Source of the DNA: Chloropicon primus | Taxonomy: Eukaryota | NCBI GenBank assembly: GCA_023205875.1 | Contig: CP060768.1 | Coordinates: forward strand, 434,001 to 498,000 | Direction: 5' to 3' | Length of the DNA stretch: 64,000 nt | Shown here: positions 1 to 64,000 of the stretch, piece after piece | Layout: the number at the start of each line of letters is the position of its first letter | How positions within the stretch are numbered: the first letter of the stretch is position 1 | Translations under genes and position numbers: made by a program | Notes under the pieces: generated by a model | What the model saw: the letters and a program-made list of their open reading frames with translations, nothing else | The model's database searches: none | What the model was told of the DNA's origin: nothing

Positions 1-326
1 GTCGTCGTCGTCGTCGCTGGGGGTGGCGCCACCATTTCATCAACGACCTCCTCCCCGTGGGGTGCCCACGACGGCTCTCCCGCCTCGAGGTCCTCGCCCA
101 ATGCCTCCTCGACCGTGTCAACGTCTTTCTCCGGCGCCTCCGCGACACCGCTCACAACTGGCGCCTCCTCGGCCCCCTCCAGCTCCGGCAACGAGGGTCC
201 CAGGCCCAGGCCGTTCAATTCCTCCGACGACTCCAGCATCTGCTCACGTGAGGGGAAACAACATTTTGCGAGGAGGAGAAAAAAAACGTTCGTTCAGTCG
301 CCGACACACACACACACACACACACA

Positions 327-376
<50 letters not shown>

Positions 377-729
377 TCTCCAGCTCCAAGTCGCCTCTCG
401 CTTACCTCAAAGTCAATATCAAGCTCCGCCTCAAGCTCGTCTATCATCCTCTTCAGTTCTGCATTCTCCCTCTCCGCGATGCGAAGCCTCTCCAGCTGAG
501 CTTCCAGCTGTTCGTCCATCGTCGCCTGCACGTCCTTCTTCCCCGTCTCGCGGTCCATCCCCGTCGCCCTGAGTCGCATGCTTCGGCACAGCTTCCTCAA
601 GCAGACGGAAGAGAACGGAAGACCTCCTCGCTCCTGCTTCATTAAACTCCGCCTGGAGGAAGTGCTCCCCCTCGCCGACGCCGTGACGCATCGAGGCGTA
701 CCTCTCTTCCACAACACCTGCTTGCTCAT
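1..729 (-). CDS. Hypothetical coiled-coil protein, partial (runs off the left edge); intron ~240-405
   Basis: ATG at 729 (MSKQVLWK...) and a coiled-coil segment EQLEAQLERLRIAERENAELKRMIDELEAEL. GTAAG donor ~405, CAG acceptor ~240, intron with CA/CT microsatellites; the frame continues as MLESSEEL... to the edge. Confidence 0.6.
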
Positions 730-1008
730 CTCCTTCACAGCAACCAGCCACGTGATCCCATCATCATCATCATCACAGACCCACCCCCCCAAAAAAAAAC
801 AAAAAACGCAAAGTCTCAGGGTCTCCCATCCTCCTCACGACGCCATTCCCTCCGAGTGAGGTGTCATTCGAAAGAGGATGAGACAAATCATGCGATGGTG
901 ACGCCTTCCTTCCCCCCTATCGTCCCCCTCGTCGCTGAGAACGACCTCGAACGTACCTCGTGCGCGCTCCTTTCGCTTCCCGCCACACAAGATCTCTAGA
1001 CCACAGGA

Positions 1009-1860
1009 TTGTTGGAGGTTTTCCCCTGTTGGTGGGATTCCAGTGTATACCAGTTTGGTCACACCCAAAGGACAACCCACAAAACGTTTTCTCGTTCTCA
1101 CTTGCTGGACAAGGCACTGGTAAAAAAACTAGCCTCGCGAGAGGAAGGGAGGAGGACGCCGAGTGAAACCCTAGCAGTCATGGCGCGATCAGGGAAGCGC
1201 CGTAAGAAAAAGGAGAAGCAGGGGAGTGGCTCGACGAGTTCCACAAGGAGGTCGCACTCTGGCGAGAGTCATGCTCAGGGCGCTTCGAAGTCGGGGCAGG
1301 AGTCTCCGACGACGGAGCCGTTACGTCGGTTCTGGAATCAGGGCTTGCAGTTGCTCTACTCGTTGTGCCTGCTTCCTATCGCGGACGACCCCGCCTCTGC
1401 GGGTGAGGGTTCGAGCACGCCTCGCAAGAAGCGGGGGCGGAAGCGGAAGGAGAAGCCGCTGGACGACCCCGCCTCTGCTTTCGAGGAGGGTTCGAGCACG
1501 CCTCGCAAGAAGCGGGGGGGGAAGCGGAAGGGGAAGCCGCCGGAGGCGGCTTCCTCTGCGGGTGAGAGTTCGAGCTCGTCAGGCAAGCCTCGCAAGAAGC
1601 CTCGCAAGAAGGGCAAGAAGAAGAACAAGAAGAAGGGTAAGAAGAAGAAGAACAAGAGGGGGAAGAAAGCAGGGAAGCAGCCGGGTGGCTTGGCGGACGA
1701 CAGCGTGAAGAAGACCTGGTTCTCATCGATCAAGAGAGAACTTGAAGAGGTAAAGTGTCCGAAGACGGGATGGAGGTCGTGCTTGAACCTTCCAGAAGAT
1801 TCTGTGGTATCCGTCGAGACATTGCAGTCGCCCGCCAAAAGGAAGAGGGGCAGAAACTGA
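1009..1860 (+). CDS. Lys/Arg-rich ORF with NLS-like repeats; probable N-terminal part of the Fanzor protein, out of frame by -1 (first ATG at 1180)
   Basis: Repeats of STPRKKRGRKRK, a poly-K tract and KKTWFSSIK; overlaps the Fanzor ORF by ~100 nt in a different frame. Confidence 0.5.
   Translation: MLEVFPCWWDSSVYQFGHTQRTTHKTFSRSHLLDKALVKKLASREEGRRTPSETLAVMARSGKRRKKKEKQGSGSTSSTRRSHSGESHAQGASKSGQESPTTEPLRRFWNQGLQLLYSLCLLPIADDPASAGEGSSTPRKKRGRKRKEKPLDDPASAFEEGSSTPRKKRGGKRKGKPPEAASSAGESSSSSGKPRKKPRKKGKKKNKKKGKKKKNKRGKKAGKQPGGLADDSVKKTWFSSIKRELEEVKCPKTGWRSCLNLPEDSVVSVETLQSPAKRKRGRN
1382..1610 (+). repeat. About three ~78-81 bp in-frame direct repeats
   Basis: Unit GGACGACCCCGCCTCTGC...GGGTTCGAGCACGCCTCGCAAGAAGCGGGG... 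at ~1383 and ~1461, with a degenerate third copy at ~1542. Confidence 0.85.
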
Positions 1861-3347
1861 AGACCTCCAAGCTATTGTCGGAGCGAACGGTGATACGGAC
1901 GAGGAAGCTGAGGATGCGCTTGAACCCTGAGCAGGCGAAGTGCCTTTGCAACTGGATGGGAGCTGCGCGTTTCACATACAACAAGTGTTTGGAGGCGGTC
2001 AAGAAGGAGGGTTTTCCGCTGGTTTGGACCGTCCTGCTGGACAGATTTGTGACGGCCAAACCGCGACGCCCTGAGGTCTTTGAGGGGCTGGAGAAAGAGC
2101 TGAAAGAAATCCAATGCTCTCCACGGCCATGGACAAAACAGGAGGCAGAGCTTTTCGCGGCCAGAGAGAAGAGACTCGAGAGCCAAATTGGAGGCAGACG
2201 ATTTCGCGCCGAAGTGGCCAAGGACCGGGACTACGTTAGCGGGGCCTTTGTAAATCAGAAGCATCCTTGGCTGAAGGATACCCCCTGTGCCATCAGACAA
2301 GCTGCCGTGCGAAGTCTCATCAAGGCATGGGATTCGAACATCGCGAAGCAGGAAGCGATGAAGGAGCGCGGCGAGGAGAAGGGGCACCGCTTCGTTCTCA
2401 AGTATCGTCAACGTCAGCAACCGAGCTCTTGGACCATTGAAATTGATGCAAGAGAGTTAAAGAACGTGGAGACGATCGAAAGGCCAAACACGAGGCACAA
2501 GGATGACACCAAGCACAACAAACGACGCAAGTGGACCAAGCTGGAGGTGTTCAAGAAGAAGATGGCCGGCGGGCCCCTGTACTTGACGGAGGAGATCCCC
2601 GGGGGCAAGATCGAGGGTGCCGTGAAGATCACAAGAAATCGCCTTGGGCAGTTCCACATGCACATTCCCATCGCGACGCCATGGGATCGCCTGCCACCCC
2701 TGAAGCCTGAGAACAAGCGGAAGGTTGTCGCCCTGGATCCGGGAGTCAGGACCTTTCAGACGTCGTACTCGCCGCAAGAAGGCGTCGGGGAGTATGCCAC
2801 GGGCGAGCGAGGCTTCGCGAGGCTGTTCAACCTCTGCTGGAGGATTGATGAGATCATTTCCGAGCGCAAAGACCCAAAGGTGAAGCTCCCTTACCTCGAC
2901 CGCCGCGACTTGAAGAGACAGCAATACGCCTGCATGGAGAAACTTCGAGGTCTGACGAACGAGCTTCACAAAAAGGTAGCCAACGATCTATGCAGGAGGT
3001 TCGACACAATCCTCCTCCCGGAGTTCAAGTCCCAAGACATGGTGAAGAAGAACAACAACGGGAGACGCCGAGTGATCAGGAAGAAGACGGCTCGCACGCT
3101 CTTGACGTTGAGGCACTATGCGTTCAGAACGTTCTTGGCTTCCAAGGTGCTCTTGCACGGCAGTGAGCTGGCGATCGTGACGGAGGAGTACACCTCCAAG
3201 ACCTGTGGCAGGTGCGGACACATCAAGGACAACCTGGGTGGAGCAGAGGTGTACAAGTGCCAGAAGTGTGGCTTCAAGTGCGGTCGGGATGTGAACGGGG
3301 CACGCAACGTCCTCCTGAAGCACTTGCGTCAACCAAAAAGTGTGTAA
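1755..3347 (+). CDS. Fanzor2 / IS607-family TnpB-like RNA-guided DNA endonuclease
   Basis: N-terminal OrfB HTH-like RTRKLRMRLNPEQ...WMGAARFTYN; RuvC-I KVVALDPGVRTF; RuvC-II FDTILLPEF with the rearranged Glu in VTEEYTSKTC; zinc ribbon CGRC...CQKC; RuvC-III RDVNGARN. Confidence 0.93.
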   Translation: MSEDGMEVVLEPSRRFCGIRRDIAVARQKEEGQKLKTSKLLSERTVIRTRKLRMRLNPEQAKCLCNWMGAARFTYNKCLEAVKKEGFPLVWTVLLDRFVTAKPRRPEVFEGLEKELKEIQCSPRPWTKQEAELFAAREKRLESQIGGRRFRAEVAKDRDYVSGAFVNQKHPWLKDTPCAIRQAAVRSLIKAWDSNIAKQEAMKERGEEKGHRFVLKYRQRQQPSSWTIEIDARELKNVETIERPNTRHKDDTKHNKRRKWTKLEVFKKKMAGGPLYLTEEIPGGKIEGAVKITRNRLGQFHMHIPIATPWDRLPPLKPENKRKVVALDPGVRTFQTSYSPQEGVGEYATGERGFARLFNLCWRIDEIISERKDPKVKLPYLDRRDLKRQQYACMEKLRGLTNELHKKVANDLCRRFDTILLPEFKSQDMVKKNNNGRRRVIRKKTARTLLTLRHYAFRTFLASKVLLHGSELAIVTEEYTSKTCGRCGHIKDNLGGAEVYKCQKCGFKCGRDVNGARNVLLKHLRQPKSV

Positions 3348-3520
3348 CTCCTCAGGGTTGCACATACGTTTGTTAGTACGGGCTGCCGTGCGTGGGCGGA
3401 AGTATTCGTTCATGTACGGTGGAATGGTCGTGGTAGGGCCGAATTACCCTGCCGAGAAACTTACAAACTCGGTGAAACGACCTTTGCAGAAAACTAACAG
3501 GTAAGTAGGGGCCGGACGGT
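3340..3520 (+). ncRNA. Fanzor omegaRNA: scaffold to ~3500, predicted guide from ~3501; the 5' end may overlap the ORF
   Basis: Conserved with the second copy up to AAAACTA(A/G)C(A/G)G, then abruptly divergent. 18-bp G-U-rich stem at 3383-3422; GGTCGT/ACGACC pairing (3426-3431/3477-3482); TTTGTTAGT/ACTAACAGG pairing (3369-3377/3493-3501). Confidence 0.8.
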
Positions 3521-3938
3521 TCTCTCTTTCAGTGGAAAGGAGAACTTGCCTTTGTGCTTCCAGTATTGACTGTGATTTTCCTACCGTCCTTTCGTGACTT
3601 TTCTGTGTGCTGTTTTTGATCTGATGTCTGAACACCATAACAAGGATTTTCAACCCTCCTAACAGAAATTTGAAATTTGAAATCGATCCCCCCCCCAAAA
3701 TCCAAAATAGGTTTTCATTCTCTGCTCTGCTCGTCGGGGTCGGCCAAGAGAGGGAAGCTTTGGTGAGGGTTTTGAGTCCGAGGACGATACGTGAGGCTCC
3801 AAAGGGCGAGGTCTCGTGAAAGATTGTCTCGTGGGCTTTCGTTCGACACCTCATTTTCTCGATTTGGTGACCGGAGTGCGTCGGTGGACGGGGCGTTGTT
3901 GGCGAAAGACCACCACCTGACCTGAGGAGAGGGAAGCC

Positions 3939-4385
3939 ATGACGATCAAGTTTATCTTGCTCGTGAACAAGCAGGGCCAAACGAGGCTCGCCAAGTACAC
4001 GGATGAGTTCCTGACGGTGGACGAGAGGACGATGCTGGAGGGGGAGATCGTGAGGAAGTGCCTGAGCAGGACAGAAAGGCAGTGCTCTATCGTTCAGCAC
4101 AGGAACTATAAAGTGATTTACCGGAGGTATGCTTCCCTTTTCTTCCTCGTGGGCGTGGACGAGGAGGAGAACGAGCTCGCCATCATGGAGTTCATTCATT
4201 GCGTGGTGGAGACCATGGACAGGTATTTCGGGAACGTGTGCGAGTTGGACATCATGTTCCACATAGAAAAGGCTCACTACTTGCTGGACGAGATGCTTGT
4301 GAACGGCACCATTCTGGACACAAACAGGTCGAATATTTTGACCCCGCTTCAGATGCTCGACAAGGCCCAGCAGTCCTCTTCCTGA
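3939..4385 (+). CDS. AP4S1: AP-4 complex subunit sigma
   Basis: IKFILLVNKQGQTRLAKY, YRRYASLFF, ENELAIMEFIH, FGNVCELDIMFH. Confidence 0.92.
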   Translation: MTIKFILLVNKQGQTRLAKYTDEFLTVDERTMLEGEIVRKCLSRTERQCSIVQHRNYKVIYRRYASLFFLVGVDEEENELAIMEFIHCVVETMDRYFGNVCELDIMFHIEKAHYLLDEMLVNGTILDTNRSNILTPLQMLDKAQQSSS

Positions 4386-5274
4386 GGTGGACCCGCCCAA
4401 GACTGAACAGTTTTAGCGCGGCGCGAAGGCACTGGCGATGATGACGGCGGCCGCAGGAGACGTCCGTGTGGTTCCGTTTGGCTTCGACGACGCGGAAGGG
4501 GAGGCGGGAAAGGGCCCGAGGGTGTGAAGGCGAGAGGGTACGTACATAAATGCAAATGTATTCCATTACTTATATTAGGGTCTCAATCGCCATTCTCAGG
4601 AAGAGCAATCCGTTCGTTTTCATTTTTATTTCTGTCACGCGTGCTTGCTGGAATCTAAATACTCCTCTGTCTCTTTTGCCCGGCGGCATCCCCTTCGGTT
4701 CTATTGTCTGCTGACGCAAGCAGTCCAGTGTCCCAAATTGGTCTTCACACCGACTGAAGAGGGAGCTTGTCCTTGTCCTCACAACACGAAATTACACCTA
4801 CGGACCAAGCCCCCCCCCTGCTCGACACCAGTTGCTTCCCCGCTTCCGCGGCTTCGGACTACACTAAACAAAAAACGAACACCGCAACGGAAGCAAGCGG
4901 AAGGCAAACAGAAACCGAAGCACCAAGTCTTGACCTATCCCGAGAGACCTGCATCCTGCAAAGCCAGAAAACTTGCTGGATGTGGGACAAAAAAGAGCAA
5001 AGACAGCCACAGATCGTAAATTCCCTCTCCTCCTCTACCACCACCGCCGCCAAACAACACACGCGCGCATTCATTCGTTTTGCTCTCCGCCGACTAGACG
5101 AATGCCACCCACCCTCATTCTTCCAAGGACCCCCCGCCTCGCCTCCAATAAGCTACTCCAACATGCTGATTTCAATCCCCTCACCCCCAAAACCCAGAAG
5201 TGCGCCGCAAGACCCACCCGCTCGCAAGCGAGAACAAGCGCGCAAGATTTCCTCCGTCACCACAGAGGAGTTTC

Positions 5275-6324
5275 TCAGAAACCTTTGAACAAGCTTTGCT
5301 CCTCTTCTGAGAGGTTGTCTGTGTGCTCCATGGGTGGAATGTCGTCATAGTTGTCGAACTGAGAGGTGTCATCAGGACCTGCGACCTGAGGCTTGATCGG
5401 GGCGGAGATGGTCTTGTTTACCAGCTGCGTCCAGTCAATGCCGTTGAACCAAGGGTGCATCTTAATATCTCTTGCGGCACCTTTCAAGTTTCCAAAACGC
5501 TTCGTGAGGTCAGGCTGAAGGAGCTTCTTGATCAAATCCCTACTAGACCTCGTGAAGTGCGATGGAAATTCAGGTTTGCTATGTAGAATCTTCTGGTACG
5601 TTCCCATTGGGTCGTCGTCATAAAACGGTGGGTAACCGGCAAGCATCTCGTAAATAAGAACTCCCAAGGCCCACCAGTCTACGGGCTTACCGTGACCCTT
5701 GTTCAAGATAACCTCTGGCGCCAGGTAGTCAGGGGTACCGCACAGTGTGTACGTACGGTGCTCAATCTGCTTCGCGAACCCGAAATCTGTCACCTTGATG
5801 TGTCCATCACGATCAAGGAGCAAGTTCTCCGGCTTCAGATCACGGTAAATGATGTCCCTCGAGTGCAAGTACTCGAACACCAACAGAACCTCAGCGGCGT
5901 AAATCTTAGCAGCGCTCTCCTTCAGCCTTCCACTCATTCGCAAGTGCGTGAAGAACTCACCGCCCACAATATATTCCATCACCAAGTACACGCAGTCCTT
6001 GTCCTGGAAGGTACCCAGCAGATTCACAACGAAAGGGAAGTTCACTGCTTTCAATATGTCTTTCTCTGCCTTTATATGCAAGACCTGCTTGGTCTTGATC
6101 ACAAGCGCCTTGGACAGGATCTTAATGGCGCAATTTGTTTTTGTAGCCTTGTGCTTGGCGAACACCACGCGTCCGAAACTTCCAGTACCAAGGATACGAT
6201 CTACTGCGAAGTCATCGATAGCCGTGCATGGCTCAAGCTTAATCTTCTCCACGACAGAGAAGGGAGGAACCTCGCTTTGCCTCCTAGGATTGTTCTTTTC
6301 TTTGTGGAACACGTTCTTAAACAT
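5275..6324 (-). CDS. cAMP-dependent protein kinase catalytic subunit (PKA-C-like)
   Basis: GTGSFGRV, YRDLKPEN, DFGFAK, RTYTLCGTPDYLAPE, GHGKPVDWW and a C-terminal FKGF; ATG at 6324. Confidence 0.93.
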   Translation of the reverse strand: MFKNVFHKEKNNPRRQSEVPPFSVVEKIKLEPCTAIDDFAVDRILGTGSFGRVVFAKHKATKTNCAIKILSKALVIKTKQVLHIKAEKDILKAVNFPFVVNLLGTFQDKDCVYLVMEYIVGGEFFTHLRMSGRLKESAAKIYAAEVLLVFEYLHSRDIIYRDLKPENLLLDRDGHIKVTDFGFAKQIEHRTYTLCGTPDYLAPEVILNKGHGKPVDWWALGVLIYEMLAGYPPFYDDDPMGTYQKILHSKPEFPSHFTRSSRDLIKKLLQPDLTKRFGNLKGAARDIKMHPWFNGIDWTQLVNKTISAPIKPQVAGPDDTSQFDNYDDIPPMEHTDNLSEEEQSLFKGF

Positions 6325-8762
6325 GACGAAGTGTTCCAATTGTTTCTTCTCTACTCCAAACTTCTATCAAACTTCTAATTCCTACCAAGTCACAAGAACA
6401 TGCCCGAATATCTTCCCAGACGGCAGACGACGCGAAAACGAAGCAGAAAAGATTCAGTAAGGCTGCCACCAAGCACGGAGACAACTCCACGGTGCGGGCA
6501 CCCGCTCCCACAAGCGTTCTCTCTCCCTCCCTCTCTCAAGTATATTTTCTTTCTTCCCACATATCGCGAGAAAACACTCTTGTGGGTCGCCCACCAGCAG
6601 CAAGACTGGTGACCCCTCGTTCCGCCTTCCAGGCTCGTCACTCACCTCTCTTATACCTCAAGAGTCCTAAAACACCCCCCCACACACGCAATAGTCCTTT
6701 CCTGAAGCACTCTTTGACGAGAAAGCACCGAACGAAAGAAGGCTTGTTGTCTGGGAGAGTCTTCCCTCCTGCTCCCAGTGCTTCCCTCGCGAAAAAAGAC
6801 GTTCTCCACCCGAGTCTCCCTCGGCACGACAACTCCTTTGCCTGTTTCTGTAGGTCTCCTCTCGAGTTGGAACAAACAAACTCTTGTATTGGTTTGCCAA
6901 GTGTTCCTACACCGAGACTCGAACAAAACCCACAACACAAGGGCTTCCTAGCGCGGTATCCTTCCTCCACACAGCAACGCACAACAAGGAGGCGACCACC
7001 CCTCACTTAATTCCGCTCCAGTGTGTTCCCGGTCACTCCTCCGTGGCTTGGCAAATGTTGTGGGTGCCAAGATTCGATCTTTCGCCTCCCTCTCGGTCTA
7101 AACCTTTGACTCCGCGGACGACTTGTCTCGTCCAAGTCCTCCAAAAGCCACGAAGCCACGCGGTTGCGTTGACTGTTGTCGCAGTTCCTAATTGACACGC
7201 TCCGCACGTCTCCCTGTTGACCACGCCTCGGCTTCTTCGCAACCCTTGGACAAGGCTTTGTTCTTGGTCCGCAGCCAAAAACAACCTTTCTAGGTTTCTC
7301 TTTGTCCTCCTCGTCTCCGGGTCTTCGGGTCTCTCCTCTTTCCTGTTCTCTCTGTATTCCTCAAGGTAATCAAGAGGAGAGGACAGGAGAGGAGAGGGCA
7401 CGCGAGAACAACGAGTACGAGAGGGAGAGAGAGAGGGAGAGAGAGAGAGAAGCGACAGAAAACAAACCCCAATCAAGATTCAATCAACACGGAACAAGAA
7501 CAAGAACAAGAACAAGAACAAGAACAAGAACAAGAACAAGAACAAGACTTCTTTCTTCTTCTTCTTCTTCTTCTTCTTCCTCAAGGCGAAGCAAAGGAAG
7601 GAGGAGGAAGACGAGTTCAGCACTAGGAGGGGGGGAGGAAACCGGTGGAGGACGATCAAGCAAGGATCGAGTAGTTAGGCCCAGACTACTCGACTTGTAA
7701 GCCTCAAAGTCTCCTGCAATGCGATGCGATGCGATGATATAATTGTTGTAAGAAGAAGCAAGAAAGGGGTTATGGTTTTGTAATGACAGGGCAGTCCCAT
7801 CGCTCAAGGAACGACAGCAAGAACAACACCGCTTGCCTACTGCAACTTCGTTCGAAAAACGTGTCCATGAACCATACTAGGGAGGAGGATGGAACGCGTT
7901 TGAAGGAAAACAAAGACAGGTCTTCTCCAAGATTCCCTCTGATGTTCTCTGCTGGATCACTCCACGGCAGAGAGGGAGGTCTCCACAGTAGATATTCTTT
8001 TGTGGAGTAATTCTTGAGAACGAAAACGAAAACGAGAACGAGAGAGACAGAGACAGAGACAGAGTCCTCCTTTTTTCTTACCTTTTTTTTTCCCAGGGAG
8101 GAGGAGAACAAGTCAACGTCACCAAAAGATTTTCTTTACACAGAAAAAACGACACACACCTCTCTTGGCCCCCCTCCCTCCCCCTCTCCTCCCCCTCTCC
8201 TCCCCCTCTCCCCCTCTCCTCCTCCTCCTCCTCCTCCTCCCTTTCCCGGCAGTTTTTCAGTTTTGCCCATGGAGCTGGCGACAGTCGAAGCGCCTCGAGG
8301 AGAAGAGAGGGAGGCGTCCTGGACCGCGCGGTGTTGGTTCCTGATAGAGAATTAGCCAAATAGGAGGCGCCCTCGGTGAGTCTCACCGAGCGCCAAGGAC
8401 TAGAACACCCCAAGCGAGAAAAAGTTTTCAAGCTGAGATCCCAAACGCCGCTGCAGGGTCCTGGCGCTTCCTCCACTCGATCCCATCCTGCGTGCTCCTG
8501 TCCCAGCGGTGGCAACTCTCAACTCGCCCGATGATGACGACAAAGGCCGAACTTAGTTGTGCGATGAAGACAACAACTTTAGAGAAAAGGTATACAACAA
8601 GTCTTGAGGGTGTATAGTTTTTATCTCCATCCTGAGGGTCGCCTGCTACACACACGAGGGGAAGAACATTGCATGTGTTTCACCACACATACAATGCAAC
8701 ACATACACACACGAATCAAAGTCTCTCTCTCTCCCTCCTGCCCTTGCCCTCGCGTGCCGCTT

Positions 8763-11700
8763 TCACTGCGAGGAGGCGAGCCAAAAGTCGTAAGGACCCG
8801 CGCCCTTCTTTGACACGACGTAGAAGATCCAGCAACCTGAACTGGGACGGCCAGAGGCGGTGTGGGCATAGTGCTTGCCGGACTCGGGGGCGGTGAAGTC
8901 GGACTGGACCAATCTCCAGGCCCCGCTCTCCCTGGAGGGATCGCGGTTGTGGAATAAATACAGACCGAGCTCGAGGCCACTGTCCTCGTACCTTGGCTTC
9001 GCCCAGCCTTGCTGCGTCAAGGGGGAGTTGGAGCAGAACATGGAGCTGCCCGGAGCGGGCTGCACGTGCAGAACCTCGTTGACTTTGAGGATGGCGCCCA
9101 TCCGAGACTTGGTGCTCGAGGGGGGAGGCTGGGTGCTCGACCCCCCCACTGTGGAAACCGAGCCACACGCGTGCATCGATCCAGAGTACCGGCAGTCGCC
9201 CCACGGGGACGTGGAGCAGAGCGGGTGGGGGACGAGGTCCTCGTCGCCGCTGCACGTGCCGCCCCCGCTGGTGAAGTTCAGGGAAGTGGACAGAGGCTCG
9301 CCGCAGACCATGAGGTCCCAGTCCCCCAGAGCGGCGCTCTGCACCGGGTCGCTGTGGGAGATTGCGAGCTCCCAGATGCCAGCGCTGGAGGAGGCCGGCT
9401 TGTCGGAGAAGTGCATCAAGGCCTCGGCGGGCCGGCGGATTGGAACGTCCCTGCCATCCACGACGGCAAACCTCTGCACCCTGGCCAGCGAACCCTTGAC
9501 GTCGTTCCACACGGTCGTGGCAAAGGTCTCGAACCAGCTTCCCCACCAGCCCGGCATGGGGGCTTCCTTAAAGTCGTCGAAGATGACTTCGCCGTTGGCA
9601 CTGGTAGCGTTTCCCAGGAGTATGGATTTCTCCACGACCGTTTGACCCACCATGTACCTGTGCGACAAGTGCAACCTCTGGCTGGTGAGCTCCTCGTACC
9701 TGACCTTGCTCCGGACGACCACCCTGCGCATGTTGGAAACCGCTTCGTCTTGGTCTATCCTTATGCTTGACTTGGTGAGGCCCTGAACGACGTTCGAGGA
9801 GGCGCTGTCTGGCTTGTAGGTCTTGCACCTCTGCATGTTTTGCCAGACTTCCGTCAGCGCATTCGAGGCAGCTACCCAATCCACCTTCTGGATCTCTTTC
9901 CAGAGCGGTATCAACCATCTGTAGGGGTTCTTTGGGTCGTTCCAAGCATCTTCCAAGACATCGGGGCACCAATTCCAGATGCCGCTCCAGAATTGGGCCC
10001 CGGTCCTCGCGCAGGTGGACACCCCCCCAAAGCTCTTCTGCCCGTTTGACCTGAGGAAGTCGAGGTCGGTCGGAACGTGGACTGGATCGCCGCTCTGGCA
10101 GAAAAACTGGCAGGAGGGGGGACGCCTTCGTGCGACGGTGCCATCGGCGCACAGGTGCAGATCGGTGAGGCATACCCCGTCGGATGTCTCAGGAGGCCTC
10201 ACGGAGTACCTCGTGACCCCGTGGTCAGAGCTCGACCTTCCCCAGAGGGATTGCGGACCCGTGCCGGGGGCCAAAGTGAGAGTCGTCTCGTTCTGGAAGC
10301 CCATCCACTTGGCGGCGGGGTCATCGAAGTCGCACCCACCGAAACCGTAGCTGCCTAGCTCAGGGAAGCGGTACATTCTCCCACCACCGCCCAGGGCCTT
10401 GAAGTGGTAGATGACGCACGGCGATGCCCCGGACAGGACCTGCATCATTGGGATAGACAACAGCTGGACCTTCTGCTCGTACAGGCCGTGGTGAACCTGC
10501 CCGTACTTGAGCTCGAGGGGGAATTCCACCCCGTTTGCCACAACGCTCACTGATTTTGGTGGCACCGCGAGGTGATCAAAGAAGCTCGAGGCAAACACGA
10601 CCTCGTCAATGGGCTCCTCTGGCCTGTGGGCTCCCACGGAGAGCGTTCTCAAGTGCTGGCCGCCCCGCTCGAACGATGACACGAATTCGCCCTGCTCCAC
10701 AAGTCCAGAGTGGCCCAGGTTCAACGTCCAGTAGTGCGTGTACTGAGAAGCGAGGTTGCTGCTGAGCCCGGTGCCCATCTCCCTGAATGTGTCCGACATC
10801 AGGTTCTCCCTGTGGGCTTCCGAGCACATGAAGCTTATCACGCAATCGAAAGGGTGCTTCATTCCCGCGCAGATGTTCTCCCCTCGGTAACCCCCCGGGT
10901 ACCCAACCTCGTCCATCCTGTCGAAGGGAGTGGATTCGTCCAAGCCGATGTGAGACACGAAGTTGTCGGTGGCCATGCTGAGCGAGTGGCTTTGAGCTGA
11001 TTCCGAGAGGACGTCACTCAGGTGCAGAGGCTGCTGTGGCTCCCTTTCGCTTCTCCTGAAGTTGGCCAGGGTGCACCCCCGGGAGGCGTAGGCCCCCTCG
11101 AACGTTTTCGGGGAAGCTCTGACGCTGTTGATCCACATCATCAGCTCCCTTTCCTTTGGGGTAGGCTTCCCTTCCCTGGCGTCCCCGTAGCCGCCCGGGA
11201 AGTCGGCAACTCCCAGCACGACGCTCTGCCTTCCCTGTGCGGGGGATTCTCCTGGGTTGACGATGGATCCCCACGGAAGGAGCGACGTCGGAACGCTCGA
11301 GGACGCGGCCGGAAAGAGCTGAGACTCCCACCCTCCGACGTTCTCGTAAGGATTCCCTTCCAGCCCGGGGCCCTGCCTCAAAGTCTCAAAGGTTGGCTGT
11401 TCTGGCTTTTTCTGGAGCTCCTTGCTCGAGGAATACAAGACATCTGCCCAGGACTCGTCGCTGTACCCCATTGTCTCCTCCACGGCGGTGTAACGCGTGC
11501 CAGATGATGTCAACCGATCTTCCTGGCCGCCAAGGCCCGAGTCTCTGCCCTGCCTCAGAGACATCCACGAGCCGTCGTCGAAGGCCACGTCGTTTCGCGG
11601 CAACGGCGCCCCGTCACCCAAGTACCACTGGTACTGCGGATCCACCACCGCGGGCACCTTCCCCGCCGCCCCCGATTCGTACGACGGTTTCTGGTTGTCG

Positions 11701-13055
11701 TAGAATGAGCCCGTCTTCGATGGGTGCGGGGTCTGGTGAGCCTGAAAGCCTTGCCGCCCAGCACCGCCGTCCAGAGTCAGGAAGATGTCGTGGAAGCTCA
11801 CCGAGCCCCCGTCGTGGGTATTGATCGCGGCCACGGTCAGCTTCTGCTCCCTCCCCAGATCCTGCTGCCCCCTCGCGGGCGCCGCAGACATGTGCATCAC
11901 GAAGTTGATCTCGTACTCGTTCGTGCTCTTAATCTCAAAGCCAACGTCCACGTCGAAACCGTTACCGATCCTCTTGAAGCCCTCCAGCCTGTAGTGGGCT
12001 TCCCGAGTCACGGGGCACGTCTTCGTGACCTTCCCGGCGACGGATGTGACCTCTCCAGGTCGGAGCTGCGCCTCCGCCGACTCCAGCCAAATCACGGACC
12101 CCTTGTTCCTGTGAGCCACGCCTATCCTGGAGTCCCTGGACAGGCTGCCCACCTCCTCCCCCCACACCAGCATCGAGGCCCTCAAGTCCTTCCTGAGGTA
12201 GAGGGTGAAGAACGCGGTGAGGTAGCCGTTCCACCGGCTCGCTCCCGCGTAATTCACGGGCTCCCTGTGGGCGACCCCGTTCATGATCGGCATGATCTTC
12301 GGGGAAGGCGAGCCGTCGAACACGGCCGTCTTCACCATCAGGGGCGAGGTCACGAAGTCCAGGGCTCCCGCGGCCACCATCATCGGGGCGTAGATCAGGG
12401 ACGCGGGGGCGCCGGGCGCGGGGTGGATGGGGGCGACCGCCTTGACCTTCGCCGGCCAGCTCATCGCGCAGTGTAACGACCCGCCCCCCCCCATGGAGTG
12501 GCCCATCACCCCGACCCCGTCCGTGTCCACCCTGCGGTAGAACATGGACTCCTCGCCGTGCAGACCCTGGCCCAAACTCTCAGACAGGATCCACGCCAAG
12601 CCGTGGCACATGTCGTCCCCGAGCGACGCCGGCACCGGCGCCATGTTCCGCACGGACACGATCACGAAGCCGTGGGACACCACGTGGGCGTACAGCCCGG
12701 TGTAGAACTCGGCCGCCGACCCCGCCCCGTGCGCGAACCCGATCGCCTGGAACGTCCCCGTCGTCGTGTTCGGCCTGGCCAGCACCCCGGAACCGGCCTC
12801 CTCCGTCGGAAAGTACACCGCAACGGGCGCGTACCCGTAGCTCTGCCGGAAAAGGCTCGCCTTGGGCGCGTCGACCAGCATCGTCCCCATGTGGTACGGC
12901 CCCGGCGCCGCGTAGTGCGCCAGGGAGTGGTGCTCCAGCATGGGAGCAGGACCCTGAGCGATCACCCCATGAAGCGCACCGAGGAAGGACGCCACGATCG
13001 CGAGGACGACCACGAGGAGAAACCTGCCGACCCTCCTCGCAACGGCGCGGATCAT
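8763..13055 (-). CDS. Secreted multidomain protein: cutinase/chlorophyllase-like alpha/beta hydrolase + CAP (SCP) domain + Cys-rich/P-domain-like C-terminus
   Basis: Hydrophobic N-terminus after the ATG at 13055; FAHG, GHSMGGGG, GALD and GVAH triad motifs; CAP motifs INSVRA, AQSHSLSMA...SH, GENI, SEAHRENLM, YWT. Confidence 0.8.
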   Translation of the reverse strand: MIRAVARRVGRFLLVVVLAIVASFLGALHGVIAQGPAPMLEHHSLAHYAAPGPYHMGTMLVDAPKASLFRQSYGYAPVAVYFPTEEAGSGVLARPNTTTGTFQAIGFAHGAGSAAEFYTGLYAHVVSHGFVIVSVRNMAPVPASLGDDMCHGLAWILSESLGQGLHGEESMFYRRVDTDGVGVMGHSMGGGGSLHCAMSWPAKVKAVAPIHPAPGAPASLIYAPMMVAAGALDFVTSPLMVKTAVFDGSPSPKIMPIMNGVAHREPVNYAGASRWNGYLTAFFTLYLRKDLRASMLVWGEEVGSLSRDSRIGVAHRNKGSVIWLESAEAQLRPGEVTSVAGKVTKTCPVTREAHYRLEGFKRIGNGFDVDVGFEIKSTNEYEINFVMHMSAAPARGQQDLGREQKLTVAAINTHDGGSVSFHDIFLTLDGGAGRQGFQAHQTPHPSKTGSFYDNQKPSYESGAAGKVPAVVDPQYQWYLGDGAPLPRNDVAFDDGSWMSLRQGRDSGLGGQEDRLTSSGTRYTAVEETMGYSDESWADVLYSSSKELQKKPEQPTFETLRQGPGLEGNPYENVGGWESQLFPAASSSVPTSLLPWGSIVNPGESPAQGRQSVVLGVADFPGGYGDAREGKPTPKERELMMWINSVRASPKTFEGAYASRGCTLANFRRSEREPQQPLHLSDVLSESAQSHSLSMATDNFVSHIGLDESTPFDRMDEVGYPGGYRGENICAGMKHPFDCVISFMCSEAHRENLMSDTFREMGTGLSSNLASQYTHYWTLNLGHSGLVEQGEFVSSFERGGQHLRTLSVGAHRPEEPIDEVVFASSFFDHLAVPPKSVSVVANGVEFPLELKYGQVHHGLYEQKVQLLSIPMMQVLSGASPCVIYHFKALGGGGRMYRFPELGSYGFGGCDFDDPAAKWMGFQNETTLTLAPGTGPQSLWGRSSSDHGVTRYSVRPPETSDGVCLTDLHLCADGTVARRRPPSCQFFCQSGDPVHVPTDLDFLRSNGQKSFGGVSTCARTGAQFWSGIWNWCPDVLEDAWNDPKNPYRWLIPLWKEIQKVDWVAASNALTEVWQNMQRCKTYKPDSASSNVVQGLTKSSIRIDQDEAVSNMRRVVVRSKVRYEELTSQRLHLSHRYMVGQTVVEKSILLGNATSANGEVIFDDFKEAPMPGWWGSWFETFATTVWNDVKGSLARVQRFAVVDGRDVPIRRPAEALMHFSDKPASSSAGIWELAISHSDPVQSAALGDWDLMVCGEPLSTSLNFTSGGGTCSGDEDLVPHPLCSTSPWGDCRYSGSMHACGSVSTVGGSSTQPPPSSTKSRMGAILKVNEVLHVQPAPGSSMFCSNSPLTQQGWAKPRYEDSGLELGLYLFHNRDPSRESGAWRLVQSDFTAPESGKHYAHTASGRPSSGCWIFYVVSKKGAGPYDFWLASSQ

Positions 13056-13462
13056 CCTCCGCGGAAACGAAACCGAAACGAAAGAGAGAGAGAGATGCGA
13101 AAGAAAAAAATAAACAGCAACCGACCCGGGCGCGCTGCCGCCAGCGTTGACCGAAAGTGATAGTGATCCATCTCTCCATCTCTCCCTCGCCCTCCTCCAA
13201 GACGACGGTTTTCCCAATAATCCAGGGACGTTAAAGAATTTTAGGAAAGAATCATGTGATGTGATGATGATGGAGAGGGAGAGGGAAGCCCGCTCTTTCT
13301 TCTCGTTAGGAGGGGGGGCGTGCTCTCTGTTGCTCCCTCGATCCCTCCGCCGCCCTCTCCTTGCCTTCCCCCTTCCGCGATTTCACGATTGCGCTCTTCT
13401 GGGGTAGCCTTCTCTCTCTCTGTCTCTGTCTCTCTGTCTCTCTTGGCCAGCCATCTATTCGT

Positions 13463-14170
13463 TCACCTCGTCCTTTCCTTGGAGCCCTTGAACCCGCTTC
13501 GCGTGGACTTGTGGAGCCCCGAGGAGGACGAGGACTTTCCCCTGCTGCCCTTGAACCCCCTGTGAGTCTTCTTTTGCGAGGAGCCCAAGCGGCCGCCGCT
13601 TTTCCTTCTCTTGTCGTGCCGAGTCGCCGGGCCCTTCCTGGCCACGCCGAGGGCCTTTCCGCGGTGCCGCTTGGCGTCCCTGCCCCTGTCTTTGCTCCCC
13701 CGGTCCCCCTCGCCCTCGCTCTCGCCGGAGCTCTCCGAGTCGTCATTCAGGGGCGCAACCGTCACGGTGACCTGCGCCTCCTCCCCCCCGTAGCTCGTCT
13801 CCACCGCCGTCGCTGCCGCTGCCGCCTCGCCCTCCCCGGAGGAGGACCCCGCGCCGTCTTCGGAGTCCGAGTCCAACCCCGCATCCGTAATCAAGTCCTT
13901 GATCGCCTGCCTCTTCTCGTTCCTCCTCTCCCTCTCCGCCTCCTTCTCCTTCCTCGCAATTTGCTTCTGGGCCTTCACCCTCCTCTGCTGCTTCCTCTTC
14001 CTGAACCCCGTGACGTAGTCCTTCAGCGCGCTCGGGTCGAACCGCACCTCGATGTGCTTCTTCCTCCGCTCCTGCTTCGACACGTGCCGACCCTTCGCCG
14101 CCCTCTCCCCGGGACGACTCTGCACGTACGTCTCCTCCCGTCCTCCATCCCCAGCACCAGGACGCGCCAT
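13463..14170 (-). CDS. NOL12: Nucleolar protein 12 / Rrp17 (Nop25 domain)
   Basis: EVRFDPSALKDYVTGFRKRKQQRR motif and a basic C-terminus. Confidence 0.85.
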   Translation of the reverse strand: MARPGAGDGGREETYVQSRPGERAAKGRHVSKQERRKKHIEVRFDPSALKDYVTGFRKRKQQRRVKAQKQIARKEKEAERERRNEKRQAIKDLITDAGLDSDSEDGAGSSSGEGEAAAAATAVETSYGGEEAQVTVTVAPLNDDSESSGESEGEGDRGSKDRGRDAKRHRGKALGVARKGPATRHDKRRKSGGRLGSSQKKTHRGFKGSRGKSSSSSGLHKSTRSGFKGSKERTR

Positions 14171-14390
14171 CTTCTCTGCTCCTTGTTCTCCACAACGCCG
14201 CGACGCCGCCACCAAACGACGAGTACGACGACGAGGACGAGGACGAAACCCTCTGAGGCGTCGTCCACCTGGACCTAGACCTAGACCTATCCAATTCCAA
14301 ACCGTCGCGCGCGCGCCGTCTGCACTGCGCCGCTCAGTTAGCTCGTGGCTTCCTCGCCGTTGGGAGAAGAGAAGAGGAGAGGACGAGAGG

Positions 14391-14981
14391 ATGGCGGAAG
14401 AGTTCGTCCGCGTCGCGACGGAGGTGACGAACGTGACGACGGCGAGGAGCATCGGGTTAGCGGAACTCGTCCTCTTGCTCCTCGTCATCGTCTGTTGCGC
14501 GTACGCCATCACAAAGGCCTTGCTCTTGGGACAAAAGAAACGAAGTCTGTTGCTGATCGTGGGACCGGCGAGCTCAGGAAAGACGACCTTGTTCAAGCAG
14601 GTGAGTGGTGGAGGAAGCGGGAGGAGCGGAGGAGCGCCTGACATGATCGTTCTGACTCGTTTGTCGCGTTTTCGCTCGCTCTCTTGTGGTTGTGGCAGTT
14701 GCAATATGGCGAGGCTCCTTCGTCGACGGTGACTTCGGTGGTGCCCAACGAGGAGGACTGCAGGGTGCGGCAGGGGGAGGGAGACCAGGGGCAAACGGTG
14801 AGGGTGGTGGACTATCCAGGCCACGTGAAACTCAGGAGTGGGTGCGACGCTTACCTTCAAAGGGCCAAGAAAATCGTCTTCGTCACCGACTCTCTGGTGT
14901 ACAACGACAGCGACAGCGTCAGGGAAGCTGCAGGGTGAGTGAACAACAGAACGACAAGTGATCCCTCGATCCTTCTGTCCA

Positions 14982-15034
<53 letters not shown>

Positions 15035-15471
15035 CAGCGACCGCTCGGTGCCCACGTGGCCTTCCTCGGCCGTTGTTGGGTGGAAGGGCGCTCTCACGAC
15101 TTTCACGAATACGCTGACGCTTCAGTGCGCCCTCCCTCCCTCCCAGCTTCCTGTTTAGCGTGTTGGCCAACCCCGGGGTGCTGAGGCACCGGGTGCCAGT
15201 CTTCATCGCGTGCAACAAGTCGGACAGGATGAACGCGTTCTCGGTGGAGTTTGTCAAGAGGAGGCTCGAGAAGGAGATCGACGTGTTGCTGTCCACGGTG
15301 GGCGGCCTCAGCGACACCAAGGGGGGTGGGGACGACCTCGTCAACATCACGAGCGTGGGGCTGGGAGAGCCCTTCAAGCTGGCCAATTGCCTTTCCAAGG
15401 TGTCCTCGGGGGCCATGTCCGCGCTCAAGGGGAACCTGAAGACCCTCAAGCCCTACCTCACGGCGGCGTAA
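14391..15471 (+). CDS. SRPRB: Signal recognition particle receptor beta; introns 14601-14698 and 14935-15146
   Basis: N-terminal TM segment, GPASSGKT, DYPGH, IACNKSD, LEKEI; canonical splice sites restore the frame. Confidence 0.88.
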
Positions 15472-16342
15472 ATGGCGACGGCCCACGTCGTGCCCACGAG
15501 AGCGAGCGCATTGTGGTGTGTACATACTTGTATATAGACTATAGAATTCTGCTAGACGCGATTGGAGTTCCTCTGATCCAACATCCTTGAAACTCCCCGC
15601 AAACAACAACATATGGAGACTCGTCGTCCCCGCACGAGTAACGGCCTCAAGACCATCCACCAGACCTGGGGTGGCCGGGGGGGGGAACAAAGCAAAGCAG
15701 AGCAAAACAAAGCAATGGACATCGCACTGGGCAACGCCACTCGTGGGTGAGCCAACCAAGGACTCACACATTGGGGACACACCACCACACCATCATCCAT
15801 TCCACCAACCAGCAGAGCAGCAAGGCTTCCCTTCCCCTTGACATGTACACTAACGTCAGGAGGAGTGCAACGCGCGCTAGATCTCATCGCTCTCCTCAGC
15901 CGTCCAATGCGTTTTTTTTTTTCCGTACGTCGCCAGGACCAACCGATCGGTGACGCGCGAGCAAACTCGGAAGGTAAGACGACGACGACGACGACGACGA
16001 CGACGAGGTGGTCTTCTCCTCCCGTCGGCTTCGCTCCTGTTTCTCGCTCGCGCGCTCTTCTTTTCGTCGTGCGGCTTGGAGGAGGGGACAGGAAACGCTT
16101 GATTGAGAGTGTGGGTGGGTGTTCGTGGTTCCTCTCTCTCTCTCTCTCTCTGCTCGCTCGCTCGCTCCTTTGTCGAGCGGCGTGCGATGACGAGGAACTC
16201 TCCGCCTCTCTGTCTTCTCTCTCTCTCTCTCGCTGTCTCGCTCGCTCTGCCTGATGCCTGTTCCTCGACGGGAAAGGCTGACCATTTTCTGCTGCTCTGC
16301 TCTTGTGCCTCAGGCGGTGTGCTCACGACGGTACGGACGGAG

Positions 16343-17488
16343 ATGGTTTCGACGGTGCACAAGCGCCACTCCGTGGGGGGTGTGGGGCGCCAGGCGTGCG
16401 CGAGATCGAGCTCGGGCGCCCTCGCAGCGAGGAGGAGCGGAGGAGCGAGGTGGAACGCCAGGGTTGGAAGGCCCTCCTCGACGAGGATCGGGGCGGAGGA
16501 GAAGGAGATGCTGATGTGGGAGGCGCTGAGGGAGGCGACGGACGAGGAGATGGAGAGGGATCCAACCGTCCTGGTGATGGGAGAGGACGTCGGGCACTAC
16601 GGAGGGTCCTACAAGGTGACGTACGACCTGTACAAGAAGTACGGGGAGATGAGACTCCTGGACACGCCCATCGCGGAGAACTCGTTTGCAGGCATGGGAA
16701 TCGGGGCCGCGATGACTGGCCTCAGGCCCATCATCGAGGGAATGAACATGGGTTTCTTGCTCTTGGCCTTCAACCAGATCTCGAACAACTGCGGCATGCT
16801 CCACTACACTTCGGGGGGGCAGTACAAGGTCCCCGTGGTCATCCGAGGACCCGGCGGCGTTGGCAGGCAGCTCGGCGCCGAGCATTCCCAGAGGCTGGAG
16901 TCCTACTTCCAGTCCATCCCGGGCGTGCAGCTGGTGGCGTGCAGCACGGCGAGGAACTCCAAGGCCTTGCTGAAGGCAGCCATCAGGAGCGACAACCCCG
17001 TCATCTTCTTTGAGCACGTGCTTTTGTACAACGTGAAGGGCCCCGTGGGGGGCAAGGACGAGGTCCAGGAGCTCAATAGGGCCGAGGTCGTGAGAGAAGG
17101 ATCCGACATCACCATCTTGTGCTACAGCAGAATGAGGTACGTCTCCATGCAGGCGGTGGGCGACTTGGTGACCCAGGGGTACGACCCGGAAGTGATCGAC
17201 TTGATCTCCCTCAAGCCGTTTGACTTGGAGACCATCTACAACTCGTTGAAGAAGACCAGAAAGGTTCTGATCGTCGAGGAGTGCATGAAGACGGGTGGCA
17301 TCGGCGCCTCCTTGAGCAGCACGATCAGCGAGAATTTCATAGACGAGCTCGACCACGAGGTGGTGAGGCTCTCCTCCCAGGACGTTCCAACGGCGTACGC
17401 CCACGAACTAGAAGCCGCGACCATCGTTCAACCGGAGCAGGTCGTGGATGCGGTGCACAAGATGTGCGGATCCGCCATTCCCGCCTAG
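16343..17488 (+). CDS. pdhB: Plastid pyruvate dehydrogenase E1 beta subunit
   Basis: Transit peptide; [27 protein letters not shown]. Confidence 0.95.
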
Positions 17489-17611
17489 TGCGAGTGCACG
17501 TTTGTAAAAAAAGGCCACCCTTTTTGTTCATCGACGAGTTTTCTGTGCTGTTTCGAATTATTCTATGTGTACAAAATAGTTTCCGTCGCCATTTAGTCGC
17601 TCGATTATTAC

Positions 17612-18903
17612 TTACTTTTGGTAAAGGCTCTCCACGATGCACAGTTTCTGCAACGCTTGCCCTCCCAAAGTGACCACCTTCTCGCTGAAGTTAGTGGTCT
17701 GATTGCTAATCAAAAAACTCTCCATCCTGCTTGGCTCGGTCAGCGGGGTGTAGTTGGGGTCCTCCTCCGTGAGTGGGTCCTCGCCCGCGGCCCTCCTCGC
17801 CGCGTTCTCCTGCTTCCTCTTCTGCAGCCACTGCTGGTGCTGGAGCTCGTGCCTGGCGGACATCCTGTGGTACTGGGAAACTTGGTAGATCTTTCCGTGG
17901 TACTCGTCCACGGACTCCATCATGAACTCCAAGTTCCTCTCTAGGAGATCAGGCTCGACAAAGGTCAACCGATCGAACGTCCCCTGGTCCGCCTGCCCGT
18001 CGCTCTGCAACACGTTGAACATGGCAGAAACGAGGGAGGAGTTCGTCACCGTGATTGGGAGCTCCTGGAACATGTCCTTGCTCGTGACTCCCTCCTGGTT
18101 CAAGGTCGTTGCCGTCACCTTGCCCTCCTTGAACAGGTTCAAGAACTTCTCCTTGAGCTTGAGGACCTTGAGCCCGAAGGACCCCTGGGCGGCCTCCTGT
18201 GGGTCGTACACGATGCAGACGCACCTCTTGATCGACTCCTGGTAGCTCATGAAAGTCTCCACGAGCTCCAAAGTTTGGTAGGACCCGACGAAGGTGCTCT
18301 GGTACCATCCAACGGTGTTGTTGTCCACGTTCACCTCGCGGAGGCAACGCATCATCTCCAGCTGGTACGAGGCATCCTCGTCCTCGTCACCGCCCGCCTC
18401 CTCCACCTTGTTCGGGAAAGGGAAAGAGTAGGTGATCTCCAGCGTGCTTCCGATGTCCAAACCCAAGAGCTGCCCCGTCACGAAATTCGGCAGGCACTCC
18501 TTACAGTGCTTAATGATCTTGGCCACCACGATTCCCTCCACCTGAGAGAGGACAAGGAGAAGGAGAAGGAGAAGGACAACCACGAGACACGAGACACGAG
18601 GCGAGCAGAAAAGAAAAGAAAAGAAAAAGAAAGGTTAGAGCCACGCTCTGGCGAAGAAAGAAACGACGGCCAAGGGAGTCGACACGAGGAAGGAAACTCC
18701 GTCACGGCCTCGGCCTCTCTCTCTCTCGAGGGAAGGGGAAGGAAAAGAAGAGAGAGAACAAGAGCAAGAGGTTTTCGTCCGCCGCAACGAAACGGACCCC
18801 CCGAACCCAAGGCACGCGCGCGCTGACTCACCTGAACATTGGTGACCGGAATGTCCTCCTTAGCCTTCTTCCCGATGGACGCTGCGAAGTTAAGCCCAGC
18901 CAT
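17612..18903 (-). CDS. EIF3H: Eukaryotic translation initiation factor 3 subunit H; intron 18542-18831
   Basis: KIIKHC, VTGQLLGLD, YQLEMMRCLREVNVDNNTVGWYQST. Confidence 0.93.
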
Positions 18904-19464
18904 GATGATGCTCCCGTCGTCGTCGTCGTCGTCGGCTTCGTTTTGGTTTTTCTTCTTTGTGGCGGCTCCAGCAAAAGTTTTCCGATCGAAGACGAAGGCA
19001 TTTTTTCCCCGATCGATCAGGGGGAGGATCGCGATCGCGATCGGGCGGAGGGAGGGAGGGAGGGACGAGGACGTTGCGGCGATCGGAGGACGCGGGAGGC
19101 GTCGGGGTCGAAGACGGTGGGTGGCGATCGATAGAGCAGGTCGAGATCTTTCAGACGACACCTCGCGCGATCGGTTTGGGACGAAAACCAAGGAGGAGGA
19201 GAGTGGAAGAGGCTGAGTGGAAGAGGGAGAGAGTGTCGGGCGAAGGAAGGGGGGTGGGGGGTCTGCGTCGAACGAGAGGGCGCCTCGCGAGCGTTTCATT
19301 CGTGCGTCGCTTGGTCGGCTTGGGCTTCTTGTTCGGCCTTCGAAGTGTTCGTTCGAATGCAAGCTCGGAGAGATTACTGTGACTGATTGAAGGGAGACAG
19401 GCAGAGGCAGAGGCAGAGGCAGAGAAGGTTCCTCCGCAGAAGGGACGCCGGGGGTCGGGGCGCC

Positions 19465-21209
19465 ATGAGGTTCGCATTCATGGAAGGGGGGGACCTGGAG
19501 GACGGGAAGGAGTCCACGAGCGGGAGGCCTGCGTACGAACCGTTCGTGTTCACCGTGGGTGAGAACCCAGCGAGTGGTGCCGCGAAGGACACGGGCGTCG
19601 GCCTGGGCGACGACAAGTCCAAGAGGCCGTTCTTCGGCGGCGGCGAGGTCCTCAGTCCAAACCCTAGGGGCAAGCGGGAGCTGGCCAAGGAGGTGGAGTT
19701 CCACGACAAGTACATGAAAATGAACGCAACGGTGTGGTTCGACAGCAACGCGAGGAGGGAGCAGCTCCAGAGAGAGCTGAAGGAGGTCCTCGTGGAGGAG
19801 ACCCAGGATGTGAAGTCTTCCATATTCAGCGTCCAGGAGCAGAAGGAGACGTACCAGGAGGAGCTCACGAAATTTGTGACGGGCGAGAAGAGGAAGAGCG
19901 GGGCCATGATGAGTCCAGTGTCGCCCCAAATGAGGGCGCTGGGCTCGTCGCTCCAAGCTCTCGAAGGAGAGATCCACCGAGGTAGGTTTCTTTCTTTCTT
20001 TTTTTCGGGGGGGAGGGGAGCCCCACCAGCAAGCGCTCGGGACGCCTTCGTTCCTAAACACGAAACACGCCGCTGCTTGTTTGTCTGTTTGCATGCATGC
20101 GTATGTTCTTCTTCTCCCTGTCTCCCTCAGTCAAGCATCAAAAGCTGATGGAGAAGGCCAAGCAGGAGGCGGAGGAGCAAAAGCGGCTGCAGCGGGAGGA
20201 AGCGGAGAGGAGAAAGAAGCTGGAGCTGGAGCAAAAGCAGAATATGGAGGCCCAAATCGCTCTCAAGCAGCGCCAGGAGATGGAAAGGAAGAGGAAGGAA
20301 GAGGAGGACGAGGCCAGGAAAGTGGCGGACGCCAGGGCGAGGGAGGAAAGGGAGAACAGGATCCCGGAGGGGGTCCTGATGTCGCCCTCGGCCTCCAAGT
20401 GGCAGAAGTCTTGCGCCAGCGTCTACGACAAGCACAAGGCCTTGGCGGCGGACATCTTCAAGGCCTCCAAGTTGGAGAGGCTCAAGCTCGAGAAACCCAT
20501 AAAGAAGTGCGTCAATCAAGTGTCTTGCTCCAGGCAGCAGATCGCGTTCGTCGGGCGGAGCATACTGGAGCACTTGACCAATCAGTACAACCAGGGAAAG
20601 CACTTTTACTCATACTGCTTGGTGCGCTTGGGGGACTTGATCGCTCTGCAGGGTCCGGGCCTGGGGGCGGCCAAGCAGCTCGCCTTTGCGTACGCCGAGC
20701 TCGTCTCCATGGTCTCCGAATCGTTCCACGACTTGGCCTACGTCGTCGTCGCGGCTCTGCACAAGAGTTGCCCCCTCACCGTGCCATCCCTCCCGAAGGG
20801 ATACAAAGCGGTGCAGACGGACATCAAGGGGTACATCAGTCTGTGGGCAGCTCTTTGCCAGCTCCAGCCCAAGGAGTGGTTTCGATCGAGCGAACAAAGT
20901 TGGAGCTGGCAGGCTCGATTCTTGAACACGATTCCACCGAACGAGTCCACGGCGATCGCGCTCGACGCGTTCCTTCAGATCGCGGGCCACAAGTCCTTTG
21001 GGGCGTACAGGAAGCAGCAGGTCAAGCTCTTTTCCTACGCCAAGGAGGTCTTCTTGACACAGCTCATGAAGCGGGCGGGGGGAGGAGACGAGGACATTGA
21101 TGCCGTGAAGTCCAGGATAGAGAAATACGTGACCATGCAGCTGTACGCAACCCCCCCCAAGGACTCTTTCATTCCCGAGACGGACGACTCCCAGCATATC
21201 AGGTGCTAG
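19465..21209 (+). CDS. GLE1: mRNA export factor GLE1-like; intron 19982-20130
   Basis: Coiled coil followed by a GLE1-like region (AFAYA, LHKSCPLTVP, WSWQARFLN, LDAFLQIAG, YRKQQVKL). Confidence 0.8.
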
Positions 21210-21275
21210 GACCCCACAACAAGAGGAAGAGGGAAAAAAATCAAAAGTTGCGTAAGTTTAGTACAATGTGTGGCT

Positions 21276-22127
21276 TTATTTGTTGCTTTTATCTGTCGGG
21301 AGAGGTTTGGTCGAGTACATGGAGAACCTGTCCGCCTCGAATTCTTGCTTGGGCGTCGGGGCAGTCTCGTCGGTCATGTATCGACTTGGAGTGGACTGGC
21401 GCGAGGCGAAGCGGCCCCCGCCGCACTTCAAGCTCTTCCTCGTGCTAACCCCCGTAACCGGATTCGTCCCGCTGGCTCTCTCGCACAGCTTCATCTGGGT
21501 CGTCTTGTCTAAGAGAGCGTCCGTGAAGTCCGCACCCTCGATGGTGGCCCCGTTGAGATCGCTGGAAGTCAAAACAACTCGAGTCAAAATCGCGTCCGTG
21601 AAGTTCGCGTCCACGAAAACGCTGCGATCCATCAGGGCGTCGCTCATGTCCGCACCGGTGAAATCGACGTCCGGCGCCACCAGCTTCATCATGTAGGCGC
21701 CCCTCAAGTTCGCTCCCCGGAGCTTCGCGTAGCGAATATTCGCCTGCACAAAGTTCGAAAGCCTCAAGTCCTTTCCAAAGTCCTTCACGATGTCCTGCTT
21801 TATCATGTCGATGCCTCCGAACTGCTTCGCAGAACCGCGGTTGAACTCGCCGCCCCTTTCGTACTCCCTCTCGTTCAACTCGGCCCGAGCTTGGAGCGGT
21901 GCGACCGCGTCGTACGCCCCGACCCCGCCCGCCACGGTCGCCGCGAGCGCAACCGAGGCGAGGGTGGCTCGGACCTTGCTCATTACGCTGCTGCCGTTCT
22001 CCTCGCTCACCGTGCTGGGAGCGAAGGAGGGGGGTTGGCTCTGGCCTCGCGAGTGGTGGGCCCTCGCCGCAACGCCGCAACGCCCTCGGGATCCCACCGT
22101 CCTCCTCGCAAGCGACGCCTTCGTCAT
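21276..22127 (-). CDS. Thylakoid lumenal pentapeptide-repeat protein (TL20.3-like)
   Basis: Bipartite transit peptide ending ARA, A(D/N)(L/F)xx repeats, LCERASGTNPVTGVSTRKSLKC. Confidence 0.85.
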   Translation of the reverse strand: MTKASLARRTVGSRGRCGVAARAHHSRGQSQPPSFAPSTVSEENGSSVMSKVRATLASVALAATVAGGVGAYDAVAPLQARAELNEREYERGGEFNRGSAKQFGGIDMIKQDIVKDFGKDLRLSNFVQANIRYAKLRGANLRGAYMMKLVAPDVDFTGADMSDALMDRSVFVDANFTDAILTRVVLTSSDLNGATIEGADFTDALLDKTTQMKLCERASGTNPVTGVSTRKSLKCGGGRFASRQSTPSRYMTDETAPTPKQEFEADRFSMYSTKPLPTDKSNK

Positions 22128-22835
22128 ATCTCTCCGCGTGTCCTTGACTTGAGTTCTACCTCTACCTCCCACCTGTTTGTATGTGTGCGTGTCACCCAAT
22201 CCAACAGAACAGAACAGAGAGAGAGAGAGGGGGGGATTGATTGCGATGTGAGTTTCACTCAGGAAAGAAAACAAATCCTTTCCACGACGTCATTCCCTTC
22301 GACCGAGAGGTCTGCGGAAAGAGCAAGAGACGCTTGTTCCACCTGAGTCAAGACACTCTCCTTCCTGGGCCTGACCCCTCCGTCGAAGCCACGCACAAAC
22401 CAAACTCACCCCCTGGGTCTCCTCCCGTATTACGATAAGGAGGTGGAAGCGTTTAGCGCCACCAGTTTTGGATTGGAAATGTTTATATACTATTTTCATA
22501 TTTCCATATGGAAAGATCGGAAATGTGCAGATGATGCAAAAAAGCTTTTTTGGCGCCTTTGCGGCGGCCCACTACGATCGATCGGAGTCGGCGACTGCGG
22601 CGCGAGAGAGGATCGATCGGAGGGCGGTTGGGACGGTGAAGTGGGGAAAGAAGGTGTCGGGAACGAGTTCACGCGAAAGAGGAAGTCTTGCGCTTTCGAT
22701 TGGTGGGTCGCTTGTAGGGTTTGGGTTTTTGGGTGACGTGGTTTTCGCGGTGCGACCGGGGCGCCTCGTGAAAAGAGGAAGCGCGGGAAGACGAGGAGAG
22801 GGGAGAGAGGGCGAGGCAGGCAGGTTTCGTGAACC

Positions 22836-25800
22836 ATGGCTACCGGGAATCAGGGGTCTGACCAAGCGCTTGACCAAGCCACGGCCCAGCAGATGGCTGC
22901 TGTTCTTGGGCCCGACGTTGCCTCTTTTGAGCAGGTAAGTTCGAGGCCTTGAAGCGCCAAACGGAGGGAAGGGGAAACCGAATGCGAGGGAAGGTTCCTG
23001 GGAACGATGCGATCGGCGGGACCTCGGAAAGCGACGTCGCGTGATCTCAGGAGGATCTTACCCGAGAGGGACTCGAGAGTTCACTTTGTGTGTGGAAGCG
23101 AGCGCGAACCCCTGTCTGCCTTCCTGCGTGCCTGCTCGCTCCAGCGACGACCGGATCGGATCGCCTGACTGACGGTTTCTTTCTCCTCCGCCTTGACCTT
23201 CTTTTTTTGACCACGCCGCAGCTCTGCCAAGCCCTGACCTCGCACCAGAACGAGATCAGAAGCCAGGCCGAGAAGGTGTTCCAGGCCTGCAAGGAGCACC
23301 AGGCGGACGCCTGCGTGCAGAGGCTCGTCCACGTGTTGAAGAACTCGCAAGCTCTGGAGCTTCGCGGCTTGTGCGCGGTCTTGCTCCGTAAGACGCTCTG
23401 CTCCGATGTCGAGAACAAGACGTGGAAGTCCTTGACTCCGCAGACACAGCAGGGCCTCAAGACAGAGCTCCTCGAGCTCGTCAAGGGAGAGACGAACAGG
23501 TCGACAGCAAAGATGGTGTGCGACACGGTGAGCGACGTCGGCGCCATGCTCCTGGAGGAGCAGCAGTGGCCAGAGCTCTTGCCCTTCATGTTCCAGTGCG
23601 TCCAGAGCGGGGACGAGACGATCTTGGAGCGCGTGCTCCGCGTTTTCGCGAACCTGGTGATGTCCGTGGAGATGACCTTGACCCCTTACATCAACACCCT
23701 GCACGGCGTCTTCGGCAACTGCTTGGGCTCGCAGAACGTTGACGTGCGAAATGCGGCCCTGAGGGCGACCTGCAGCTTCATATCGAGCCTGGAGAAGAAG
23801 TCGGAGAGGGACAAGTTCCAGGACCTCGTCCCTTCCATGCTTAACTGTTTGGGGACTGCTTTGAACCAGGGAGATGAGGCGACGGCTCAGGAGACCCTCG
23901 GCATGTTCATTGAGATCGGAGAGGAGCACCCTACCTTCCTGAGGAAGAACCTTATTGAGATCGTGAACGCCATCTTGACGGTGACGGAGGCCGGCAACTT
24001 GGAGGCGAGCACCAGGCAGTTGGCCTCCGAGTTCCTCGTCACTCTCGCGGAAGCGAGGGAGAAGGCGCCCGGAATGATGAGGAAGCTGCCTCAGTTCATG
24101 GGAAAGCTGTTCCACGCCCTGATGTGCTTCCTGCTCGACATCGATGACGAGCCTGAGTGGCACGCCGCGGACAGGGAGGAGGACGAGGGAATCGGGAATG
24201 GAGAGCTCTTCGACGTGGGTCTGGAGGGTCTGGACCGCCTTTCCATTGCGCTGGGAGGCAACGCCGTGATGCCGATTGCCAACCAAATCCTTCCCGCCTT
24301 CCTGCAGGACCAGGATTGGAAAAAGAGGCACTCCGCCCTGATGACCCTTGCCCAGATCGCGGAGGGCTGCGTGAAAGTCATGTCCAAGGCCATCAGCTGG
24401 ACGGTGGACATCTGCGTGACTGGGCTGAGGGATCCTCACCCCAAGGTGAGGTGGGCGGCCTGCCAGACGGTCGGCCAGCTCTCCACGGATCTCGGGCCGA
24501 CCTTCCAGGAGCAGGAGCACGGAAGGATTGTGCCGACCCTGCTTGCGGCCATGGATGACGTGAACGAGCCGAGGGTGCAGGCCCACGCCACCGCCGCGGT
24601 GGTCAACTTCAGCGAGGACTGCGAGGAGGACATCCTCGCCCCTTACCTAGACGCGCTGGTCTCCAAGCTTTTGGTCCTTCTCCAGAGCCCGAGAAACATA
24701 GTGAGGGAGGGCGCCTTGACGTCCCTGGCCAGTGTCGCGGACTCGTCCAAGGAGTACTTTGAAAAGTACTACTCGGTGGTCATGCCGATCCTGGTGAACA
24801 TCCTTCAGACGGCGAACGACAAGCCTCTCAGGCTCTTGAGGGCCAAGGCGATCGAGTGCATTTCTCTGGTTGGCATGGCGGTGGGCAAGGACAAGTTCGG
24901 CCCCGATTCAAAGGCCATCATGGAGATGCTCATGGCGTTGCAGAACTCCCCGATGGAGGACGACGATCCAACGGCGAGCTACCTCCTCCAAGCCTGGGCG
25001 AGGATTTGCAAGTGCCTCGGAAACGACTTTTTGCCCTACCTTCCCGTGGTCATGCCGCCGCTGTTCGCGTCTGCCAAGCTTGAGCCAGATGTCACGGTCA
25101 AGCACTTTGATGACGAGGACGACGAGGAGGACGAGGAGGACGCGAACGAGGTCGAGACCCTCATCGTGGGAAACTCGAAGATCTGCATCAGGACGAGCAC
25201 CTTGGAGGAGAAGTCCACCGCCTGCAGCATGCTTTGCTGCTACGTGGAGGAGCTCCAGGAGGGTTTCTTCCCCTACATCGAGGAGATCGTCCAGCTCTTT
25301 GTGCCCCTCCTTCGCTTTGCTTTCCATGAGGACGTCAGGGCGACCGTGGCCACCGGAATTCCAGAGCTGCTCAAGGCGGCAAAGCTGTCCGTGGAGAAGG
25401 GCTGCGGCAAGGACGCCTCTTGGCTCAAGGGCATGCTTGACTTCGCACTGGGGCGGTTGCTAGAGGCCATGGAGAGGGAGCCTGAGGCCCTGATCGTTGT
25501 CAGCCAGGTGGAAGCCATCGGCAAGCTCGTGGCGACGTACGGAGAGGGCCTGGACCAGCAGCAGATGCTCTCCATCTTCGAGGGTCTGAAGAAGGTTCTC
25601 GAGGGGTCCACCGATAGGAGGAAGGAGAGGGAATCCAGAAAGGAGTCCGAGGACTTTGACGAGGAGGAGGCCGAAGCGATCGAGGAGGAGAACGAGGAGG
25701 AGGACGACGTCTCTGACGCCGTCTGCGAGTGCCTCGACGAGATGCTGAAGAAGTTCAGGGCGGCGGTCATGCCCTTGGTGGAGCAGCTCTTGCCCTTCTT

Positions 25801-26530
25801 TGCCAGGATGCTGGAGCCCAACCGGTCCTCGAGCGAGCACAGGATCGCAATCTGCTTGATCGACTCTGTCGTGGAGTACGGCAGCGATGGCGGGGCGACC
25901 CTCAAGTACTTCAACTCCTTTGTCCCAGTGCTCCTCAACAACACGATCAGCGAGGACGCCGACATCAGGCAGTGCAGCGCTTACGGCTTGGGCGCCTGCG
26001 CCCAGTCCTACGGGGAGCACTTTGCCCCCATCTGCAAGGATGCCCTGTCCAAGCTGATGCAGATCATCCAGCACCCGAACGCCAGGACGTCTGATTTCGA
26101 GGTGGCCACGGAGAACGCCGTGTCGGCTCTCGGAAAGTTTTGCGAGTTCCAGTCCTCCGCCGTGGACGCCACGGGCTTGGTGGACACCGCCGGGCTGATG
26201 AACTTCTGGCTGTCCCAGCTGCCCCTCAAGGCGGACAAGAACGAGGCCAAGGTGGTCCACGATCAGCTCTGCCGTTTCTTGGAGAAGGGGGACGCCAGGA
26301 TCGTGGGCAAGGACAACGCCAACCTCCCCGTGATCGTCGCCATCCTTTGCAAGATACTGGCCGAGGGCACGAGCGTTGTCAACCCCGAGACCAGGAACAA
26401 ACTCATTGCCATCTTGCAGAAGGTTCTGCAGACGGTGCCCAAGGAGGTGGTGCACCAGCAGCACGCCCAGCTTCCTCAAAAGGCCCAGAAAGTTCTGGAG
26501 GCTGCCGCGTCCGGCCAGTACGGAGGATGA
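22836..26530 (+). CDS. IPO5: Importin-5 / karyopherin beta-3; intron 22935-23221
   Basis: HEAT repeats, LDRLSIALGG, WKKRHSAL, PRVQAHA, IRTSTLEEK, ATENAVSA. Confidence 0.93.
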
Positions 26531-26870
26531 TGCGAGGATGTTGAGGTGGAGGACGGGGAGGTGAGAGGGGGCGGCCAGGGTTTAGCGGCTGCGGCGACGA
26601 CGATAAATTATGGGGGGTTTGGATGGGTGGTGTGTGTGTGTGTAAGAGAGAGAATGTTTAGGAGAAGGGAAAGTAGTAGTTTTTAAAAGAAGACGACCAC
26701 CAACAAGCAAGCCTGTATAGTGTCACTGTATTCTATTGATACCAATGCGTCAGAAAACCTTCGGGAGAGAGAGAAGGAAGCGCCGTAATGCCGAGAAGCA
26801 GAAGAAGCGGCGGCAAGGTGTTCTCTCTCTGTGATCTCTCTCTCTATTTGTCTCTCAGCAGAAGTTGCTG

Positions 26871-26955
26871 CTTGGGGGCGTCCAACTCCTCCTTCATCAT
26901 CCCTGACACCTTCTTCTTCGACCCGACCTTGTTCTCCTCGCTCGCTTCCTGCTGA
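26871..26955 (-). repeat. Partial duplicate of the SDHAF4 3' exon (27065-27142)
   Basis: Near-identical CGTCCAACTCCTCCTTC...CCCTGACACCTTC...GACCCGACCTTGTTCTCCTCGCTCGCTTCCTGCTG in both places. Confidence 0.85.
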
Positions 26956-27004
26956 GAAGCAGGAGAAGCTTCTACTCCAAGAAGCAGGAGAAGCTCTGAG
27001 TCTC

Positions 27005-27478
27005 TCAGAAATCGCTGCAGCGCCCCGCTCGCTCCCAGTCCCCGTACCTGGTGGGCTCGGGGCCCTTGGGGCCGTCCAACTCCTCCTTCTTCATCCCTGA
27101 CACCTTCGACCCGACCTTGTTCTCCTCGCTCGCTTCCTGCTGGTCGCCCGTCTGCTTTAGAGTAGACGCACCGCCGCAAGAATCAAGTCCCCTTGCGTCG
27201 TCAGTCCAAGAAGCGGCGAAGGGGGTTCGAATCGAATCTCTTACGTGGGCGGGCGGCAGCCCAGCCGCTCTTACCTTTGGTATTTTCTTGTCCCAACCGT
27301 CCTCCACGAGGTCCTCGATCGCTGTCTCCGCCTCCTCCCTGTGGCGCTTCGTGTAGTCGAAGGGCGTGGTGGCGGAACACAAGGGCCGGCGGAGGGAACG
27401 GAAGGAGAAGAGGTCAAACCCACCTCCCGTGGCCGCCCGCCTCGCCAGAGCAACCACCACCTTGAAGACGAAGACCAT
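27005..27478 (-). CDS. SDHAF4: Succinate dehydrogenase assembly factor 4 (DUF1674); probable in-frame intron ~27152-27274
   Basis: C-terminal GPKGPEPTRYGDWERAGRCSDF signature and a mitochondrial-like presequence. Confidence 0.88.
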   Translation of the reverse strand: MVFVFKVVVALARRAATGGGFDLFSFRSLRRPLCSATTPFDYTKRHREEAETAIEDLVEDGWDKKIPKVRAAGLPPAHVRDSIRTPFAASWTDDARGLDSCGGASTLKQTGDQQEASEENKVGSKVSGMKKEELDGPKGPEPTRYGDWERAGRCSDF

Positions 27479-27698
27479 CCTCCGATGCGATGGATTTTGG
27501 ATTTGGGGAAGAGAGATCCTCCCTCGGAAAAGAGCTCAAGCGTTTTGAGCCAGGGGTGTGTGTGGGTGTGTACGGTGGAGCCGGCTCTTGATGTGAGGAT
27601 TCGATTGGATGGATGATAGAATGATGCATACATTGTAATCATTGTAGGACATATCATCATCTCTCTCCATCGTTACGGTTTACGGTTAGTTTTTTTTT

Positions 27699-29888
27699 TT
27701 ACGTGACGAGAGACCTGCTGGAGGCCCCCACTTTGATCTCCTGCTCGATGCCGACGGAGTCTAGGTCAGGCAAGTCGTCCAACTGCATGTGGTTGGGAAG
27801 AATCTGGTTGACCTGGTCGACGCTCTTCTGGTACTCGTTGATGAGGGCCTTGCCGTACTCTTTCCTCCACGCCTTGTGCTGGTAGACCCCCCGCCGCAGC
27901 AGGCGCAAGAGATCCATGCAGGACTGGAGGGTGACGTGGTACAAGCCCTCCAGGGAGATGTAATCCCTCTCGTACATCACCAAAGCGGCGTCGATGGTGT
28001 TGGCGTAGTGGTGGATCTGGTCCTTGTGCCTCTTCTCGTGCCTGATGGAGAAGAGCCGGAAGACCTTGTCCATGCTCAGGGACTCGGGGAAGGACTTGGG
28101 GCTGTGGATGTCGGGCGTCTCCGACAAGGCCGCGCTCTCCGCCGTCCTCAGGACCTTGTGGATGAAGACGTCCGAGAGCCTCGGGCCGGGCCCCATGACC
28201 GCGAGCTTGGGGTTCTTCAGCGCGTTGATCGCGACCTGCACGTCCCCTTGGCCGTCGTCCCCGAAGAAGATGAAGTCGTACTCGGGGTAAAGCTCCATGT
28301 ACTTGACCATGTCCTTGTACTTTTTGTGGGCCACTTCCTTCCACACGATCCTGTTGTCCAGGTTGACGCACGTGGCGACCTTCCCGGCGAGGCCCATGAC
28401 CATGGCCTTGGCCCCCGCGATGAGCGACCCGGGGAGGAGCGTCGGGATCGTGTGGAAGTACCCCTTCTCCTTGAGGTGGATGAACTTCCTGTACATCATG
28501 GACTCGAAGAACCCCTTCGCGGCCTTGACCCCCGGCCTCGCCGACAGCATCACGAGGGTGTGGTCCTGCACCCCCGTGGCGTCGTGATTAGCAACGCCCC
28601 CCCTCGCGTTGCTCTCCAGGCACACCTTCATGTCGTACACCGGCCTGCCCGCCTTGGAGGCGAGCCTCTTCCAGGCCTTGGCGATCGAGACGCTCGAGTC
28701 GCAGTCCAGGGTGACCACCGAGTGCTCCTCCAGGTTGGCGGAGCACGTCACCCTCGTCAAGGCGGACGAGTTCCCTTCCCCCTGGTGCCTGGAGCTCGAG
28801 TACCTCATCAGGACGTCCCTGTCCCCGTTCCGCTGAGGAGGAGGGGCGTTACTGTTGCTGCTCACGGCGCCGCTGGCCTGCCTCCCCAGCGAGGACAGGG
28901 GGGACAGGGGGGGGGACAGGGTGTGGGTCGGCGAGGGGAACGAGTTGAGGCCCGCCAGGCCCGACTCGGCGCCGATGCCGACCTCCTTGTACAGGGCGAA
29001 GATTCCCGGGTAGAAGGAGTGGGCGGGGTAAGTCTTGTCGCACCCCGCCGGGAACTTTCCCCCGCTGCACCACACGGTGTCGTCCAGGTCCGAGATGATC
29101 TTGATCCTCGGCTTGGCGTGCAGCCGAGGGGACGGGGAGGCGGCGGAGGAGGAGCTCTGGGCCCCCGGCCCGCAAGGGTCGAACACGGTGTTGATCCTCC
29201 TGACGTGGGCGGCCTCCCTCTTGATGTGCTGCAGGACCTCGTCCCTCAGGTCCTTGCCGCCGATGATGTTGAACTCCTCGTACACCAGGTTGAACAGGTT
29301 CTTCCAGCTGCCGCTGCTGTCGATGGCGTTCTTCAGGATCGTCAGGTCCACGCCCTTGGTCGAGTGGAAGATCTCCCTCACGAACTGCGCCCAAAAGTTG
29401 AAGTGGATGATGTTCTTGTACCTCCTCGCCATGTTGAACTCGTGGAGGAGGGACGCCTTGCACCGGATGGAGAGCTCCCCCATCCGGCCCCGCACCACCT
29501 CCATCGTCCTCATCGTCGACAGCTTGATGAAGACCCTGAGGTCGGACGACAGGAGGAGGGCGTCCAGCTCCTCCCCCGTGCAGTCCGCCAGCAGCCCCGC
29601 GATCCTCTCGTGGATGTGCCTCCTCTGCTTCCTCGAGTGCGTCCTCGCTGACAGCAGAAGCAGGAGCTCGTTGAAGGCCTCCTGCTGCCAAAGGCTGTCC
29701 GTCTGGTGCCCGAACCACGGCACGGAGAGAGAAGGAGTCTGAGAGATAGACGCCGCCGCGACGCCGGGGTTGTTTGTCGTTGCTGTCAACGAGGTGGTGG
29801 AGGACGACGGAGAGGAGCTTGGAGAGCTTCTTGGAGAGGAAGAGGTCTTCTTCTTGCTTCCGTTCCTCGTCGTCCTCGTGCTCCCCAT
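27699..29888 (-). CDS. HAD-fold phosphatase, phosphatidate phosphatase App1-like
   Basis: IISDLDDT (DxDxT), YPGIFALY, LSARP, YPEYDFIFFGDDGQGD. Confidence 0.7.
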   Translation of the reverse strand: MGSTRTTRNGSKKKTSSSPRSSPSSSPSSSTTSLTATTNNPGVAAASISQTPSLSVPWFGHQTDSLWQQEAFNELLLLLSARTHSRKQRRHIHERIAGLLADCTGEELDALLLSSDLRVFIKLSTMRTMEVVRGRMGELSIRCKASLLHEFNMARRYKNIIHFNFWAQFVREIFHSTKGVDLTILKNAIDSSGSWKNLFNLVYEEFNIIGGKDLRDEVLQHIKREAAHVRRINTVFDPCGPGAQSSSSAASPSPRLHAKPRIKIISDLDDTVWCSGGKFPAGCDKTYPAHSFYPGIFALYKEVGIGAESGLAGLNSFPSPTHTLSPPLSPLSSLGRQASGAVSSNSNAPPPQRNGDRDVLMRYSSSRHQGEGNSSALTRVTCSANLEEHSVVTLDCDSSVSIAKAWKRLASKAGRPVYDMKVCLESNARGGVANHDATGVQDHTLVMLSARPGVKAAKGFFESMMYRKFIHLKEKGYFHTIPTLLPGSLIAGAKAMVMGLAGKVATCVNLDNRIVWKEVAHKKYKDMVKYMELYPEYDFIFFGDDGQGDVQVAINALKNPKLAVMGPGPRLSDVFIHKVLRTAESAALSETPDIHSPKSFPESLSMDKVFRLFSIRHEKRHKDQIHHYANTIDAALVMYERDYISLEGLYHVTLQSCMDLLRLLRRGVYQHKAWRKEYGKALINEYQKSVDQVNQILPNHMQLDDLPDLDSVGIEQEIKVGASSRSLVT

Positions 29889-30463
29889 TTTGTTCTTGTT
29901 GTTCTTGTTGTTCTTGTTGTCGGAGAGAGAGGAGGTGTGTGCTGACGTGAGACCCCGTGCGTGCGTGCGTGCGTGCGTGCGTGCGTCTCCTCCTCCTCCT
30001 CCTCAACGGGGCGTCGCGTCGTCCAACCAAGCGAGAGAGAGGCGCGTGTGCGTTACTCGTAACCGACGCCGACCGGACGACGGCGGGAAAAAACCCGACG
30101 GACGGGTAACGTCACACGATCAAAATGAAAAAAATCCCTTTCGAGATTTTTATTTTTTTGATTTTCGAGATCTCCTTTTGTTTTCCCCGTAACCGCAAGG
30201 TGCGATTCTCTGTTTGTTTTGGTCTCCGAAAAATTAGGAGAATGCGTCGAGGAGCGAGGTCAAACCCTAGCGCTGGCTCTTGAGGCCCAGAAGTGCGAAG
30301 CAGAGCGGCGACCAAGACCGAGGACCGAGAATTGCATTACGTACAAGGTGAGGGGGGATTGAGGTTTTGTGTTGTGTTGGGTTTGGTTTTGTTTTGTTTT
30401 GTTTTGTTTTGTTTTGGAGAAAAGCCTGACCACGTTTTGGGTTTTTGGGTTTTGGTGGAAGAT

Positions 30464-31087
30464 ATGGCGATGATGATGAGGAAGAGGGTGGCGTTGTGCC
30501 TCCTGGTGGCGGCGTTGGGGGTGGCGACGGGGGCCGTGGCCCAGGACATCCCTGACAGCTGCAAGAGCCTCGACCCCAGCACGCTGGACACGTCGGATCC
30601 CTCCGCGTTCGCGACCCTGCTGCCTTGCACGGGGTGGGACCAGACGTGCCAGAGCAACGTCCTGGCCGCGGGGGCCTCGTGCATGCAGGAGATCCAGGCC
30701 ATCAGCAAGTGGGCGAACTCCAGCAGCGTCCAGAGCGACCTCGCGTCCGAGACCGGCCTGAGCGCCAACTCGACCGACGCGGACGTGAAGAACACCACCG
30801 CGAGCGTCACCCCGGACCAGGTCAAGGCCGACCTCGACGCGAGGATCCCTGACCTCAAGACGGCCCTCGGAGGGTGCTGCGGCGGGGGCATCACCCCCAC
30901 CTGCTGCGCGGCGATGACCCCCGTGATCTCCGGAAAGTGCCTCTGCCAGCAGAAGCCCGTGGAGCTCCTCAAGGGGGTCCTCGGCCAGGACCCATCCGAG
31001 TTCATCGGGGTCGCGGCCGAGGTCCTCGGGAAGCTCGGCTGCAACGCCCTCGATGGTGCGCAGGTCTACCCCCAGTGCGAGGCGTGA
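30464..31087 (+). CDS. Secreted cysteine-rich protein of unknown function
   Basis: Signal peptide (VALCLLVAALGVATGAVAQ), CC...CC...CLC pattern, host-like GC3. Confidence 0.75.
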   Translation: MAMMMRKRVALCLLVAALGVATGAVAQDIPDSCKSLDPSTLDTSDPSAFATLLPCTGWDQTCQSNVLAAGASCMQEIQAISKWANSSSVQSDLASETGLSANSTDADVKNTTASVTPDQVKADLDARIPDLKTALGGCCGGGITPTCCAAMTPVISGKCLCQQKPVELLKGVLGQDPSEFIGVAAEVLGKLGCNALDGAQVYPQCEA

Positions 31088-31229
31088 GCAGGTGAGCGAT
31101 TGATTGATTGCTGGGAGGAAATGGATCGCCCATTTTGGATTTTGGAGGGATGGACTCGTGTTTGTTGAGGAAAAAGAAAAAAAGAAAAAAAAGCTTTAAA
31201 AAGTTTTGCGTGTTCATCCAATATTCATC

Positions 31230-31390
31230 CATGCCCATGGCCTTTCTTTCCGCTAGTTTTGTGCAAAGGTCGTTTCAGTTTGCGTTTCTCGAAATGACCA
31301 TTCCGCCCTTAGCAAGCAAGCAAGCTCGCGAGCAAGGGCAGCTCGTACTAACAAACGCGTGTGCAACCCTGAGGAGTTACAGATTTTTTG
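31230..31390 (-). ncRNA. Second Fanzor omegaRNA (scaffold ends ~31250; predicted guide from ~31249 downward)
   Basis: Same conserved blocks as copy 1 (TAACTCCTCAGGGTTGCACA, TTTGTTAGTACG, GGAATGGTC, GAAACGACCTTTGCA) with structure-preserving substitutions. Confidence 0.75.
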
Positions 31391-31632
31391 GTTCCCACAA
31401 GTGCTTGAGAAGGATGTTGCGTGACCCGTTCGCATCCCGACCGCACTTGAAGCCACACTCCTGGCACTTGTACACCTCTGCTCCACCCAGGTTCTCCTTG
31501 ATGTGTCCGCACCTGCCACAGGTCTTGGAGGTGTACTCCTCCGTCACGATCGCCAGCTCACTGCCGTGCAAGAGCACCTTGGAAGCCAAGTACGTTCTGA
31601 ACGCATAGTGCCTCAACGTCAAGAGCATGCGA
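31377..31632 (-). pseudogene. 5'-truncated Fanzor fragment (catalytic Glu, zinc ribbon and RuvC-III only)
   Basis: LLTLRHYAFRTYLASKVLLHGSELAIVTEEYTSKTCGRC...RDANGSRN, nearly identical to 3092-3347; homology stops abruptly at ~31632. Confidence 0.92.
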
Positions 31633-31944
31633 ATCTTTGGTGGTCGCGCTTAGGATGTTCTGTCCCATGTCCGTTGTGCTCTGACAGTTCGACTCTTCCA
31701 TGCCAAGTACCTCGTTCAACACTCCTCCTGCCTTCACAACGAATTCGTCTTGGACCAGGCTCACGGCCTTCGATGAGAAGCTCTCCAAGTCGCTCTTCTC
31801 GTTGGAAATTTTGCAAGACAAGCTGCTGAGGTTGGCATCCTCCTCTTCGAGCAAACCATCGATTGCCTTGCAATCGACCTTGCCATCGACGTTTTTAGGA
31901 TGGAACGAACGAACGATGTGCCGGCGGTCAACGGAGACATACAT
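31633..31944 (-). other. Unidentified coding-like fragment fused to the truncated Fanzor
   Basis: Open frame MYVSVDRR...SATTKDS with no recognisable motif, unrelated to Fanzor copy 1. Confidence 0.35.
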
Positions 31945-31974
31945 AGTGTGGTGGAGGAGGATAGAATATTTCAG

Positions 31975-32031
31975 CTTTAGGATTGCTTTTGGGGGATTAG
32001 GATTAGGATAGTCTTTAGGATCGGCTTAGGA
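31975..32031 (-). repeat. Degenerate telomere-like (CCTAA/TTAGG) repeat patch
   Basis: TTTAGGATTG...GGATTAGGATTAGGATAGTCTTTAGGATCGGCTTAGGA; 18 bp identical (inverted) to 37914-37931. Confidence 0.75.
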
Positions 32032-34837
32032 GTCCTGTAGCATCATGTTGACGAGCATTGGATGCGGGGTCACTACCTCTTTGGCCTTTCTGTTCTCGGA
32101 CTTCTGCCGGCCGGAGCCAACGTTCACGCCGCCTCCTTCTGCGTTCTCCTTGTACCCCTTGCCGATTTTGCAATCGTTATGGCTGCAGGACAAGCACCTC
32201 AAGCCCCTTGAACCGTTGGTTGGGATCAAGGGGATCGAGGGGATCTTCTCGATCAAGGCTTTCTCGGACTCAGGTTTCTTTGTACACGGAACACAAAACC
32301 AGAAGCCAATCGTGTTCTTCAGTTGTGTCATGCCAATTTCCTTGCTCATGTCCCAAAGCTCCTTCTTGTCGACAGACTCCGTCGCTTTCAAGAAGCATCC
32401 GAACGAACACCACTGGTTAAAGCCGCTTTTGAATATGAAACGATGGCAGTACCAGCACCAGTTCGACAAGAGGTAAGTGGGATTGTGCCCAGCTCGATCA
32501 CGTTCCTCCCCCGGAACCGGTGTCAGAGCTCCTGTTTTGACCAAGGGGCACTCAGCGTGGCCAAGATAATCACAGCAAACACAGCGCAGAGCTTGAATAC
32601 CGTCTGTAGTAGGAACTTGAGGAAACTCCTTCATCGGCTCCCTTGCTTTGGTCTTCCTCTTCCCTTTCGTGTTGGTCTTGGCCTGTGTCTTCCTTGTCGT
32701 ACCAGTGCTCAAGGGACTGCTGCTGCAACGTTCACAGGGACATGCAGCGGCATCAAATTTGCGAAGCTCTCTCTCCCTCTCCCCGCCGTCCTCGGCGTCG
32801 CTGTCCACCAGAATGCAAGGACGACTCCTCTTGCACATGTCACAACCACAAATGCATCGAGTATGTGCTGGAGCGGTGTTCGCGGTGCCTGTTGTCCTGG
32901 ACGACTTGCGAGAGCATTTACCAGCGCAGGGGCATTCGAAGAAATCTTTTTGAGTCACAGAGATCGCGGTTTCTGGGAAACATTCATTCTCAAACACGAC
33001 ATCGACATGTTCTCCCTTTAGTGCATCCGCAAAGTACTCAAAGACTCTGCTCAATGCGTCTTCATCCAAGCCGTGTCCATCACGGTTTTCAAACAACTCG
33101 TCCCTCACGGAGTGAACGTGGCAGTATTGCCTGTAGGTCTCCAGGAACTCCATGTGCTCCTCGCGAAGAATGATGTCGTAGTTCGCTTCCGTGATGGAAC
33201 AAGCAGCGACGAGCACACGAACTGTGGGTTGGTTCTTCCATGCGCGGACGAGATCACTCGCCCGTTGCTCCACAAAGCGCTTTCCAAGAAGATACTCCTC
33301 ATCTCCAGCGAGAACCTGGGCTACGGCCTCTTGAACGTGTCTCTCCTCGGTGACGACGGCATCCACTTCTGTCAAGCACGCAACCGTTGCTATGTTCGCC
33401 TTACAGCACCTTTCCAAGAGCGTCCCGAGCGTCGCAAGCTCCCTTGTAAGCCGATCTGCACGGGTGCAGAGTTCTGCGTATTTGCCCTCGTCGCAGACCT
33501 TCTTCACCCATTCTTGGACGGCAGCCTCCTCCGAGGTCGAGCCTCTGCAAAGGTCCCAATTGTGATTTCAATCACCGGCAGCTTCCGCTTAGCGCAACAT
33601 CCTTCTGAAGGTTGTCGCGCACCTTGAGAGGACGTGGAGGAGTAGGCACCGTTGGACATATATCGAAGTAGACTTGGCGACGTCAGTTCCAGGCGACGTA
33701 CGGGCAATACCTACGAGGAGAAGGGGTTTCCCGTGCTTCTGCTCCCCCGGCTTCTCCAGATTCTCCAGCTTGTGCCTCAGGACGTGCTCGACGTGTTCGA
33801 CGAGGAGACAAAGTTCCTCAGAAGTGTGTTGGCCCGATGCTACAGAACAACGGGTGGCGCCGGACTTGAGCATGCAGTGCGACGCCGAGTACACGGCTTG
33901 CCCGTCCGAGGTGCTTGCAGCCTTGCTCATGTACTTTTTGAGCTCCTCTTTCTTTTCCTCCCCAATCAAAGCTGCTGCATGGGACGTCGGGATACACGCC
34001 AGTATAGAGGCCTGCCCTGCGCGCTCAGCAAGGTAGTCGAGGTCCTTGTAAGCTTGTGGCCGTCTCGACAATCGCGACAAGGCAGCTACAAGAAGCGCGC
34101 AAGGCTCGCCCTTCTCCTTCGCAAGGGCAAGAGCTTTCGTAAGAACTTTGCGGTCCTTGAGGCATCGCGAGCGGCTGGCGGTCCCAAGCTCCACGAAACG
34201 AAATGCTTTCACCTGTTTAGGAAGATCTTTGCCGAGCAACGCGCTTGAGATCGTGGCCGCCTGACCAGCGAGCTTGTTCCCAAGCCCCTCCTGCACAATG
34301 GACTCGCGGAGGAAGACGATGCAGTGGGTCAGTCCTTTCAAGCCCTCAACGAGCTCCAGGTAGACTCCGCCACGGCCTCGGACCACGCGGACCAGGGTCA
34401 GCTCCTCAGGCTGGCGAGTTCGCTCCGCCCGTGTACCCTCGCGTGCAAGGGTGGGCCGCGGGCCAGCTGATTCGTCTGCGAAGCGAAGAGAGGCAATAAG
34501 TCCATCCGCATTGAGAAGCGTCGTCGGATCCACGTTTTCCTCGATGGCGGCCATCTCCCGCTCCCTATGAGGTCCCGCGGAGGTCGCCATGGCCACTGTG
34601 CAAGCGTTGGTGTCCAGGCTTGCCGCACGGCTGCCCGCTGCCCTGCAAGTGGGTGAAGACAGAGACATTGGCACCACAATCCTTGGGCGCCACCCGCCAT
34701 CCTTGGGCGCCATCCCCCTGGAGAACCGCGGCCGGGGTGGCGCCACCAGCCCCTTCTTCACATGACGTCCCAGTATTCGTCAGTCTCCTCTTCTTCGTCG
34801 GCAACCCGCGGCTGTAGTATTCCAGGAGGTAACTCAT
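32026..34837 (-). CDS. Spliced gene with two tandem serine-recombinase (resolvase-like) catalytic domains and C-terminal Cys-rich zinc-finger modules; intron 33545-33622; 5' end uncertain
   Basis: Domain 1: CIVFLRESIVQ...AGQ...FVE...DRKVL...LLVAALSRLSR. Domain 2: LVGIARTSPG...SIYVQ...LCTRADRLTRE. A 78-nt GT..TTTGCAG intron removes the only two in-frame stops between ORFs 33589-34761 and 32026-33507. Confidence 0.7.
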
Positions 34838-35122
34838 CGCTTTCTCTCTGGTCGTGGTCTTCTCGTCCCCACTCGTCGGCCGCCTCGTTCGCGGCTCTGG
34901 CGTTACGGCGGCTCTCTTTCTCTCTCCAGCTCCCGCCAGGTCACACACCTCGCCGTCCTCCTCGCCGTTACGATCTTATTGTCCTAGTATAATTAGACTA
35001 AACCTAAACCTAGTATAATTAACGTCTCTCACAGAACCCTTGTCTCACGGAGCAAGAGGTAAGGCGGCTGTTGTTTCGCCGCGGTGTTGTTTCGACACCG
35101 GATGTGATCCCCGTACTAGAGC

Positions 35123-35214
35123 CTCACCCAGGCGGGGTCGAACCGCCGACCTCCCGATTTCTCCCGATGAGGGGATAACAGTCGGACGCTCTAACCAAAC
35201 TGAGCTATGGGTGA
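35123..35214 (-). tRNA. trnN: tRNA-Asn(GUU) with a 17-nt intron (35159-35175) at the canonical 37/38 position
   Basis: Acceptor TCACCCA/TGGGTGA+G, D-arm AGCTCAGTTTGGTTAGAGC, anticodon arm TCCGA-CTGTTA^A-TCGGG, T-arm GGCGGTTCGACCCCGCC. Confidence 0.93.
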
Positions 35215-35599
35215 TTCGCACGGGGTTTCTACTCTGCTGGAAAAAAACAAAGAATTATGCTATGTATACTGTTGTTGCGCAGAGTAGAAACTCCACCTTA
35301 GGATCGATCGCCCTCTTCAGAGGTGCATGGATCCCCAGGGTAGTCGGAGGGGAGGGAGAGCGAAGGATTGGCGGGGAAGGCAACGCAGTCCAACGTGGGT
35401 CTCTTCTCTTGATCCTACCACCGGCGTTGACCAGCGTTGGTGGAAGGCTTTGAGCGCGAGGCGAGAAGTCCATTCGTGCATGGATCCCCATGGATGTAGT
35501 CGTCGGGTACCTCAGGAGGTCCGACGACTACCCTGGGCCTGAAACTCGGAGGGGAGGGAGAGCCTAACTAAAGGAAAGGCACTTTGTTGAGCATTGCCT

Positions 35600-35870
35600 T
35601 CGTTGCCTTCTTCCTGAGATTCGTGGGCTTGTTGTCGCTGCTGCTGCCGAAGCCTTCCTCCTCCTCGTCTGATCCTCGGTTCGCCTCGATCCAGTCGGCG
35701 TCGGCGATGTCATCATTACCGTTCTCCTCTGAAGATTCTATGCAACTGTCTGGGTCCGAACCACAAGGCGGAGGCAGGTCCTGGCTTCGAGCCCACTTGA
35801 GAACATCAAGGTGCCCTCCGTAAGCTGCCCATTCGCAAGTCTCCGCGGGACCTTTCTCACCTGACAGGCC
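35600..35870 (-). pseudogene. Fragment of an ankyrin-repeat family gene (3' end)
   Basis: Translates as WAAYGGHLDVLKWARSQDLPPPCGSD...; strong nucleotide similarity (inverted) to 58925-59070. Confidence 0.7.
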
Positions 35871-36384
35871 TGGAAGTGACGAGGAGGAGGAGGCACAGGA
35901 AACCGAGGAGGAGGAGGAGGACTACTCTGATGACGAGTACGCCGACCATTCTGACGACTTGTTCGACGATGACGGTGATGGTTGTTGACGACCGATCTCC
36001 TAAACCCAGCATCCTCATTCATCCTCAGTGTAAATCTGAACAAAAAACAACAAGAACCAAACTACACTACACTACACTACACCACGCGGTGGTCAGTCAT
36101 CCTATTACTACAACAAAAAAACTCCTCCCTCCCTCCCTCCCTGGTCATCATCACCTCATCATCATCCAAAGCAAAACTAAAACACCAAAAGAAAACTTCG
36201 TCGTCGTCGTCGTCAGTATCGCCACCATCACAACTTTCTCTCTCTCTCTTTGATGCTGATGCTGTTCATCATCATCATTATTCATCTGTCCTAAACCTTA
36301 AAGACAAGCCTTGCACGGTTAAAAACCCAAGACCCGCCGGATTGGCCTAGGTTTTCTTTTTCTGTAGCAGCAAGTGATTTGAGC

Positions 36385-36850
36385 CCGTTGCTTCGTGGGA
36401 AATAGAAAGCAGGGCTTTTGCCCAATGCTGCGTTAGGTTTTTTCCAGGAACCTAAACCCCTAAACTCACCTTCATCTTCACTCCGTTGCTTCGTGGGAAA
36501 TAGAAAGCAGGGCTTTTGCCCAATGCTGCATTAGGTTTTTTTTCAGAAACCTTCACTCCTCCTCTCCCTCCCCCCAACACCCAAATCCCCCTCTCTGTCA
36601 AAAATCAGCCTCATCTCCTCCATCACCCTCCTCCTCAGCTCCTTCACCTCCACTCCGTTGCTTCGTGGGAAATAGAAAACAGGGGGGCTTTTGCCCAATG
36701 CTGCACTAGGTTTTTATCAGAAACCTAAACCCCTAACCTCACCTTCACTCCTCCTCCCCCTCCTCCTCTCCCTCCCCCCCAACACCCAAATCCCCCTCTC
36801 TGTCAAAAATCAGCCTCATCTCCTCCAACACCCTCCTCCTCAGCTCCTCC
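36385..36850. repeat. Tandem segmental duplications of the PPR-gene 3' end and downstream region
   Basis: CCGTTGCTTCGTGGGAAATAGAAA...TTTTGCCCAATGCTGC at ~36385, ~36483 and ~36654; CCCCAACACCCAAATCCCCCTCTCTGTCAAAAATCAGCC at ~36572 and ~36777. Confidence 0.9.
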
Positions 36851-37665
36851 TCGCCCTGCTTGGAGCACAGCCTGAGGACCTTCTCGTAGGCGCTCGCTTC
36901 CACCTGGACGCCAAACTTCATGAAGCATCGGATCAGCCCGAGGGCGTCGAGGGCATCCACGTTCCACTCGTAGAGGCTCGAGCAGAGCAGCGACACCGTG
37001 TACTTGTCCGGGGGGTTCCCTGCGAGCCAGAGCTGGCGCACCACCTTGGACAGGTCCTCGTCGCTCCCGTTGCAAGATCGCGTTGTTTTGTGGTGCAAGA
37101 TCGCGTTGATCGTGTAGGCGTCGGGGCAGATGCCCCAGGACCTCATGATCCGCAGGACCCTCCTGCTGCTGCTGCTGCTACGGGAGCGGTGCAGCGCGGC
37201 GTTCAGGCACTGCAGGGTCCGGTCGGGGGACCGCCTCAGGGCCTCCCCGAGGGCGTGGGTCCCCGTGAACCTCGCCAGCGTCGCCTCCAGGCTGCCCGCG
37301 TCGTCGTCGTCGACGGACGCCGCCAGCACGGCCTCCATGAACTCCCTCGAGGGGCCACCGGAGGAGGCGGCGGCCTGCCTCCTAAAGTAATCCCGCCTCC
37401 ACTCCCTCCGACGGCGTCGCCGGCGGAGATCAGCGGAGGCACCCGAGGAAGCCTCGTCCAGCGCCCTCCTCGCCCTCTCCTCGAGCTCCGCGTCCTTGGT
37501 CTCCCTGGCCGTCCGGAGGAGCACCGGCAGCGCGGCGGTCGCCTCCTTGACCGTCCTCGAGCAGGAGGTCCTTTGGACGGCCTTGGCGAAGGCCTCCTGC
37601 GCCCCGCACAGGTCCCCCTCCCTCAGCGCCGCCCTCATCCGCCCCACCAGCGACGACGGCCTCAT
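36745..37665 (-). CDS. Pentatricopeptide-repeat (PPR)-like protein, possibly degenerate
   Basis: MRSWGICPDAYTINAIL, LAGNPPDKYTVSLL and MKFGVQVEASAYEKVL at ~35-aa spacing. Confidence 0.6.
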   Translation of the reverse strand: MRPSSLVGRMRAALREGDLCGAQEAFAKAVQRTSCSRTVKEATAALPVLLRTARETKDAELEERARRALDEASSGASADLRRRRRRREWRRDYFRRQAAASSGGPSREFMEAVLAASVDDDDAGSLEATLARFTGTHALGEALRRSPDRTLQCLNAALHRSRSSSSSRRVLRIMRSWGICPDAYTINAILHHKTTRSCNGSDEDLSKVVRQLWLAGNPPDKYTVSLLCSSLYEWNVDALDALGLIRCFMKFGVQVEASAYEKVLRLCSKQGEEELRRRVLEEMRLIFDREGDLGVGGEGEEEGEEE

Positions 37666-37910
37666 CTTCGAGATGTCCTTGACCTGCTACCGCGCGCGCC
37701 GACGGCCGCCATCTTTTTCTTTTTTTTCAAGAGAGAGAGAGATCCGATGCCAGGAGCCAAAAAAAGAGAAAAGAAGGAGAGACGAGACTCCAATGGGACG
37801 GGACGTATTTGAGAAGGAAACCAAAGAAGAAGAAAAAAGAAAGAGGTCGGTCGGCCATACGATACACTACACACGCGGGTGGTGCGTGCATGCATGACCC
37901 ACGACTCGGC

Positions 37911-38230
37911 CAATCCTAAGCCGATCCTAAAACCAATCCTAAGCCTAAGCCGATCCAGAAACCCATTCTGAGCCGCTCCTAAAACCATCCTAAGCCGCTC
38001 CTAATCCTAAAACCATTCTGAGCCGCTCCTAAGCGATCCTAATCCTAAAAACATCCTGAGCTGCTCCTCAACTCATCCTAAGCCGTTCCTAACCGCTCCT
38101 AATCCTAAAACCCATCCTAAAGGATCGTAATCGATCCTAAAACCATCCTGAGCCGCTCCTAATCGATCCCAAAACACCCAATCCCCCCCAAACCATTCCC
38201 ATTTTCCCCAAAAGGCCTAACACCTAAACC
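37911..38230 (+). repeat. Degenerate telomere-like satellite (CCTAA core; TCCTAAAACCATCCTAAGCCGC-type higher-order unit)
   Basis: Dense run of CCTAA/CCTGA cores with recurring AGCCGCTCCTAATCCTAAAACCAT. Confidence 0.85.
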
Positions 38231-38428
38231 CCTCCATTCCACCACAAACCTTGCTTCTTCTCTGATCATCTCTTGACCATCACCATCGAACAAAACTGTC
38301 TCTCTCCTTCCTTCCCATTCTCCCCTCGTTCCGTTCGTTCCCCCCTCCCCCTCCCCTCCTTCCCCCCTCTCCCCGCGTCCCATGGACAATCCCTCCCTCC
38401 TCATTCAGCAGCACCAGCACCAGCAGCA

Positions 38429-38538
38429 ATGGCGTCGTCGTCGACGACGTCGCCGTCCTCGCTCCTCGTCTTGGCCGGCGTCGTCGCCTTGGCCGTCGTC
38501 GCCTTGGCCGACACCACCACCACCACCACCACCACCAG

Positions 38539-38585
<47 letters not shown>

Positions 38586-40689
38586 GGAAGCTCAAACCGC
38601 CCAAGCCCTTGCTCATGCCAGAGTCTCACCTCGGCACGACGATGTACTCGGAGCACCACGTCATCGTGACGATGTACTCGGCGAGGAAGGACATCCTTTA
38701 CGAGGTGGACGGGAGCGGAACCTGGACCAAGTACACGGAAGAGGTCGTGATATCCGAGCCTGGGGTGCACACCGTGATTGCCGTGTCTGTGGACGGTGGG
38801 ATCCACTCGGAGAACTCCACGGCAGTGTACAAGGTCGCTGCCGTGGCCAAGGTCAGTGCACATTCCACCCTTTCCACCCATCAAGCAAGCAATCAAGCCT
38901 CTGTGGTACTGACACTCCTCCTCCTCCTCACAAGGGCGCGGCTTACGACGGCTACCTGGACCACTGCACGGTCGGCCTCGACCTGGACGCCGACCTGGAA
39001 ATCGACTCCACAACCACCTCCTCCTCGACATCATTGGATTCCTTTGGCAGGGCCTACTACAAACTCACCTCTCTCTCCCCCCTCGTTCGGGGGTTCGTGA
39101 TGCTCCTGCCGGACCACCCAAAGGACTGCGTCTGCGGCGTCCCAAAGCCGACTTGCTGCTGCGATAAGTCCGTTGGAATCCCCCAGATGCTCTACCTGAG
39201 GACGCCGTCCAACGCCACCCAGCTCAACCCTGCGACGACGATCCTTTCGCAGATGCTGGTCTTGAGGCCCGAGCTGTCCCTCGGCGAGGCCCAGGACGCT
39301 CTGAAGGCGGCCTGGGACATGCCCCGGGCTTACGACGTGGTGGGGGACGACATCTTGTGGCTTTCCCTGAACAGCTACTTGGACGTCCAAGGAAAGGGGC
39401 CACGGTCGTTCGTCAGGATGGCCCAGATCGAGGTGCTGGCGTGCTGCGTCGCGATGACGCTGGCCGGCTCCCTCGGCGTGGATTGGCCCGACTCCGCCAC
39501 GGCCACTTCCGTGTATTCCGCCATCGCGCAAGCCACCTTGGAGGCCTCAGCGCCTCTGGACTTGGCGTCGAAGGGGACCACGGAGAAGGTGGTTCGCTTG
39601 AGTTCGCAAAACTTGGCAAAACTACCTGCGGCTGCCCTGAATGCCACGTCAGAGATCGTCTCGAGGCTCTCCTCGGACCTCGTTCGCCTGCTCCACCGCT
39701 ACGAGGACGAGGGGGAGGCTTCTGCTTCTGACTTTTCCCTCCCCGTGGAGATCGCGGCGGTCAGCAGGGAGGCCAACACCGAGATCGGCAGAGATTTGAA
39801 CTTGGTCGCGGCGACCAAGCTTCCCGCGGAAGACTTTGAGAGGAAGCACCTCGTGGATCCTGAGCACCGCGGGGGTCCGCAGCCGCCAAAAAAAGTTGTA
39901 ACGCTCGAGGGGCAGCCGCCGAGCGAGCTGGAAGCACCGACGCCCATCGTGATGCCGAGCAAGCCGGCAAACCAGTCCATGGTGGAGACCTGGCAGTTCG
40001 TCCTGATCGGCGGGATCGGGGCCCCGATCCTTTTCCTGCTGGCGTTGTACGTCGCGAGGAGAAAGCGCAAGGGGGAGAAAGATCAGCTCTTGAACTTGGT
40101 GGAGAGGCACAACCTCCTGGGCGGGCCGGACGAGGAAGAAGGCCGCGTCCACTCGAGCAGCCACCACGACGAGGCCCATCACCGGTCGAAATCAACGACC
40201 TCCTCCTCCTCGTCCTCGTCGTCGTCGACATCGACTGGCAAGGCCAAGGCCAAGGCCAAGACGAAGCCTGCTCCTCTCAGCCAGAATGACGCCTTTGGGA
40301 GCCCCCAGAGGATCAGGCACAGGCCACCAAAGTCGGCCTCCGCGAAGCAGGAGCGTCAGACCCTGCTGTACGACCACCAGAGGCAGACGTGGCACATGCC
40401 GATCGAGGTCCCAGCCCCGCCCTCGAACTTGTCGACGCCCGAGGAGTCTCCTCGGTCGCCCTCGGGGGGCCAAATTCTGCACGCGATCGAAGAGCAGCAC
40501 GATGATGGCGATGAGGATGGGGATGGAGCCGGCGATGAGAGGCCAACGGTCGTCGTCGCCGTCGAGAGCAGAAATAGGAATCCTCTGCACAAGAATTCGA
40601 GATCGAAGCCGCCAAGGCCGCCTCCTCCTGCGAACGCGAACGTGTTCATCAGGAAACAAAGGCTGAAACTGTACAAGCCAAAGCAGTAG
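38429..40689 (+). CDS. Type I membrane protein of unknown function; intron 38852-38934
   Basis: Signal peptide, Thr/Ser linker, small Fn3-associated-like beta domain (ILYEVDGS...YTEEVVI...GVHTVIAVSV), TM segment FVLIGGIGAPILFLLALYVA followed by RRKRK. Confidence 0.7.
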
Positions 40690-40878
40690 CACCACTACCA
40701 CCACCCACCCACCAGTGTAAAAACAAAACAAAGCAAAACAAAACTACTAGTAATATAACTTGTTTCAATGAGTATTTATATTGTTGTAAATTACAATCTG
40801 CTGCTGCCCACCACTTTCGTCCAACACCAAACTCCCAAACTCCCCCCAAACAAACTCCCCCCATCATCAATCAATCAA

Positions 40879-43435
40879 TCAATCGACGTAAGCTGTCAGG
40901 CTGCTCTGGAAGAACGAGGCAAAGGACTTGAGACAACTCTGGTGCTGCGCGTCGGATTTGCAAGTCACGGAAAGCATCCCTCCTCCTTGCGTCGTGTTCG
41001 CGATCAGCTCGACCAAGAACACGGCAGAGTTGTCCTCGAGCTGGGCATACTGGTAAAATTTGTACATGGGCTCCTGGCCCCCCGAGGCCATGGTGAGAAT
41101 GCCAACCGCTTTCATCTGATTGCTGAGCTCGGGCATCTTTGCCCTGACGTTTGGCGAGGAAACCGCAAAGGTCTCTTGCGCGCCAAGGGAGCCCCAAAGC
41201 TGCTGGAACTTTCCGGCATCCATGAAGGGCGAGGGGTTCAGCCTGATGCCCTGCTCCACTCCAGCTCCAGCTCCACTCGCCGGCTCCTCCACGTCCAGCA
41301 TGTCCAGCAGCGCCATGGGGTCCGCCTCAAGTCGAGTCGCCTCGGGCGTTGGGGCACCGTTCGAAGCAGCAGTCGTCGTTGTCGTCGTTGTCGCTATTGT
41401 TGCGTCGGACAGGTCATCCGACAGGTCGAGCAGGTTCGTGTCGGCGTACGCCGCCCCGCCCTTGTTCTCCCCGCCAGAGGCGTTGCCCTCCACCGCCTCG
41501 AGGTCGTAGAGGTCGTGCTCGTACTCGATCTCATTGTCGTCCGCGATAAAGTTCGTCGCCGGCTCGCTGTAAAGCGGCGACAGGCTGTTGAATTCCTTGA
41601 AGAGCGTCTCCTTGAGCTCGGAGCCAAGCTCCTCCGCAAAGGTCGCCGTCGTCGGCGGGTTGGAGCCCAGCACCTGAGCCGCGACCTGGATGTCCTTCTT
41701 GAGCAGCCTGAAGTAGAACAAGGACCTGTCGTGCACGTCCTGGTTGGCGCTCTCCGAGCCCTTCTCGAGCACGTCCGTTAGCAGCCTGTGGCACTCTGGC
41801 GGCCTCTTGAAGAAGAGCTTGGCCGCGGCCGTCAGCATCGCGAGCTGCACCCTCACCTCCTCCTCGTCAAAGGCCATCGCCATGTTCTCCAAGATGTACG
41901 GAGCCTCCTGGAGCTTGTCCCCGTGGGCCCCAAGGATCCACACGATCGCCTCCCTCGCCTCCGGGTTGACAACCTCCACAGTCCTCATCGACGCGAGGGC
42001 GTCCACGCACTTCTCTACCTGGTCGGGGAGGCACCTCATCATGTCCGCCATGACGATGTAAGTCTCCGCCGTCACGTGGTCCATCTGCATGTCCAGGAAG
42101 CTCAAGAGCCTCTCCACCAGCCCGTCTGCCGTCTGCCCGAGGTTCATGGCGATGGTTCCCACGGCCTTGATGGACTCCCTCGAGATGGTCTCGCTGGGGT
42201 CCGTGGCATACTCGCAGAGCTCGTTCACGATGTCGTACGCGTTGCTCTCGTCCGCCACGCTCGTCAGCATCCCCAGCTTCACCTTCTTCACGTGGAGAGA
42301 GTCGTTGTACCTGCAGTAGAACTGCTTGTAGTCCTGGGAGAAGAGCATGGGAGCCCTCTCCACCAGGAGCCGAAGGTGAGAGGCTACCGTGTACGAGATC
42401 TCAGGCCCCTTGTTATGCATCATGGTGAACAAGGGCCCCCTGATCCTCTCCAGCACCTGCTGGTGGATGTCAGGAATCGCGATCGTGAGATGCAAGAAGA
42501 CCTTGATCGTGGCGAGGACCAGGGCGCTGTTCGAGTGCTGGAGCCTGTCCTCCAAGACGTTCATGATGTCAAAGGTCTCCTCCCCGTCCTCGGGCCTGTA
42601 GTTCGAAACAAACTCCAGGACGGCGCACTGAGACCACTCGCTGAACTCCTTCAGGCGATTCAAAAGGGAGTACACCACAGGCTTTGTGATCAGGTCTTGC
42701 GGGTTCTTCACGATCTGCTGCAGGACGGACAGGGAGTTGGCCACCACCTGCGAGTCGGAATCGTTCGCGAACATCTCCTTCAATTTTTGTTCCAGCTCCA
42801 GCTCCTCCACCACGTTGGCGTCCAACCGGAACACCTTGAGCACCCCAAGGACGGCGGTACGCCTCACGTAAGCATCCCTGTCCGCCAAAGCCGTCTTCAG
42901 CGGCGTCAGGAGGTACTCGATCAAGTTAGGAACTCTCAGGGAGCACAAACTCCTCAACGCCAGCCCCCTGACGGTCGGGTCGCTATCTCCGCAGTCCTTT
43001 GTCAGCGTGTTCACCGCCAAGAGCGTCAGGTCGGGCTTCTGCTGGGCGTACGTGCAAATGTACAGGTAGAGCATCTTCTTCAAAACGATGTCGTTCGTGG
43101 GCGTGCTCGCGATGATCATCTGTGTGAACAGGCCGGACATGTCCACGTTGATGGTCATGTAGTGGAGTATGCTCTTGAACAGGCCTCGCTTCACCTGCAG
43201 CGCGGGGAGAAGAAAGAAAGAAAAAGAGTCAGTCCCAGTCCTGGTCGATCCCCTCTCCACGTGCCTCCCCACTTACCGTCTGCGGGTCCTTCGGAACGGC
43301 GTGGCTCTGCCCCTTTCCCGTGCTCCCACCCTTGCCGTCCTTGGGCTGAGGCAGGGTCCCCGTCTTTATGACAGCGGCCAGCTTCGCCTTCAGGTCGCTG
43401 ACCTCGCCCTTCGTCTTCATCTTGTCCCTTGGCAT
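40879..43435 (-). CDS. AP4B1: AP-4 complex subunit beta; intron 43195-43276
   Basis: DIVLKKMLYLY, DPTVRGLALRSLCSLRVPNLIEYL, QDVHDR and a beta-appendage C-terminus. Confidence 0.9.
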
Positions 43436-44144
43436 CTCGTCCTTCCGTCGTCCACGTCGCCTCCTCCTCTCTCTTCCCTCCACAACAAAACAAAACAAAA
43501 CACACACAAAAAAAGCTTTTCAGTTCCTCATTCCTCAACCCCTTTGCCATTTCTTTCCACCAAGGAGTCGAACGAAAGCTCTAGAGGTAAATCTTTCGAT
43601 CCTCAACCTCCCTCCCTCCCCCACTCCCGCCCCGGACCCTCTGCGCCCATTGCTTCAACCACTTACCCTCTCAACCAACCGGCCTCCTCCGACAACCCTA
43701 ACTCCAAAGTGATCGATCGCCAGATCACAAAAAGTGTGTTTGGTTTGCGCGCGAGGGCGCACGAGGACGAGGGGCGGAGAGCAAGGTAACGCGCGCGAGA
43801 GCTAAAGCTCGTCTCTTCCTCTTGAGCCTCGGCACCCGCCTTGCTCGAGAAGGACAAGACGACGGTTCGAGACTCACACCAACACCAACACGATTTGATT
43901 CGATTTGTCTTCTTCCCACTTTCGACAGAGGAGGAGAGGGACTCCGGACAACGGGACGGATCGAAACCGACACCACCAGCACCAACACCCGATTGTCTTC
44001 CTCTTTCGATCGAGACCGGCCATGGTGGTGGCGGCGGTGGTGCTTGCGGCGTCTGTTGCTCGGAGTGAGTGAGGAGATTATTGTTTTGGTTTTTTTGCAG
44101 CGGGTTGGTCTGCTCTCTCCTCCTCTCCTCTTCTCTCGCGCCTC

Positions 44145-46520
44145 ATGACTTTGAACGCCTCGATGGCCTCGGAGTCTGATGACGAGTTCTGGGCCAACGC
44201 CGGGGATTTCATCGACATGCTGGTCAAGGATCACACGGACGAGAGGCTGCGGCAGACGCAGACGCAGACGCAGGAGAGGCAGTCAGCCCCGGAGGAGAGG
44301 CGCCACCACCCCGTGGGGAGCAACCCCCTCGCTCCCTCGCTCCCCACCGCGAAGAATGGTGACTTGAGCAGCAGTCGGCCTCGGAGGCAGGGCCAGCTGC
44401 TGGCCCCGGTGACCAACCTGGTGCAGCAAAGCCAAGGCTCCCTGGACGTGCAGAGCCTGCTGGCGGAGAAGGACGGGACGATATCTCTCTTGAGGGACAA
44501 GCTCAGCAGGGCTGAGGTGGAGCTCTTGAAGGCCAACAGGAAGGTTCACGAGCAGAATGCCGCAGAGGTCGCTCGAAGCAGCCACGCCGCCGGCTCGGGC
44601 TTCTCCATGATGCAAAAGTCTCAGGCGTTTCACTTGGGGCAGCAAGTCCAGAAGCTCCAGCAGCAGCTGGCCTTCAAGGAGGAGGAGATCCAGGAAGCGA
44701 GGCGGCTTCGGATGCAGAGGGAGGACCGCCTGCAACAGAAGGAGGACGAGGTGATGAAGCTGGACCTTCGGCTGAAAGACCTGGAGGCCAGGAAAGCAAC
44801 CACAGAGGCGGAGTATCTCCTCAGGATGCAGCAGAGCGACATGGACGGCAGGTCGCCGAGAAAGGCTGCTGGCGGCGGCCAGGGAATCTCCAGCCCCCAG
44901 AAGAGTGCGATGAGCCCCGCCAGGATGATGGTGAGGCCCGCTCACTCGGGGCACCACGAGCAGGTCGCCTCCACGTCCGAGTCGGGCGCGTGGTTCGCGA
45001 TGCGCGAGAACCTCAAGGAGCGCGAGATGAGCGAGAGCAGAAACAGCCTCCTGTCCGAGGCGAGCGATCTCATCGCCTTCATCACGAGCCAGATGCACAG
45101 CAGGCAAGCGATGGAAGCCCAGGTGGCGCGGGACCTTTGCCTATCCATCTCCACGAATGGCAGCCTGAGGGAGATCACAAAAGTGCTCGCGAATTTTGTC
45201 CTCACGCACGCGAGCCAGTCGACGAGGAATCCGAGCGCTTACCACAAGGTGTACGCCCTCGGCAAGGGGAAGAGCTGCATGGACTCCGTCTTGCACCTGA
45301 TGCACAGGATCTTGTACATCGACCTTCCCAGCAGGAGGTACGCGGCGGACTGTGCCTCGGAGGAGAGGGTTGTCGCGATGATGGCCATCGAGAGCGGCGA
45401 CGCGAGCAATGGAGGCCCTGCTGAAGGGCAAGACCTCCTCAGGGCACTCGTGACTCTGGTGGACTGCTGCTCGGCGGCGATACTCGGAATGAGGGACTGC
45501 CGGCAGGACGCCCCGGTGGAAGTCCTGCGCAAGCTCTTCGAGCTGATGACGATGGTCGTGACCTGCTTTGAGTGCGAGGACAGGGGCAAGTTCGGGTGGA
45601 TCGTCCAAAGGCTTCTCCTCACCGATAGCGAGCCCCTTCACTCCCTCTTGTTCTCCGACAACAAGAGGAGCGGCGCGAGGAGCGGCGTCGACCTTGACCC
45701 GAGCCTCCTTCCGGCGGTGGAGACGCTGGTGTACCACCTCTTGGAGTCTCAAGCAACGGTTGGGGGTCTCGTGAGGACAGAGTCCTTGCAAGCGGCCCTC
45801 TTCCGGTTTTTGGAAAAAGCGATGGAGTTTGGATTGGAGGGGGACCAGCACGGCCTCAGGGGGGGCGGTGCGACGGCGCAGAGGAAGACGAGCTCCGACA
45901 GTCGAAGGGATTTCGTTCCCAACCGCCAAGGTTTCAGCCTCTGTGCCCTGCTGTACAAGCAAGCCTTGTGCTGCCCGGGCCTGGAGAGCCCGGGGCAGAG
46001 CATCAGCAGCATCACCCAGTCCGACCAGGACGTGGTCCTTCCTCCCGCGTTCATCGCCAGGCTCGGCAAAGCCATCGCGGGAGTGCTCAAGTTCCTTGAA
46101 GTGGTCCTGGACACCTTGAACTCGTTCAAGGAGAGGAGCCGGGGGGAGGACGTTACTCCCATCCTGTTCTCCTGCGACGAGGCTCTCGTGGCAATTCTAG
46201 AAGGCCTCGCGCTCTTGCAGCTGCTGCTGTGCGATGCTCACAACAGCGTCCTGATGTGGAACGTGACCTTCAGGCAGCCTTCCTTGGTGCGCCGGTTTTA
46301 CAACACCATGGGCCTGCTCTCTCAAGGGAACTTGCAGGCAGGCCTGTTGGACTCGAGAACGTGGGAACGCATGATATTCCCATACTTGAGTATTCCCAGC
46401 CTATTCTCGGTTCATGCCAGGGAAGCGGGCCAGGGCGGGATCCAGTCCACCGGTCCAACCGCGATGATCTCCGAGCTCGCGTCCTGGATCTACCACCAAG
46501 TCACTTCCATCCAAGACTAA
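44145..46520 (+). CDS. Coiled-coil/helical protein, possibly ATRIP/SUV2-like
   Basis: Long ORF with host-like codon usage; acidic DDEFW...FID N-terminal motif, coiled coil, then a helical region. The family call is tentative. Confidence 0.5.
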   Translation: MTLNASMASESDDEFWANAGDFIDMLVKDHTDERLRQTQTQTQERQSAPEERRHHPVGSNPLAPSLPTAKNGDLSSSRPRRQGQLLAPVTNLVQQSQGSLDVQSLLAEKDGTISLLRDKLSRAEVELLKANRKVHEQNAAEVARSSHAAGSGFSMMQKSQAFHLGQQVQKLQQQLAFKEEEIQEARRLRMQREDRLQQKEDEVMKLDLRLKDLEARKATTEAEYLLRMQQSDMDGRSPRKAAGGGQGISSPQKSAMSPARMMVRPAHSGHHEQVASTSESGAWFAMRENLKEREMSESRNSLLSEASDLIAFITSQMHSRQAMEAQVARDLCLSISTNGSLREITKVLANFVLTHASQSTRNPSAYHKVYALGKGKSCMDSVLHLMHRILYIDLPSRRYAADCASEERVVAMMAIESGDASNGGPAEGQDLLRALVTLVDCCSAAILGMRDCRQDAPVEVLRKLFELMTMVVTCFECEDRGKFGWIVQRLLLTDSEPLHSLLFSDNKRSGARSGVDLDPSLLPAVETLVYHLLESQATVGGLVRTESLQAALFRFLEKAMEFGLEGDQHGLRGGGATAQRKTSSDSRRDFVPNRQGFSLCALLYKQALCCPGLESPGQSISSITQSDQDVVLPPAFIARLGKAIAGVLKFLEVVLDTLNSFKERSRGEDVTPILFSCDEALVAILEGLALLQLLLCDAHNSVLMWNVTFRQPSLVRRFYNTMGLLSQGNLQAGLLDSRTWERMIFPYLSIPSLFSVHAREAGQGGIQSTGPTAMISELASWIYHQVTSIQD

Positions 46521-46649
46521 TAAGTATATCAAAAGTGTATAATCAAAGTTGCCTTTTTTTGTCGAACAAGGCCAAAAACTTGTAGCAGCAGGTCCTGATC
46601 CACACTCCATCGAAAGAGGAGGAAGGAGACAACAAACCACAATAGTACA

Positions 46650-47203
46650 ATGGGCTCCATCCATCCATCCGTGGCGCTGCTGCCCCCTTCCTCCGCGCAT
46701 CAATCACAATCTCATCCTCCGGCAGGGGGCGGCTCGTTCCCTCAAAGCTTTCGAGAGATCCAATCCAACAACGGCCCAGGCGGACGGGCAGAGAGAGAGG
46801 AGAGAGAGAGGGCGTTGCGTGCCATGCGCGGGAAGGGTTGTTGCGGAGCGAGGGGGAGGACGGAAGGGCGGACCTTCCCCTCGAGAGCCACGGCTCGGAA
46901 AGAGCACCAAGGCACGAGGCGTGCGAGGTGCAGAGCCTCGAAGGGGGACAAGGGCGAGGTCTGGCTGCTGGACTACGGCGCTGGCAATGTGCGAAGCATC
47001 CGTAACGCGATCAAGTACCTCGGTTACACGATCAGGGACGTGGAGTCTCCCAAGGACTTGGGCCGTGCCGAGGTGGAGAAGCTCGTGTTCCCCGGCGTGG
47101 GTGCCTTCGGGAGCGCCATGGGAGAGCTCAACAGGAGGGGATACGTGGAGGCACTGCGCGAATACATCAAGGTAAGTCCCACAGCAGCAACCGACTGTTG
47201 ATG

Positions 47204-47243
<40 letters not shown>

Positions 47244-48860
47244 CGGAGACAGACAGAGACAGAGAGAGCGTTTTCTTTTCTCCTGGCTTTGTCATTCCTG
47301 ACCTGACAAGCTTTGCTGCTTCTTTTGTGCCATCATCATCAACAACAACATCATCAACAACAACAACAACAGAGCGACCGGCCCTTCTTTGGCATCTGCA
47401 TTGGGATGCAAGTCCTGTACGAGGGGAGCGAGGAGAGCGATGGGGTGGAAGGTCTTGGAGTCCTCAAGGGCGTGGTGAAGAAGTTCGACTCCGCGCCAGG
47501 AAAGCCGGTGCCGCACATTGGTTGGAACACGATCACCGTCGAGAAGGAGAAGAGCTTGTTCATTCCAAAGGAAGACTACCAGGACGCGAGGCTCTACTTT
47601 GTGCACTCTTACCACGGGGTCGAGGCCCAACCCAATTTCGTCAACCCCACGGCGTCCTCCTCGAGCTGCGACGACCAGGACTGGCTCCTCGCCCAGGGAA
47701 AATACTACGATGATCGTTTCGTGGCCGCGGTGAGCAACGGTTCGAACGTTTTCGCGACGCAATTCCACCCGGAGAAGAGCGGCGCGGTCGGCCTGTCTCT
47801 GATGGACAACTTTTTGTCGGCGGGGGAGAGCCAGGCTGCGAGGGGGCAGAGCCTGGCCTCCGCGACGGGGGACGAGAGCGGGGACCTCAGCCTGGCCAAG
47901 CGCGTCATCGCCTGCCTGGACGTGAGAAGCAACGACAACGGTGATCTGGTGGTCACCAAAGGGGATCAGTACGACGTGAGGGAGGCAAAGGGGGAGGGCG
48001 GGGAGGGGGACGGGGACGTGAGAAACTTGGGCAAGCCCGTGGAGCTTGCCACAAAGTACTTCACTTGGGGGGCCGACGAAGTGACCTTCTTGAACATCAC
48101 CGGGTTCCGGGACTTCCCTTTGGGCGACTTGCCGATGCTCGAGGTCCTCAAGCAAACGAGCGAGAAGGTCTTCGTGCCCCTCACCGTTGGGGGCGGGATC
48201 CGGGAGTTCACCGACTCCGAGGGCAAGTTTTACTCGAGCCTGGACGTGGCGAGCGAGTACTTTCAGTCCGGTGCCGACAAAATCTCCATCGGGAGCGAGG
48301 CCGTGCACGCTGCGGAGGATTACTTTGGGGGCGGGAAGCAGCTCAGCGGGTCCACGAGCATAGAGCAGATCTCCGAAAAGTACGGCAAGCAGGCCGTGGT
48401 CATCAGCATTGACCCGAGGAGGGTGTACGTGAAAGATCCGGCGGACTGCGCGCCCCTGAAGGCGGTGAAGACGGAAATTCTGGGCCCCGGGGGCGAGGAG
48501 TACTGCTGGTGGCAGTGCACGGTCAAGGGGGGGAGGGAGGGCAGGCAGATTGGCGCCTACGAGGTGGCCTTGGCGGTGGAGGCCCTAGGAGCGGGAGAAA
48601 TTCTGCTCAACTGCATCGACAGGGACGGGACGGGCGACGGCTTTGACCTCGAGCTCGTGGATCTCATCTCCTCGGCGGTGAACATCCCTGTGATCGCCTC
48701 CAGCGGCGCCGGATCCTCCCAGCACTTTATCGATGTCTTCCGAGCAACCAACGCTAGCGCGGCTCTGGCCGCCGGCATCTTTCACAGGGAGGAGGTTGAG
48801 ATACGGGAGATCAAGGCCCACATGGTTGAGTCGGGCATCCCCACTCGCTCCCAAGATTAA
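46650..48860 (+). CDS. HISN4: Plastid imidazole glycerol phosphate synthase HisHF; intron 47172-47372
   Basis: LDYGAGNVRS, GICIGMQ, QFHPEKSG, LAKRVIACLDVR, GAGEILLNCID. Confidence 0.95.
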
Positions 48861-49386
48861 GAAGAAGATGATGATGAAGGAAATGATGAAGGAGACAGGC
48901 AGGCGGGCGGGTGGGCGGGCAGGCAGGCATTGTTGTTGTTGTTGTTGTTCCTATTGTAAAACAATCTTAGGCCTTTTCGAGAGAGCCAGTCTCTTTCTCC
49001 TCCGGGCTGTGAGCAAACCCATCGGAAATCAAGGTGCCTTCGAGAGAGCAACAAGAGAAGGAGATGGAGCGATCGAGATGGTGGCCGGACTGGGACCCAA
49101 TCTTGAGCATCTATGCCATCTTTGCCTTTACTCCTCATCAATATCGATCGATGCCGACACGAGACCGCCGCGTGCGTTACAAAGAAAGCAAGCGGCAGAT
49201 CCATTCATTTCTTGATGAATACGAAAGCAATGGAGAGAGTAATCAAGTCCTCCCCTTTCCTTTTATATGGCTCCCCCTTGCCCTCTTCCCCTTCTGCATC
49301 AGCATCATCACTCCATCCATCCATCCTCGTCGCAGCAGTTGGTTGCCTCTTTGTCGAGAGGCCCGCCATGAAAAAGAAAGGAAAGG

Positions 49387-50817
49387 ATGGCGAGCGGCGG
49401 GGGGTTCATTGCAGCGAACGGGGAGCTTCTCCGGGCGGCGCTTCTGGAGTCGAACGTGAGGGACGACGGCAGGAACGTCCGAGAGTCGCGAGGCGTGTCT
49501 CTCGAGCTGTCTCACGGGTTTCAGGAGGTCGCGCGACCGAACGACGGCGTGGGAGGAAAGCAGGTGGTGACGACTGCGAGCGTCCAGGTGGGGAGGACGA
49601 GGGTGTCCTCGACAGTGTCCGCCGCGGTGGACGAGCCACCGATCGACAGGGCGCACGAGGGGACCCTGACGATCTTCGTGGACTGCGAGAGAGACCTCGT
49701 GGAGGCGGCGGGGACCCAAGCAACGCACTCCGAAGTGACCGGTGAAGTCGCCCGGAGTCTCGATCAGGTGCTCAAGCACTGCAGGGCGGTGGACCTCGAG
49801 TCCTTGTGCATTGTGCCGGGAAGGCACGCTTGGGCGATTCGCGTCGATATCAGGGTGCTCGAGCTGGACGGCAACGTCCTCGACGCGGCGACAATAGCAG
49901 CGGTGGCCTCGATAAAGGCGTTCAAGAGGCCCGAGATTAAATTCAGGGAGAGCGAGGGGTCCACCGAGAGGGTGACGGTGGTCCCCCTGGAGGAGCGCGA
50001 TGGCGTGAGGCTGACGGTCCACCACACCCCGTTTACCGTGTCGTTCGTGGCGTTCAGGAAGCAGCACAAGCAAGGGGATTGGCCGGACGAGGGGGACAAG
50101 GACGCGGAGGGCGGGGAGGACCTTGAGATGGACGAAGGCTCGAGCTCCGAGGAGGAGGCGGAGGACATGAGGGCGAACTTCGTGTACGCCATCGACGCTA
50201 CCCTCGCGGAAGAGGCCATATGCGACGCCAAGGTGGTGGTCGCAGCCGACTCGGAGGGGTACGTGCGCCTGGTCAGAAAGTATGGAGGCTGCCCGCTGCC
50301 CAAGGGGGACCTGACTCTGCTGGGAAGGCTCGCTTGCATCAGAGCGAGGGAGCTCGGGGCCTACGTAGAGGCCAAGTGCAAAGCCTTTGACTTGGAGGAG
50401 AAGCAGAACAGAATCAGGAGGAAGGCCAACGCTGGTCCGAGCCTGGCGCTCGCCGGGGGGAAGGAGACCAGGGAGCACGCCAGGAGACAGGTCCTCGCGA
50501 CCCCCGGAAAGCTCGGTGAGGTGGTCGAGGTGGTGGAGTTTGGATTAGAGGGGGACCTTGGGCTGGATTCAGAGGACGAGGATGTGGGCACCACCAACGG
50601 GGAGGGCTTTGAAGCTGGCGCCGGGACCGGGGGAGGGGCCGTGGTGATCGGCGTGCAGGCACCTACGTCGTCGAGGCCGTCGTCCGAAAAAATGAGGGGC
50701 GTCGTCGTGCCCTCGGGGAAACCTCGCGGCGGGGAGGCAGGGAAGGACAACTCGGGGGGATCGAGCCCAAAGCGCTTGAGGGACGCTTTCACTCCGGAGT
50801 TTCTGAGACGGTCTTGA
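49387..50817 (+). CDS. RRP45: Exosome complex RNase PH-like subunit, RRP45-like
   Basis: RDDGR, VQVGRTRV, AVDLESLCIVPGRHAWAIRVD, DGNVLDA, FKRPE, LTVHHTP. Confidence 0.82.
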   Translation: MASGGGFIAANGELLRAALLESNVRDDGRNVRESRGVSLELSHGFQEVARPNDGVGGKQVVTTASVQVGRTRVSSTVSAAVDEPPIDRAHEGTLTIFVDCERDLVEAAGTQATHSEVTGEVARSLDQVLKHCRAVDLESLCIVPGRHAWAIRVDIRVLELDGNVLDAATIAAVASIKAFKRPEIKFRESEGSTERVTVVPLEERDGVRLTVHHTPFTVSFVAFRKQHKQGDWPDEGDKDAEGGEDLEMDEGSSSEEEAEDMRANFVYAIDATLAEEAICDAKVVVAADSEGYVRLVRKYGGCPLPKGDLTLLGRLACIRARELGAYVEAKCKAFDLEEKQNRIRRKANAGPSLALAGGKETREHARRQVLATPGKLGEVVEVVEFGLEGDLGLDSEDEDVGTTNGEGFEAGAGTGGGAVVIGVQAPTSSRPSSEKMRGVVVPSGKPRGGEAGKDNSGGSSPKRLRDAFTPEFLRRS

Positions 50818-51031
50818 ATTGTTGTCAAGAAAAAAAATGAAGAAGAATCAATTGAAGTACAATCATACACTTATCAAAGCTTGAACGGGCGCCAGTATTA
50901 TATTGTTGTGTTGTTGAAAAAAATTTTCTGGCGTCCGCAAGAAAAACAAAAACCAATGAAGAATTTTCTTTTCTTTTTTCTGCGGCGTCGCGGGATCGAT
51001 CGTTGAACGATCTACACCGACGAGACCCCCC

Positions 51032-52456
51032 TTACTCGTTGTCCTGGTCGGAAGGAGGCTTCTCCATGATCGAATTCAGGGCCGGGGCTTGCAGAGGATT
51101 TTGGAATCCCTGGCCGCCCGAAGCCTGAAACCCGGCAGACTGCTGGCCTTGCTGAACCATGGAGGGCAAGGAGGGCGTGCTGTTCACATTCTTGAGGGAT
51201 CCCACGGGCTTGATGATCTGGTTCTGGTGAGCCAGCATCATGTGGTGGCCGTCCACCTGGTTCAAGGACCCCAGAATGCCGGGGGCGAACCCCGCCGTTC
51301 CCAAAGTCGCCGAGGGCCTGCTGGGCACTGGCTTGAAGACGTGGCCGCTCTCGAGGTTGTTGCTGTTGGTGGTGGAGGACTGCCCGCCGCCGAGCTGGTT
51401 CAGGTTCGGGGCGCTCGCGCTCTTCGTCAGCGTCGAAGTCAGGTCGTTCGACGACAGGGACCTGGCCCCGAGGCCTCCGCTGAACTGCGGCATGGTCGAC
51501 AAGAGCGCCATGGCTTGCATGAAGGCCATGGGGTTCTGCGCCATGGCGGCTTGCTGGGTCAGGTTCATCTGCTGCTGGCTCGCCGCCGCCTGCTGAAGCA
51601 TGAGCTGCAGCTCGAGGGGCGACGCCGGGCTGGCGCCGTAAAGGGCCTGCTGCTGGCTTGCCATGAGCATGAACGGGTTGGCCAGGTAGGGGTTGAAGGT
51701 TCCCTGGGGCGGGCTGGTGCCGAGCACCGAGGTCCCCGGGTAGCTCTCCGGCAGGCAAGCCCCCTCCCTCTTCACCTCCTGACTGGCCGAGCCCCCCTCG
51801 TCGAAGGACGACTTCCTCTTGTGGGTGTCTAGGTTATAAATGTTCGCAGAGTACGACTGGTTGAAGGCCTGCTCGAGGGCCGTGAACCTCGACTTCCTCT
51901 TCGTGGCCCCCGTGACCCTGAGGAAGTGCTTCTGGGCGTGGGAAGCGACCTGGGTGGGGGTTCTCGTGGGCACGAACTTCTTGGAGATCCCCCTCCAGTT
52001 TCCCTTGCCGAGGACCTTGAGGCCGTCGAGAAAGGCCACGTGCTCCGCCTCGGTCCAGGGGGTCCCCTTCCGCCCCTGGTTCTTGCCGCTGTTGTTGTTG
52101 GCGCCACCAGCCCCCGCGATGGTGGAAGAGCCCCCCTTCGCCACGGACGTCGACGCGGGCTGGCCCCCCTCTCCCGGGTCGCGCGGCGTTCGGACGGGCG
52201 ACGAGGTCTCCTCCCCCGAGCAAGGCCCCTCCTCCGCAGGAGGAGGGGGAGGGGCGGGAGGGGGTGCCGGAGGAGAGCTGGTCAACAAGTTGTCCATCAA
52301 GTTGTCCTGCGACTTGACCTGCTCCGACACGGTGGAGGCCGAGGAGCCCGGCGCCTTGCCGCCATGGAGCTCCTGCGATGAAGACTGAGACTGAGACTGA
52401 GTAGCAGTAGGAGTAGGGGTAGGAGTAGCTCGCATGGAGACCACCGTCGTCGTCAT
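51032..52456 (-). CDS. MYB-related transcription factor (SHAQKYF class)
   Basis: KGTPWTEAEH...LGKGNWRGIS...RTPTQVASHAQKHF. Confidence 0.92.
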   Translation of the reverse strand: MTTTVVSMRATPTPTPTATQSQSQSSSQELHGGKAPGSSASTVSEQVKSQDNLMDNLLTSSPPAPPPAPPPPPAEEGPCSGEETSSPVRTPRDPGEGGQPASTSVAKGGSSTIAGAGGANNNSGKNQGRKGTPWTEAEHVAFLDGLKVLGKGNWRGISKKFVPTRTPTQVASHAQKHFLRVTGATKRKSRFTALEQAFNQSYSANIYNLDTHKRKSSFDEGGSASQEVKREGACLPESYPGTSVLGTSPPQGTFNPYLANPFMLMASQQQALYGASPASPLELQLMLQQAAASQQQMNLTQQAAMAQNPMAFMQAMALLSTMPQFSGGLGARSLSSNDLTSTLTKSASAPNLNQLGGGQSSTTNSNNLESGHVFKPVPSRPSATLGTAGFAPGILGSLNQVDGHHMMLAHQNQIIKPVGSLKNVNSTPSLPSMVQQGQQSAGFQASGGQGFQNPLQAPALNSIMEKPPSDQDNE

Positions 52457-53412
52457 CGATCAGGCCTGCTGCTGCTGCTGCTGCTGTTGTTGTTGCTGCT
52501 GCTTTTGTTTTGTTGTTGTCCAGGATCCTCCTCCTAGCAAACCACCACCTCGACCACCATGAGAATCTCGCACGTACGTACGTACGAACGAACGAAAGAA
52601 GGAACGATCAAGATCGATACCAATCCGCCGCGCGTGCGCGTGCGTGCAGCTGGATGGAGGCGGCGATCCCTATCCGCGGATGGGTACGTCAGCACTACAG
52701 CACAAGAGAGAGAGACCGAAGACCGACAGAGCCCGAGGCTCGGTTACGGTAAAGAGAGCGGCCGCGCTCGGTAGCGAGCGAGGTCGAGAGCAATACTCTT
52801 CCGTGGTCGTGGTAGGGACTCACCTCCGTCGTGGTTGTTGTCTTCGTCGTCGCTCTGGTTCTGTGCGTCGTCGTCGTCCGTCGCTTTGGTCCAGATCCAG
52901 TTTGAGCGAATGAACAGATCTCGAGCACGGGGGGAAAACGTCTGAGGGCCGTCCAGTTAGGATCAGTGTCAAAAGAGTAAGAAAGAGTGTACGAAAAGAG
53001 GAGGGTTCTGAGCCTCAACTTTAGGATAAGGTCCAACCCCTCGGAGGAGGAGGAGGAGGAGGACCACGACCATTCACGACGACCAGGACCAGGACGACGG
53101 AGAGGTGAGGCCGGGGATGGAAAATTTCTTTCTATTTTATGAATCGTCGCGTCTCGTCGCGTCTCGTCTCGCTTTGACGGGTTCTTCTTATTCTTTTGAT
53201 TTTGATGTTGATGGTGTTTTGGTGTTTTTGCTGACAATGACGACGACGACGACGCTTGCTCTTCGTGTTCTTCTCTTATTTTCTCTTCTTCTTGTTGGCA
53301 CCTGCAGCATTCCCTTGTGCGTGCTTGCGTGCGTGCGTGTGTGATCCCTCTCTCTCTCTCTCTCTGCTTCTTCTTCTTCTTTGTTGATTGATTTCGGGTG
53401 GGTTTCGTCAGC

Positions 53413-54816
53413 ATGGCAGCAGCAGCAGCAAAGACGACGACGACGACGACGACGACGAAGGCGCCGCGGCCCTCCTTCCTCGGAAGGAGGAGGAGTTGCC
53501 CTCCGTCCCGCTGCCCCCAGGTGCTTCGGAGCAGCAAAGACGACGACGGCGGCGACGCCACCTCCTCGAACTCGAACGGGAGTTTCCTCCGCCGGGGTCT
53601 GTGGGCCAAGGTGGTGGCCCCGGCCGCCGCGGCCCTCACGGTGGCGCTGTCCCCAATCCCCAGCAGCGTGGTGCCCGAGCTCCTGGGTCCGGGGTCGGCG
53701 ACCAACGCGGCCCTCGCAGCCCTGCCGGCCTCCAACCCGAACACTGACGGCAGGGCGATCCTGAGGTACGCGCTGCCCATCAACAACCAGAACCCGATCA
53801 GGCAGGTCCAGAAGAGCATGGAGGCCATCTCCGCGGCCCTGCGCGTGCCTGGCGTCAAGTTCTCGGACGTCTCCAAATCCATCAGGAGGTCCAAGAAGGT
53901 CGTCAACAGCGACAAGGACAGGAGGGCCATCCTGGCGGAGGTGACCAACCCGGGCAGGAGGTCGGACGCCGCCTCCAAGCTCTCCGAGATCTCCTCCATG
54001 CTGAGCGACTTTGAGCAGGTCGTGGAGAAGAAGGACAAGCAGGAGGTCCCCGTCCTGCAGCAGAAGATCTTGAGGCTGGTGGGGGAGATTGAGGAGGAGA
54101 TGGTGCCGGCCTTCCCCTACGAGGTGCCCGGGGACTACTCCAACCTGCCGCAGCTCAAGGGGAGGGCGACGCTGGAGCTCAAGATGAAGCTCAAGGACCC
54201 CGCCCAGAGGTCGTTGGACTACGACCACTTCTCCATGACGATGGTGGTGGACGGCTACAACGCTCCCGTCACGAGCGGGAACTTTGTGGACCTGGTGAGG
54301 AGGAAGTTCTACGACGGGATGGAGATCCAGAGGAGCGACGGGTTCGTGGTCCAGACCGGGGACCCGAGCGGCCAGGCCGAGGGGTTCATCGACCCCTCCA
54401 CGGGCGAGATCAGGCGCATCCCCTTCGAGGTCATGGTGGACAACGACAAGGAGAGCACCCCGGTCTACGAGGAGACCTTGGAGGAGTTGGGCAGGTCGAA
54501 CGAGCAGCCCGTCCTGCCCTTCAACGCTTTCGGGACCATGGCCATGGCAAGGAGCGAGTTCGAGCCAAACTCCGGCTCGAGCCAGTTCTTCTTCCTGCTG
54601 AGGGACAGCGAGCTCACGCCAACCGGGTCGAACTTGCTGGACGGAAGGTACGCCGTCTTCGGGTACGTCACCGAGGGGAAGGACTTTCTGGACGGGCTCA
54701 AGGTGGGTGACGTCATCGAGAGCATCAGGCTCGTCAAGGGGGAGGAGAACCTCGTGACAAACGCCAGGCCACCGACGGCGGCGGTGGAACAAGAGCAGGT
54801 CGTGGCGGAGGAGTAA
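53413..54816 (+). CDS. CYP38: Thylakoid lumen cyclophilin CYP38/TLP40
   Basis: AILRYALPINN, LPQLKGRAT, DGYNAPVTSGNF, LPFNAFGTMAMAR, LDGRYAVFGYV. Confidence 0.93.
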   Translation: MAAAAAKTTTTTTTTKAPRPSFLGRRRSCPPSRCPQVLRSSKDDDGGDATSSNSNGSFLRRGLWAKVVAPAAAALTVALSPIPSSVVPELLGPGSATNAALAALPASNPNTDGRAILRYALPINNQNPIRQVQKSMEAISAALRVPGVKFSDVSKSIRRSKKVVNSDKDRRAILAEVTNPGRRSDAASKLSEISSMLSDFEQVVEKKDKQEVPVLQQKILRLVGEIEEEMVPAFPYEVPGDYSNLPQLKGRATLELKMKLKDPAQRSLDYDHFSMTMVVDGYNAPVTSGNFVDLVRRKFYDGMEIQRSDGFVVQTGDPSGQAEGFIDPSTGEIRRIPFEVMVDNDKESTPVYEETLEELGRSNEQPVLPFNAFGTMAMARSEFEPNSGSSQFFFLLRDSELTPTGSNLLDGRYAVFGYVTEGKDFLDGLKVGDVIESIRLVKGEENLVTNARPPTAAVEQEQVVAEE

Positions 54817-55268
54817 AGGAGAAGAATTTTGGGGGAAGGAGGGGCCGGGGGAATACTACTTTGAATGGTGGGTGGGTGGTCCGATACGATACTCAAGATG
54901 CAGGAGGGAGCTTGAGAGTCAAAGTCAAAAGAGAGATCCAGGCCAACAACAAGTTGCATGCGTCGATTGGCGACGACGACGACGACAGCAGCGACGGCGG
55001 CGGCTTACTATAGTAACGAAAAGAAGCAAAGCAGATCAAGTTTAAAGTCTTTAATAAGCAGGAAAACAATAAGCAGGAACGACGACAGGAGATCGATCCG
55101 TCCGTCCATAATGCAGCGTGCAGCGATGGCTAAAAGAACAAGAAGAAGAAGAGGAGGAAGAAATCATCTCGATCCCCATCTCTCTCTCTTCTGCCGTTAC
55201 CTCCTCGACCCGGTCTCCTTTGTTGTTGGTGTTGGTGATCCCTCGGGCAAGAGAGAAGGAGAGAGAGG

Positions 55269-57346
55269 ATGGCGATGGCTGCCAAGATGGCGATGGGAGG
55301 AGGGGAAGAGGGAGAGAAGGAGAGGTTCTGGAGCGAGACGAGGCTGGACGGGAACCTTCACTTGTACCGGGGGACGCTGAGGGATGCCAAGGAAGGGACG
55401 ACGGGGGTGGACGTGGAGAGCACTTGGAGGGAACTCGAGGCGAAGCGACCCAAGGAAGAAAGTGGGTGCCAGACAGAAGGCGTGAGCCACGGGGAGCAGG
55501 GGACTCAGGCGGTGGAGAGGAGGGAGGAGGGGACGATGATGACGGAGGACCTCGGCCAAGCGAGGGAGGGGAAGGAGAATCAGGAGAGCGCGGACGCCAC
55601 GGTTTTGGCGCGAAAGATCTCAGACCGGCTCGACAGGAACGAATCCAAGGACGAGGACATCGCTCCCTTCCTGGAGAGGATTTCGCCCCTGATGCTGGAC
55701 GAGCTGGAGAACAACGCCGAGTCCACGGCCTTCTCCTTCCGGCGAACCGCCGTGAACGATCGCGACACCACGGTGGACCTGCAGCACGTCCTCGAGCCCA
55801 AGCTGCCACCCTCCAGGACGACGACGACGAAGGGCGGCCAGGGCAGCAATAACCCCCACGGGTTGGAGGTGACGCAGCTGAGCTGGAACTGCACGGGGTA
55901 CGCCCTTGCGGCGTCTTACGGGAGCTTCAAGGTGTCCGGCTGGTGCGACCTTCCTGGGGCTCTCCTGGTGTGGAACCTCGGGACGAGGAGGAGCAAGGAC
56001 GATAAGGGGAGCAAGGACGACAAGGGGAGCAAGGGCAAGGGGTCCTCCAGGAAGTCCAAGGAGACCGCGGGCGGGGGGGAGAGGGAGCGGAGGTTCAAGC
56101 TTCCGGAGACGAACGTCCACCTCCCCGACGTCGTGATAGAGACGGACGTGTGCCTCCAGTGCTGCGCGTGCCACCCGAACCACCCGGCCCTGGTGGCCGC
56201 CGGGAGCTACTCTGGGGAGGTGTACGTGTGGAACATCTCGTCCACGGACTCGTTCGCCTCGGACTCGGAGATCGCGAGGACGAGAATCACGGCGAGGTCC
56301 CACCACGACCCCGTGGTGTCCGTGGCCTGGAGGTACAACATGCTGACGACGTCGGGGGCGAGGCACAAGCAGGAGGAGGCCTACCAGCTCGTCTCCCTCG
56401 GCATGGACGGCAAGGTCCTCGTCTGGCAGTGGCACAAGGGCGGGACTTTGGACGCCCCGCTCTTTGGCTACGAGCTGGTGTACGCCAACCCCAAGACGCA
56501 CAAGATCATCACGTGGGGGGGCACGTGCTTGTCCTTCCAGCAGCAGCAGCAGCAGCAGGCGGCCCTTACCTTTGTGGTCGGCACGGAGGGCGGGGGGATC
56601 TTCCGGTGCCTCATGGACGCCGAGGTGAGCAATCCCGAGGACGCTTACAGGAGCCCCATCAAGGCGGACTTTGACCAGCACGCGGGGATGACCACCTCGG
56701 TGGCCACCTCCCCTTTCCACCGGGCCCTCTTCGCAACCTGCGGCAGCGACTCTGTCGTCAAGCTCTTCTCTGCGTTGGAGAAGAGGCCCGTCCTGGAGTT
56801 GGAGCCCACCTGCCTCGGCCTCTTCAGCTTGTGCTGGTCGCCCGTGCGCCCGATGGTCTTTGCGGCGGGAACCGGGGACGGGAGGGTGTTTTTCTACGAC
56901 CTCGCGGCCTCCAAGGTCCACCCCATCAAGGTCTTGACCTTGATTGGTGGTGGTGGTGGTGGTGGTGGGATTATAAGTGGTGGTGATATAAGTGGTGGTG
57001 ACAGCGAGGAGGAGGGAGGGGGAAGAGGGGGAGGAGGAGGGCGTCAGCAGCAGCCCGTCTTCTCGGTCCAGTTCAATCCCAAGGTGAGTAGTAGTAGTAA
57101 TATTGGGAGAGAGAGAGAGAATGATTGATTGAGAGAGAATGAGAGAATGTGTTGTAGAGTGGTAGAGTCTGACGACGAGATGCTCCTTTCCTTTTCTCCA
57201 CTCCCAACCAGCTCTCTTCATACTTGGCCACGAGCCACGGCGACTGCGTCAGGATATGGGAGATGGGCCCCCAGCTGACGGAGAGCCCGCCCGGGGAGAG
57301 GGAGATGATGGAGGTGACCCTCATCCAAAGCCGAGCGGGGAAGTGA
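55269..57346 (+). CDS. WDR34: Dynein-2 intermediate chain WDR34/FAP133-like WD40 protein; intron 57084-57211
   Basis: LSWNCTGYALAASYG...WC...VWNL, HHDPV, DGKVLVW, FVVGTEGG, SPFHRALF, WSPVRPMVFA. Confidence 0.78.
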
Positions 57347-57509
57347 AAGTAAGAGAGAAGGAAAGAGAAGATGGCGACCTATTTATTTTTATAAATACTA
57401 CTACAGCAGTATAAAAGATGAAAAGGGAAGAAGAAGACGAAGAAGAAGAAGAAGTCCAGCAAAGCCCATTCATTCATTCATCGATTCATTCCTCTTGTTC
57501 TTCTTCTTC

Positions 57510-58148
57510 CTACTCGTTGTCGTTGTCGCCTCCGGCGGTCCTTTGGCGCTTGGCCTGGCCCCCCTCCATCTCCTCCTGCTCCTCCTTGGCCGCCAGGGCC
57601 TCGGTCTCCCCGAGGGCGCCGTAGCCTCCCCTCCCCTCGTCGTAGTCCAACCTGTACTCGTCCCTCACCTGTCCGCCGCTCTTTCCCCTGCCGTACTGCC
57701 TCCCCTCCTGGAAGCCCCAGTCGATGTCCACACGGATAGGTCGGTCGTCCAAGATCCTGCCACTGACCCAAGCCACCGCCTGCTCCGCGGCCCTCCTCGT
57801 GTGAAACTCCACGAAGCAGAAACCGCAAGGCGTCTTGGTCTCCCTGTTCAGGCCCATGGTGATCTTCTTCACCGCGTGGGGCTTGGACGCCCCGCTCGCT
57901 TGGCAGAACAGCTCCCAAATCTGCTCCTCCGTCGTGAAAAAACTCAGGTTGCCCACGTACACCGTCGTGCTCGTGTTCAGGGCATGCTCGTACTCCATCC
58001 CCGTCCCACGGAACTGCCTGTCCCTGTAGTTGGACCGCTTCACCAGCTTGGCGTACGTCAGCGACGTCACCGGCACGATCGAAGACGCGTCCCGCTCGCA
58101 CACCTGAGACACCACGCCATGCTTCAGCCCCGCCATCGCCGTCGCCAT
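57510..58148 (-). CDS. NCBP2: Nuclear cap-binding protein subunit 2 (CBP20)
   Basis: [47 protein letters not shown]. Confidence 0.96.
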
Positions 58149-58399
58149 CTTCAAACAAGGTTTAGGTTAGGTTCCGCCCGCCCGTATGTCTGTCTGTCTG
58201 TCTGTCTGTCTGTCTGAGGAGCGAAGAGGGAGAGAGGGATGCAGAGCGGACGCCTTGCTCTTCCCAGCGCTGTGATCACTTTGCGTTCGCGCGTTCGCGT
58301 TCGCGTTCGCGTTCGCGTTTGCGATCGATCGCTTTGCGGTTTTTGCTTTGTTTTTGTTTTCTTGCTCTTTCTCTTCTGGTGATTTCTCCCTTCCGCTGA

Positions 58400-59072
58400 A
58401 CCATCATAACGGGCGAGCACGAGGGCGAACCAGGAGGGGAACGGGAACGAGAGAGAGAGAAACGAAGAGGACGGGAGCGCGAGGAGGAGGAAGTGGTGAG
58501 GATCTGACGACGACACGAAACGAGAGAGAGAGGCAGAAAGAGATCGAGGAGGAGACCACCGAGGAGGGGAGGCGCAAGAGGCAGAGGACGGAGCCCAAAC
58601 ACGCACTGGATTTGCTGCCAGGGAGTGCGTGGCTCCTGGTTTTGAAGAAGCTGAGCCCCCACGACCAACTTGCTTTCGGGTTGACCTGCAAGGCGTTCCT
58701 CGAGGCGGTGACGGCGACGGCGAGCCCCAAGTGGAAGAAGAAGGCTCTTCCTCTGAGGACGGACCTGAGACGTGAAACATTGTTCGAGGAGATGCCTAGC
58801 TTCAGCATGGGCTGGTTCCAGTGGGTGGCGAGCCAAGGGAACCCTTTGGATATTAAAGGTGTGAACTTTGGCGTGGTAGGATGTTCAGGCGAACCGCATG
58901 AGTGCCGGGCACGCTTGTTCTGGTGCAGCTGAAGGAGGTCGCCTTGATGTTCTCAAGTGGGCTCGAAGTCAGGATCCGTCTTGTGATTGGGACCAGTGGG
59001 TTGCGTAGAATCTTCAGAGGAGAACGGTAACGATGACATCGCCGACGCCGACTGGATCGAGGCGAACCGATG
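58400..59072 (+). pseudogene. Degenerate F-box-like/ankyrin-repeat family gene
   Basis: LDLLPGSAWLLVLKKL...DQLAFGLTCKAF (F-box-like), then an out-of-frame AAEGGRLDVLKWARSQDPSCDWD with a stop. Confidence 0.65.
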
Positions 59073-59195
59073 AAGGTGCCACTCGGGCTCGTTCCAAACC
59101 AGGTTGCTTCAAAGGTAGTTCTAGGTTTGAGTGTGACCTCGTGCTATCTTGGCTTTGATTAAGGAAATAGCGAACTTTTGTCCCATGGACGTTCT

Positions 59196-60419
59196 ATGGC
59201 GATGGCAGGTGGTTCGTGTTCTTCCCGTCAGAGCAGGCGGAGGTCGAGCAGGCGGAGGTCGAGGTCTCCTGACGTTGGCGCGATGGGCAAGCTGTTCCGG
59301 GACGCGTCGAGGGGCGTGCGGTATGCGTACATCGGGAAGACGACGGTGAAGGCTGGCGAGTCCGCGTTGTTATTCACGCTCGGCGGGAAGAGCCGCGTCG
59401 TGGAGGGCCCGAGGCGCTTGCGGGTGTTTTGCACAACGATACGGTTCCTGGACCGGTTTGTCGCGAACACGCACGAGTACTTGAGAATACAGATGCGGTC
59501 CGGCGAGATTTCGCACATGCGAGGACCATGCACCATGTACCTCAACCCGTGCGTCCACGAGTCCGTTGACGTCCTGAGCGCCGAGAAGCTCGCGGACAAA
59601 GAGGCGATAGTCGTCTACTCATCCGACAGCGCCAAGGCGAGCACGGTGTCGCGACGGGTCGTCGTCGGCCCCCAGCTCTTCGTGCCGGACCCCCACGAGT
59701 GGCTGCACGAGTTCGCATGGACGAGTGGTGCTGCCGAGGCGGGTATGGAAGAGTCGAGGACGGTGGTCTCGCTGCGCCGGGAGGTCTTGCGCGCCTCAGT
59801 CCAGTCCGCCCAAACGGCTTCGGGAGACAGCGTCAGCTTGGATCTCGAGCTGACCTACCAGCTTGACGCGAGCGCGGTGGCAGTTGTGCTGGATCAGACG
59901 TGCGACCCCGTTGCTGAGCTCTCCGCCGCTCTGAAGTCTGACGCGTTGGCGGCATGCAAGAGCATGTGCGTCAAGGACGCGGTGGGAGCCACGAACCCGC
60001 TCGGTAACCTCGACATTTACAAGCAGACGAAGGCATTGGCAGCCCAACTCGGATTTTCGCTTCAAGGGCTGCGCTGCTCGGCCTCGGACACCGCTAGCGC
60101 GAAGACGGAGGCGGAGGCGAGGAAGGCGAACGCTGCGATTGAGCACAGCCGGCGCATGGCTGAGCAGCGGCTCGCAGAGGAGGAGATTAAGCTGCAGAGC
60201 GAGACGCGCAGCTCTGAGCAGCGGCGGGAGCTGAGGCGAAAAGAGCACGAATTTGAGATGTCCATCACGAAGCAGCGGACGGATCAGGAGATTGAGAAGC
60301 TGACCAAGCTGCGCGAGCTCGGCGTGGATCTCACTGCATTCCTCACGGCGCAGCGAGGAGAATGCATAAGCAACACGGCGAGGAGAATGCATAAGCAACA
60401 CGGCGAGGAGAATGCATAA
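59196..60419 (+). CDS. Major-vault-protein-repeat-like / SPFH-like protein with a C-terminal coiled coil
   Basis: Three beta repeats ending in GP motifs (VVEGPRR, HMRGPCT, VVVGPQLFVP), an SPFH-like TASGDSVSLDLELTYQL...DPVAEL segment, a coiled coil and LGVDLTAFL. Confidence 0.55.
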   Translation: MAMAGGSCSSRQSRRRSSRRRSRSPDVGAMGKLFRDASRGVRYAYIGKTTVKAGESALLFTLGGKSRVVEGPRRLRVFCTTIRFLDRFVANTHEYLRIQMRSGEISHMRGPCTMYLNPCVHESVDVLSAEKLADKEAIVVYSSDSAKASTVSRRVVVGPQLFVPDPHEWLHEFAWTSGAAEAGMEESRTVVSLRREVLRASVQSAQTASGDSVSLDLELTYQLDASAVAVVLDQTCDPVAELSAALKSDALAACKSMCVKDAVGATNPLGNLDIYKQTKALAAQLGFSLQGLRCSASDTASAKTEAEARKANAAIEHSRRMAEQRLAEEEIKLQSETRSSEQRRELRRKEHEFEMSITKQRTDQEIEKLTKLRELGVDLTAFLTAQRGECISNTARRMHKQHGEENA

Positions 60420-60473
60420 GCAACACGGCGAGGAGAATGCATAGCAACACGGCGAGGAGAATGCATAGCAACA
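60353..60473 (+). repeat. Tandem minisatellite, ~5 copies of 24-25 bp
   Basis: GCGAGGAGAATGCATA(A)GCAACACG head-to-tail with no spacers. Confidence 0.95.
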
Positions 60474-60815
60474 GAACTCAATTCCAACAACCTTAGTAGG
60501 CGGCCTTAATGTGTGTGTGACTTGTCATTCTCTGTCCCTCTCGCTTTTCTCTCTCTCTCTCTCTCTCTTCTGCTCGAGGGCCTGGATGGATTTTCCCGCG
60601 CGATTTCAGAGGAGAAGAAGAAGAAGAACCCGAAAGCGATCGATCGATCGATCGGAGAGACAGAGAGGCCAAGGGTCAGGGGGCTACGCGACAGGAGCCC
60701 ACGCACGTCACGGTCGAGGTCGAGGTCGAGGTCGGAGACCGTTTCGTTTCGTTTCGTTTCGTTTCGTTCCGTTTTTGTTTTTTTTTTCAGAGGGGATTGC
60801 GGTTTTTGTGAGGGG

Positions 60816-62341
60816 ATGGTCGGGATGGAGGACGTGCAGGCTGCGAAGCGTTTGAAGTTGGGGGGGGAGGCGGAGGGGGAGGACCCTTACGTGGTGCCGG
60901 CGGAGGACGTCATGAGGCTGACTCTCGTGGACAGGCCGGAGGACGTGCTCGCCGAGAGGGAGCAGAGCGAATGGTTCTGCCCAGCCTTCACGCACCAGGT
61001 AGGAGAGAGATCGACGAAAGCTATCAAACCTCTGCCTCTTTTCCTTTGAGTCTGACGCGCCGAACTTCTCTTCTCTTCTTGACGCGCACGACGCACAAAG
61101 GTGTTCGGTCAGGACGAGGTGGTCCGCGGGTACGAGGACTGCGAGGTCCTGGTGTACCTGCACGCCTCGACCATGCACGCCTTTGTGAAGATCTCCCTCA
61201 AGGGCAAGCAGGAGGGGGCGGACGACATCCCTCACCTCCTGGACGAGAACCTGGGGCTGCAGTAGTAAGTGGTGGAGAGAGCCGCGGGATACTGAAACAC
61301 GTGTTTGATGCTGACCTTCGACCTTTCTTCTTCTCTCTCAGCACGTGCGATCCGCAGGAGTTCGCCAAGCGCGTCAAGGACACGGAGCAGGCGCTGCGGA
61401 CGGCGCTCGAGGGCGCGAGGACCGGGCCGGCCGCAGACTGCGAGATCGTGAGCTTCAAGCCGTGGGAGAACGCCGCCCTCAGGGAGCTCCACGACCGCCT
61501 CCAGGCGATGCCCCTGCTGTACGTGGACGGGGCGAACTACATCGACAACACGGACCCCAGGTGGGAGATCTACTTGGCCCTCCGGGGCGGCCGGGTGGCG
61601 GGCTTCGCCACCGTGTACGGCTTCTACGCGTACCCCGCCCGCAAGAGGCTTAGGCTGAGCCAGATCCTGGTCTTCCCCCCCCACAGGAGGCAGGGCGTGG
61701 CCTCGGGGATCCTCGGCAGGATCTACGAGGACGCCTCGGCCCGGGGGGCCCTGGACCTCACCGTGGAGGACCCGAGCGAGGAGTTCCAGCTCCTGAGGGA
61801 GGGCCTGGACGCCAAGCGCCTCGAGGAGGGCGGGCGCGGTTACTACGTCGGCTTCGTGGACGAGGCCCTGAGGAAGGGGAAGGCGATGCTCGATAACGGC
61901 ATGAGGGCGGAGACCCTTTTACTGCCCAGCAAGGAGGTGTACAAGAGGGCGGAGACCGACCTGAAGATCCACCGGGCCCAGCTCCGCAGGGTGTGGGAGA
62001 TCGTCCTGCTGAGGCGGATGAGAAGGAGCGGGGGGTGGGAGAACGCCGAGGACGTGGTGAGGCAGCTGGTTTGGGTGAGGCTGTCGAACGTTGTGGGGGA
62101 GAAGAAGCTTGAGGAGAGGAGCAGGGGGAAAGAAGTCGTGGAGTTGAATAAGGGGGCGGAGGGGGCTGGGGGGAATTTTATCATGACGAGGTGCGGAGGA
62201 GGAGGTGGTGGTGGGTTGTTGGGGGGGAGAGAGTGGAGGAAGGGGAAGATGGAGGAGGGAGAAGGGAGGATGGAGGAGATGGAGGAGATGGATGCAGAGA
62301 GAGTGAGGGAGAGGATGAGGAAGGTGGTGGTGTTAGGGTGA
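60816..62341 (+). CDS. HAT1: Histone acetyltransferase type B catalytic subunit; introns 60999-61100 and 61265-61341
   Basis: FCPAFTHQ/VFGQDEVVRGY, LLYVDGANYID, GFATVYGFY, RLRLSQILVFPPHRRQG, LTVEDPSEEFQ. Confidence 0.9.
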
Positions 62342-62470
62342 GGTCGGTTTAATAAGGGGGGGGCGGGGGGGTAATAATAATGAGGATGATGATGAAATTG
62401 GTTAGGGTTTTCGTGGTTTTCGTGGTTTTCGTGGTTTTAGGATTGGTGGTGGTTTTAGGATTTTAGGGGA
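62332..62470 (+). repeat. Degenerate telomere-like TTAGG(G)/GGTTTTCGT repeats
   Basis: GTTAGGGTTTTCGTGGTTTTCGTGGTTTTCGTGGTTTTAGGATTGG...TTTTAGGATTTTAGGGG. Confidence 0.6.
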
Positions 62471-62855
62471 GAGGATGATGAGAAGGGGGGGAGGAAGCGG
62501 TCACAAGCGGTCGCTGTCATCATCGGAACGGTTCCAGTCTCCGTCAGCGTCAGCGTAGTTTCCCTCACCCTCCTCTCAGGACTTCCAATAGTCCTGGCGG
62601 TTCCAATCGGTAACGATGTCCTCGCAGAGCTCCATGAACCTCGCTGTTTGCTCGGCAGACCAACGATTGATGGGGTCTGCGTCGTTGCTGGGTCGTCGAA
62701 CTTGCGCTGGCTTCTTCTTCTTGACCTCGGCCATGTACTTGGCCTTCAATGCTTTTCGGCTTGGGATATAATCTTCCTTCTCGAAAAGTTCGTGCTCCGC
62801 CAACCATTCCTCCCGCAAAGATATCCAATGGCCCTGGCTTCGAGCCCACTGAGTT

Positions 62856-64000
62856 TTAGATCTCCTTCTCCGACTCCTCCCCTGGTTTCGCTTGCTCCGT
62901 ATTCACCTCGCTATTGTTCTCAAGCATCATGAGTATCATGTTGACGAGCATTGGATGCCGGATCACTACCTCTTCGGCCTTTCTGTTCTCGGACTCCAGC
63001 CGGCGGGAGCCAACGTTCACGCCGCCTCCTTCTGCGTTCTCCTCGTACCCCTTGCCGATTTTGCAATCGTTATGACTGCAGGACAAGCACCTCAAGCCCC
63101 TTGAACCCTTGGTTGGGATCAAGGGGATCGAGGGGATCTTCTCGATCAAGGCTTTCTCGGACTCAGGTTTCTTTGTACACGGAACACAAAACCAGAAGCC
63201 AATCGTGTTCTTCAGTTGTGTCATGCCAATTTCCTTGCTCATGTCCCAAAGCTCCTTCTTGTCCACGAACTTCGTGGCTTTCAAGAAGCAACCGAACGAG
63301 CACCACTGGCTGAATTCGCTTTTCGTGATCAAGCGGTGGCAGTACCAGCACCAGTCCGAGAGGAGGCAATCGGGATTGTGCCCAGCTCGATCACGTTCCT
63401 CCCCAGGAACCGGGGTCAGAGCTCCTGTTTTGACCAAGGGGCACTCAGCGTGGCCAAGATAATCACAGCAAACGCAGGGCAGGGCTTGCATACCGTCTGT
63501 AGTAGGAACTTGAGGAAACTCCTTCATCGGCTCCCTTGCTTTGGTCTTCCTCTTCCCTTTCGTGTTGGTCTTGGCCTGTGTCTTCCTTTTCGTGCCAGTG
63601 CTCAAGGGACTGCTGCTGCAAGGTCCACAGGGACATGCGGCGGCATCGAATTTGCGAAGCTCTCTCTCCCTCTCCCCGCCGTCCTCGGCGTCGCTGTCCA
63701 CCAGAATGCAAGGACGACTCCTCTTGCACATGTCACAACCACAAATGCATCGAGTATGTGCTGGAGCGGTGTTCGCGGTGCCTGTTGTCCTGGACGACTT
63801 GCGAGAGCATTTACCAGCGCAGGGGCATTCGAAGAAATCTTTTTGAGTCACAGAGATCGCGGTTTCTGGGAAACATTCATTCTCAAACACGACATCGACA
63901 TGTTCTCCCTTTAGTGCATCCGCAAAGTACTCAAAGACTCTGCTCAATGCGTCTTCATCCAAGCCGTGTCCATCACGGTTTTCAAACAACTCGTCCCTCA
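62856..64000 (-). CDS. Second copy of the double-serine-recombinase/Cys-rich gene (3' part only; continues beyond the window)
   Basis: Near-identical to 32039-33107 over ~1.07 kb, with a different C-terminus. Confidence 0.85.
   Translation of the reverse strand, partial: RDELFENRDGHGLDEDALSRVFEYFADALKGEHVDVVFENECFPETAISVTQKDFFECPCAGKCSRKSSRTTGTANTAPAHTRCICGCDMCKRSRPCILVDSDAEDGGERERELRKFDAAACPCGPCSSSPLSTGTKRKTQAKTNTKGKRKTKAREPMKEFPQVPTTDGMQALPCVCCDYLGHAECPLVKTGALTPVPGEERDRAGHNPDCLLSDWCWYCHRLITKSEFSQWCSFGCFLKATKFVDKKELWDMSKEIGMTQLKNTIGFWFCVPCTKKPESEKALIEKIPSIPLIPTKGSRGLRCLSCSHNDCKIGKGYEENAEGGGVNVGSRRLESENRKAEEVVIRHPMLVNMILMMLENNSEVNTEQAKPGEESEKEI

Follow-up and report, generated by a model that had tools for sequence, protein, structure and literature searches.

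A spliced right end in a Chloropicon primus Fanzor2 element and its likely role in joining the omegaRNA scaffold to flanking sequence

Where does the guide of a Fanzor2 nuclease begin when its predicted omegaRNA scaffold stops well inside the transposon that carries it? The question is raised by an element in a 64,000-nt stretch of Chloropicon primus DNA (contig CP060768.1, positions 434,001 to 498,000; hereafter the window). The original prediction had the native guide start at about 3501, directly behind the scaffold, but bases 3501-3642 are element sequence, the target-site duplication (TSD) pair lies at 1005-1009 and 3643-3647, and the proposed start marks the donor site of an intron within the element (Table 1). 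Assembled contigs contain the spliced join at two loci, and it is likely, with a probability of roughly 0.55, that splicing joins the pseudoknot scaffold to flanking host sequence and in this way builds the guide RNA. The nuclease is not itself a discovery, since the element is the C. primus Fanzor2* TIR element that Yoon et al. 2023 curated and placed within Fanzor2 (10.1101/2023.08.09.552727; PMC10711439), with family proteins listed as Fanzor in their Tables S3/S5; what is new is the spliced right end. 'Intron' and 'splic' occur 0 times in the main text of either version (10.1101/2023.08.09.552727, PMC10711439), and the literature that we searched does not describe a spliced right end assembling a Fanzor guide RNA.

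Table 1. Features of the element and of a second family remnant, in window positions
Feature	Position	Strand	Basis
Left target-site duplication AGGAT	1005..1009	+	Best TSD and TIR pair in candidate-end scan
Whole non-autonomous element, 2633 bp, termini TGTT...AACA	1010..3642	+	End scan and DNA depth
Fanzor2 gene, N-terminal half: basic low-complexity part and conserved FWN..LP..WFS..KT.WRS N-terminal domain	1180..1860	+	
IS607 serine recombinase TnpA relic, overlapping frame, with stops	1233..1856	+	tblastn
Run of G4 against G5 in the family: one-base frameshift	1847..1850	+	4/4 runs and family proteins
Fanzor2 core: HTH/REC, WED, RuvC D331/E480/D515, zinc finger	1847..3347	+	
omegaRNA scaffold (predicted)	3345..3500	+	Fold z -3.48; compensatory pairs; limit of similarity
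Pseudoknot 5' strand TGTTAG (predicted)	3371..3376	+	Pairs with 3494-3499
Pseudoknot 3' strand and scaffold end CTAACAG	3494..3500	+	Matches IS607-type end CYAACGG, L047/L048
144-nt GT-AG intron over element right end	3501..3644	+	Contig joint, GT..AG
Right target-site duplication AGGAT	3643..3647	+	Candidate-end scan
Predicted native guide after splicing, GATTTTCAACCCTCCT	3645..3660	+	First exon bases past the observed joint; role inferred
Second, 5'-truncated family remnant: last 84 codons and scaffold ending GG	31250..31632	-	

Depth in the DNA run rises in the bin 911-1047, stays at the repeat level through 3650 and then falls to that of the flank; contig depth was used for element ends and for the RNA/DNA control only, not for copy number or expression. 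Three published heterozygous whole-element insertions of 2664-2707 bp have the same ends. In being non-autonomous, with a degenerate TIR (TGTT/AACA) and a 5-nt TSD (AGGAT on both sides), the element shares the features given for Fanzor2* in the available text of Yoon et al.; the IS607 hallmark of GG crossover ends without a TSD is absent. No intact transposase lies inside 1010-3642, and no mobilising transposase was found. Four of the five right junctions observed begin with AG (the window, the X5 and X4 loose ends, and the chromosome 3 copy), and the fifth, the ACAGA copy, has AG at TSD positions 3-4. Contigs of the four runs compared (X1, X4, X5, X7) held no empty allele of the window locus. 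The C. primus family has 25 genes with RNA-seq depth, and the neighbours here are the ordinary host genes first described: an adaptor-complex small chain (3939-4385) and a kinase.

That the gene is a Fanzor2 whose RuvC site is rearranged is confirmed. A profile search of the stop-to-stop frame 1746-3347 (533 aa) returned HTH_OrfB (E 6e-7) and the TNB zinc ribbon (PF07282, E 3e-18). The frame has D331 (2736) in the RuvC-I DPG motif ALDPG, a proline, P425 (3018), in the canonical RuvC Glu position, E480 (3183) six residues before the zinc finger and aligned with the Glu of ApmFz2 VNEY, CxxC motifs at 487 and 505, and the RuvC-III Asp D515 (3288). The mimivirus Fanzor2 9b0l is the best solved-structure match (E 1.7e-20) and the top fold match for the predicted structure of the sibling protein P0003 (pLDDT 68, E 1.4e-16). 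The window protein is 98% identical to C. primus 'putative IS605 transposase' proteins and belongs to the same family as the Fanzor2* of Yoon et al.

The gene as written is frameshifted, however, and its first description as apparently intact is wrong. One G is missing after 1846, so that the N-terminal domain is one base out of frame with the core and its frame, 93% identical over 1180-1860 to residues 1-226 of the 723-aa P0003, runs into a stop at 1858-1860. The extra G stands behind 1846 in contigs of all four runs (X1, X4, X5, X7), and 18 of the 24 non-window family proteins compared read through this point, the other six being without the N-terminal motif. Contigs collapse copies and drop rare variants, and the missing G is either a true mutation or an assembly error in a homopolymer. 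Past the frameshift the first ATG (1914) opens 477 aa with all three catalytic residues. The earlier size of about 530 aa does not hold either, as roughly the first 34 codons of frame 1746-3347 are dead TnpA reading frame; family proteins have 722-723 aa and start at the equivalent of the ATG at 1180. Being out of frame, the N-terminal domain lowers the case for an intact gene, not that for membership in Fanzor2. An intron across the frameshift was considered, GT..AG pairs being present, as was programmed frameshifting; both were rejected, since the family proteins continue in frame across this point once a further G is present, and no joint is listed there.

The element also carries a relic of the IS607 TnpA. 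TnpA frames of four IS607-type eukaryotic elements from marine metagenomes (L047, L048, L050 and L051) match 1010-1900 by tblastn with best E values of 3e-7 to 2e-4, and this stretch holds only a relic with stops in place of the intact TnpA that is an IS607 hallmark. These elements are 39-56% identical to the window family in protein, and in all four the N-terminal domain overlaps TnpA, which is open, whole in L050 and L051 and without the N-terminal DNA-binding part in L047 and L048. Their scaffolds end in GG and have no GTAAGT donor, unlike the window element. A protein search for relatives in viral contigs confirmed 0 of 146 and 0 of 100 candidates, and a 15-nt scaffold-end pattern hit 46 viral loci that match over only 15-33 nt, which we took as chance.

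The predicted scaffold lies where it was first placed, at about 3345-3500. None of 200 shuffled versions of this region folds as well (z -3.48), and comparison with the second window copy finds compensatory changes in 3 of 31 pairs and an end of similarity at 3500. That copy has neither intron nor TIR behind its scaffold; a resolvase-like ORF near it has no significant similarity to the TnpA of the relatives (E 0.51). The three distant scaffolds did not align in MAFFT, so the pseudoknot was matched by its motif: L047, with one compensatory change, and L048 share its strands and pairing. The motif pair occurs in 2 of 80 metagenome loci, neither with a clear terminal intron, and pseudoknot complementarity is by itself weak evidence (P 0.03). 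In the available account of Fanzor2 the pseudoknot uses the final scaffold bases, -4 to 0, adjoining the guide (PMC11832414), and the 3' omegaRNA with terminal pseudoknot expected of a Fanzor2 is present here at the level of sequence.

Directly behind the pseudoknot strand, where the scaffolds of L047 and L048, the two closest metagenome relatives (CYAACGG), and of the second remnant end, stands the intron donor. It is the sole GTRAGT on the + strand of the element, against a window background of 0.00025 per nt. GTAAGT follows the scaffold in two further published copies whose flanks differ, the bases behind the donor varying, and in a variant ending CTAACGG (a contig loose end at 1780). In L048 an open, host-like reading frame lies beyond the scaffold end. 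The intron consists of the last 142 bases of the element and the AG of the right TSD, which supplies the acceptor (3643-3644). AG is absent from 3564-3642, which is weak evidence (P 0.02-0.05). We also weighed a reading in which CTAAC at 3494 is the branch point and AG 3499-3500 the acceptor, and rejected it: these bases form the pseudoknot strand, and 3501 is the donor in the cut that was observed.

The evidence for splicing consists of assembled contigs, one per joint, from runs guessed to be RNA. An X4 contig joins 3498 to 3643, skipping 144 nt, with GT..AG ends and the cut at +2. This joint is not listed for the DNA run X1, in which record 8 runs unspliced from 3618 into the flank. Record 31 of X7 extends from mid-ORF (2520) to 3501 and then continues into sequence that in X5 follows another copy's right end, and thus represents a second locus spliced at its TSD AG; the same donor is used at two loci in two studies. 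A third X4 contig departs at 3500 into other sequence, and intron-retaining contigs are present in X4 and X5 (pieces at 3520-3647). The runs X4, X5 and X7 behave as RNA, with zero depth over 774-910, where X1 is covered and X5 shows the intron joint of a neighbouring gene. Splicing of 3501-3644 therefore removes the right end and places flanking DNA directly behind the scaffold.

We propose a model where an IS607 ancestor, with overlapping TnpA and a GG end, would have lost TnpA and been enclosed by new TGTT...AACA ends, which would have pushed the scaffold 142 nt from the flank; the intron would restore the ancestral junction of scaffold and guide. Full-length siblings (722-723 aa) may bind and trim the spliced RNA and, with it, cut empty alleles beside an AG-ending TAM, favouring repair that copies the element. 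The window copy would act in trans as a source of guide RNA only, provided that the missing G is real and not an error of the assembly. To a stricter form we give even odds: that the spliceosome is required for the guide, through a terminal intron acquired after capture by a TIR transposon, with its donor at the ancestral IS607 end and its acceptor in the insertion-site AG. That AG would then have a triple role: preferred for insertion, it would also act as 3' splice site and close the TAM. Against a guide made by splicing stand the occupied right junction, which keeps the AG and the whole protospacer, and the ACAGA copy, whose acceptor and protospacer do not differ between occupied and empty alleles; an unspliced scaffold would, moreover, be followed by a guide that fits every copy behind CAG. 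At the window locus, the only one with a complete readable empty site, the difference between occupied and empty sites is confined to the upstream side of the AG (A versus C).

A somewhat unlikely alternative is that the intron is real but incidental, the working omegaRNA being an unspliced RNA of about 300 nt with TIR and TSD folded into the scaffold, a design already put forward for Fanzor1 and for mollusc Fanzor2*. The available text of Yoon et al. predicts this arrangement for Fanzor2*, and a 2026 review places the 3' TSD in the scaffold of reported structures. The element-terminal TAACA can give an alternative 5-bp pseudoknot core without splicing, TAACA(AG) pairing with 3369-3375, which counts against a splicing-made guide; this pairing, however, gives up a G-C pair that L047, L048 and the second window copy retain. 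Unspliced contigs exist beside spliced ones that lack both TIR and TSD. Bases 3501-3644 are unstructured (z -0.22) next to the well-folded scaffold and vary between copies by microsatellite-like indels, and the donor sits exactly at the ancestral end. In the Yoon et al. model as available the TSD is highly variable and, with the TIR, part of the scaffold, whereas here the spliced contigs lack both and the TSDs observed are mostly AG-first.

It is also unlikely that the intron serves host tolerance or mRNA processing, like an introner or a 3' UTR intron, with RNA-guided cutting lost or the RNA ending at 3500. Such an intron would strip the right end from transcripts that read through into the downstream gene. 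The spliced X4 contig does cover the 5' UTR and coding part of the adaptor-chain gene (3645-4580), a contig not being a proven single transcript; the problem of self-targeting vanishes if nothing is cut, and many family copies are broken. Even so, the catalytic triad is intact in 23 of the 24 non-window family proteins compared (the exception is P0124), 9 of them with 722-723 aa, and the scaffold shows compensatory changes. Splicing takes out just 144 of the 2633 bp, which would leave an interrupted host gene unrepaired.

It is very improbable that the join from 3500 to 3645 is an assembly artefact or reflects DNA deleted in some strains. The joins come from single contigs with 25 letters to a side, 'between: not known' and a guessed library type, RNA and DNA runs are from different samples, and an intron-less remnant exists in the window; the exact GT..AG ends and consensus GTAAGT donor, its use at two loci in two studies, the lack of a listing for the join in DNA run X1, and a host intron that behaves alike in the same runs all speak for splicing. 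The first reading, an intact ~530-aa Fanzor2 with the element ending at 3500 and a guide GTAAGTAGGGGCC..., is hardly credible, for although the scaffold does end there and the 477-aa ORF is open with its catalytic residues, multi-copy element sequence and then the TSD follow, and the N-terminal domain, which in the available account of ApmFz2 completes RuvC and grips pseudoknot and DNA (PMC11832414), is out of frame.

Known systems set the likely spliced guide in context. ApmFz2 (ApmFNuc, PDB 9B0L), the closest match in sequence and fold, shares with the window family the rearranged RuvC, the N-terminal domain and the pseudoknot at the scaffold end; it differs in its IS607 context, GGG TAM and unspliced omegaRNA in the account available (PMC11832414), and in length, at 520 aa to the family's 723, with 18% identity over the aligned folds. 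IStrons, in the text available, likewise use the right end for both splicing and guide-RNA formation, with the 3' splice site at the element boundary, but by a group I intron that is self-splicing and extends over the whole element, splicing and omegaRNA use being mutually exclusive (10.1101/2023.11.20.567912, PMC13565253). The window element's 144-nt GT-AG intron takes only the right end, and would make rather than destroy the guide. An Rfam scan of 900-3800 gave four weak matches, all far under gathering scores, and no group I ribozyme near threshold. In introners, spliceosomal splice sites are provided or borrowed by a DNA transposon, one of them coming from the TSD. Introners are excised in full from host mRNA, whereas here only the terminal 144 nt (3501-3644) are lost and the X7 contig retains ORF and scaffold.

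For work on this family, calling boundaries from the genome only leads to the wrong guide RNA, and testing it requires the protein of 722-723 aa together with a scaffold that stops at 3500. The claim can be tested directly, since the alga grows in culture and expresses about 25 copies, some of them heterozygous. In print, in the available text of Yoon et al., guide function in TIR transposons is explained by a scaffold that takes in TIR and TSD through folding. If true, guide assembly by the spliceosome would be a second route of Fanzors into eukaryotic transposons besides such folding, and would explain an AG bias of insertion sites. It would mirror IStrons, whose guide is destroyed by splicing, and would be a solution open to eukaryotes only, with nuclease activity under splicing control.

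The right end of the Fanzor2* element copy at 1010-3642 is spliced out in assembled contigs of RNA-like runs at two loci. A contig of run X4 omits exactly 144 bases, 3501-3644, with GT..AG ends. A contig of run X7 proceeds from 2520 through the predicted omegaRNA scaffold (3345-3500) and switches at 3501 to sequence that run X5 places behind the right end of another copy; this join likewise resumes right after an AG within the target-site duplication (TSD). A third X4 contig departs at 3500 into other sequence. X4, X5 and X7 are taken as RNA by the tool's guess only; in all three the intron of the neighbouring gene is left uncovered, and X5 shows that intron spliced.

The donor GTAAGT at 3501 is the sole GTRAGT on the plus strand of the element and is preserved in two published copies, as far as PMC6731263 gives their sequence. 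With 144 nt the intron comes close to the host average, 152-154 bp according to the available part of PMC12301720. The final 79 element bases are free of AG (P 0.02-0.05), and at the five right junctions seen AG comes first in four and at positions 3-4 in one. A loose end at 1780 in X4 and X5 marks a family member that is a variant or has an internal deletion; there 1780 is joined to the scaffold end CTAACGG and then GTAAGT, a short 'ghost'-like form retaining the splice donor. Elsewhere, in three public gene models (P0006, P0147, P0136) a Fanzor C-terminus continues into host exons lying downstream, in one case those of a SET-domain gene, and these fusions are consistent with an acceptor at or past the right end in other copies.

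A scan of candidate ends gave AGGAT/TGTT (1005-1013) and AACA/AGGAT (3639-3647) as the best pair of TSD and terminal inverted repeat (TIR). Depth of the DNA run rises in bin 911-1047 and falls beyond 3650. Supplementary Data 8 of PMC6731263, whose sequence cells give the first 400 characters, contains three insertions of 2664-2707 bp in the heterozygous state; one row has the identical left end and two have the reversed right end, which shows that the element moved recently and that empty alleles exist. Because of the TSD/TIR pair, the depth step past 3650 and the matching ends of the published insertions, 3501-3642 is element DNA. The TGT...ACA ends (1010-1013 and 3639-3642) and 5-bp TSD presumably resemble those of integrase-type DDE transposons such as Ginger, and Ginger-like elements are a lead to the missing transposase. 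Symmetrically on both sides of the element lies a 30-nt inverted repeat (857-886 and 3824-3853, 77%); its pattern occurs 3 times in the window, where 0.16 would be expected, and it possibly represents a motif common to both divergent host genes, or else an older element hosting the Fanzor insertion.

The fold of the scaffold has a z of -3.48, and TGTTAG (3371-3376) is complementary to CTAACA (3494-3499). Both strands of this predicted pseudoknot are kept in the two closest IS607-type loci from marine metagenomes, L047 and L048, an A-U pair being replaced in L047 by G-C, which is compensatory; the motif pair is present in 2 of 80 metagenome loci examined. Both scaffolds terminate in CYAACGG, and that of L048 passes directly into an open, host-like reading frame. 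In the accessible description of ApmFz2, the mimivirus Fanzor2 of known structure, the pseudoknot is formed by the final scaffold bases ahead of the guide. Because of the relatives' ends, the ApmFz2 pseudoknot position and the similarity limit of a second remnant in the window, the ancestral scaffold-guide junction is placed by sequence comparison at 3500. By eye, a virus-like contig (L049:770-860 and 1340-1430) carries two reversed, gene-less right-end copies upstream of its Fanzor gene.

We propose, with a probability of about 0.55, that a working omegaRNA derives from the spliced RNA, in which case its guide would run from 3645 at the window copy, and that full-length siblings would cut empty alleles next to an AG-ending TAM, favouring restoration of the element. 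Cutting and element restoration have been shown for IS605/IS607 TnpB, whereas for the Chloropicon family we infer them. The main difficulty for this spliced-guide mechanism is self-recognition: the occupied right junction still carries AG and protospacer, and at one copy the acceptor lies within sequence common to occupied and empty alleles. The guide of an unspliced RNA would match every copy. The RNA might instead act unspliced, as a long scaffold with an alternative pseudoknot, which we consider unlikely; 3501-3644 is unstructured in a fold test. That the intron serves mRNA processing alone seems to us quite unlikely. DNA deletion or artefact is a very improbable substitute for splicing, as no 144-base joint is listed for the DNA run X1, which goes unspliced into the flank. 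Least tenable is the original prediction of a guide starting at ~3501, since that 'guide' lies inside the element.

In a domain search, the 533-residue product of frame 1746-3347 shows HTH_OrfB and TNB; it scores 99.2 bits for guided_TnpB, slightly below the cut-off of 100, and has mimivirus Fanzor2 as its best relative of known structure. D331, E480 and D515 occupy the catalytic positions and Pro the canonical Glu site, in agreement with the motifs first described. The nearest proteins, at 98% identity, are annotated as 'putative IS605 transposases' and come from Chloropicon primus; the top protein cluster has 46 members, 15 of them seen individually, and is represented by the full-length sibling P0003 (723 aa). 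The nuclease family is already known, because its Chloropicon genes were tabulated by Lemieux et al. 2019 (25 'putative IS605 transposase' genes with RNA-seq depth; PMC6731263, tabulated part) and described by Yoon et al. 2023, in the sections available, as Fanzor2*, taken up by a TIR transposon that is non-autonomous, makes a 5-nt TSD and has no known transposase.

The window copy is frameshifted. The start of P0003 corresponds to the protein from ATG 1180 (93% identity across 226 aa) and runs on into the Fanzor2 core (98.5% across 477 aa). The G run at 1847-1850 is four bases long in the window and one base longer in the contigs of each of the four runs compared, and 18 of 24 family proteins from outside the window read across this position. 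The gene, predicted to be apparently intact, is thus broken as written, although the four-G run could be a homopolymer error of assembly. Nor does the ~530-aa core stand: its first ~34 codons are relic sequence of the IS607 recombinase TnpA, whose frame carries stops in the window copy; in the relatives L047, L048, L050 and L051, TnpA overlaps the Fanzor N-terminus. The conserved N-terminal domain falls in the severed part; in ApmFz2 this domain completes RuvC and touches pseudoknot and DNA (PMC11832414, accessible text). Within it, tandem 78-87-nt expansions (1383-1660) encode a Lys/Arg-rich low-complexity insert of ~110 residues, which is missing from relatives at 52-56% identity and differs in length among copies.

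Features at and near the second Fanzor remnant in the window
Feature	Position	Strand	Detail
Second Fanzor remnant, 5'-truncated	31250-31632	-	84 codons (86% identical to those of P0003 at protein level), followed by scaffold
ORF with weak Resolvase match, listed jointly with Cys-rich orphan ORF	33589-34713 and 32026-33153	-	E 0.002

The second remnant shares its scaffold with the element (compensated pairs, 3 of 31), and a loose end of X5 matches its variant hairpin. Similarity ends at the base matching 3500, the sequence ending in GG, and neither splice donor or intron nor TIR was found behind the scaffold end; the remnant may preserve an ancestral IS607-type end, or else derive from a spliced transcript by retrocopying. 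Some 2 kb upstream on the same strand are the Resolvase-like ORF, which has two homologues only (one from C. primus) and no similarity to the relatives' TnpA, and the Cys-rich ORF; a tRNA-like sequence near 35130-35210 adjoins them (by eye). A mobile or viral insert that has since decayed is one possible origin of the region.

Introns within Fanzor genes and group I IStrons are described in the available parts of PMC10530073, PMC10432273, PMC11423790, PMC13565253 and the IStron preprint. A spliceosomal intron between scaffold and guide was not found in the Fanzor and IStron literature searched, which comprised abstracts and openly readable text passages. The Fanzor2* family itself was known; what is new is the terminal intron at the element's right end, which has transcript support, is not described in the literature searched and likely assembles the guide.

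Follow-up and report, generated by a model that had tools for sequence, protein, structure and literature searches.

A Fanzor2 transposon and related sequence in the window

Within the 64,000-nt stretch of Chloropicon primus DNA analyzed here (the window), a Fanzor2 gene occupies positions 1180..3347 of the forward strand (+). In this copy it is split by a frameshift near 1850, whereas sister copies have a single frame of 723 aa; the part that encodes the nuclease (1914-3347, +) is still open within an ORF at 1755-3347. The frame carries the Pfam domains PF12323 (IS605 HTH) and PF07282 (TnpB zinc-finger), a TnpB-like architecture with an HTH and a C-terminal zinc finger, and its PDB matches place it closest to Fanzor2, with ApmFz2 (9B0L), a mimivirus Fanzor2, as the top match among 15 (E 1.7e-20). 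The catalytic residues D328, E477 and D512 align to D324, E467 and D501 of ApmFz2. The RuvC1 DPG motif is present as VALDPG (D328, corresponding to ApmFz2 D324), and the rearranged RuvC2 glutamate lies six residues ahead of the zinc finger (E477 and C484; E467 in ApmFz2). By its sequence the product of 1180..3347 is a Fanzor2 protein, with RNA-guided cleavage as its predicted activity. The top database matches are C. primus proteins of 89–99% identity, forming a cluster of 46; among the 15 members listed, 10 are 722–723 aa long. The N-terminal part is 93% identical to P0001. C. primus proteins appear in the tables of Yoon 2023 (PMC10711439; preprint 10.1101/2023.08.09.552727), which already places the Fanzor2 of this species in a non-autonomous TIR transposon with a variable 5-nt TSD.

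The N-terminal extension of the protein (1180-1910 in the window; L082:501-1214 and L084:181-1008 in two related loci) overlaps an IS607 recombinase gene that is read in another frame, and because of this overlap it looks overprinted on tnpA. The recombinase frame is intact in L084; the Fanzor2 element in the window has no intact serine recombinase, only a stop-broken remnant in another frame.

We assign the gene to a non-autonomous transposon at 1010..3642 (+) with ends TGTT...AACA. The sequence AGGAT stands at 1005..1009 (+), followed by TGTT, and again at 3643..3647 (+), so that it brackets the element; we read the two as the putative left copy and the right copy of a 5-bp target-site duplication (chance 0.0076, at a single locus). 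The right end is placed by flank divergence and the left end from the duplication alone, and the 4-bp inverted ends TGTT/AACA and the 5-bp duplication come from one locus. Other choices of boundary yield an identical reconstructed empty site. No long terminal inverted repeat was found at the ends of the element.

A second, 5′-truncated copy lies at 31250..31632 (-) and consists of the final 84 codons of Fanzor2 and a shorter omegaRNA with an IS607-like GG end and no intron. The expectation that the adjoining coding sequence would differ from copy 1, the element at 1010..3642, by scattered substitutions only was borne out, with 13/246 bases differing and no gaps. The possibility that copy 2 is a retro-copy of spliced RNA is less favored, since both variable domains of its omegaRNA differ from those of copy 1 and it ends in GG. 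A separate intron-less lineage fits the sequences better. Copy 2 could be the right end, of the GG type, of a larger recombinase-like element.

Several other features were noted in passing. Two frames upstream of copy 2 (34761-31250, -) match Resolvase with E-values of 0.002 and 0.04, below the family cut-off; the second of them is Cys-rich. The Cys-rich frame is repeated at 96% identity (32039-33107 and 62932-64000), in the second case without a Fanzor tail, and TCCTAA-like repeats follow both copies and recur at 37913-38172. An inverted pair of about 150 bases with 87% identity (35673-35828 and 58925-59073) could be a small mobile element. The sole Rfam match in the window is a tRNA gene (35214-35123, -) whose anticodon loop carries an insertion. 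In the sequencing runs, several 5′-truncated Fanzor tails are joined to unrelated upstream sequence (loose ends 3176, 3247 and 3358).

Structure of the omegaRNA scaffold

Directly 3′ of the Fanzor2 gene, in sense orientation, lies a structured non-coding RNA that is covered by transcript-like contigs, which carry no strand. In both copies the sense strand folds beyond its shuffles (copy 1, z −4.76 vs −0.82 antisense; copy 2, z −2.17 vs −1.08 antisense). We regard 3340-3500 as the likely omegaRNA scaffold of Fanzor2. It opens with a hairpin across the stop codon (3340..3365, +), with 11 bp, a CTCA loop and pair probabilities of 0.9–1.0. A 3-bp hairpin follows (3367..3380, +; stem 3367-3369/3378-3380), the 8-nt loop of which presents the 5′ strand of a pseudoknot, GTTAGT (3372..3377, +). 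This strand pairs with ACTAAC at 3493-3498, which together with a terminal AG makes up the segment 3493..3500 (+), where the predicted end of the scaffold is also the observed end of the exon. Enclosed by the pseudoknot strands are a variable long stem-loop (3383..3422, +) and a second variable domain (3426..3482, +) closed by GGTC/GACC at 3426-3429/3479-3482. Among the contigs, one variant replaces the U3345-G pair with C-G, and a variant subfamily has an altered stop codon with the 5′ hairpin still paired. One derivative, present at single depth, has a 5-nt insertion within the long stem.

The original prediction had read the fold from a comparison of the two window copies, and part of it holds. 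The long stem with many G-U pairs is present as described (18 bp, arms 3383-3400/3405-3422, 7 G-U). All three substitutions listed for copy 2 were confirmed, the comparable pairs being the basal 8 only because the apex of the stem in copy 2 is unalignable. The GGTC/GACC closure of the second variable domain was likewise recovered, with a pair probability of 0.89 in copy 2 and only 0.33 in copy 1. The duplex said to close the scaffold required revision: its 6-bp core (3372-3377/3493-3498) stands, but it is the helix of a pseudoknot and not a simple 9-bp stem. The three outer wobble pairs of the longer version are broken in 4, 1 and 2 of 6 sequences, and the first T involved in them belongs to the hairpin 3367-3369/3378-3380, which had been overlooked. 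Scored over the alignment, the 9-bp duplex has 47/54 cells paired, against 54/54 for the pseudoknot version. The closing helix has its 5′ strand within the 8-nt loop of a 3–4-bp hairpin that covaries as well, and for this reason we interpret it as a pseudoknot.

Pair counts were taken from a six-sequence alignment; L017, L033 and L049 were excluded because the 5′ hairpin is misplaced in the nine-sequence alignment, and L040 was omitted from the pair table as a likely chance match. The small hairpin is paired in 18/18 cells, with changes on both sides in 2/3 pairs, and the pseudoknot helix in 36/36 cells, with such changes in 4/6; combined, two-sided changes affect 6/9 pairs. The pseudoknot has a covariation score of 0.659 versus 0.235 in shuffles, none of 500 of which scored as high, and slid controls pair at 24–48%. 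These controls lean in favor of the pseudoknot, because the structure and the limits of the segments were read from the same sequences. In the four relatives L081-L084 (41–56% protein identity) the closing helix is kept with compensatory changes. Selection on the structure of the sense-strand RNA, as originally suggested, is thus supported, more by these four relatives than by the two copies alone. The omegaRNA is an ordinary new member of its class with a well-supported pseudoknot.

Nested folding did not predict the small hairpin at 3367..3380, and when downstream sequence was included it gave the pseudoknot helix a probability of ≤0.05. An alternative pseudoknot, to which the 5′ hairpin would contribute its CTCA loop, was rejected, as this loop is unconserved in L081-L084. 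We scanned 147 regions for the hairpin-pseudoknot motif, namely the 145 of 160 loci with sufficient downstream sequence and the two window copies. Ten regions match, compared with 0–5 in each of ten shuffles and 2 in antisense; because six of the ten had defined the motif, the remaining 4/141 are not above chance by count. The motif was absent from L086, a relative at 48% identity. TnpB/Fanzor loci from a viral collection (L017, L033 and L049) have the motif with stems of 6–7 bp and GG ends. Rfam has no family for the scaffold RNA, and a search of the window at gathering scores yielded only a tRNA. A 23-letter scaffold pattern had 0 matches in viral contigs, and BLASTN found no match in the 160 loci for the scaffold, for copy 2 or for the left end.

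An invariant G-C pair at −2 matches the G(−192):C(−2) pair of the ApmFz2 omegaRNA, which according to the published structure is read by Asp397 and Lys401 (PMC11832414). These residues align to Glu and Lys in the window Fanzor2.

An intron between the scaffold and the host flank

Genomic copies were read through the contigs of 7 sequencing runs (X1–X7) of 21 listed; summed contig depths are rough and were never taken as copy number. Homology had been expected to stop right after the closing duplex, and between the two window copies it does. Multi-copy contigs of X1 and X2, however, continue to 3644, where four contigs in each run diverge into different flanks. Homology well beyond 3501, which the original prediction had named as evidence against itself, is thus present at the DNA level as 144 further shared bases. 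The listed loose ends of unspliced contigs all fall at 3644-3648, none at 3642-3643, so they keep the AG, and their positions agree with a 5-nt duplication that starts with AG.

The shared bases have the form of a 144-nt GT..AG intron (3501..3644, +) that carries the right end of the transposon, its acceptor AG being bases 1-2 of the right duplication copy. The donor reads CAG|GTAAGT and the acceptor AAG|G, with a single branch-like CTGAT at 3621; the mean intron size reported for C. primus is 152–154 nt (PMC12301720). Copies vary by simple-repeat insertions 15–20 bases into the intron (3515-3520), and no changes at the donor end are listed.

Contigs joining 3500 directly to 3645 were found in X3, from study P2, and in X4, from study P1; they continue to 4580 and 4495, respectively. 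This join is absent from X1 and X2, DNA-like runs from the same sample as X4, in which the intact junction lies on contigs of 3831 and 3816 nt that start at 3618. At the window locus the join was not present in X5, X6 or X7. Its shorter side is 25 letters, below the 31-letter bar of the tool, with a 3-letter overlap, on contigs that give no strand. Other loci behave in the same way: contigs stop exactly at 3500 in X3, X4, X5 and X6, and beyond this point five different flanks are seen. The X7 flank is identical to the one that follows the unspliced end of the element in X4, X5 and X6, so that two loci are seen in both forms; no unspliced form was matched to the other 3/5 flanks. Unspliced contigs also occur in X3, X4, X5 and X6, and the summed depth, a rough measure, drops on entering the intron (X3, 1930 to 125; X5, 282 to 34). 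Positions 3685-3755 are covered in X3 and X4 by no contig other than the joined one. Missing cover at 4608-5430, which is zero in X3, X4, X6 and X7, weakly hints that these runs are RNA; the tool's own guess for X4 is DNA (‘DNA?’). At the level of contigs, the 144 bases are an intron that is present in the DNA-like runs and removed in transcript-like ones.

The donor site lies 2 nt past the pseudoknot helix, exactly where the IS607 relatives end. The dinucleotide that follows the helix is AG in copy 1, GG in copy 2, L081, L082, L017, L033 and L049, and CG in L083 and L084, and it is directly followed by GT in 1/9 sequences, that of copy 1. L084 has a full IS607 recombinase (Resolvase E 9.8e-21), and 9 bases of its right end are repeated at its other end; in L082, unrelated coding-like sequence begins immediately after the end of the scaffold. 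IS607 elements are reported to cross over at such dinucleotides (Yoon 2023, PMC10711439). The dinucleotides, the end repeat of L084, the boundary in L082 and this mode of crossover point to 3500 as the ancestral end of the element. Copy 2 and L081-L084 fit, by sequence, an arrangement in which the scaffold abuts the flank in DNA. In the family of copy 1 that abutment is absent from DNA, with the 144 shared bases in between, and arises in the joined form only. The proposal that the duplex marks the junction of scaffold and guide therefore survives for the RNA, with the junction at 3500, but not the reasoning behind it, since the end in DNA lies about 142 bases further on. On the whole, what was originally observed has been confirmed in part, and its interpretation is partly supported.

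The 20 bases after the join (3645..3664, +) are the predicted guide, with a putative function as such in the spliced RNA. They match the reconstructed empty site behind CACAG; at the occupied junction the corresponding sequence is ACAAG. With the donor at the old end and the acceptor AG within the duplication, the spliced RNA carries flank-derived sequence that matches the empty site. The guide of the unspliced RNA, its first 20 nt, would find a match behind AACAG in every copy of the element, and under a CAG motif this RNA would be self-targeting; either the motif is not CAG, or the unspliced RNA stays unloaded. Apart from its own position, the unspliced 14-mer has a single match in the window, which lies in a G-rich tract and has 2 mismatches. 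Spliced molecules were observed as long contigs that read through into the flank; at the window locus they end at 4495-4580. The spliced transcript (3645-4580) runs into a host gene for a clathrin-adaptor (AP-complex) small chain (3939-4385), and because of this read-through the insertion may supply the 5′ end of that gene.

A splicing model and its relation to known systems

We consider it probable that the spliceosome removes the 144-nt right end and joins the scaffold at 3340-3500 to the host flank, likely making a guide against the empty site. The relatives belong to the IS607 elements and carry a serine recombinase, and from L082 and L084 their right end would lie 2 nt past the pseudoknot helix. 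The C. primus element would have lost the recombinase inside a TGTT..AACA cut-and-paste shell, pushing the flank some 142 nt away from the scaffold. In the contigs of several loci, the piece in between is removed from the old IS607 end to the AG that starts the duplication, and the flank brought in by the join matches the empty site as reconstructed. The presumed cutting agent is the spliceosome, and the donor at the old end together with the duplication AG would restore the junction of scaffold and flank in RNA. The long spliced RNA would then be trimmed and loaded on Fanzor2, which may cut empty sites by an AG-ending motif (CAG at one locus) and so promote re-copying of the element; RNA-guided cutting of empty sites is known from the homing of TnpB. 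A wider version of this model, which we hold to be about evenly balanced between right and wrong, is that of a nuclease programmed by splicing. In it the intron, running from the old IS607 end to an AG in the duplication, evolved after capture of an IS607 Fanzor2 by a TIR element, the spliceosome writes the guide of each copy, and the AG would combine three roles, as insertion preference, as 3′ splice site and as the end of the target motif, with splicing as a switch between a guide that matches the element itself and one that matches the flank.

Splicing could be real and serve the mRNA or the host in the manner of an introner, in which case the position of the donor at the scaffold end would be incidental and the working omegaRNA would be the unspliced one; its guide would be fixed, or else its scaffold would include the folded right end and duplication. 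The unspliced contigs of X3, X4, X5 and X6, the passage of the spliced contig across the AP-complex small-chain gene at 3939-4385, and the view of Yoon 2023 (PMC10711439) that TIRs and TSDs appear to be part of the Fanzor2 scaffold in eukaryotic transposons would all agree with this. We nevertheless judge it unlikely: the covarying pseudoknot sets the end of the scaffold at 3500 and not 3647, the donor coincides base for base with the ancestral end, a fixed guide would have matches in the copies of the element itself, and with 2.5 kb of the element remaining in the transcript little is cleared by the splicing. Less likely again is that the scaffold is a relic inherited from IS607 ancestors, so that the present-day Fanzor2 does not cut and neither form of the RNA guides it. 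The window copy is indeed frameshifted, copy 2 is truncated, and the single-depth derivative has its 5-nt insertion in the long stem; against this, the catalytic triad is intact by alignment, two thirds of the listed cluster members (10 of 15, from a cluster of 46) keep the length of 722–723 aa, and the scaffold changes between the window copies preserve the helices.

If no splicing took place, the join would be a deletion of DNA at short repeats, a template switch during library preparation or an artefact of repeat assembly. Such an event would be compatible with the three letters that fit either side of the join, with the 25 letters of its short side and with the ‘DNA?’ label of X4. It is nonetheless very improbable given the GT..AG ends and the CAG|GTAAGT donor, the recurrence of the same point in 5 runs, 4 studies and 5 flanks, the restriction of X1 and X2, which share the sample of X4, to the intact form, and the cover of 3685-3755 in X3 and X4 by the joined contig alone. 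Removal of the right end by the spliceosome is our preferred reading. Fanzors had to fit a bacterial guide-RNA design, with the scaffold at the end of the element, to eukaryotic transposons that have long ends and duplications. In the published solution the ends are folded into the scaffold; the family in the window suggests an alternative, in which the end is spliced away. For such a family, an omegaRNA read from DNA boundaries would yield the wrong construct, and introns may lie concealed in other Fanzors whose 3′ regions are long and conserved. A testable design is the scaffold 3340-3500 followed by any guide, with an AG-ending motif.

The closest precedent is the Fanzor2* of C. primus in Yoon 2023 (PMC10711439), which is the same family in a non-autonomous TIR transposon. 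There TIR and TSD are proposed as part of the scaffold, whereas in the window family the right end is spliced out; ‘intron’ and ‘splic’ have 0 occurrences in the main texts of the article and preprint and in one supplement file, figures 4A and S3 lying outside the text searched. In structure, the best relative is the ApmFz2 omegaRNA (Schargel et al. 2024, PMC11832414, 9B0L), in which the final bases of the scaffold likewise form a pseudoknot with a 5′ segment. As far as its published description goes, ApmFz2 also shares the G-C pair at −2, long stems that look dispensable and the rearranged catalytic triad. The scaffold of the window family is about 161 nt with an AG end, compared with 206 (positions −205 to 0) in ApmFz2, which was expressed from an unspliced native scaffold and has the motif GGG. 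With IS607 TnpB/Fanzor2 elements (ISXfa1; L081-L084) the family shares the pseudoknot, the 2-nt end and a recombinase frame overlapping the N-terminus of the nuclease. In those elements the scaffold meets the flank directly in DNA, whereas the C. primus element has a decayed recombinase and ends of the TIR/TSD type.

In Saito 2023, ‘splic’ occurs in a reference only, within the text available; the passages of Jiang 2023 concern introns within Fanzor genes; and a 2026 review treats splicing only for self-splicing introns and IStrons in 12/15 passages and section 6.2. A literature search by titles and starts of abstracts, in which subscription journals are poorly covered, returned no report of a scaffold-guide junction built by splicing. 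What is new here, at the level of contigs, is splicing that builds this junction; the guide function is predicted.

Two other systems bring splicing and transposon ends together. Introners, as described in PMC12130899, are transposon-borne spliceosomal introns that encode or co-opt their splice sites, and here the AG comes from the target duplication. Introners are excised whole from host exons, however, whereas here 144 of about 2630 bases go and the product is likely a guide RNA. In IStrons (Zedaveinyte et al., PMC10690162), intron, transposon end and omegaRNA overlap, and the 3′ splice site lies at the end of the element, as it does here. Rfam found no group I ribozyme spanning the element in the window, where the intron is 144 nt with GT..AG ends, and the element thus falls outside the IStrons. 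According to the same source, IStron splicing severs the scaffold from the guide, whereas the spliceosomal-type intron of the window family joins them. If this reading is true, a spliceosome that assembles the guide of an RNA-guided nuclease would be the mirror image of the IStrons.

Follow-up and report, generated by a model that had tools for sequence, protein, structure and literature searches.

A multi-copy double serine recombinase element behind tRNA genes of Chloropicon primus, with a Fanzor remnant at the far end of a decayed copy

The window analysed here, a 64,000-nucleotide stretch of contig CP060768.1 of Chloropicon primus, carries on its minus strand a tRNA-Asn gene followed by a recombinase gene, a CCTAA-rich patch, a frame of unknown origin, the 3' end of a Fanzor gene and its scaffold (Table 1). 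All parts were found co-oriented and in the order given in a preliminary description of the locus, with the tRNA gene lying just beyond the end at 35120 assigned there to the composite. An ankyrin-family fragment and other repeats are also present near the composite.

Table 1. Features of the composite locus and of related sequences in the window
Feature	Position	Strand	Basis and remarks
tRNA-Asn(GTT) gene	35123..35214	-	Rfam tRNA 53.5 bits, E 1.3e-9; target site, single locus
Left-end extension in several copies	35055..35121	-	Depth step at 35121, loose ends, fold, repeat positions
Core left end and 5' leader	34838..35054	-	Hairpin near 35035-35060; leader common to ~13 loci
~950-aa double serine-recombinase gene	32026..34837	-	ATG 34837, stop 32026; tblastn with P0014 and P0017; five indels
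Catalytic domain 1	33877..34326	-	Pfam, motif columns; R-x-S at 34300-34308, SRLSR at 34063-34077
Catalytic domain 2	33373..33723	-	Pfam, motif columns; R-x-S ending 33694, DRLTR at 33442-33456; frameshifted in window copy
Cys-rich C-terminal region	32185..32934	-	Alignment; several CxxC clusters
CCTAA-rich patch after stop codon	31977..32026	-	Not specific to the element
Tail of unknown origin	31633..31976	-	Most copies share down to ~31812, ~2 loci beyond
Fanzor2* 3' remnant	31377..31632	-	PF07282 E 9.8e-19; RuvC-II glutamate, zinc finger, RuvC-III aspartate
omegaRNA-like scaffold and Fanzor right end	31254..31376	-	Alignment, fold; variant of the solo scaffold
Solo Fanzor2* element	1008..3496	+	Coding frame 1746-3347; flanks ACAGG at 1003-1007 and 3497-3501
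3' part of second recombinase copy	62856..64000	-	Different C-terminus; runs off the window

The tRNA-Asn gene has its GTT anticodon at 35177-35179 and a 17-nt intron at 35159-35175; a tRNA-Ser call was dropped, as ARAGORN misplaced the intron when run with introns and missed the gene when run without them. Depth is flat across the gene (117 and 111 in X1 and X2, respectively), as for a single locus. No run of four T, the expected terminator, occurs within 222 nt downstream of the gene, and the first T-run past the right end of the composite is 51 nt away. The multi-copy left end of the element starts 1 nt behind the gene, with a depth step at 35121, and in other copies the left end stops at 35054, 35057 or 35082. 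The extension found in several copies is predicted to fold into two related hairpins with CGAAACAAC loops at 35070 and 35086, the core left end contains the direct repeat TAATTATACTAG at 35010 and 34984, and a leader contig (34846-34920) reaches 12.9x the single-locus depth. Among the six other left flanks listed, which come from one sample (X1, X2 and X4) and from contigs that cover the left end only, none tied to a complete gene, three showed clear co-oriented tRNA 3' ends at distances of 0, 5 and 9 nt in a strict test of B box and spacing (background, 660 positives in 127,940 30-mers; p 2.7e-6 for 3/6). A fourth is tRNA-like, although as a consensus of two contigs it misses the strict motif, and in two no tRNA is present in the 30 letters displayed. 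Since the tRNA-Asn gene is single-locus while the adjoining left end is multi-copy, and other copies lie behind different tRNAs, the tRNA genes are targets rather than cargo, in agreement with the earlier proposal of a tRNA integration site. The junctions are ragged and without a common dinucleotide, unlike those of precise serine recombination: the window flank ends in GG, the six others end in TA, TA, AA, AG, AG and AC, and one copy retains 9 nt of the tRNA end of another site. The idea of GC as a core dinucleotide of the two junctions was rejected, AC being found there in another copy with the same left end.

Compared with the majority form of the recombinase gene, the window copy lacks 17, 1, 1, 10 and 9 nt at 34621, 33627, 33584, 33542 and 33473, respectively, and these indels result in two stops in domain 2. 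The two halves of the window gene match Pfam Resolvase only weakly and do not reach the cut-off (E 0.0022 and 0.0066, respectively); in the intact members P0014, P0015 and P0017, PF00239 matches two stretches at 41-43.5 bits, with a cut-off of 23.3. The R-x-S motif is kept in domain 1 in all ten covering rows of the alignment and in domain 2 in all nine, across two clades that are 25-27% identical, and R-x-x-R is kept in both domains of both clades, with Ser or Asn standing where Asp is usual ahead of the second Arg pair of domain 1. R-x-S and D-R-x-x-R are the catalytic motifs of serine recombinases. Judged by their sequences, the family proteins are members of the serine recombinase (resolvase) superfamily, with catalysis predicted. 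Both catalytic sites are also kept in full-length distant relatives (25-27% identity), three of which contain no TnpB domain, and the distant relatives gave no Pfam match. An HHalign comparison of domains 1 and 2 scored 13.2, with shuffles reaching 15.8, which is not significant, so that the two are no recent duplication. The Cys-rich C-terminal region, which has no Pfam or Atlas match, is presumably zinc-binding from its motifs, and one of its CxxC clusters (CWxCH...CxxxCF in the alignment) is kept in the distant relatives.

When the model of domain 1 was compared with VIA, the five best rows were serine recombinases (Z 6.0-6.6, rmsd 3.1-5.0, 101-129 aligned), with unrelated rows next at 5.9, and Foldseek gave a probability of 0.99 (E 3.5e-3). 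The underlying 14-row alignment model is reliable only for residues ~150-310, the pLDDT of domain 2 being under 50 and that of a single-sequence model 33. As a lead, residues 140-660 match resolvase clusters of the Atlas at 0.91. PDB sequence searches with the recombinase returned nothing meaningful, and no relatives were found in JGI metagenomes, IMG/VR, a GTDB scan or a phage tblastn search.

Near-identical proteins with two resolvase domains and the Cys-rich tail are encoded on many chromosomes of C. primus, at 11 and 9 annotated loci in two published strains; three loci of the former strain and one of the latter have no similarly numbered partner among the genes listed, a difference that rests on gene annotation and part 1 of File S1. 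The recombinase gene itself stands at ~9x DNA depth; X4 was left out of the copy number, as its depth is uneven and it contains spliced joints despite its DNA label. A 419-bp deletion of domain 2 (33293-33711) reaches 4.5x depth, corresponding to ~4 other loci, which indicates that broken copies were multiplied. The mobility previously ascribed to the recombinase, a multi-copy gene, is supported. The C. primus genome papers list the family genes only as hypothetical proteins, and no published description of the element was found in literature searches whose scope excluded Repbase, most subscription journals and the 2019 C. primus genome paper.

Downstream of the gene, the CCTAA patch was rejected as a signal of the element, as four such clusters occur in the window (the largest at 37915-38158), and the unknown frame (31558-32025) has no Pfam match. 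A contig of X3 (31812-32397) runs at full gene depth, and further into the tail, where two sequence variants occur at 31799-31800, the depth in X1 is 265 at 31799 (2.2x); the 466x depth of the window letter at 31591 was left unused, being blurred by contig ends. Only ~2 of ~9 recombinase loci carry this far part of the tail, and an RNA-type contig of X5 (31597-32092) bridges gene end, tail and Fanzor piece. The remnant is not a nuclease, because the RuvC-I DPG motif is missing. Identity between the Fanzor 3' end (31337-31632) and positions 3092-3387 of the solo Fanzor is 94%. A single-locus flank contig (30425-31283) covers the right end of the scaffold at 31254, and no 5-nt duplication partner for the right flank of the remnant was found at a left end. 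Nor does a 5-bp duplication flank 35121-31254, the right end of the family itself not being fixed; no target duplication or poly-A end was seen around the window copy, and no family right end or empty site among the contigs examined.

The solo Fanzor encodes LDPG at 2733, a TEEYTSKTC motif with shifted RuvC-II glutamate, and a zinc finger, and it matches a protein of Table S3 in PMC10711439 over the part of that protein displayed. Both the solo element and the remnant belong, on sequence grounds, to the published C. primus Fanzor2* family. The ACAGG at the flanks of the solo copy represents a putative 5-bp target duplication, with the left boundary read from the window letters, where it is the sole copy of this 5-mer in 601-1250. 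Mobilisation of the solo Fanzor by the recombinase in trans, as envisaged in the preliminary description, is therefore unlikely, IS607 elements making no target duplication (PMC6188088). The second recombinase copy, 95.7% identical over 62932-64000, has neither tail nor Fanzor downstream within the window, as had been stated before. Across the annotated loci of the two strains, a Fanzor gene lies within three genes of the recombinase in 0/11 and 0/9 cases, a count that unannotated remnants would escape; of the linkage sought for other copies, that to tRNA genes was found at several left ends and that to an annotated Fanzor gene was not. Recombinase loci lying 14-17 genes away from a Fanzor were in excess (4/11 and 3/9; p ~0.03-0.05), but this was set aside, the threshold being post hoc, the null approximate and the strains not independent.

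Taken together, we consider it probable that the composite between 35121 and 31254 represents one decayed member of a repeated family found 0-10 nt behind various tRNA genes. The family members are likely DNA transposons mobilised by a double serine recombinase of their own, and likely of a kind not yet described in eukaryotes. The Fanzor 3' remnant at the far end here was likely not the original partner but joined on at a later time. Intact copies would leave and re-enter the genome as double-stranded DNA and produce no target duplication, like serine transposases, with the two fused domains supplying half of the catalytic tetramer in one chain. The fused pair would plausibly be the rotating pair; IS607 dimers have been proposed to form such a pair (PMC4058570). 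Because different tRNAs are found at a near-constant distance, targeting would be positional rather than through a shared attachment sequence, via the B box or the Pol III machinery and likely through the Cys-rich tail. Imprecise choice of ends would lead to capture of flanking DNA, and the Fanzor remnant would most likely derive from deletion or recombination between the element tail and a nearby Fanzor2* copy.

It is possible, although in our judgement doubtful, that the whole composite is instead a young subfamily of the tRNA-targeting element that is mobilised whole, with the Fanzor right end serving as its own. An IS607-like layout would thereby have been rebuilt, and an omegaRNA would be expressed with the downstream flank as its guide, usable by a Fanzor protein in trans. 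The single-locus outer flanks (depth 117 and 119) around a multi-copy long left end, the 2.2x tail with its two variants, the RNA-type contig and a scaffold that still folds are consistent with such a unit; moreover, GAGG would stand directly ahead of the guide in the joined empty site, and the motifs of Fanzor2 are rich in G (PMC13565253). The ~2 loci that share the tail next to the remnant may likewise reflect movement of a secondarily fused recombinase-Fanzor unit. However, the 2.2x contig is not traced to the junction at 31633, most copies depart from the window path at 31811, the second copy lacks the tail, and the distance to the first T-run is long for a tRNA terminator, so that a local deletion fits better.

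It is unlikely that the tRNA-targeted element is moved by another enzyme, a DDE transposase or a retro-mechanism acting in trans, with the double recombinase as a passenger or resolvase. The variable left ends and the copy with 9 nt of another tRNA end would fit this reading, the core left end and a candidate right end at 31812 carry TG...CA and faintly resemble each other in inverted orientation, and tRNA-flank targeting is well known in retroelements (PMC5006619). Yet no gene other than the recombinase was found between the ends, its two active-site motifs are conserved at 25-27% overall identity, and the window copy shows neither target duplication nor poly-A end.

The large IS607-like element of the preliminary description, with a recombinase and a full Fanzor as regular partners, internally deleted here and also mobilising solo Fanzors, is very unlikely. 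Its appeal lies in the IS607-like order of recombinase, Fanzor and scaffold, in the frequent association of Fanzor2 with serine recombinases (PMC13565253), and in the lack, in published work, of any autonomous element identified as partner of the C. primus Fanzors (bioRxiv 10.1101/2023.08.09.552727). Against it, annotated recombinase loci have no Fanzor neighbours, the remnant is close to a free Fanzor family that has 5-nt duplications, the family has no match to the IS607 transposase model of NCBIfam at E up to 1 and no HTH match in Pfam, the GG rule does not hold at its flanks, and three full-length distant relatives are without TnpB. A chance pile-up of unrelated insertions beside a tRNA gene is scarcely credible, for although other repeats lie nearby and the Fanzor part may well be a chance neighbour, tRNA adjacency recurs in other copies (p about 3e-6) and is not chance unless the loose-end contigs are assembly chimeras.

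A 2026 review knows of no eukaryotic DNA transposon with a serine recombinase other than IS607EU (PMC13565253). If the preferred reading of a tRNA-flanking transposon is true, the family would be a second kind, with another protein design and no need of Fanzor, and the targeting of tRNA 3' flanks, familiar from retroelements, would here have evolved in a DNA element that relies on a recombinase, in a genome whose tRNA genes number only 46. An enzyme with two domains in one chain would allow a direct test of which subunits co-rotate during strand exchange, and a native eukaryotic enzyme that places ~3 kb just behind unbroken tRNA genes would be of interest for safe-site integration in algae. 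A wider proposition, which we regard as rather improbable, is that DNA transposons with a single-chain double serine recombinase form a new eukaryotic superfamily, occurring in two or more distant marine lineages and directed to the bases immediately behind tRNA genes, one Chloropicon subfamily having captured a Fanzor right end and omegaRNA and so rebuilt an IS607-like unit inside a eukaryote.

Among known systems, the C. primus Fanzor2* elements (Yoon et al. 2023, PMC10711439) include the solo Fanzor and the remnant in the same family and share the variable 5-nt duplication seen at the solo copy. They are described as Fanzor-only and non-autonomous, with no partner found (PMC10711439 and preprint), and this description connects them neither with a serine recombinase nor with tRNA genes; the word 'tRNA' has 0 matches in the main text of PMC10711439. 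With IS607 and IS607EU the C. primus family shares the catalytic motifs of serine recombinases, probably, going by the model of domain 1, their fold and, at this locus, a Fanzor 3' end and scaffold downstream; around the window copy no target duplication was seen. However, IS607 TnpA is small and carries its winged helix at the N-terminus (PMC6188088), whereas the C. primus proteins have two catalytic domains in a ~950-aa chain with a Cys-rich tail, depart from the GG rule, mostly occur without Fanzor and are targeted to tRNA flanks. Resolvases of giant viruses (Pithovirus LCPAC304, Dasosvirus, Gaeavirus and Yasminevirus) gave the best viral Foldseek rows (E 1.9e-6 to 8e-4), but at 13% identity on a low-confidence model and with no sequence relative in IMG/VR, so that they offer only a lead as to origin. 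Dada transposases are of the DDE type. The intact tRNA-Asn gene with the insertion outside it, and the family proteins in which only resolvase domains were found, set the C. primus element apart from Dada transposons, which target tRNA and other small RNA genes (PMC8869645), inserting inside the gene by sequence recognition with one target type per lineage, whereas the C. primus family lies outside the gene and behind several tRNA types. Cryptons are eukaryotic DNA transposons with a recombinase instead of a DDE transposase and a proposed circular intermediate (PMC13565253), but theirs is an unrelated tyrosine recombinase, and their copies have a terminal motif in common instead of being targeted to tRNA genes. 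The habit of inserting at a set position behind a variety of tRNA genes in a gene-dense genome is shared with the tRNA-flank retroelements, such as Dictyostelium Skipper-2, which inserts 8-23 bp downstream of tRNA genes, and TRE3, at about 100 bp (PMC5006619); these employ a reverse transcriptase with an integrase or endonuclease, whereas the C. primus element carries a serine recombinase only.

The minus strand carries, in the order given by the preliminary description, a tRNA gene, a recombinase gene, a CCTAA patch, a tail and, last, the 3' end of a Fanzor together with its scaffold. The anticodon GTT and a 17-nt intron located where tRNA introns usually lie make the tRNA a tRNA-Asn. Between the Fanzor piece and the solo Fanzor, a Fanzor2* element, identity is 94% (window positions 3092-3387 of the latter). 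The second recombinase copy, at the right edge (95.7% identity), is without a Fanzor behind it.

Features of the window, in window positions
Feature	Position	Strand	Remark
tRNA gene	35123-35214	-	Rfam 53.5 bits
Recombinase-like gene	34837-32026	-	then CCTAA patch, short tail
Fanzor 3' end and scaffold	31632-31254	-	last in order
Second recombinase copy	62932-64000
Solo Fanzor	1008-3496	+
Lys/Arg-rich frame	1000-1860	+	inside solo element
Multi-copy gene fragment	35317-35921; 58925-59073		former upstream of tRNA
Myb-like frame	62576-62902	-	after second recombinase copy
CCTAA-rich clusters	37915-38158; 62402-62463		former: 18 copies
Inverted repeat	35225-35291		perfect, 12 bp

Sequencing depth is flat over the tRNA gene (117 in run X1, 111 in run X2) and increases at 35121, so that the tRNA is a single locus and the repeat begins 1 nt behind it. 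Among the rows listed, seven loose-end rows yielded six distinct 30-letter flanks beyond the left end, the side of the element facing the tRNA; they are contigs from one sample, with left ends joined to the leader by contigs and joints and not individually tied to whole genes. Three of these six listed flanks contain a T-arm motif spaced for a co-oriented tRNA ending 0, 5 or 9 nt from the element, against a background of 660 in 127,940 30-mers of the window (p 2.7e-6). The fourth, a two-contig consensus, resembles the end of a tRNA with a T-run behind it and fails the strict motif; the other two show no tRNA in the 30 letters displayed, although one of them retains the final 9 nt of a tRNA end seen at another copy. 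The flanking tRNA ends are presumably Leu-, Arg- and Asp-like. Since the flanks differ from one another and from tRNA-Asn, the target is a position and not a sequence. The depth step and the tRNA ends bear out the proposal that tRNA genes, 46 in this 17.5-Mb genome, serve as integration sites.

The inverted repeat lies immediately upstream of the tRNA gene. The multi-copy fragment, which we take to be ankyrin-like, had no match in the Pfam scan; near 62845, behind the second recombinase copy, stands a similar short stretch. The short frame behind that copy has a weak Myb-like match (PF15963, E 0.042) and by eye resembles a stretch at the N-terminus of the relative P0019. The additional CCTAA-rich clusters, the first a loose ~30-nt array, are telomere-like.

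Recombinase family members are ~950 aa long and match Pfam Resolvase in two stretches, above cut-off. Compared with the majority form, the commonest version among copies, the window's gene is missing 17, 1, 1, 10 and 9 nt; P0017, almost identical to its protein, has domain 2 intact. Searching 1.84 billion representatives returned 8 matches at E <= 0.001, and a follow-up revealed a second, metagenomic clade with three full-length proteins (1106-1178 aa), in which a Pfam scan found neither TnpB nor another Pfam domain. Two of these three, aligned at 27% and 25% identity, are colinear with the family over most of its length; each of their two domains retains R-x-S and R-x-x-R, and they have a Cys cluster in common with the family. 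In a partly confident model, the five top matches of domain 1 among 48,161 chains were serine recombinases (Z 6.0-6.6; unrelated rows reached 5.9); giant-virus resolvases, the best viral rows, give a weak lead on the family's origin. Published gene models of P0006 and P0007 join the recombinase 5' part to ferrochelatase and to an FAD oxidoreductase; these are probably truncated copies that the annotation combined with host genes.

Part 1 of PMC12301720 File S1 assigns the family to two C. primus-specific orthogroups, all entries but one being "hypothetical protein", with 11 annotated loci in RCC138 and 9 in CCMP1205. In the available lists, three and one of these, respectively, have no similarly numbered partner in the other strain, which, as far as gene annotation goes, suggests recent insertions. 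Against a single-locus DNA depth of ~119 in X1, the recombinase gene stands at 8.9x and the 5' leader at 12.9x. A 419-bp deletion of domain 2 reaches 4.5x, versus 4.3x for the intact form; defective copies have thus multiplied, as expected if they are mobilised in trans. The tail is common to most copies as far as ~31812, and ~2 loci continue at 31799. Position 31812 and the core left end, 35054, show a weak inverted likeness (TGC...AGACAAG) and are, judging by sequence, candidates for the family's true ends.

Among other genomic copies the proposed link to tRNA held at several left ends, and that to Fanzor is weak: in the annotations available for the two strains, none of the 30 and 25 Fanzor loci lies within 3 genes of any recombinase locus, a count that unannotated remnants would escape. 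The tail-Fanzor junction is real, because one RNA-type contig (run X5) bridges it; the remnant cannot be a nuclease, since its first RuvC motif is missing, and its scaffold still folds. The long scaffold stem stays paired in remnant (31300-31345) and solo element (3385-3435) though the letters differ. A Fanzor scaffold variant that is abundant in the RNA-type runs X3 and X5 lacks 59 nt with GT..AG ends (31277-31337); it is a spliced form or else stems from a short member of the family. The solo Fanzor is flanked on both sides by ACAGG, in agreement with the 5-nt duplication described for the C. primus Fanzor family in the accessible text of PMC10711439; there and in the preprint the family is non-autonomous, with inverted repeats, a duplication of variable sequence and a partner not found. 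The Lys/Arg-rich frame, which has internal repeats and no Pfam match, lies upstream of and overlaps the Fanzor frame (first ATG 1770); splicing may join it on as an N-terminal extension. Another C. primus-only family in the available part of PMC12301720 File S1, OG0000020 and OG0000026 (20 and 18 mostly hypothetical proteins), is a candidate source of the transposase that the Fanzor2* elements lack.

We infer that the serine recombinase would excise and reinsert the element without target duplication, its two catalytic domains forming half a tetramer, perhaps a rotating pair as proposed for IS607 dimers (PMC4058570, accessible text). If Skipper-2 and TRE elements (PMC5006619, accessible text) are a guide, positional targeting may depend on the B box or on Pol III factors; a loose choice of ends would capture flanking DNA. 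The Fanzor piece was most likely joined through a deletion that also took the tRNA's terminator: no T-run stands behind the tRNA, and past the Fanzor end the first one comes after 51 nt. Possibly the composite has since moved as one unit.

The IS607-like element with Fanzor originally envisaged is not upheld. In the accessible texts, IS607 elements make no target duplication (PMC6188088), unlike the solo Fanzor, and insert at GG (PMC13565253), whereas here GG ends the flank only at the window's copy and not at the six others; in NCBIfam, the IS607 transposase gave no match to the recombinase. We found no description of the family in the literature searched, whose scope excluded Repbase and most subscription journals. 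The element works like a serine transposase element, departs from IS607 on these points, and possibly represents a new superfamily.

Follow-up and report, generated by a model that had tools for sequence, protein, structure and literature searches.

A 64,000-nucleotide stretch of the Chloropicon primus genome (hereafter the window) carries what we read, with a probability of about 0.5, as the damaged version of a multi-copy gene without introns, one whose protein joins two serine-recombinase catalytic domains and Cys-rich modules in a single chain and likely serves an undescribed mobile element of eukaryotes as transposase or integrase. The named homologs of the window gene belong to this same green alga. 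The narrower conclusion, that a eukaryotic repeat family encodes a conserved serine recombinase with two domains, holds at the level of sequence.

Organization of the gene copy

The initial annotation of this locus had described two resolvase-like motif sets, a second domain split over two same-frame ORFs and a Cys-rich end, and we find all of these features. The four motifs lie on the minus strand where they had been placed, ORFs 34779-33589 and 33567-32026 share a frame with two stops between them, and the C-terminal third of an intact copy contains 26 Cys in 330 residues (Table 1). Resolvase is the sole Pfam match of each window ORF and falls below the cut-off in both cases (E 0.0022 and 0.0066). 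The intact form of the gene encodes about 950 amino acids from an ATG at 34837, or 902 from an ATG at 34713. Its Cys-rich modules are likely zinc-binding and the central region is without a family match. Third-position GC content (GC3) of the gene is 0.62-0.67 compared with 0.81-0.96 in five of seven host frames, a weak contrast; one of the remaining frames has a value of 0.64 and the other, probably off frame, 0.29.

Table 1 Features of the two-domain gene and its surroundings in the window
Feature	Position	Strand	Basis or remark
Damaged tandem serine-recombinase gene copy	32026..34837	-	tblastn, intact records against the window
FLRES motif	34314-34300	-	Domain 1; Ser codon 34302-34300
LSRLSR motif	34080-34063	-	Domain 1
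IARTS motif	33708-33694	-	Domain 2; Ser codon 33696-33694
ADRLTR motif	33459-33442	-	Domain 2
Catalytic domain 1	33870..34330 (approximate limits)	-	Pfam Resolvase E 4.6e-4 alone; profile alignment 91 columns
Catalytic domain 2, broken in window copy	33250..33720 (approximate limits)	-	
Central conserved region, 3' of domain 2 (H..F...HV pattern)	32960..33250	-	Aligned with the distant family
Cys-rich modules (CxCxxC, CxxC..C..CWxCH..CxxxC, CxxC pairs)	32026..32940	-	
Lesion zone (1, 1, 10 and 9 bases missing compared with sister copies)	33473..33627	-	Contains the claimed intron
17-base deletion near the 5' end of the gene	34621..34622	-	Haplotype common to P0019 and P0026
Upstream short direct repeats (10-mer 35094, 35078; 13-mer 35021, 34995)	34983..35094	-	
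Intron-containing tRNA gene	35123..35214	-	Rfam RF00005, 53.5 bits; anticodon GTT by eye
3' segment common to other copies, contains an open frame	31633..32025	-	X3 and X5 contigs
3' remnant of known C. primus Fanzor2 element, fused to the gene copy	31245..31632	-	Pfam PF07282 E 9.8e-19
Complete-looking C. primus Fanzor2 element	1010-3642	+	ORF 1746-3347
Second gene copy, 3' third, runs off the window	62856..64000	-	95.7% over 1069 bases

The interruption in domain 2 is coding sequence

The two stops had originally been explained by a 78-nt intron at 33622-33545. A GT..AG stretch of that length is indeed present; however it was not seen spliced in the contigs examined, is coding in the sister copies and is only one of 28 in-frame GT/GC..AG pairs able to remove both stops. 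We placed contigs of four RNA-type runs (X3, X5, X6 and X7, from three studies) on positions 30200-36000, where the RNA status of the runs is predicted and the contigs show presence only, possibly deriving from sister copies. Three of the four runs (X3, X5 and X6) bridge the claimed intron unspliced and carry 21 extra letters, one behind 33627, one behind 33584, ten behind 33542 and nine behind 33473, while the joint 33545/33622 is absent among the five joints listed. A host GT..AG intron at 30345-30458 is missing from contigs of X6 and X7, so these runs do contain spliced sequence.

The related proteins give the same picture. Eight of the nine Chloropicon records spanning the claimed intron read the region as coding, wholly or partly, and the remaining one is the gene model of the window itself, in which another intron had been guessed. 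Once the 21 extra letters are included the region encodes the same peptide as the intact records, a conserved peptide that in the window is split over three frames. Intact sister copies of 902-950 amino acids translate uninterrupted across the region, and P0026, which differs from the window protein at two aligned residues outside the lesion zone, also reads through. Because the sister copies read through and the peptide is divided among three frames, the window copy as assembled is, on these comparisons, damaged by small deletions and the supposed intron is coding sequence.

We therefore give very little credence to the gene being functional with a 78-base intron spliced out, even though the stretch has GT..AG borders with a plausible acceptor, its removal would keep the frame and the bridging contigs may all derive from sister copies rather than from the window locus. 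Against it stand the unspliced contigs, the read-through copies and the peptide in three frames, and the splice would in addition remove from domain 2 the last part of helix A together with the strand behind it. The suggested adaptation to spliceosomal expression is likewise unsupported, the intact genes being single frames, and damage to the window copy is what the initial annotation had itself named as refuting the splice.

Evidence for two serine-recombinase domains

Pfam Resolvase (PF00239) matched intact Chloropicon records in two stretches, at 40.6-41.4 bits in all four records scanned (cut-off 23.3 bits), which upholds the proposal of tandem resolvase-type domains and Cys modules in a single eukaryotic protein. 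Domain 2 is the best of these stretches in the intact copies, and domain 1 taken alone scores 20.7 bits, below the cut-off. Intact domain 2 could be aligned with reference recombinases over 151 columns (hhalign probability 65%, E 8e-6). When family profiles were compared with the reference recombinases, domain 1 scored 28.1 and domain 2 scored 30.8, values that none of 40 column shuffles reached (maximum 18.4), the comparison having used 12 reference rows of which one was a junk 16-residue translation; against a later 11-row profile lacking that row domain 1 scored 3.2 bits, within the shuffle range (maximum 7.0). Control regions from the N-terminal and central parts of the protein failed to beat column shuffles against the same references, the central region scoring at shuffle level. 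Among ESM Atlas feature matches 27 of 30 belonged to Resolvase clusters, the best at 0.92, a level that is also reached by 4 to 10 in 100 shuffled proteins.

All four motifs occur together in 11 of the 52 family records (six from Chloropicon and five distant), most of the others being fragments or gapped gene models. Both domains contain equivalents of R8, S10, R68 and R71, with an acidic residue near the D36 position. The Tyr6 position is occupied by Phe, His or Tyr in domain 1 and by Ile in domain 2, the D67 position of domain 1 holds Ser or Asn, and the Arg45 equivalent is missing from domain 2. In Tn3 resolvase the residues that matter most are Y6, R8, S10, D36, R68 and R71, and D67 is dispensable, according to the available text of PMC2794168.

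Structural comparison contributed little. Two AlphaFold models had pLDDT values of 33 and 32, too low to give a fold, and searches that used a low-pLDDT model as query (Foldseek at E 0.001 and VIA at Z 5) returned no match, a result that is uninformative for a model of this quality. Judged by eye, the order of secondary-structure elements in domain 1 is compatible with a resolvase. Sequence searches of the PDB found no meaningful match. No significant likeness was found between domain 1 and domain 2, either pairwise (228 of 1000 shuffles were as good) or by profile, so an old duplication and a fusion are indistinguishable.

A distant family with the same order of parts

An exhaustive single-sequence search of 1.84 billion representatives found nine proteins at E 0.001, to which word searches added more. 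The distant group consists of single-frame proteins of about 1,008-1,180 amino acids on contigs of up to 1.84 Mb, for which we infer a eukaryotic host. Its members are collinear with the Chloropicon proteins from end to end at 25-27% identity and keep the two R-x-S motifs, the two R-x-x-R motifs and, in unchanged order, the Cys modules, with domain 1 forming the best-conserved block between the two lineages (35% over 135 residues). No distant relative taken singly matched Pfam Resolvase. In one distant member a weak AP2 match (E 0.0018) replaces the last Cys module.

The loci of the relatives were sought in viral contigs, metagenome contigs and prokaryote genomes and none was located, although such pattern scans have little power when relatives are distant; with tblastn plasmids gave no match and phages a single one at E 2. 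Among the individual records, P0016 has two CWxCH Cys modules and lacks the recombinase motifs and P0037 has AP2-like ends instead, and the DNA-binding tail thus looks exchangeable.

Dispersed copies and decayed derivatives

The mobile-element reading was originally drawn from the window alone and fits the distribution of the repeat, in which one trait of transposable elements, dispersed near-identical copies accompanied by decayed (truncated or deleted) derivatives, is found. Nineteen Chloropicon records (P0002-P0009, P0017-P0026 and P0030) lie on 13 contigs of differing size from at least two annotations, and the six loci that carry names are distributed over four chromosome numbers. Most of these records are broken or truncated and pieces of the gene are fused into ferrochelatase and oxidoreductase gene models. 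A 419-base internal deletion that removes most of domain 2 is present in two runs, and three records end in the altered tail expected from it (matched by eye). Some records are identical between two annotations, and those insertions are therefore not recent.

The second copy in the window, whose translation is part of record P0018, differs from the first in its 3' flank and in having a longer C-terminus. The dN/dS ratio between the two is 0.37 (Fisher p 0.0015). They are identical over 33107-32756 and diverge only beyond, a mosaic pattern. None of the ten long heterozygous indels in Supplementary Data 8 of PMC6731263 is recognisably this gene over the first 400 letters of each, and three of the ten are the Fanzor element. 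Hints of the ends come from single contigs only, at 35093 and 31632. Row 7 of the same table is a 2.5-kb heterozygous insertion whose visible start apparently encodes an AP2-like peptide (by eye), possibly another active element.

These observations bear on whether the gene moves itself. It could serve a larger element or an endogenous virus as a resolvase-like accessory, or belong to a family of host genes that has spread through duplication and gene conversion, and the mosaic pattern, the differing C-termini and 3' neighbours of the two copies and the failure to find ends or a polymorphic insertion in the contigs and the ten published indels would fit such an origin. We nevertheless hold it to be rather improbable, as the neighbours of the gene are ordinary host genes (PPR, APP1, acetyltransferase), the viral contigs contain no relative and a maintained host family would not be expected to have most of its records broken or truncated.

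A further question concerns the division of labour between the domains. In five records none of 215 positions varies in domain 2 and the linker and 12 of 155 vary in domain 1, which could reflect weaker constraint on domain 1. The element might then be the same mobile element in which only domain 2 cuts, domain 1 serving as a structural or regulatory partner or making a nickase-like half-active unit. This greater variability among copies, together with the weaker match of domain 1 and its Ser or Asn in place of Asp67, speaks for such an arrangement; we consider it unlikely, however, as the R-x-S and R-x-x-R motifs of domain 1 are kept in both lineages, this domain is the block best conserved between them and the derivatives deleted for domain 2 retain it.

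Flanking sequence and candidate ends

The direct repeats upstream of the gene are candidates for a left end or for binding sites, and the farthest-upstream match to a sister copy ends at 35093. Repeats of this kind appeared in none of 5000 Markov shuffles, yet 59 of 369 real tiles also contain a 13-mer repeat. Upstream hairpins fold no better than shuffles. An intron-containing tRNA gene ends 30 bases short of the candidate left end; the 220 bases downstream of it contain no run of four T and ARAGORN failed to detect it. The proximity of the tRNA gene is a lead from a single locus. On the other side the 3' segment is a candidate right part of the unit. Its open frame has no Pfam match and is absent from the protein collection, and one X3 contig departs from the window at 31632.

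Several other repeats were observed in the region. Clusters of the telomere-like word CCTAA occur at 31976-32030, 36430-36735, 37909-38225 and 62400-62465, also away from the gene, and one of them begins at the stop of the gene, where the two C-terminal types part. There is also a 34-base match to the satellite at 37915-37948. Past the second copy a short minus-strand frame (62576-62902) has a weak Myb-like match (E 0.042), and an N-terminal Trp motif in the relative P0010 resembles this frame by eye. Pieces of a highly repeated LKWAR-type family, 87% alike and at high contig depth, lie at 35632-35828 and 58925-59073, one of them just upstream of the tRNA gene. Degenerate tandem duplications of about 100-200 bases occupy 36385-36848 at the 3' end of a PPR-like gene.

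The neighbouring Fanzor2 remnant

The gene copy is fused to a remnant of a C. primus Fanzor2 element. What is left of the element is the TNB zinc finger and a portion of the non-coding 3' end. The remnant matches 3092-3387 of the window at 94%, is alignable to about 3505 and lacks the 5' four-fifths of the Fanzor gene and the right end of the element. The full Fanzor2 has TGTT..AACA ends with AGGAT on both flanks (by eye), and its ORF is near-identical (by eye) to UPR03652.1 of Table S3 in PMC10711439, a paper whose available text assigns the C. primus Fanzor2 to non-IS607 elements. Two further observations concern these sequences: a frame at 1000-1860 upstream of the Fanzor2 ORF could represent a 5' exon or a start that has been frameshifted, and a 59-base GT..AG skip on the plus strand at 31277-31337, in the Fanzor 3' non-coding end, is seen in all four runs at high depth and reflects either an intron in antisense or Fanzor copies that differ from one another.

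The arrangement raises the question as to whether our gene could encode the TnpA of an IS607-like unit by which the adjoining Fanzor2 is carried or mobilised. The Fanzor piece follows the gene downstream and shares its strand, like TnpB in IS607, an X5 contig bridges the junction and Fanzor2 is often linked to serine recombinases (PMC13565253, in the text available). Such a unit appears highly improbable to us, as the piece is so incomplete at both its 5' side and right end, the second gene copy has no Fanzor piece, another copy departs at 31632 and the full Fanzor stands alone with its own ends and 5-base flanking repeat in a class of elements described as non-IS607 (PMC10711439), while the protein matches neither the IS607 model nor a MerR helix-turn-helix.

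Comparison with known recombinases

The predicted protein would work like a serine transposase or integrase, but in domain searches it lacks the features that define IS607 TnpA, the small resolvases or the large integrases. With the TnpA of IS607 and IS607EU it shares a serine-recombinase catalytic domain and occurrence in eukaryotes, and with these elements short direct repeats near an end, the end here being a candidate. IS607 TnpA however has a single catalytic domain after an N-terminal MerR-like helix-turn-helix (available parts of PMC3673617 and PMC4058570), whereas the present protein has two catalytic domains, 900-1180 amino acids, C-terminal Cys modules and no full TnpB partner. No Pfam match to a MerR-like helix-turn-helix was found in intact records at E up to 10, and an NCBIfam scan of P0023 gave no match to the IS607 transposase model and returned XisF alone (E 0.62). 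As to TnpB/Fanzor2 adjacency, a 3' remnant lies beside one of the two window copies and the full Fanzor is a separate element. IS607 elements are further characterised by GG at the junction and by the lack of both inverted repeats and a target duplication. IS607EU is given as the sole known eukaryotic DNA transposon with a serine recombinase in the accessible text of a 2026 review (PMC13565253), and the eukaryotic serine recombinases described in the text available of PMC3627910 and PMC3673617 are of IS607 type only.

Small resolvases and invertases (Tn3 resolvase, PinE; PF00239) provide the best sequence and feature match for both domains but have one domain plus a C-terminal helix-turn-helix in about 190 amino acids, and this helix-turn-helix was unmatched in the two-domain protein by Pfam. 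The large serine integrases and transposases (Bxb1-like, XisF) likewise have a large C-terminal part with Cys pairs after the catalytic domain, and an aliphatic residue at the Tyr6 position is also seen in two reference integrases, although the known enzymes have a single catalytic domain. Matches to this class were weak (XisF as above; PHROG integrase E 0.035), and at E up to 10 there was no match to the Pfam Recombinase or recombinase zinc-ribbon domain, though the central and Cys regions may be remote homologs. The nearest working analogy is the Crypton, a eukaryotic element with a site-specific-type recombinase and a likely circle (PMC13565253, in its accessible portion), which differs in using a tyrosine rather than a serine recombinase.

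The architecture had not been recognised when the locus was initially annotated and we likewise found no description of a tandem-domain family in the literature text available, with subscription papers and Repbase outside the search. The words "resolvase" and "recombinase" do not occur in the main texts of two Chloropicon genome papers, nor does "resolvase" occur in the supplements searched, files 13-20 of PMC6731263 lying outside the search.

Proposed mechanism and implications

Serine recombinases act as tetramers and exchange strands by rotation, and IS607 TnpA dimers have been proposed as the rotating pair (PMC4058570, available text). By the same chemistry two chains of the present protein would supply the four catalytic domains of a tetramer, cutting two duplexes and swapping strands by rotation. 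Their tether should permit rotation only where both domains of one chain turn together, so each chain would be a rotating pair. Domain 2, with the central region and Cys modules behind it, would hold the end of the element, and contact with the partner or target duplex would fall to domain 1, the more divergent of the two; the element would move via an excised circle with no classical target duplication. On this scheme we tentatively propose, as a possibility somewhat short of even odds, a new eukaryotic transposon superfamily that is independent of IS607, employs a fused two-site recombinase whose chain is a rotating dimer, is found in unrelated marine picoeukaryotes and possibly targets tRNA genes.

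If true, this would place a second, unrelated family of serine-recombinase transposons beside IS607EU and widen the range of eukaryotic transposition chemistries. A natural two-domain fusion would fix which subunits rotate together, making the subunit-rotation model testable for each active site, and an asymmetric single-chain recombinase that functions in nuclei may be of interest to genome engineers.
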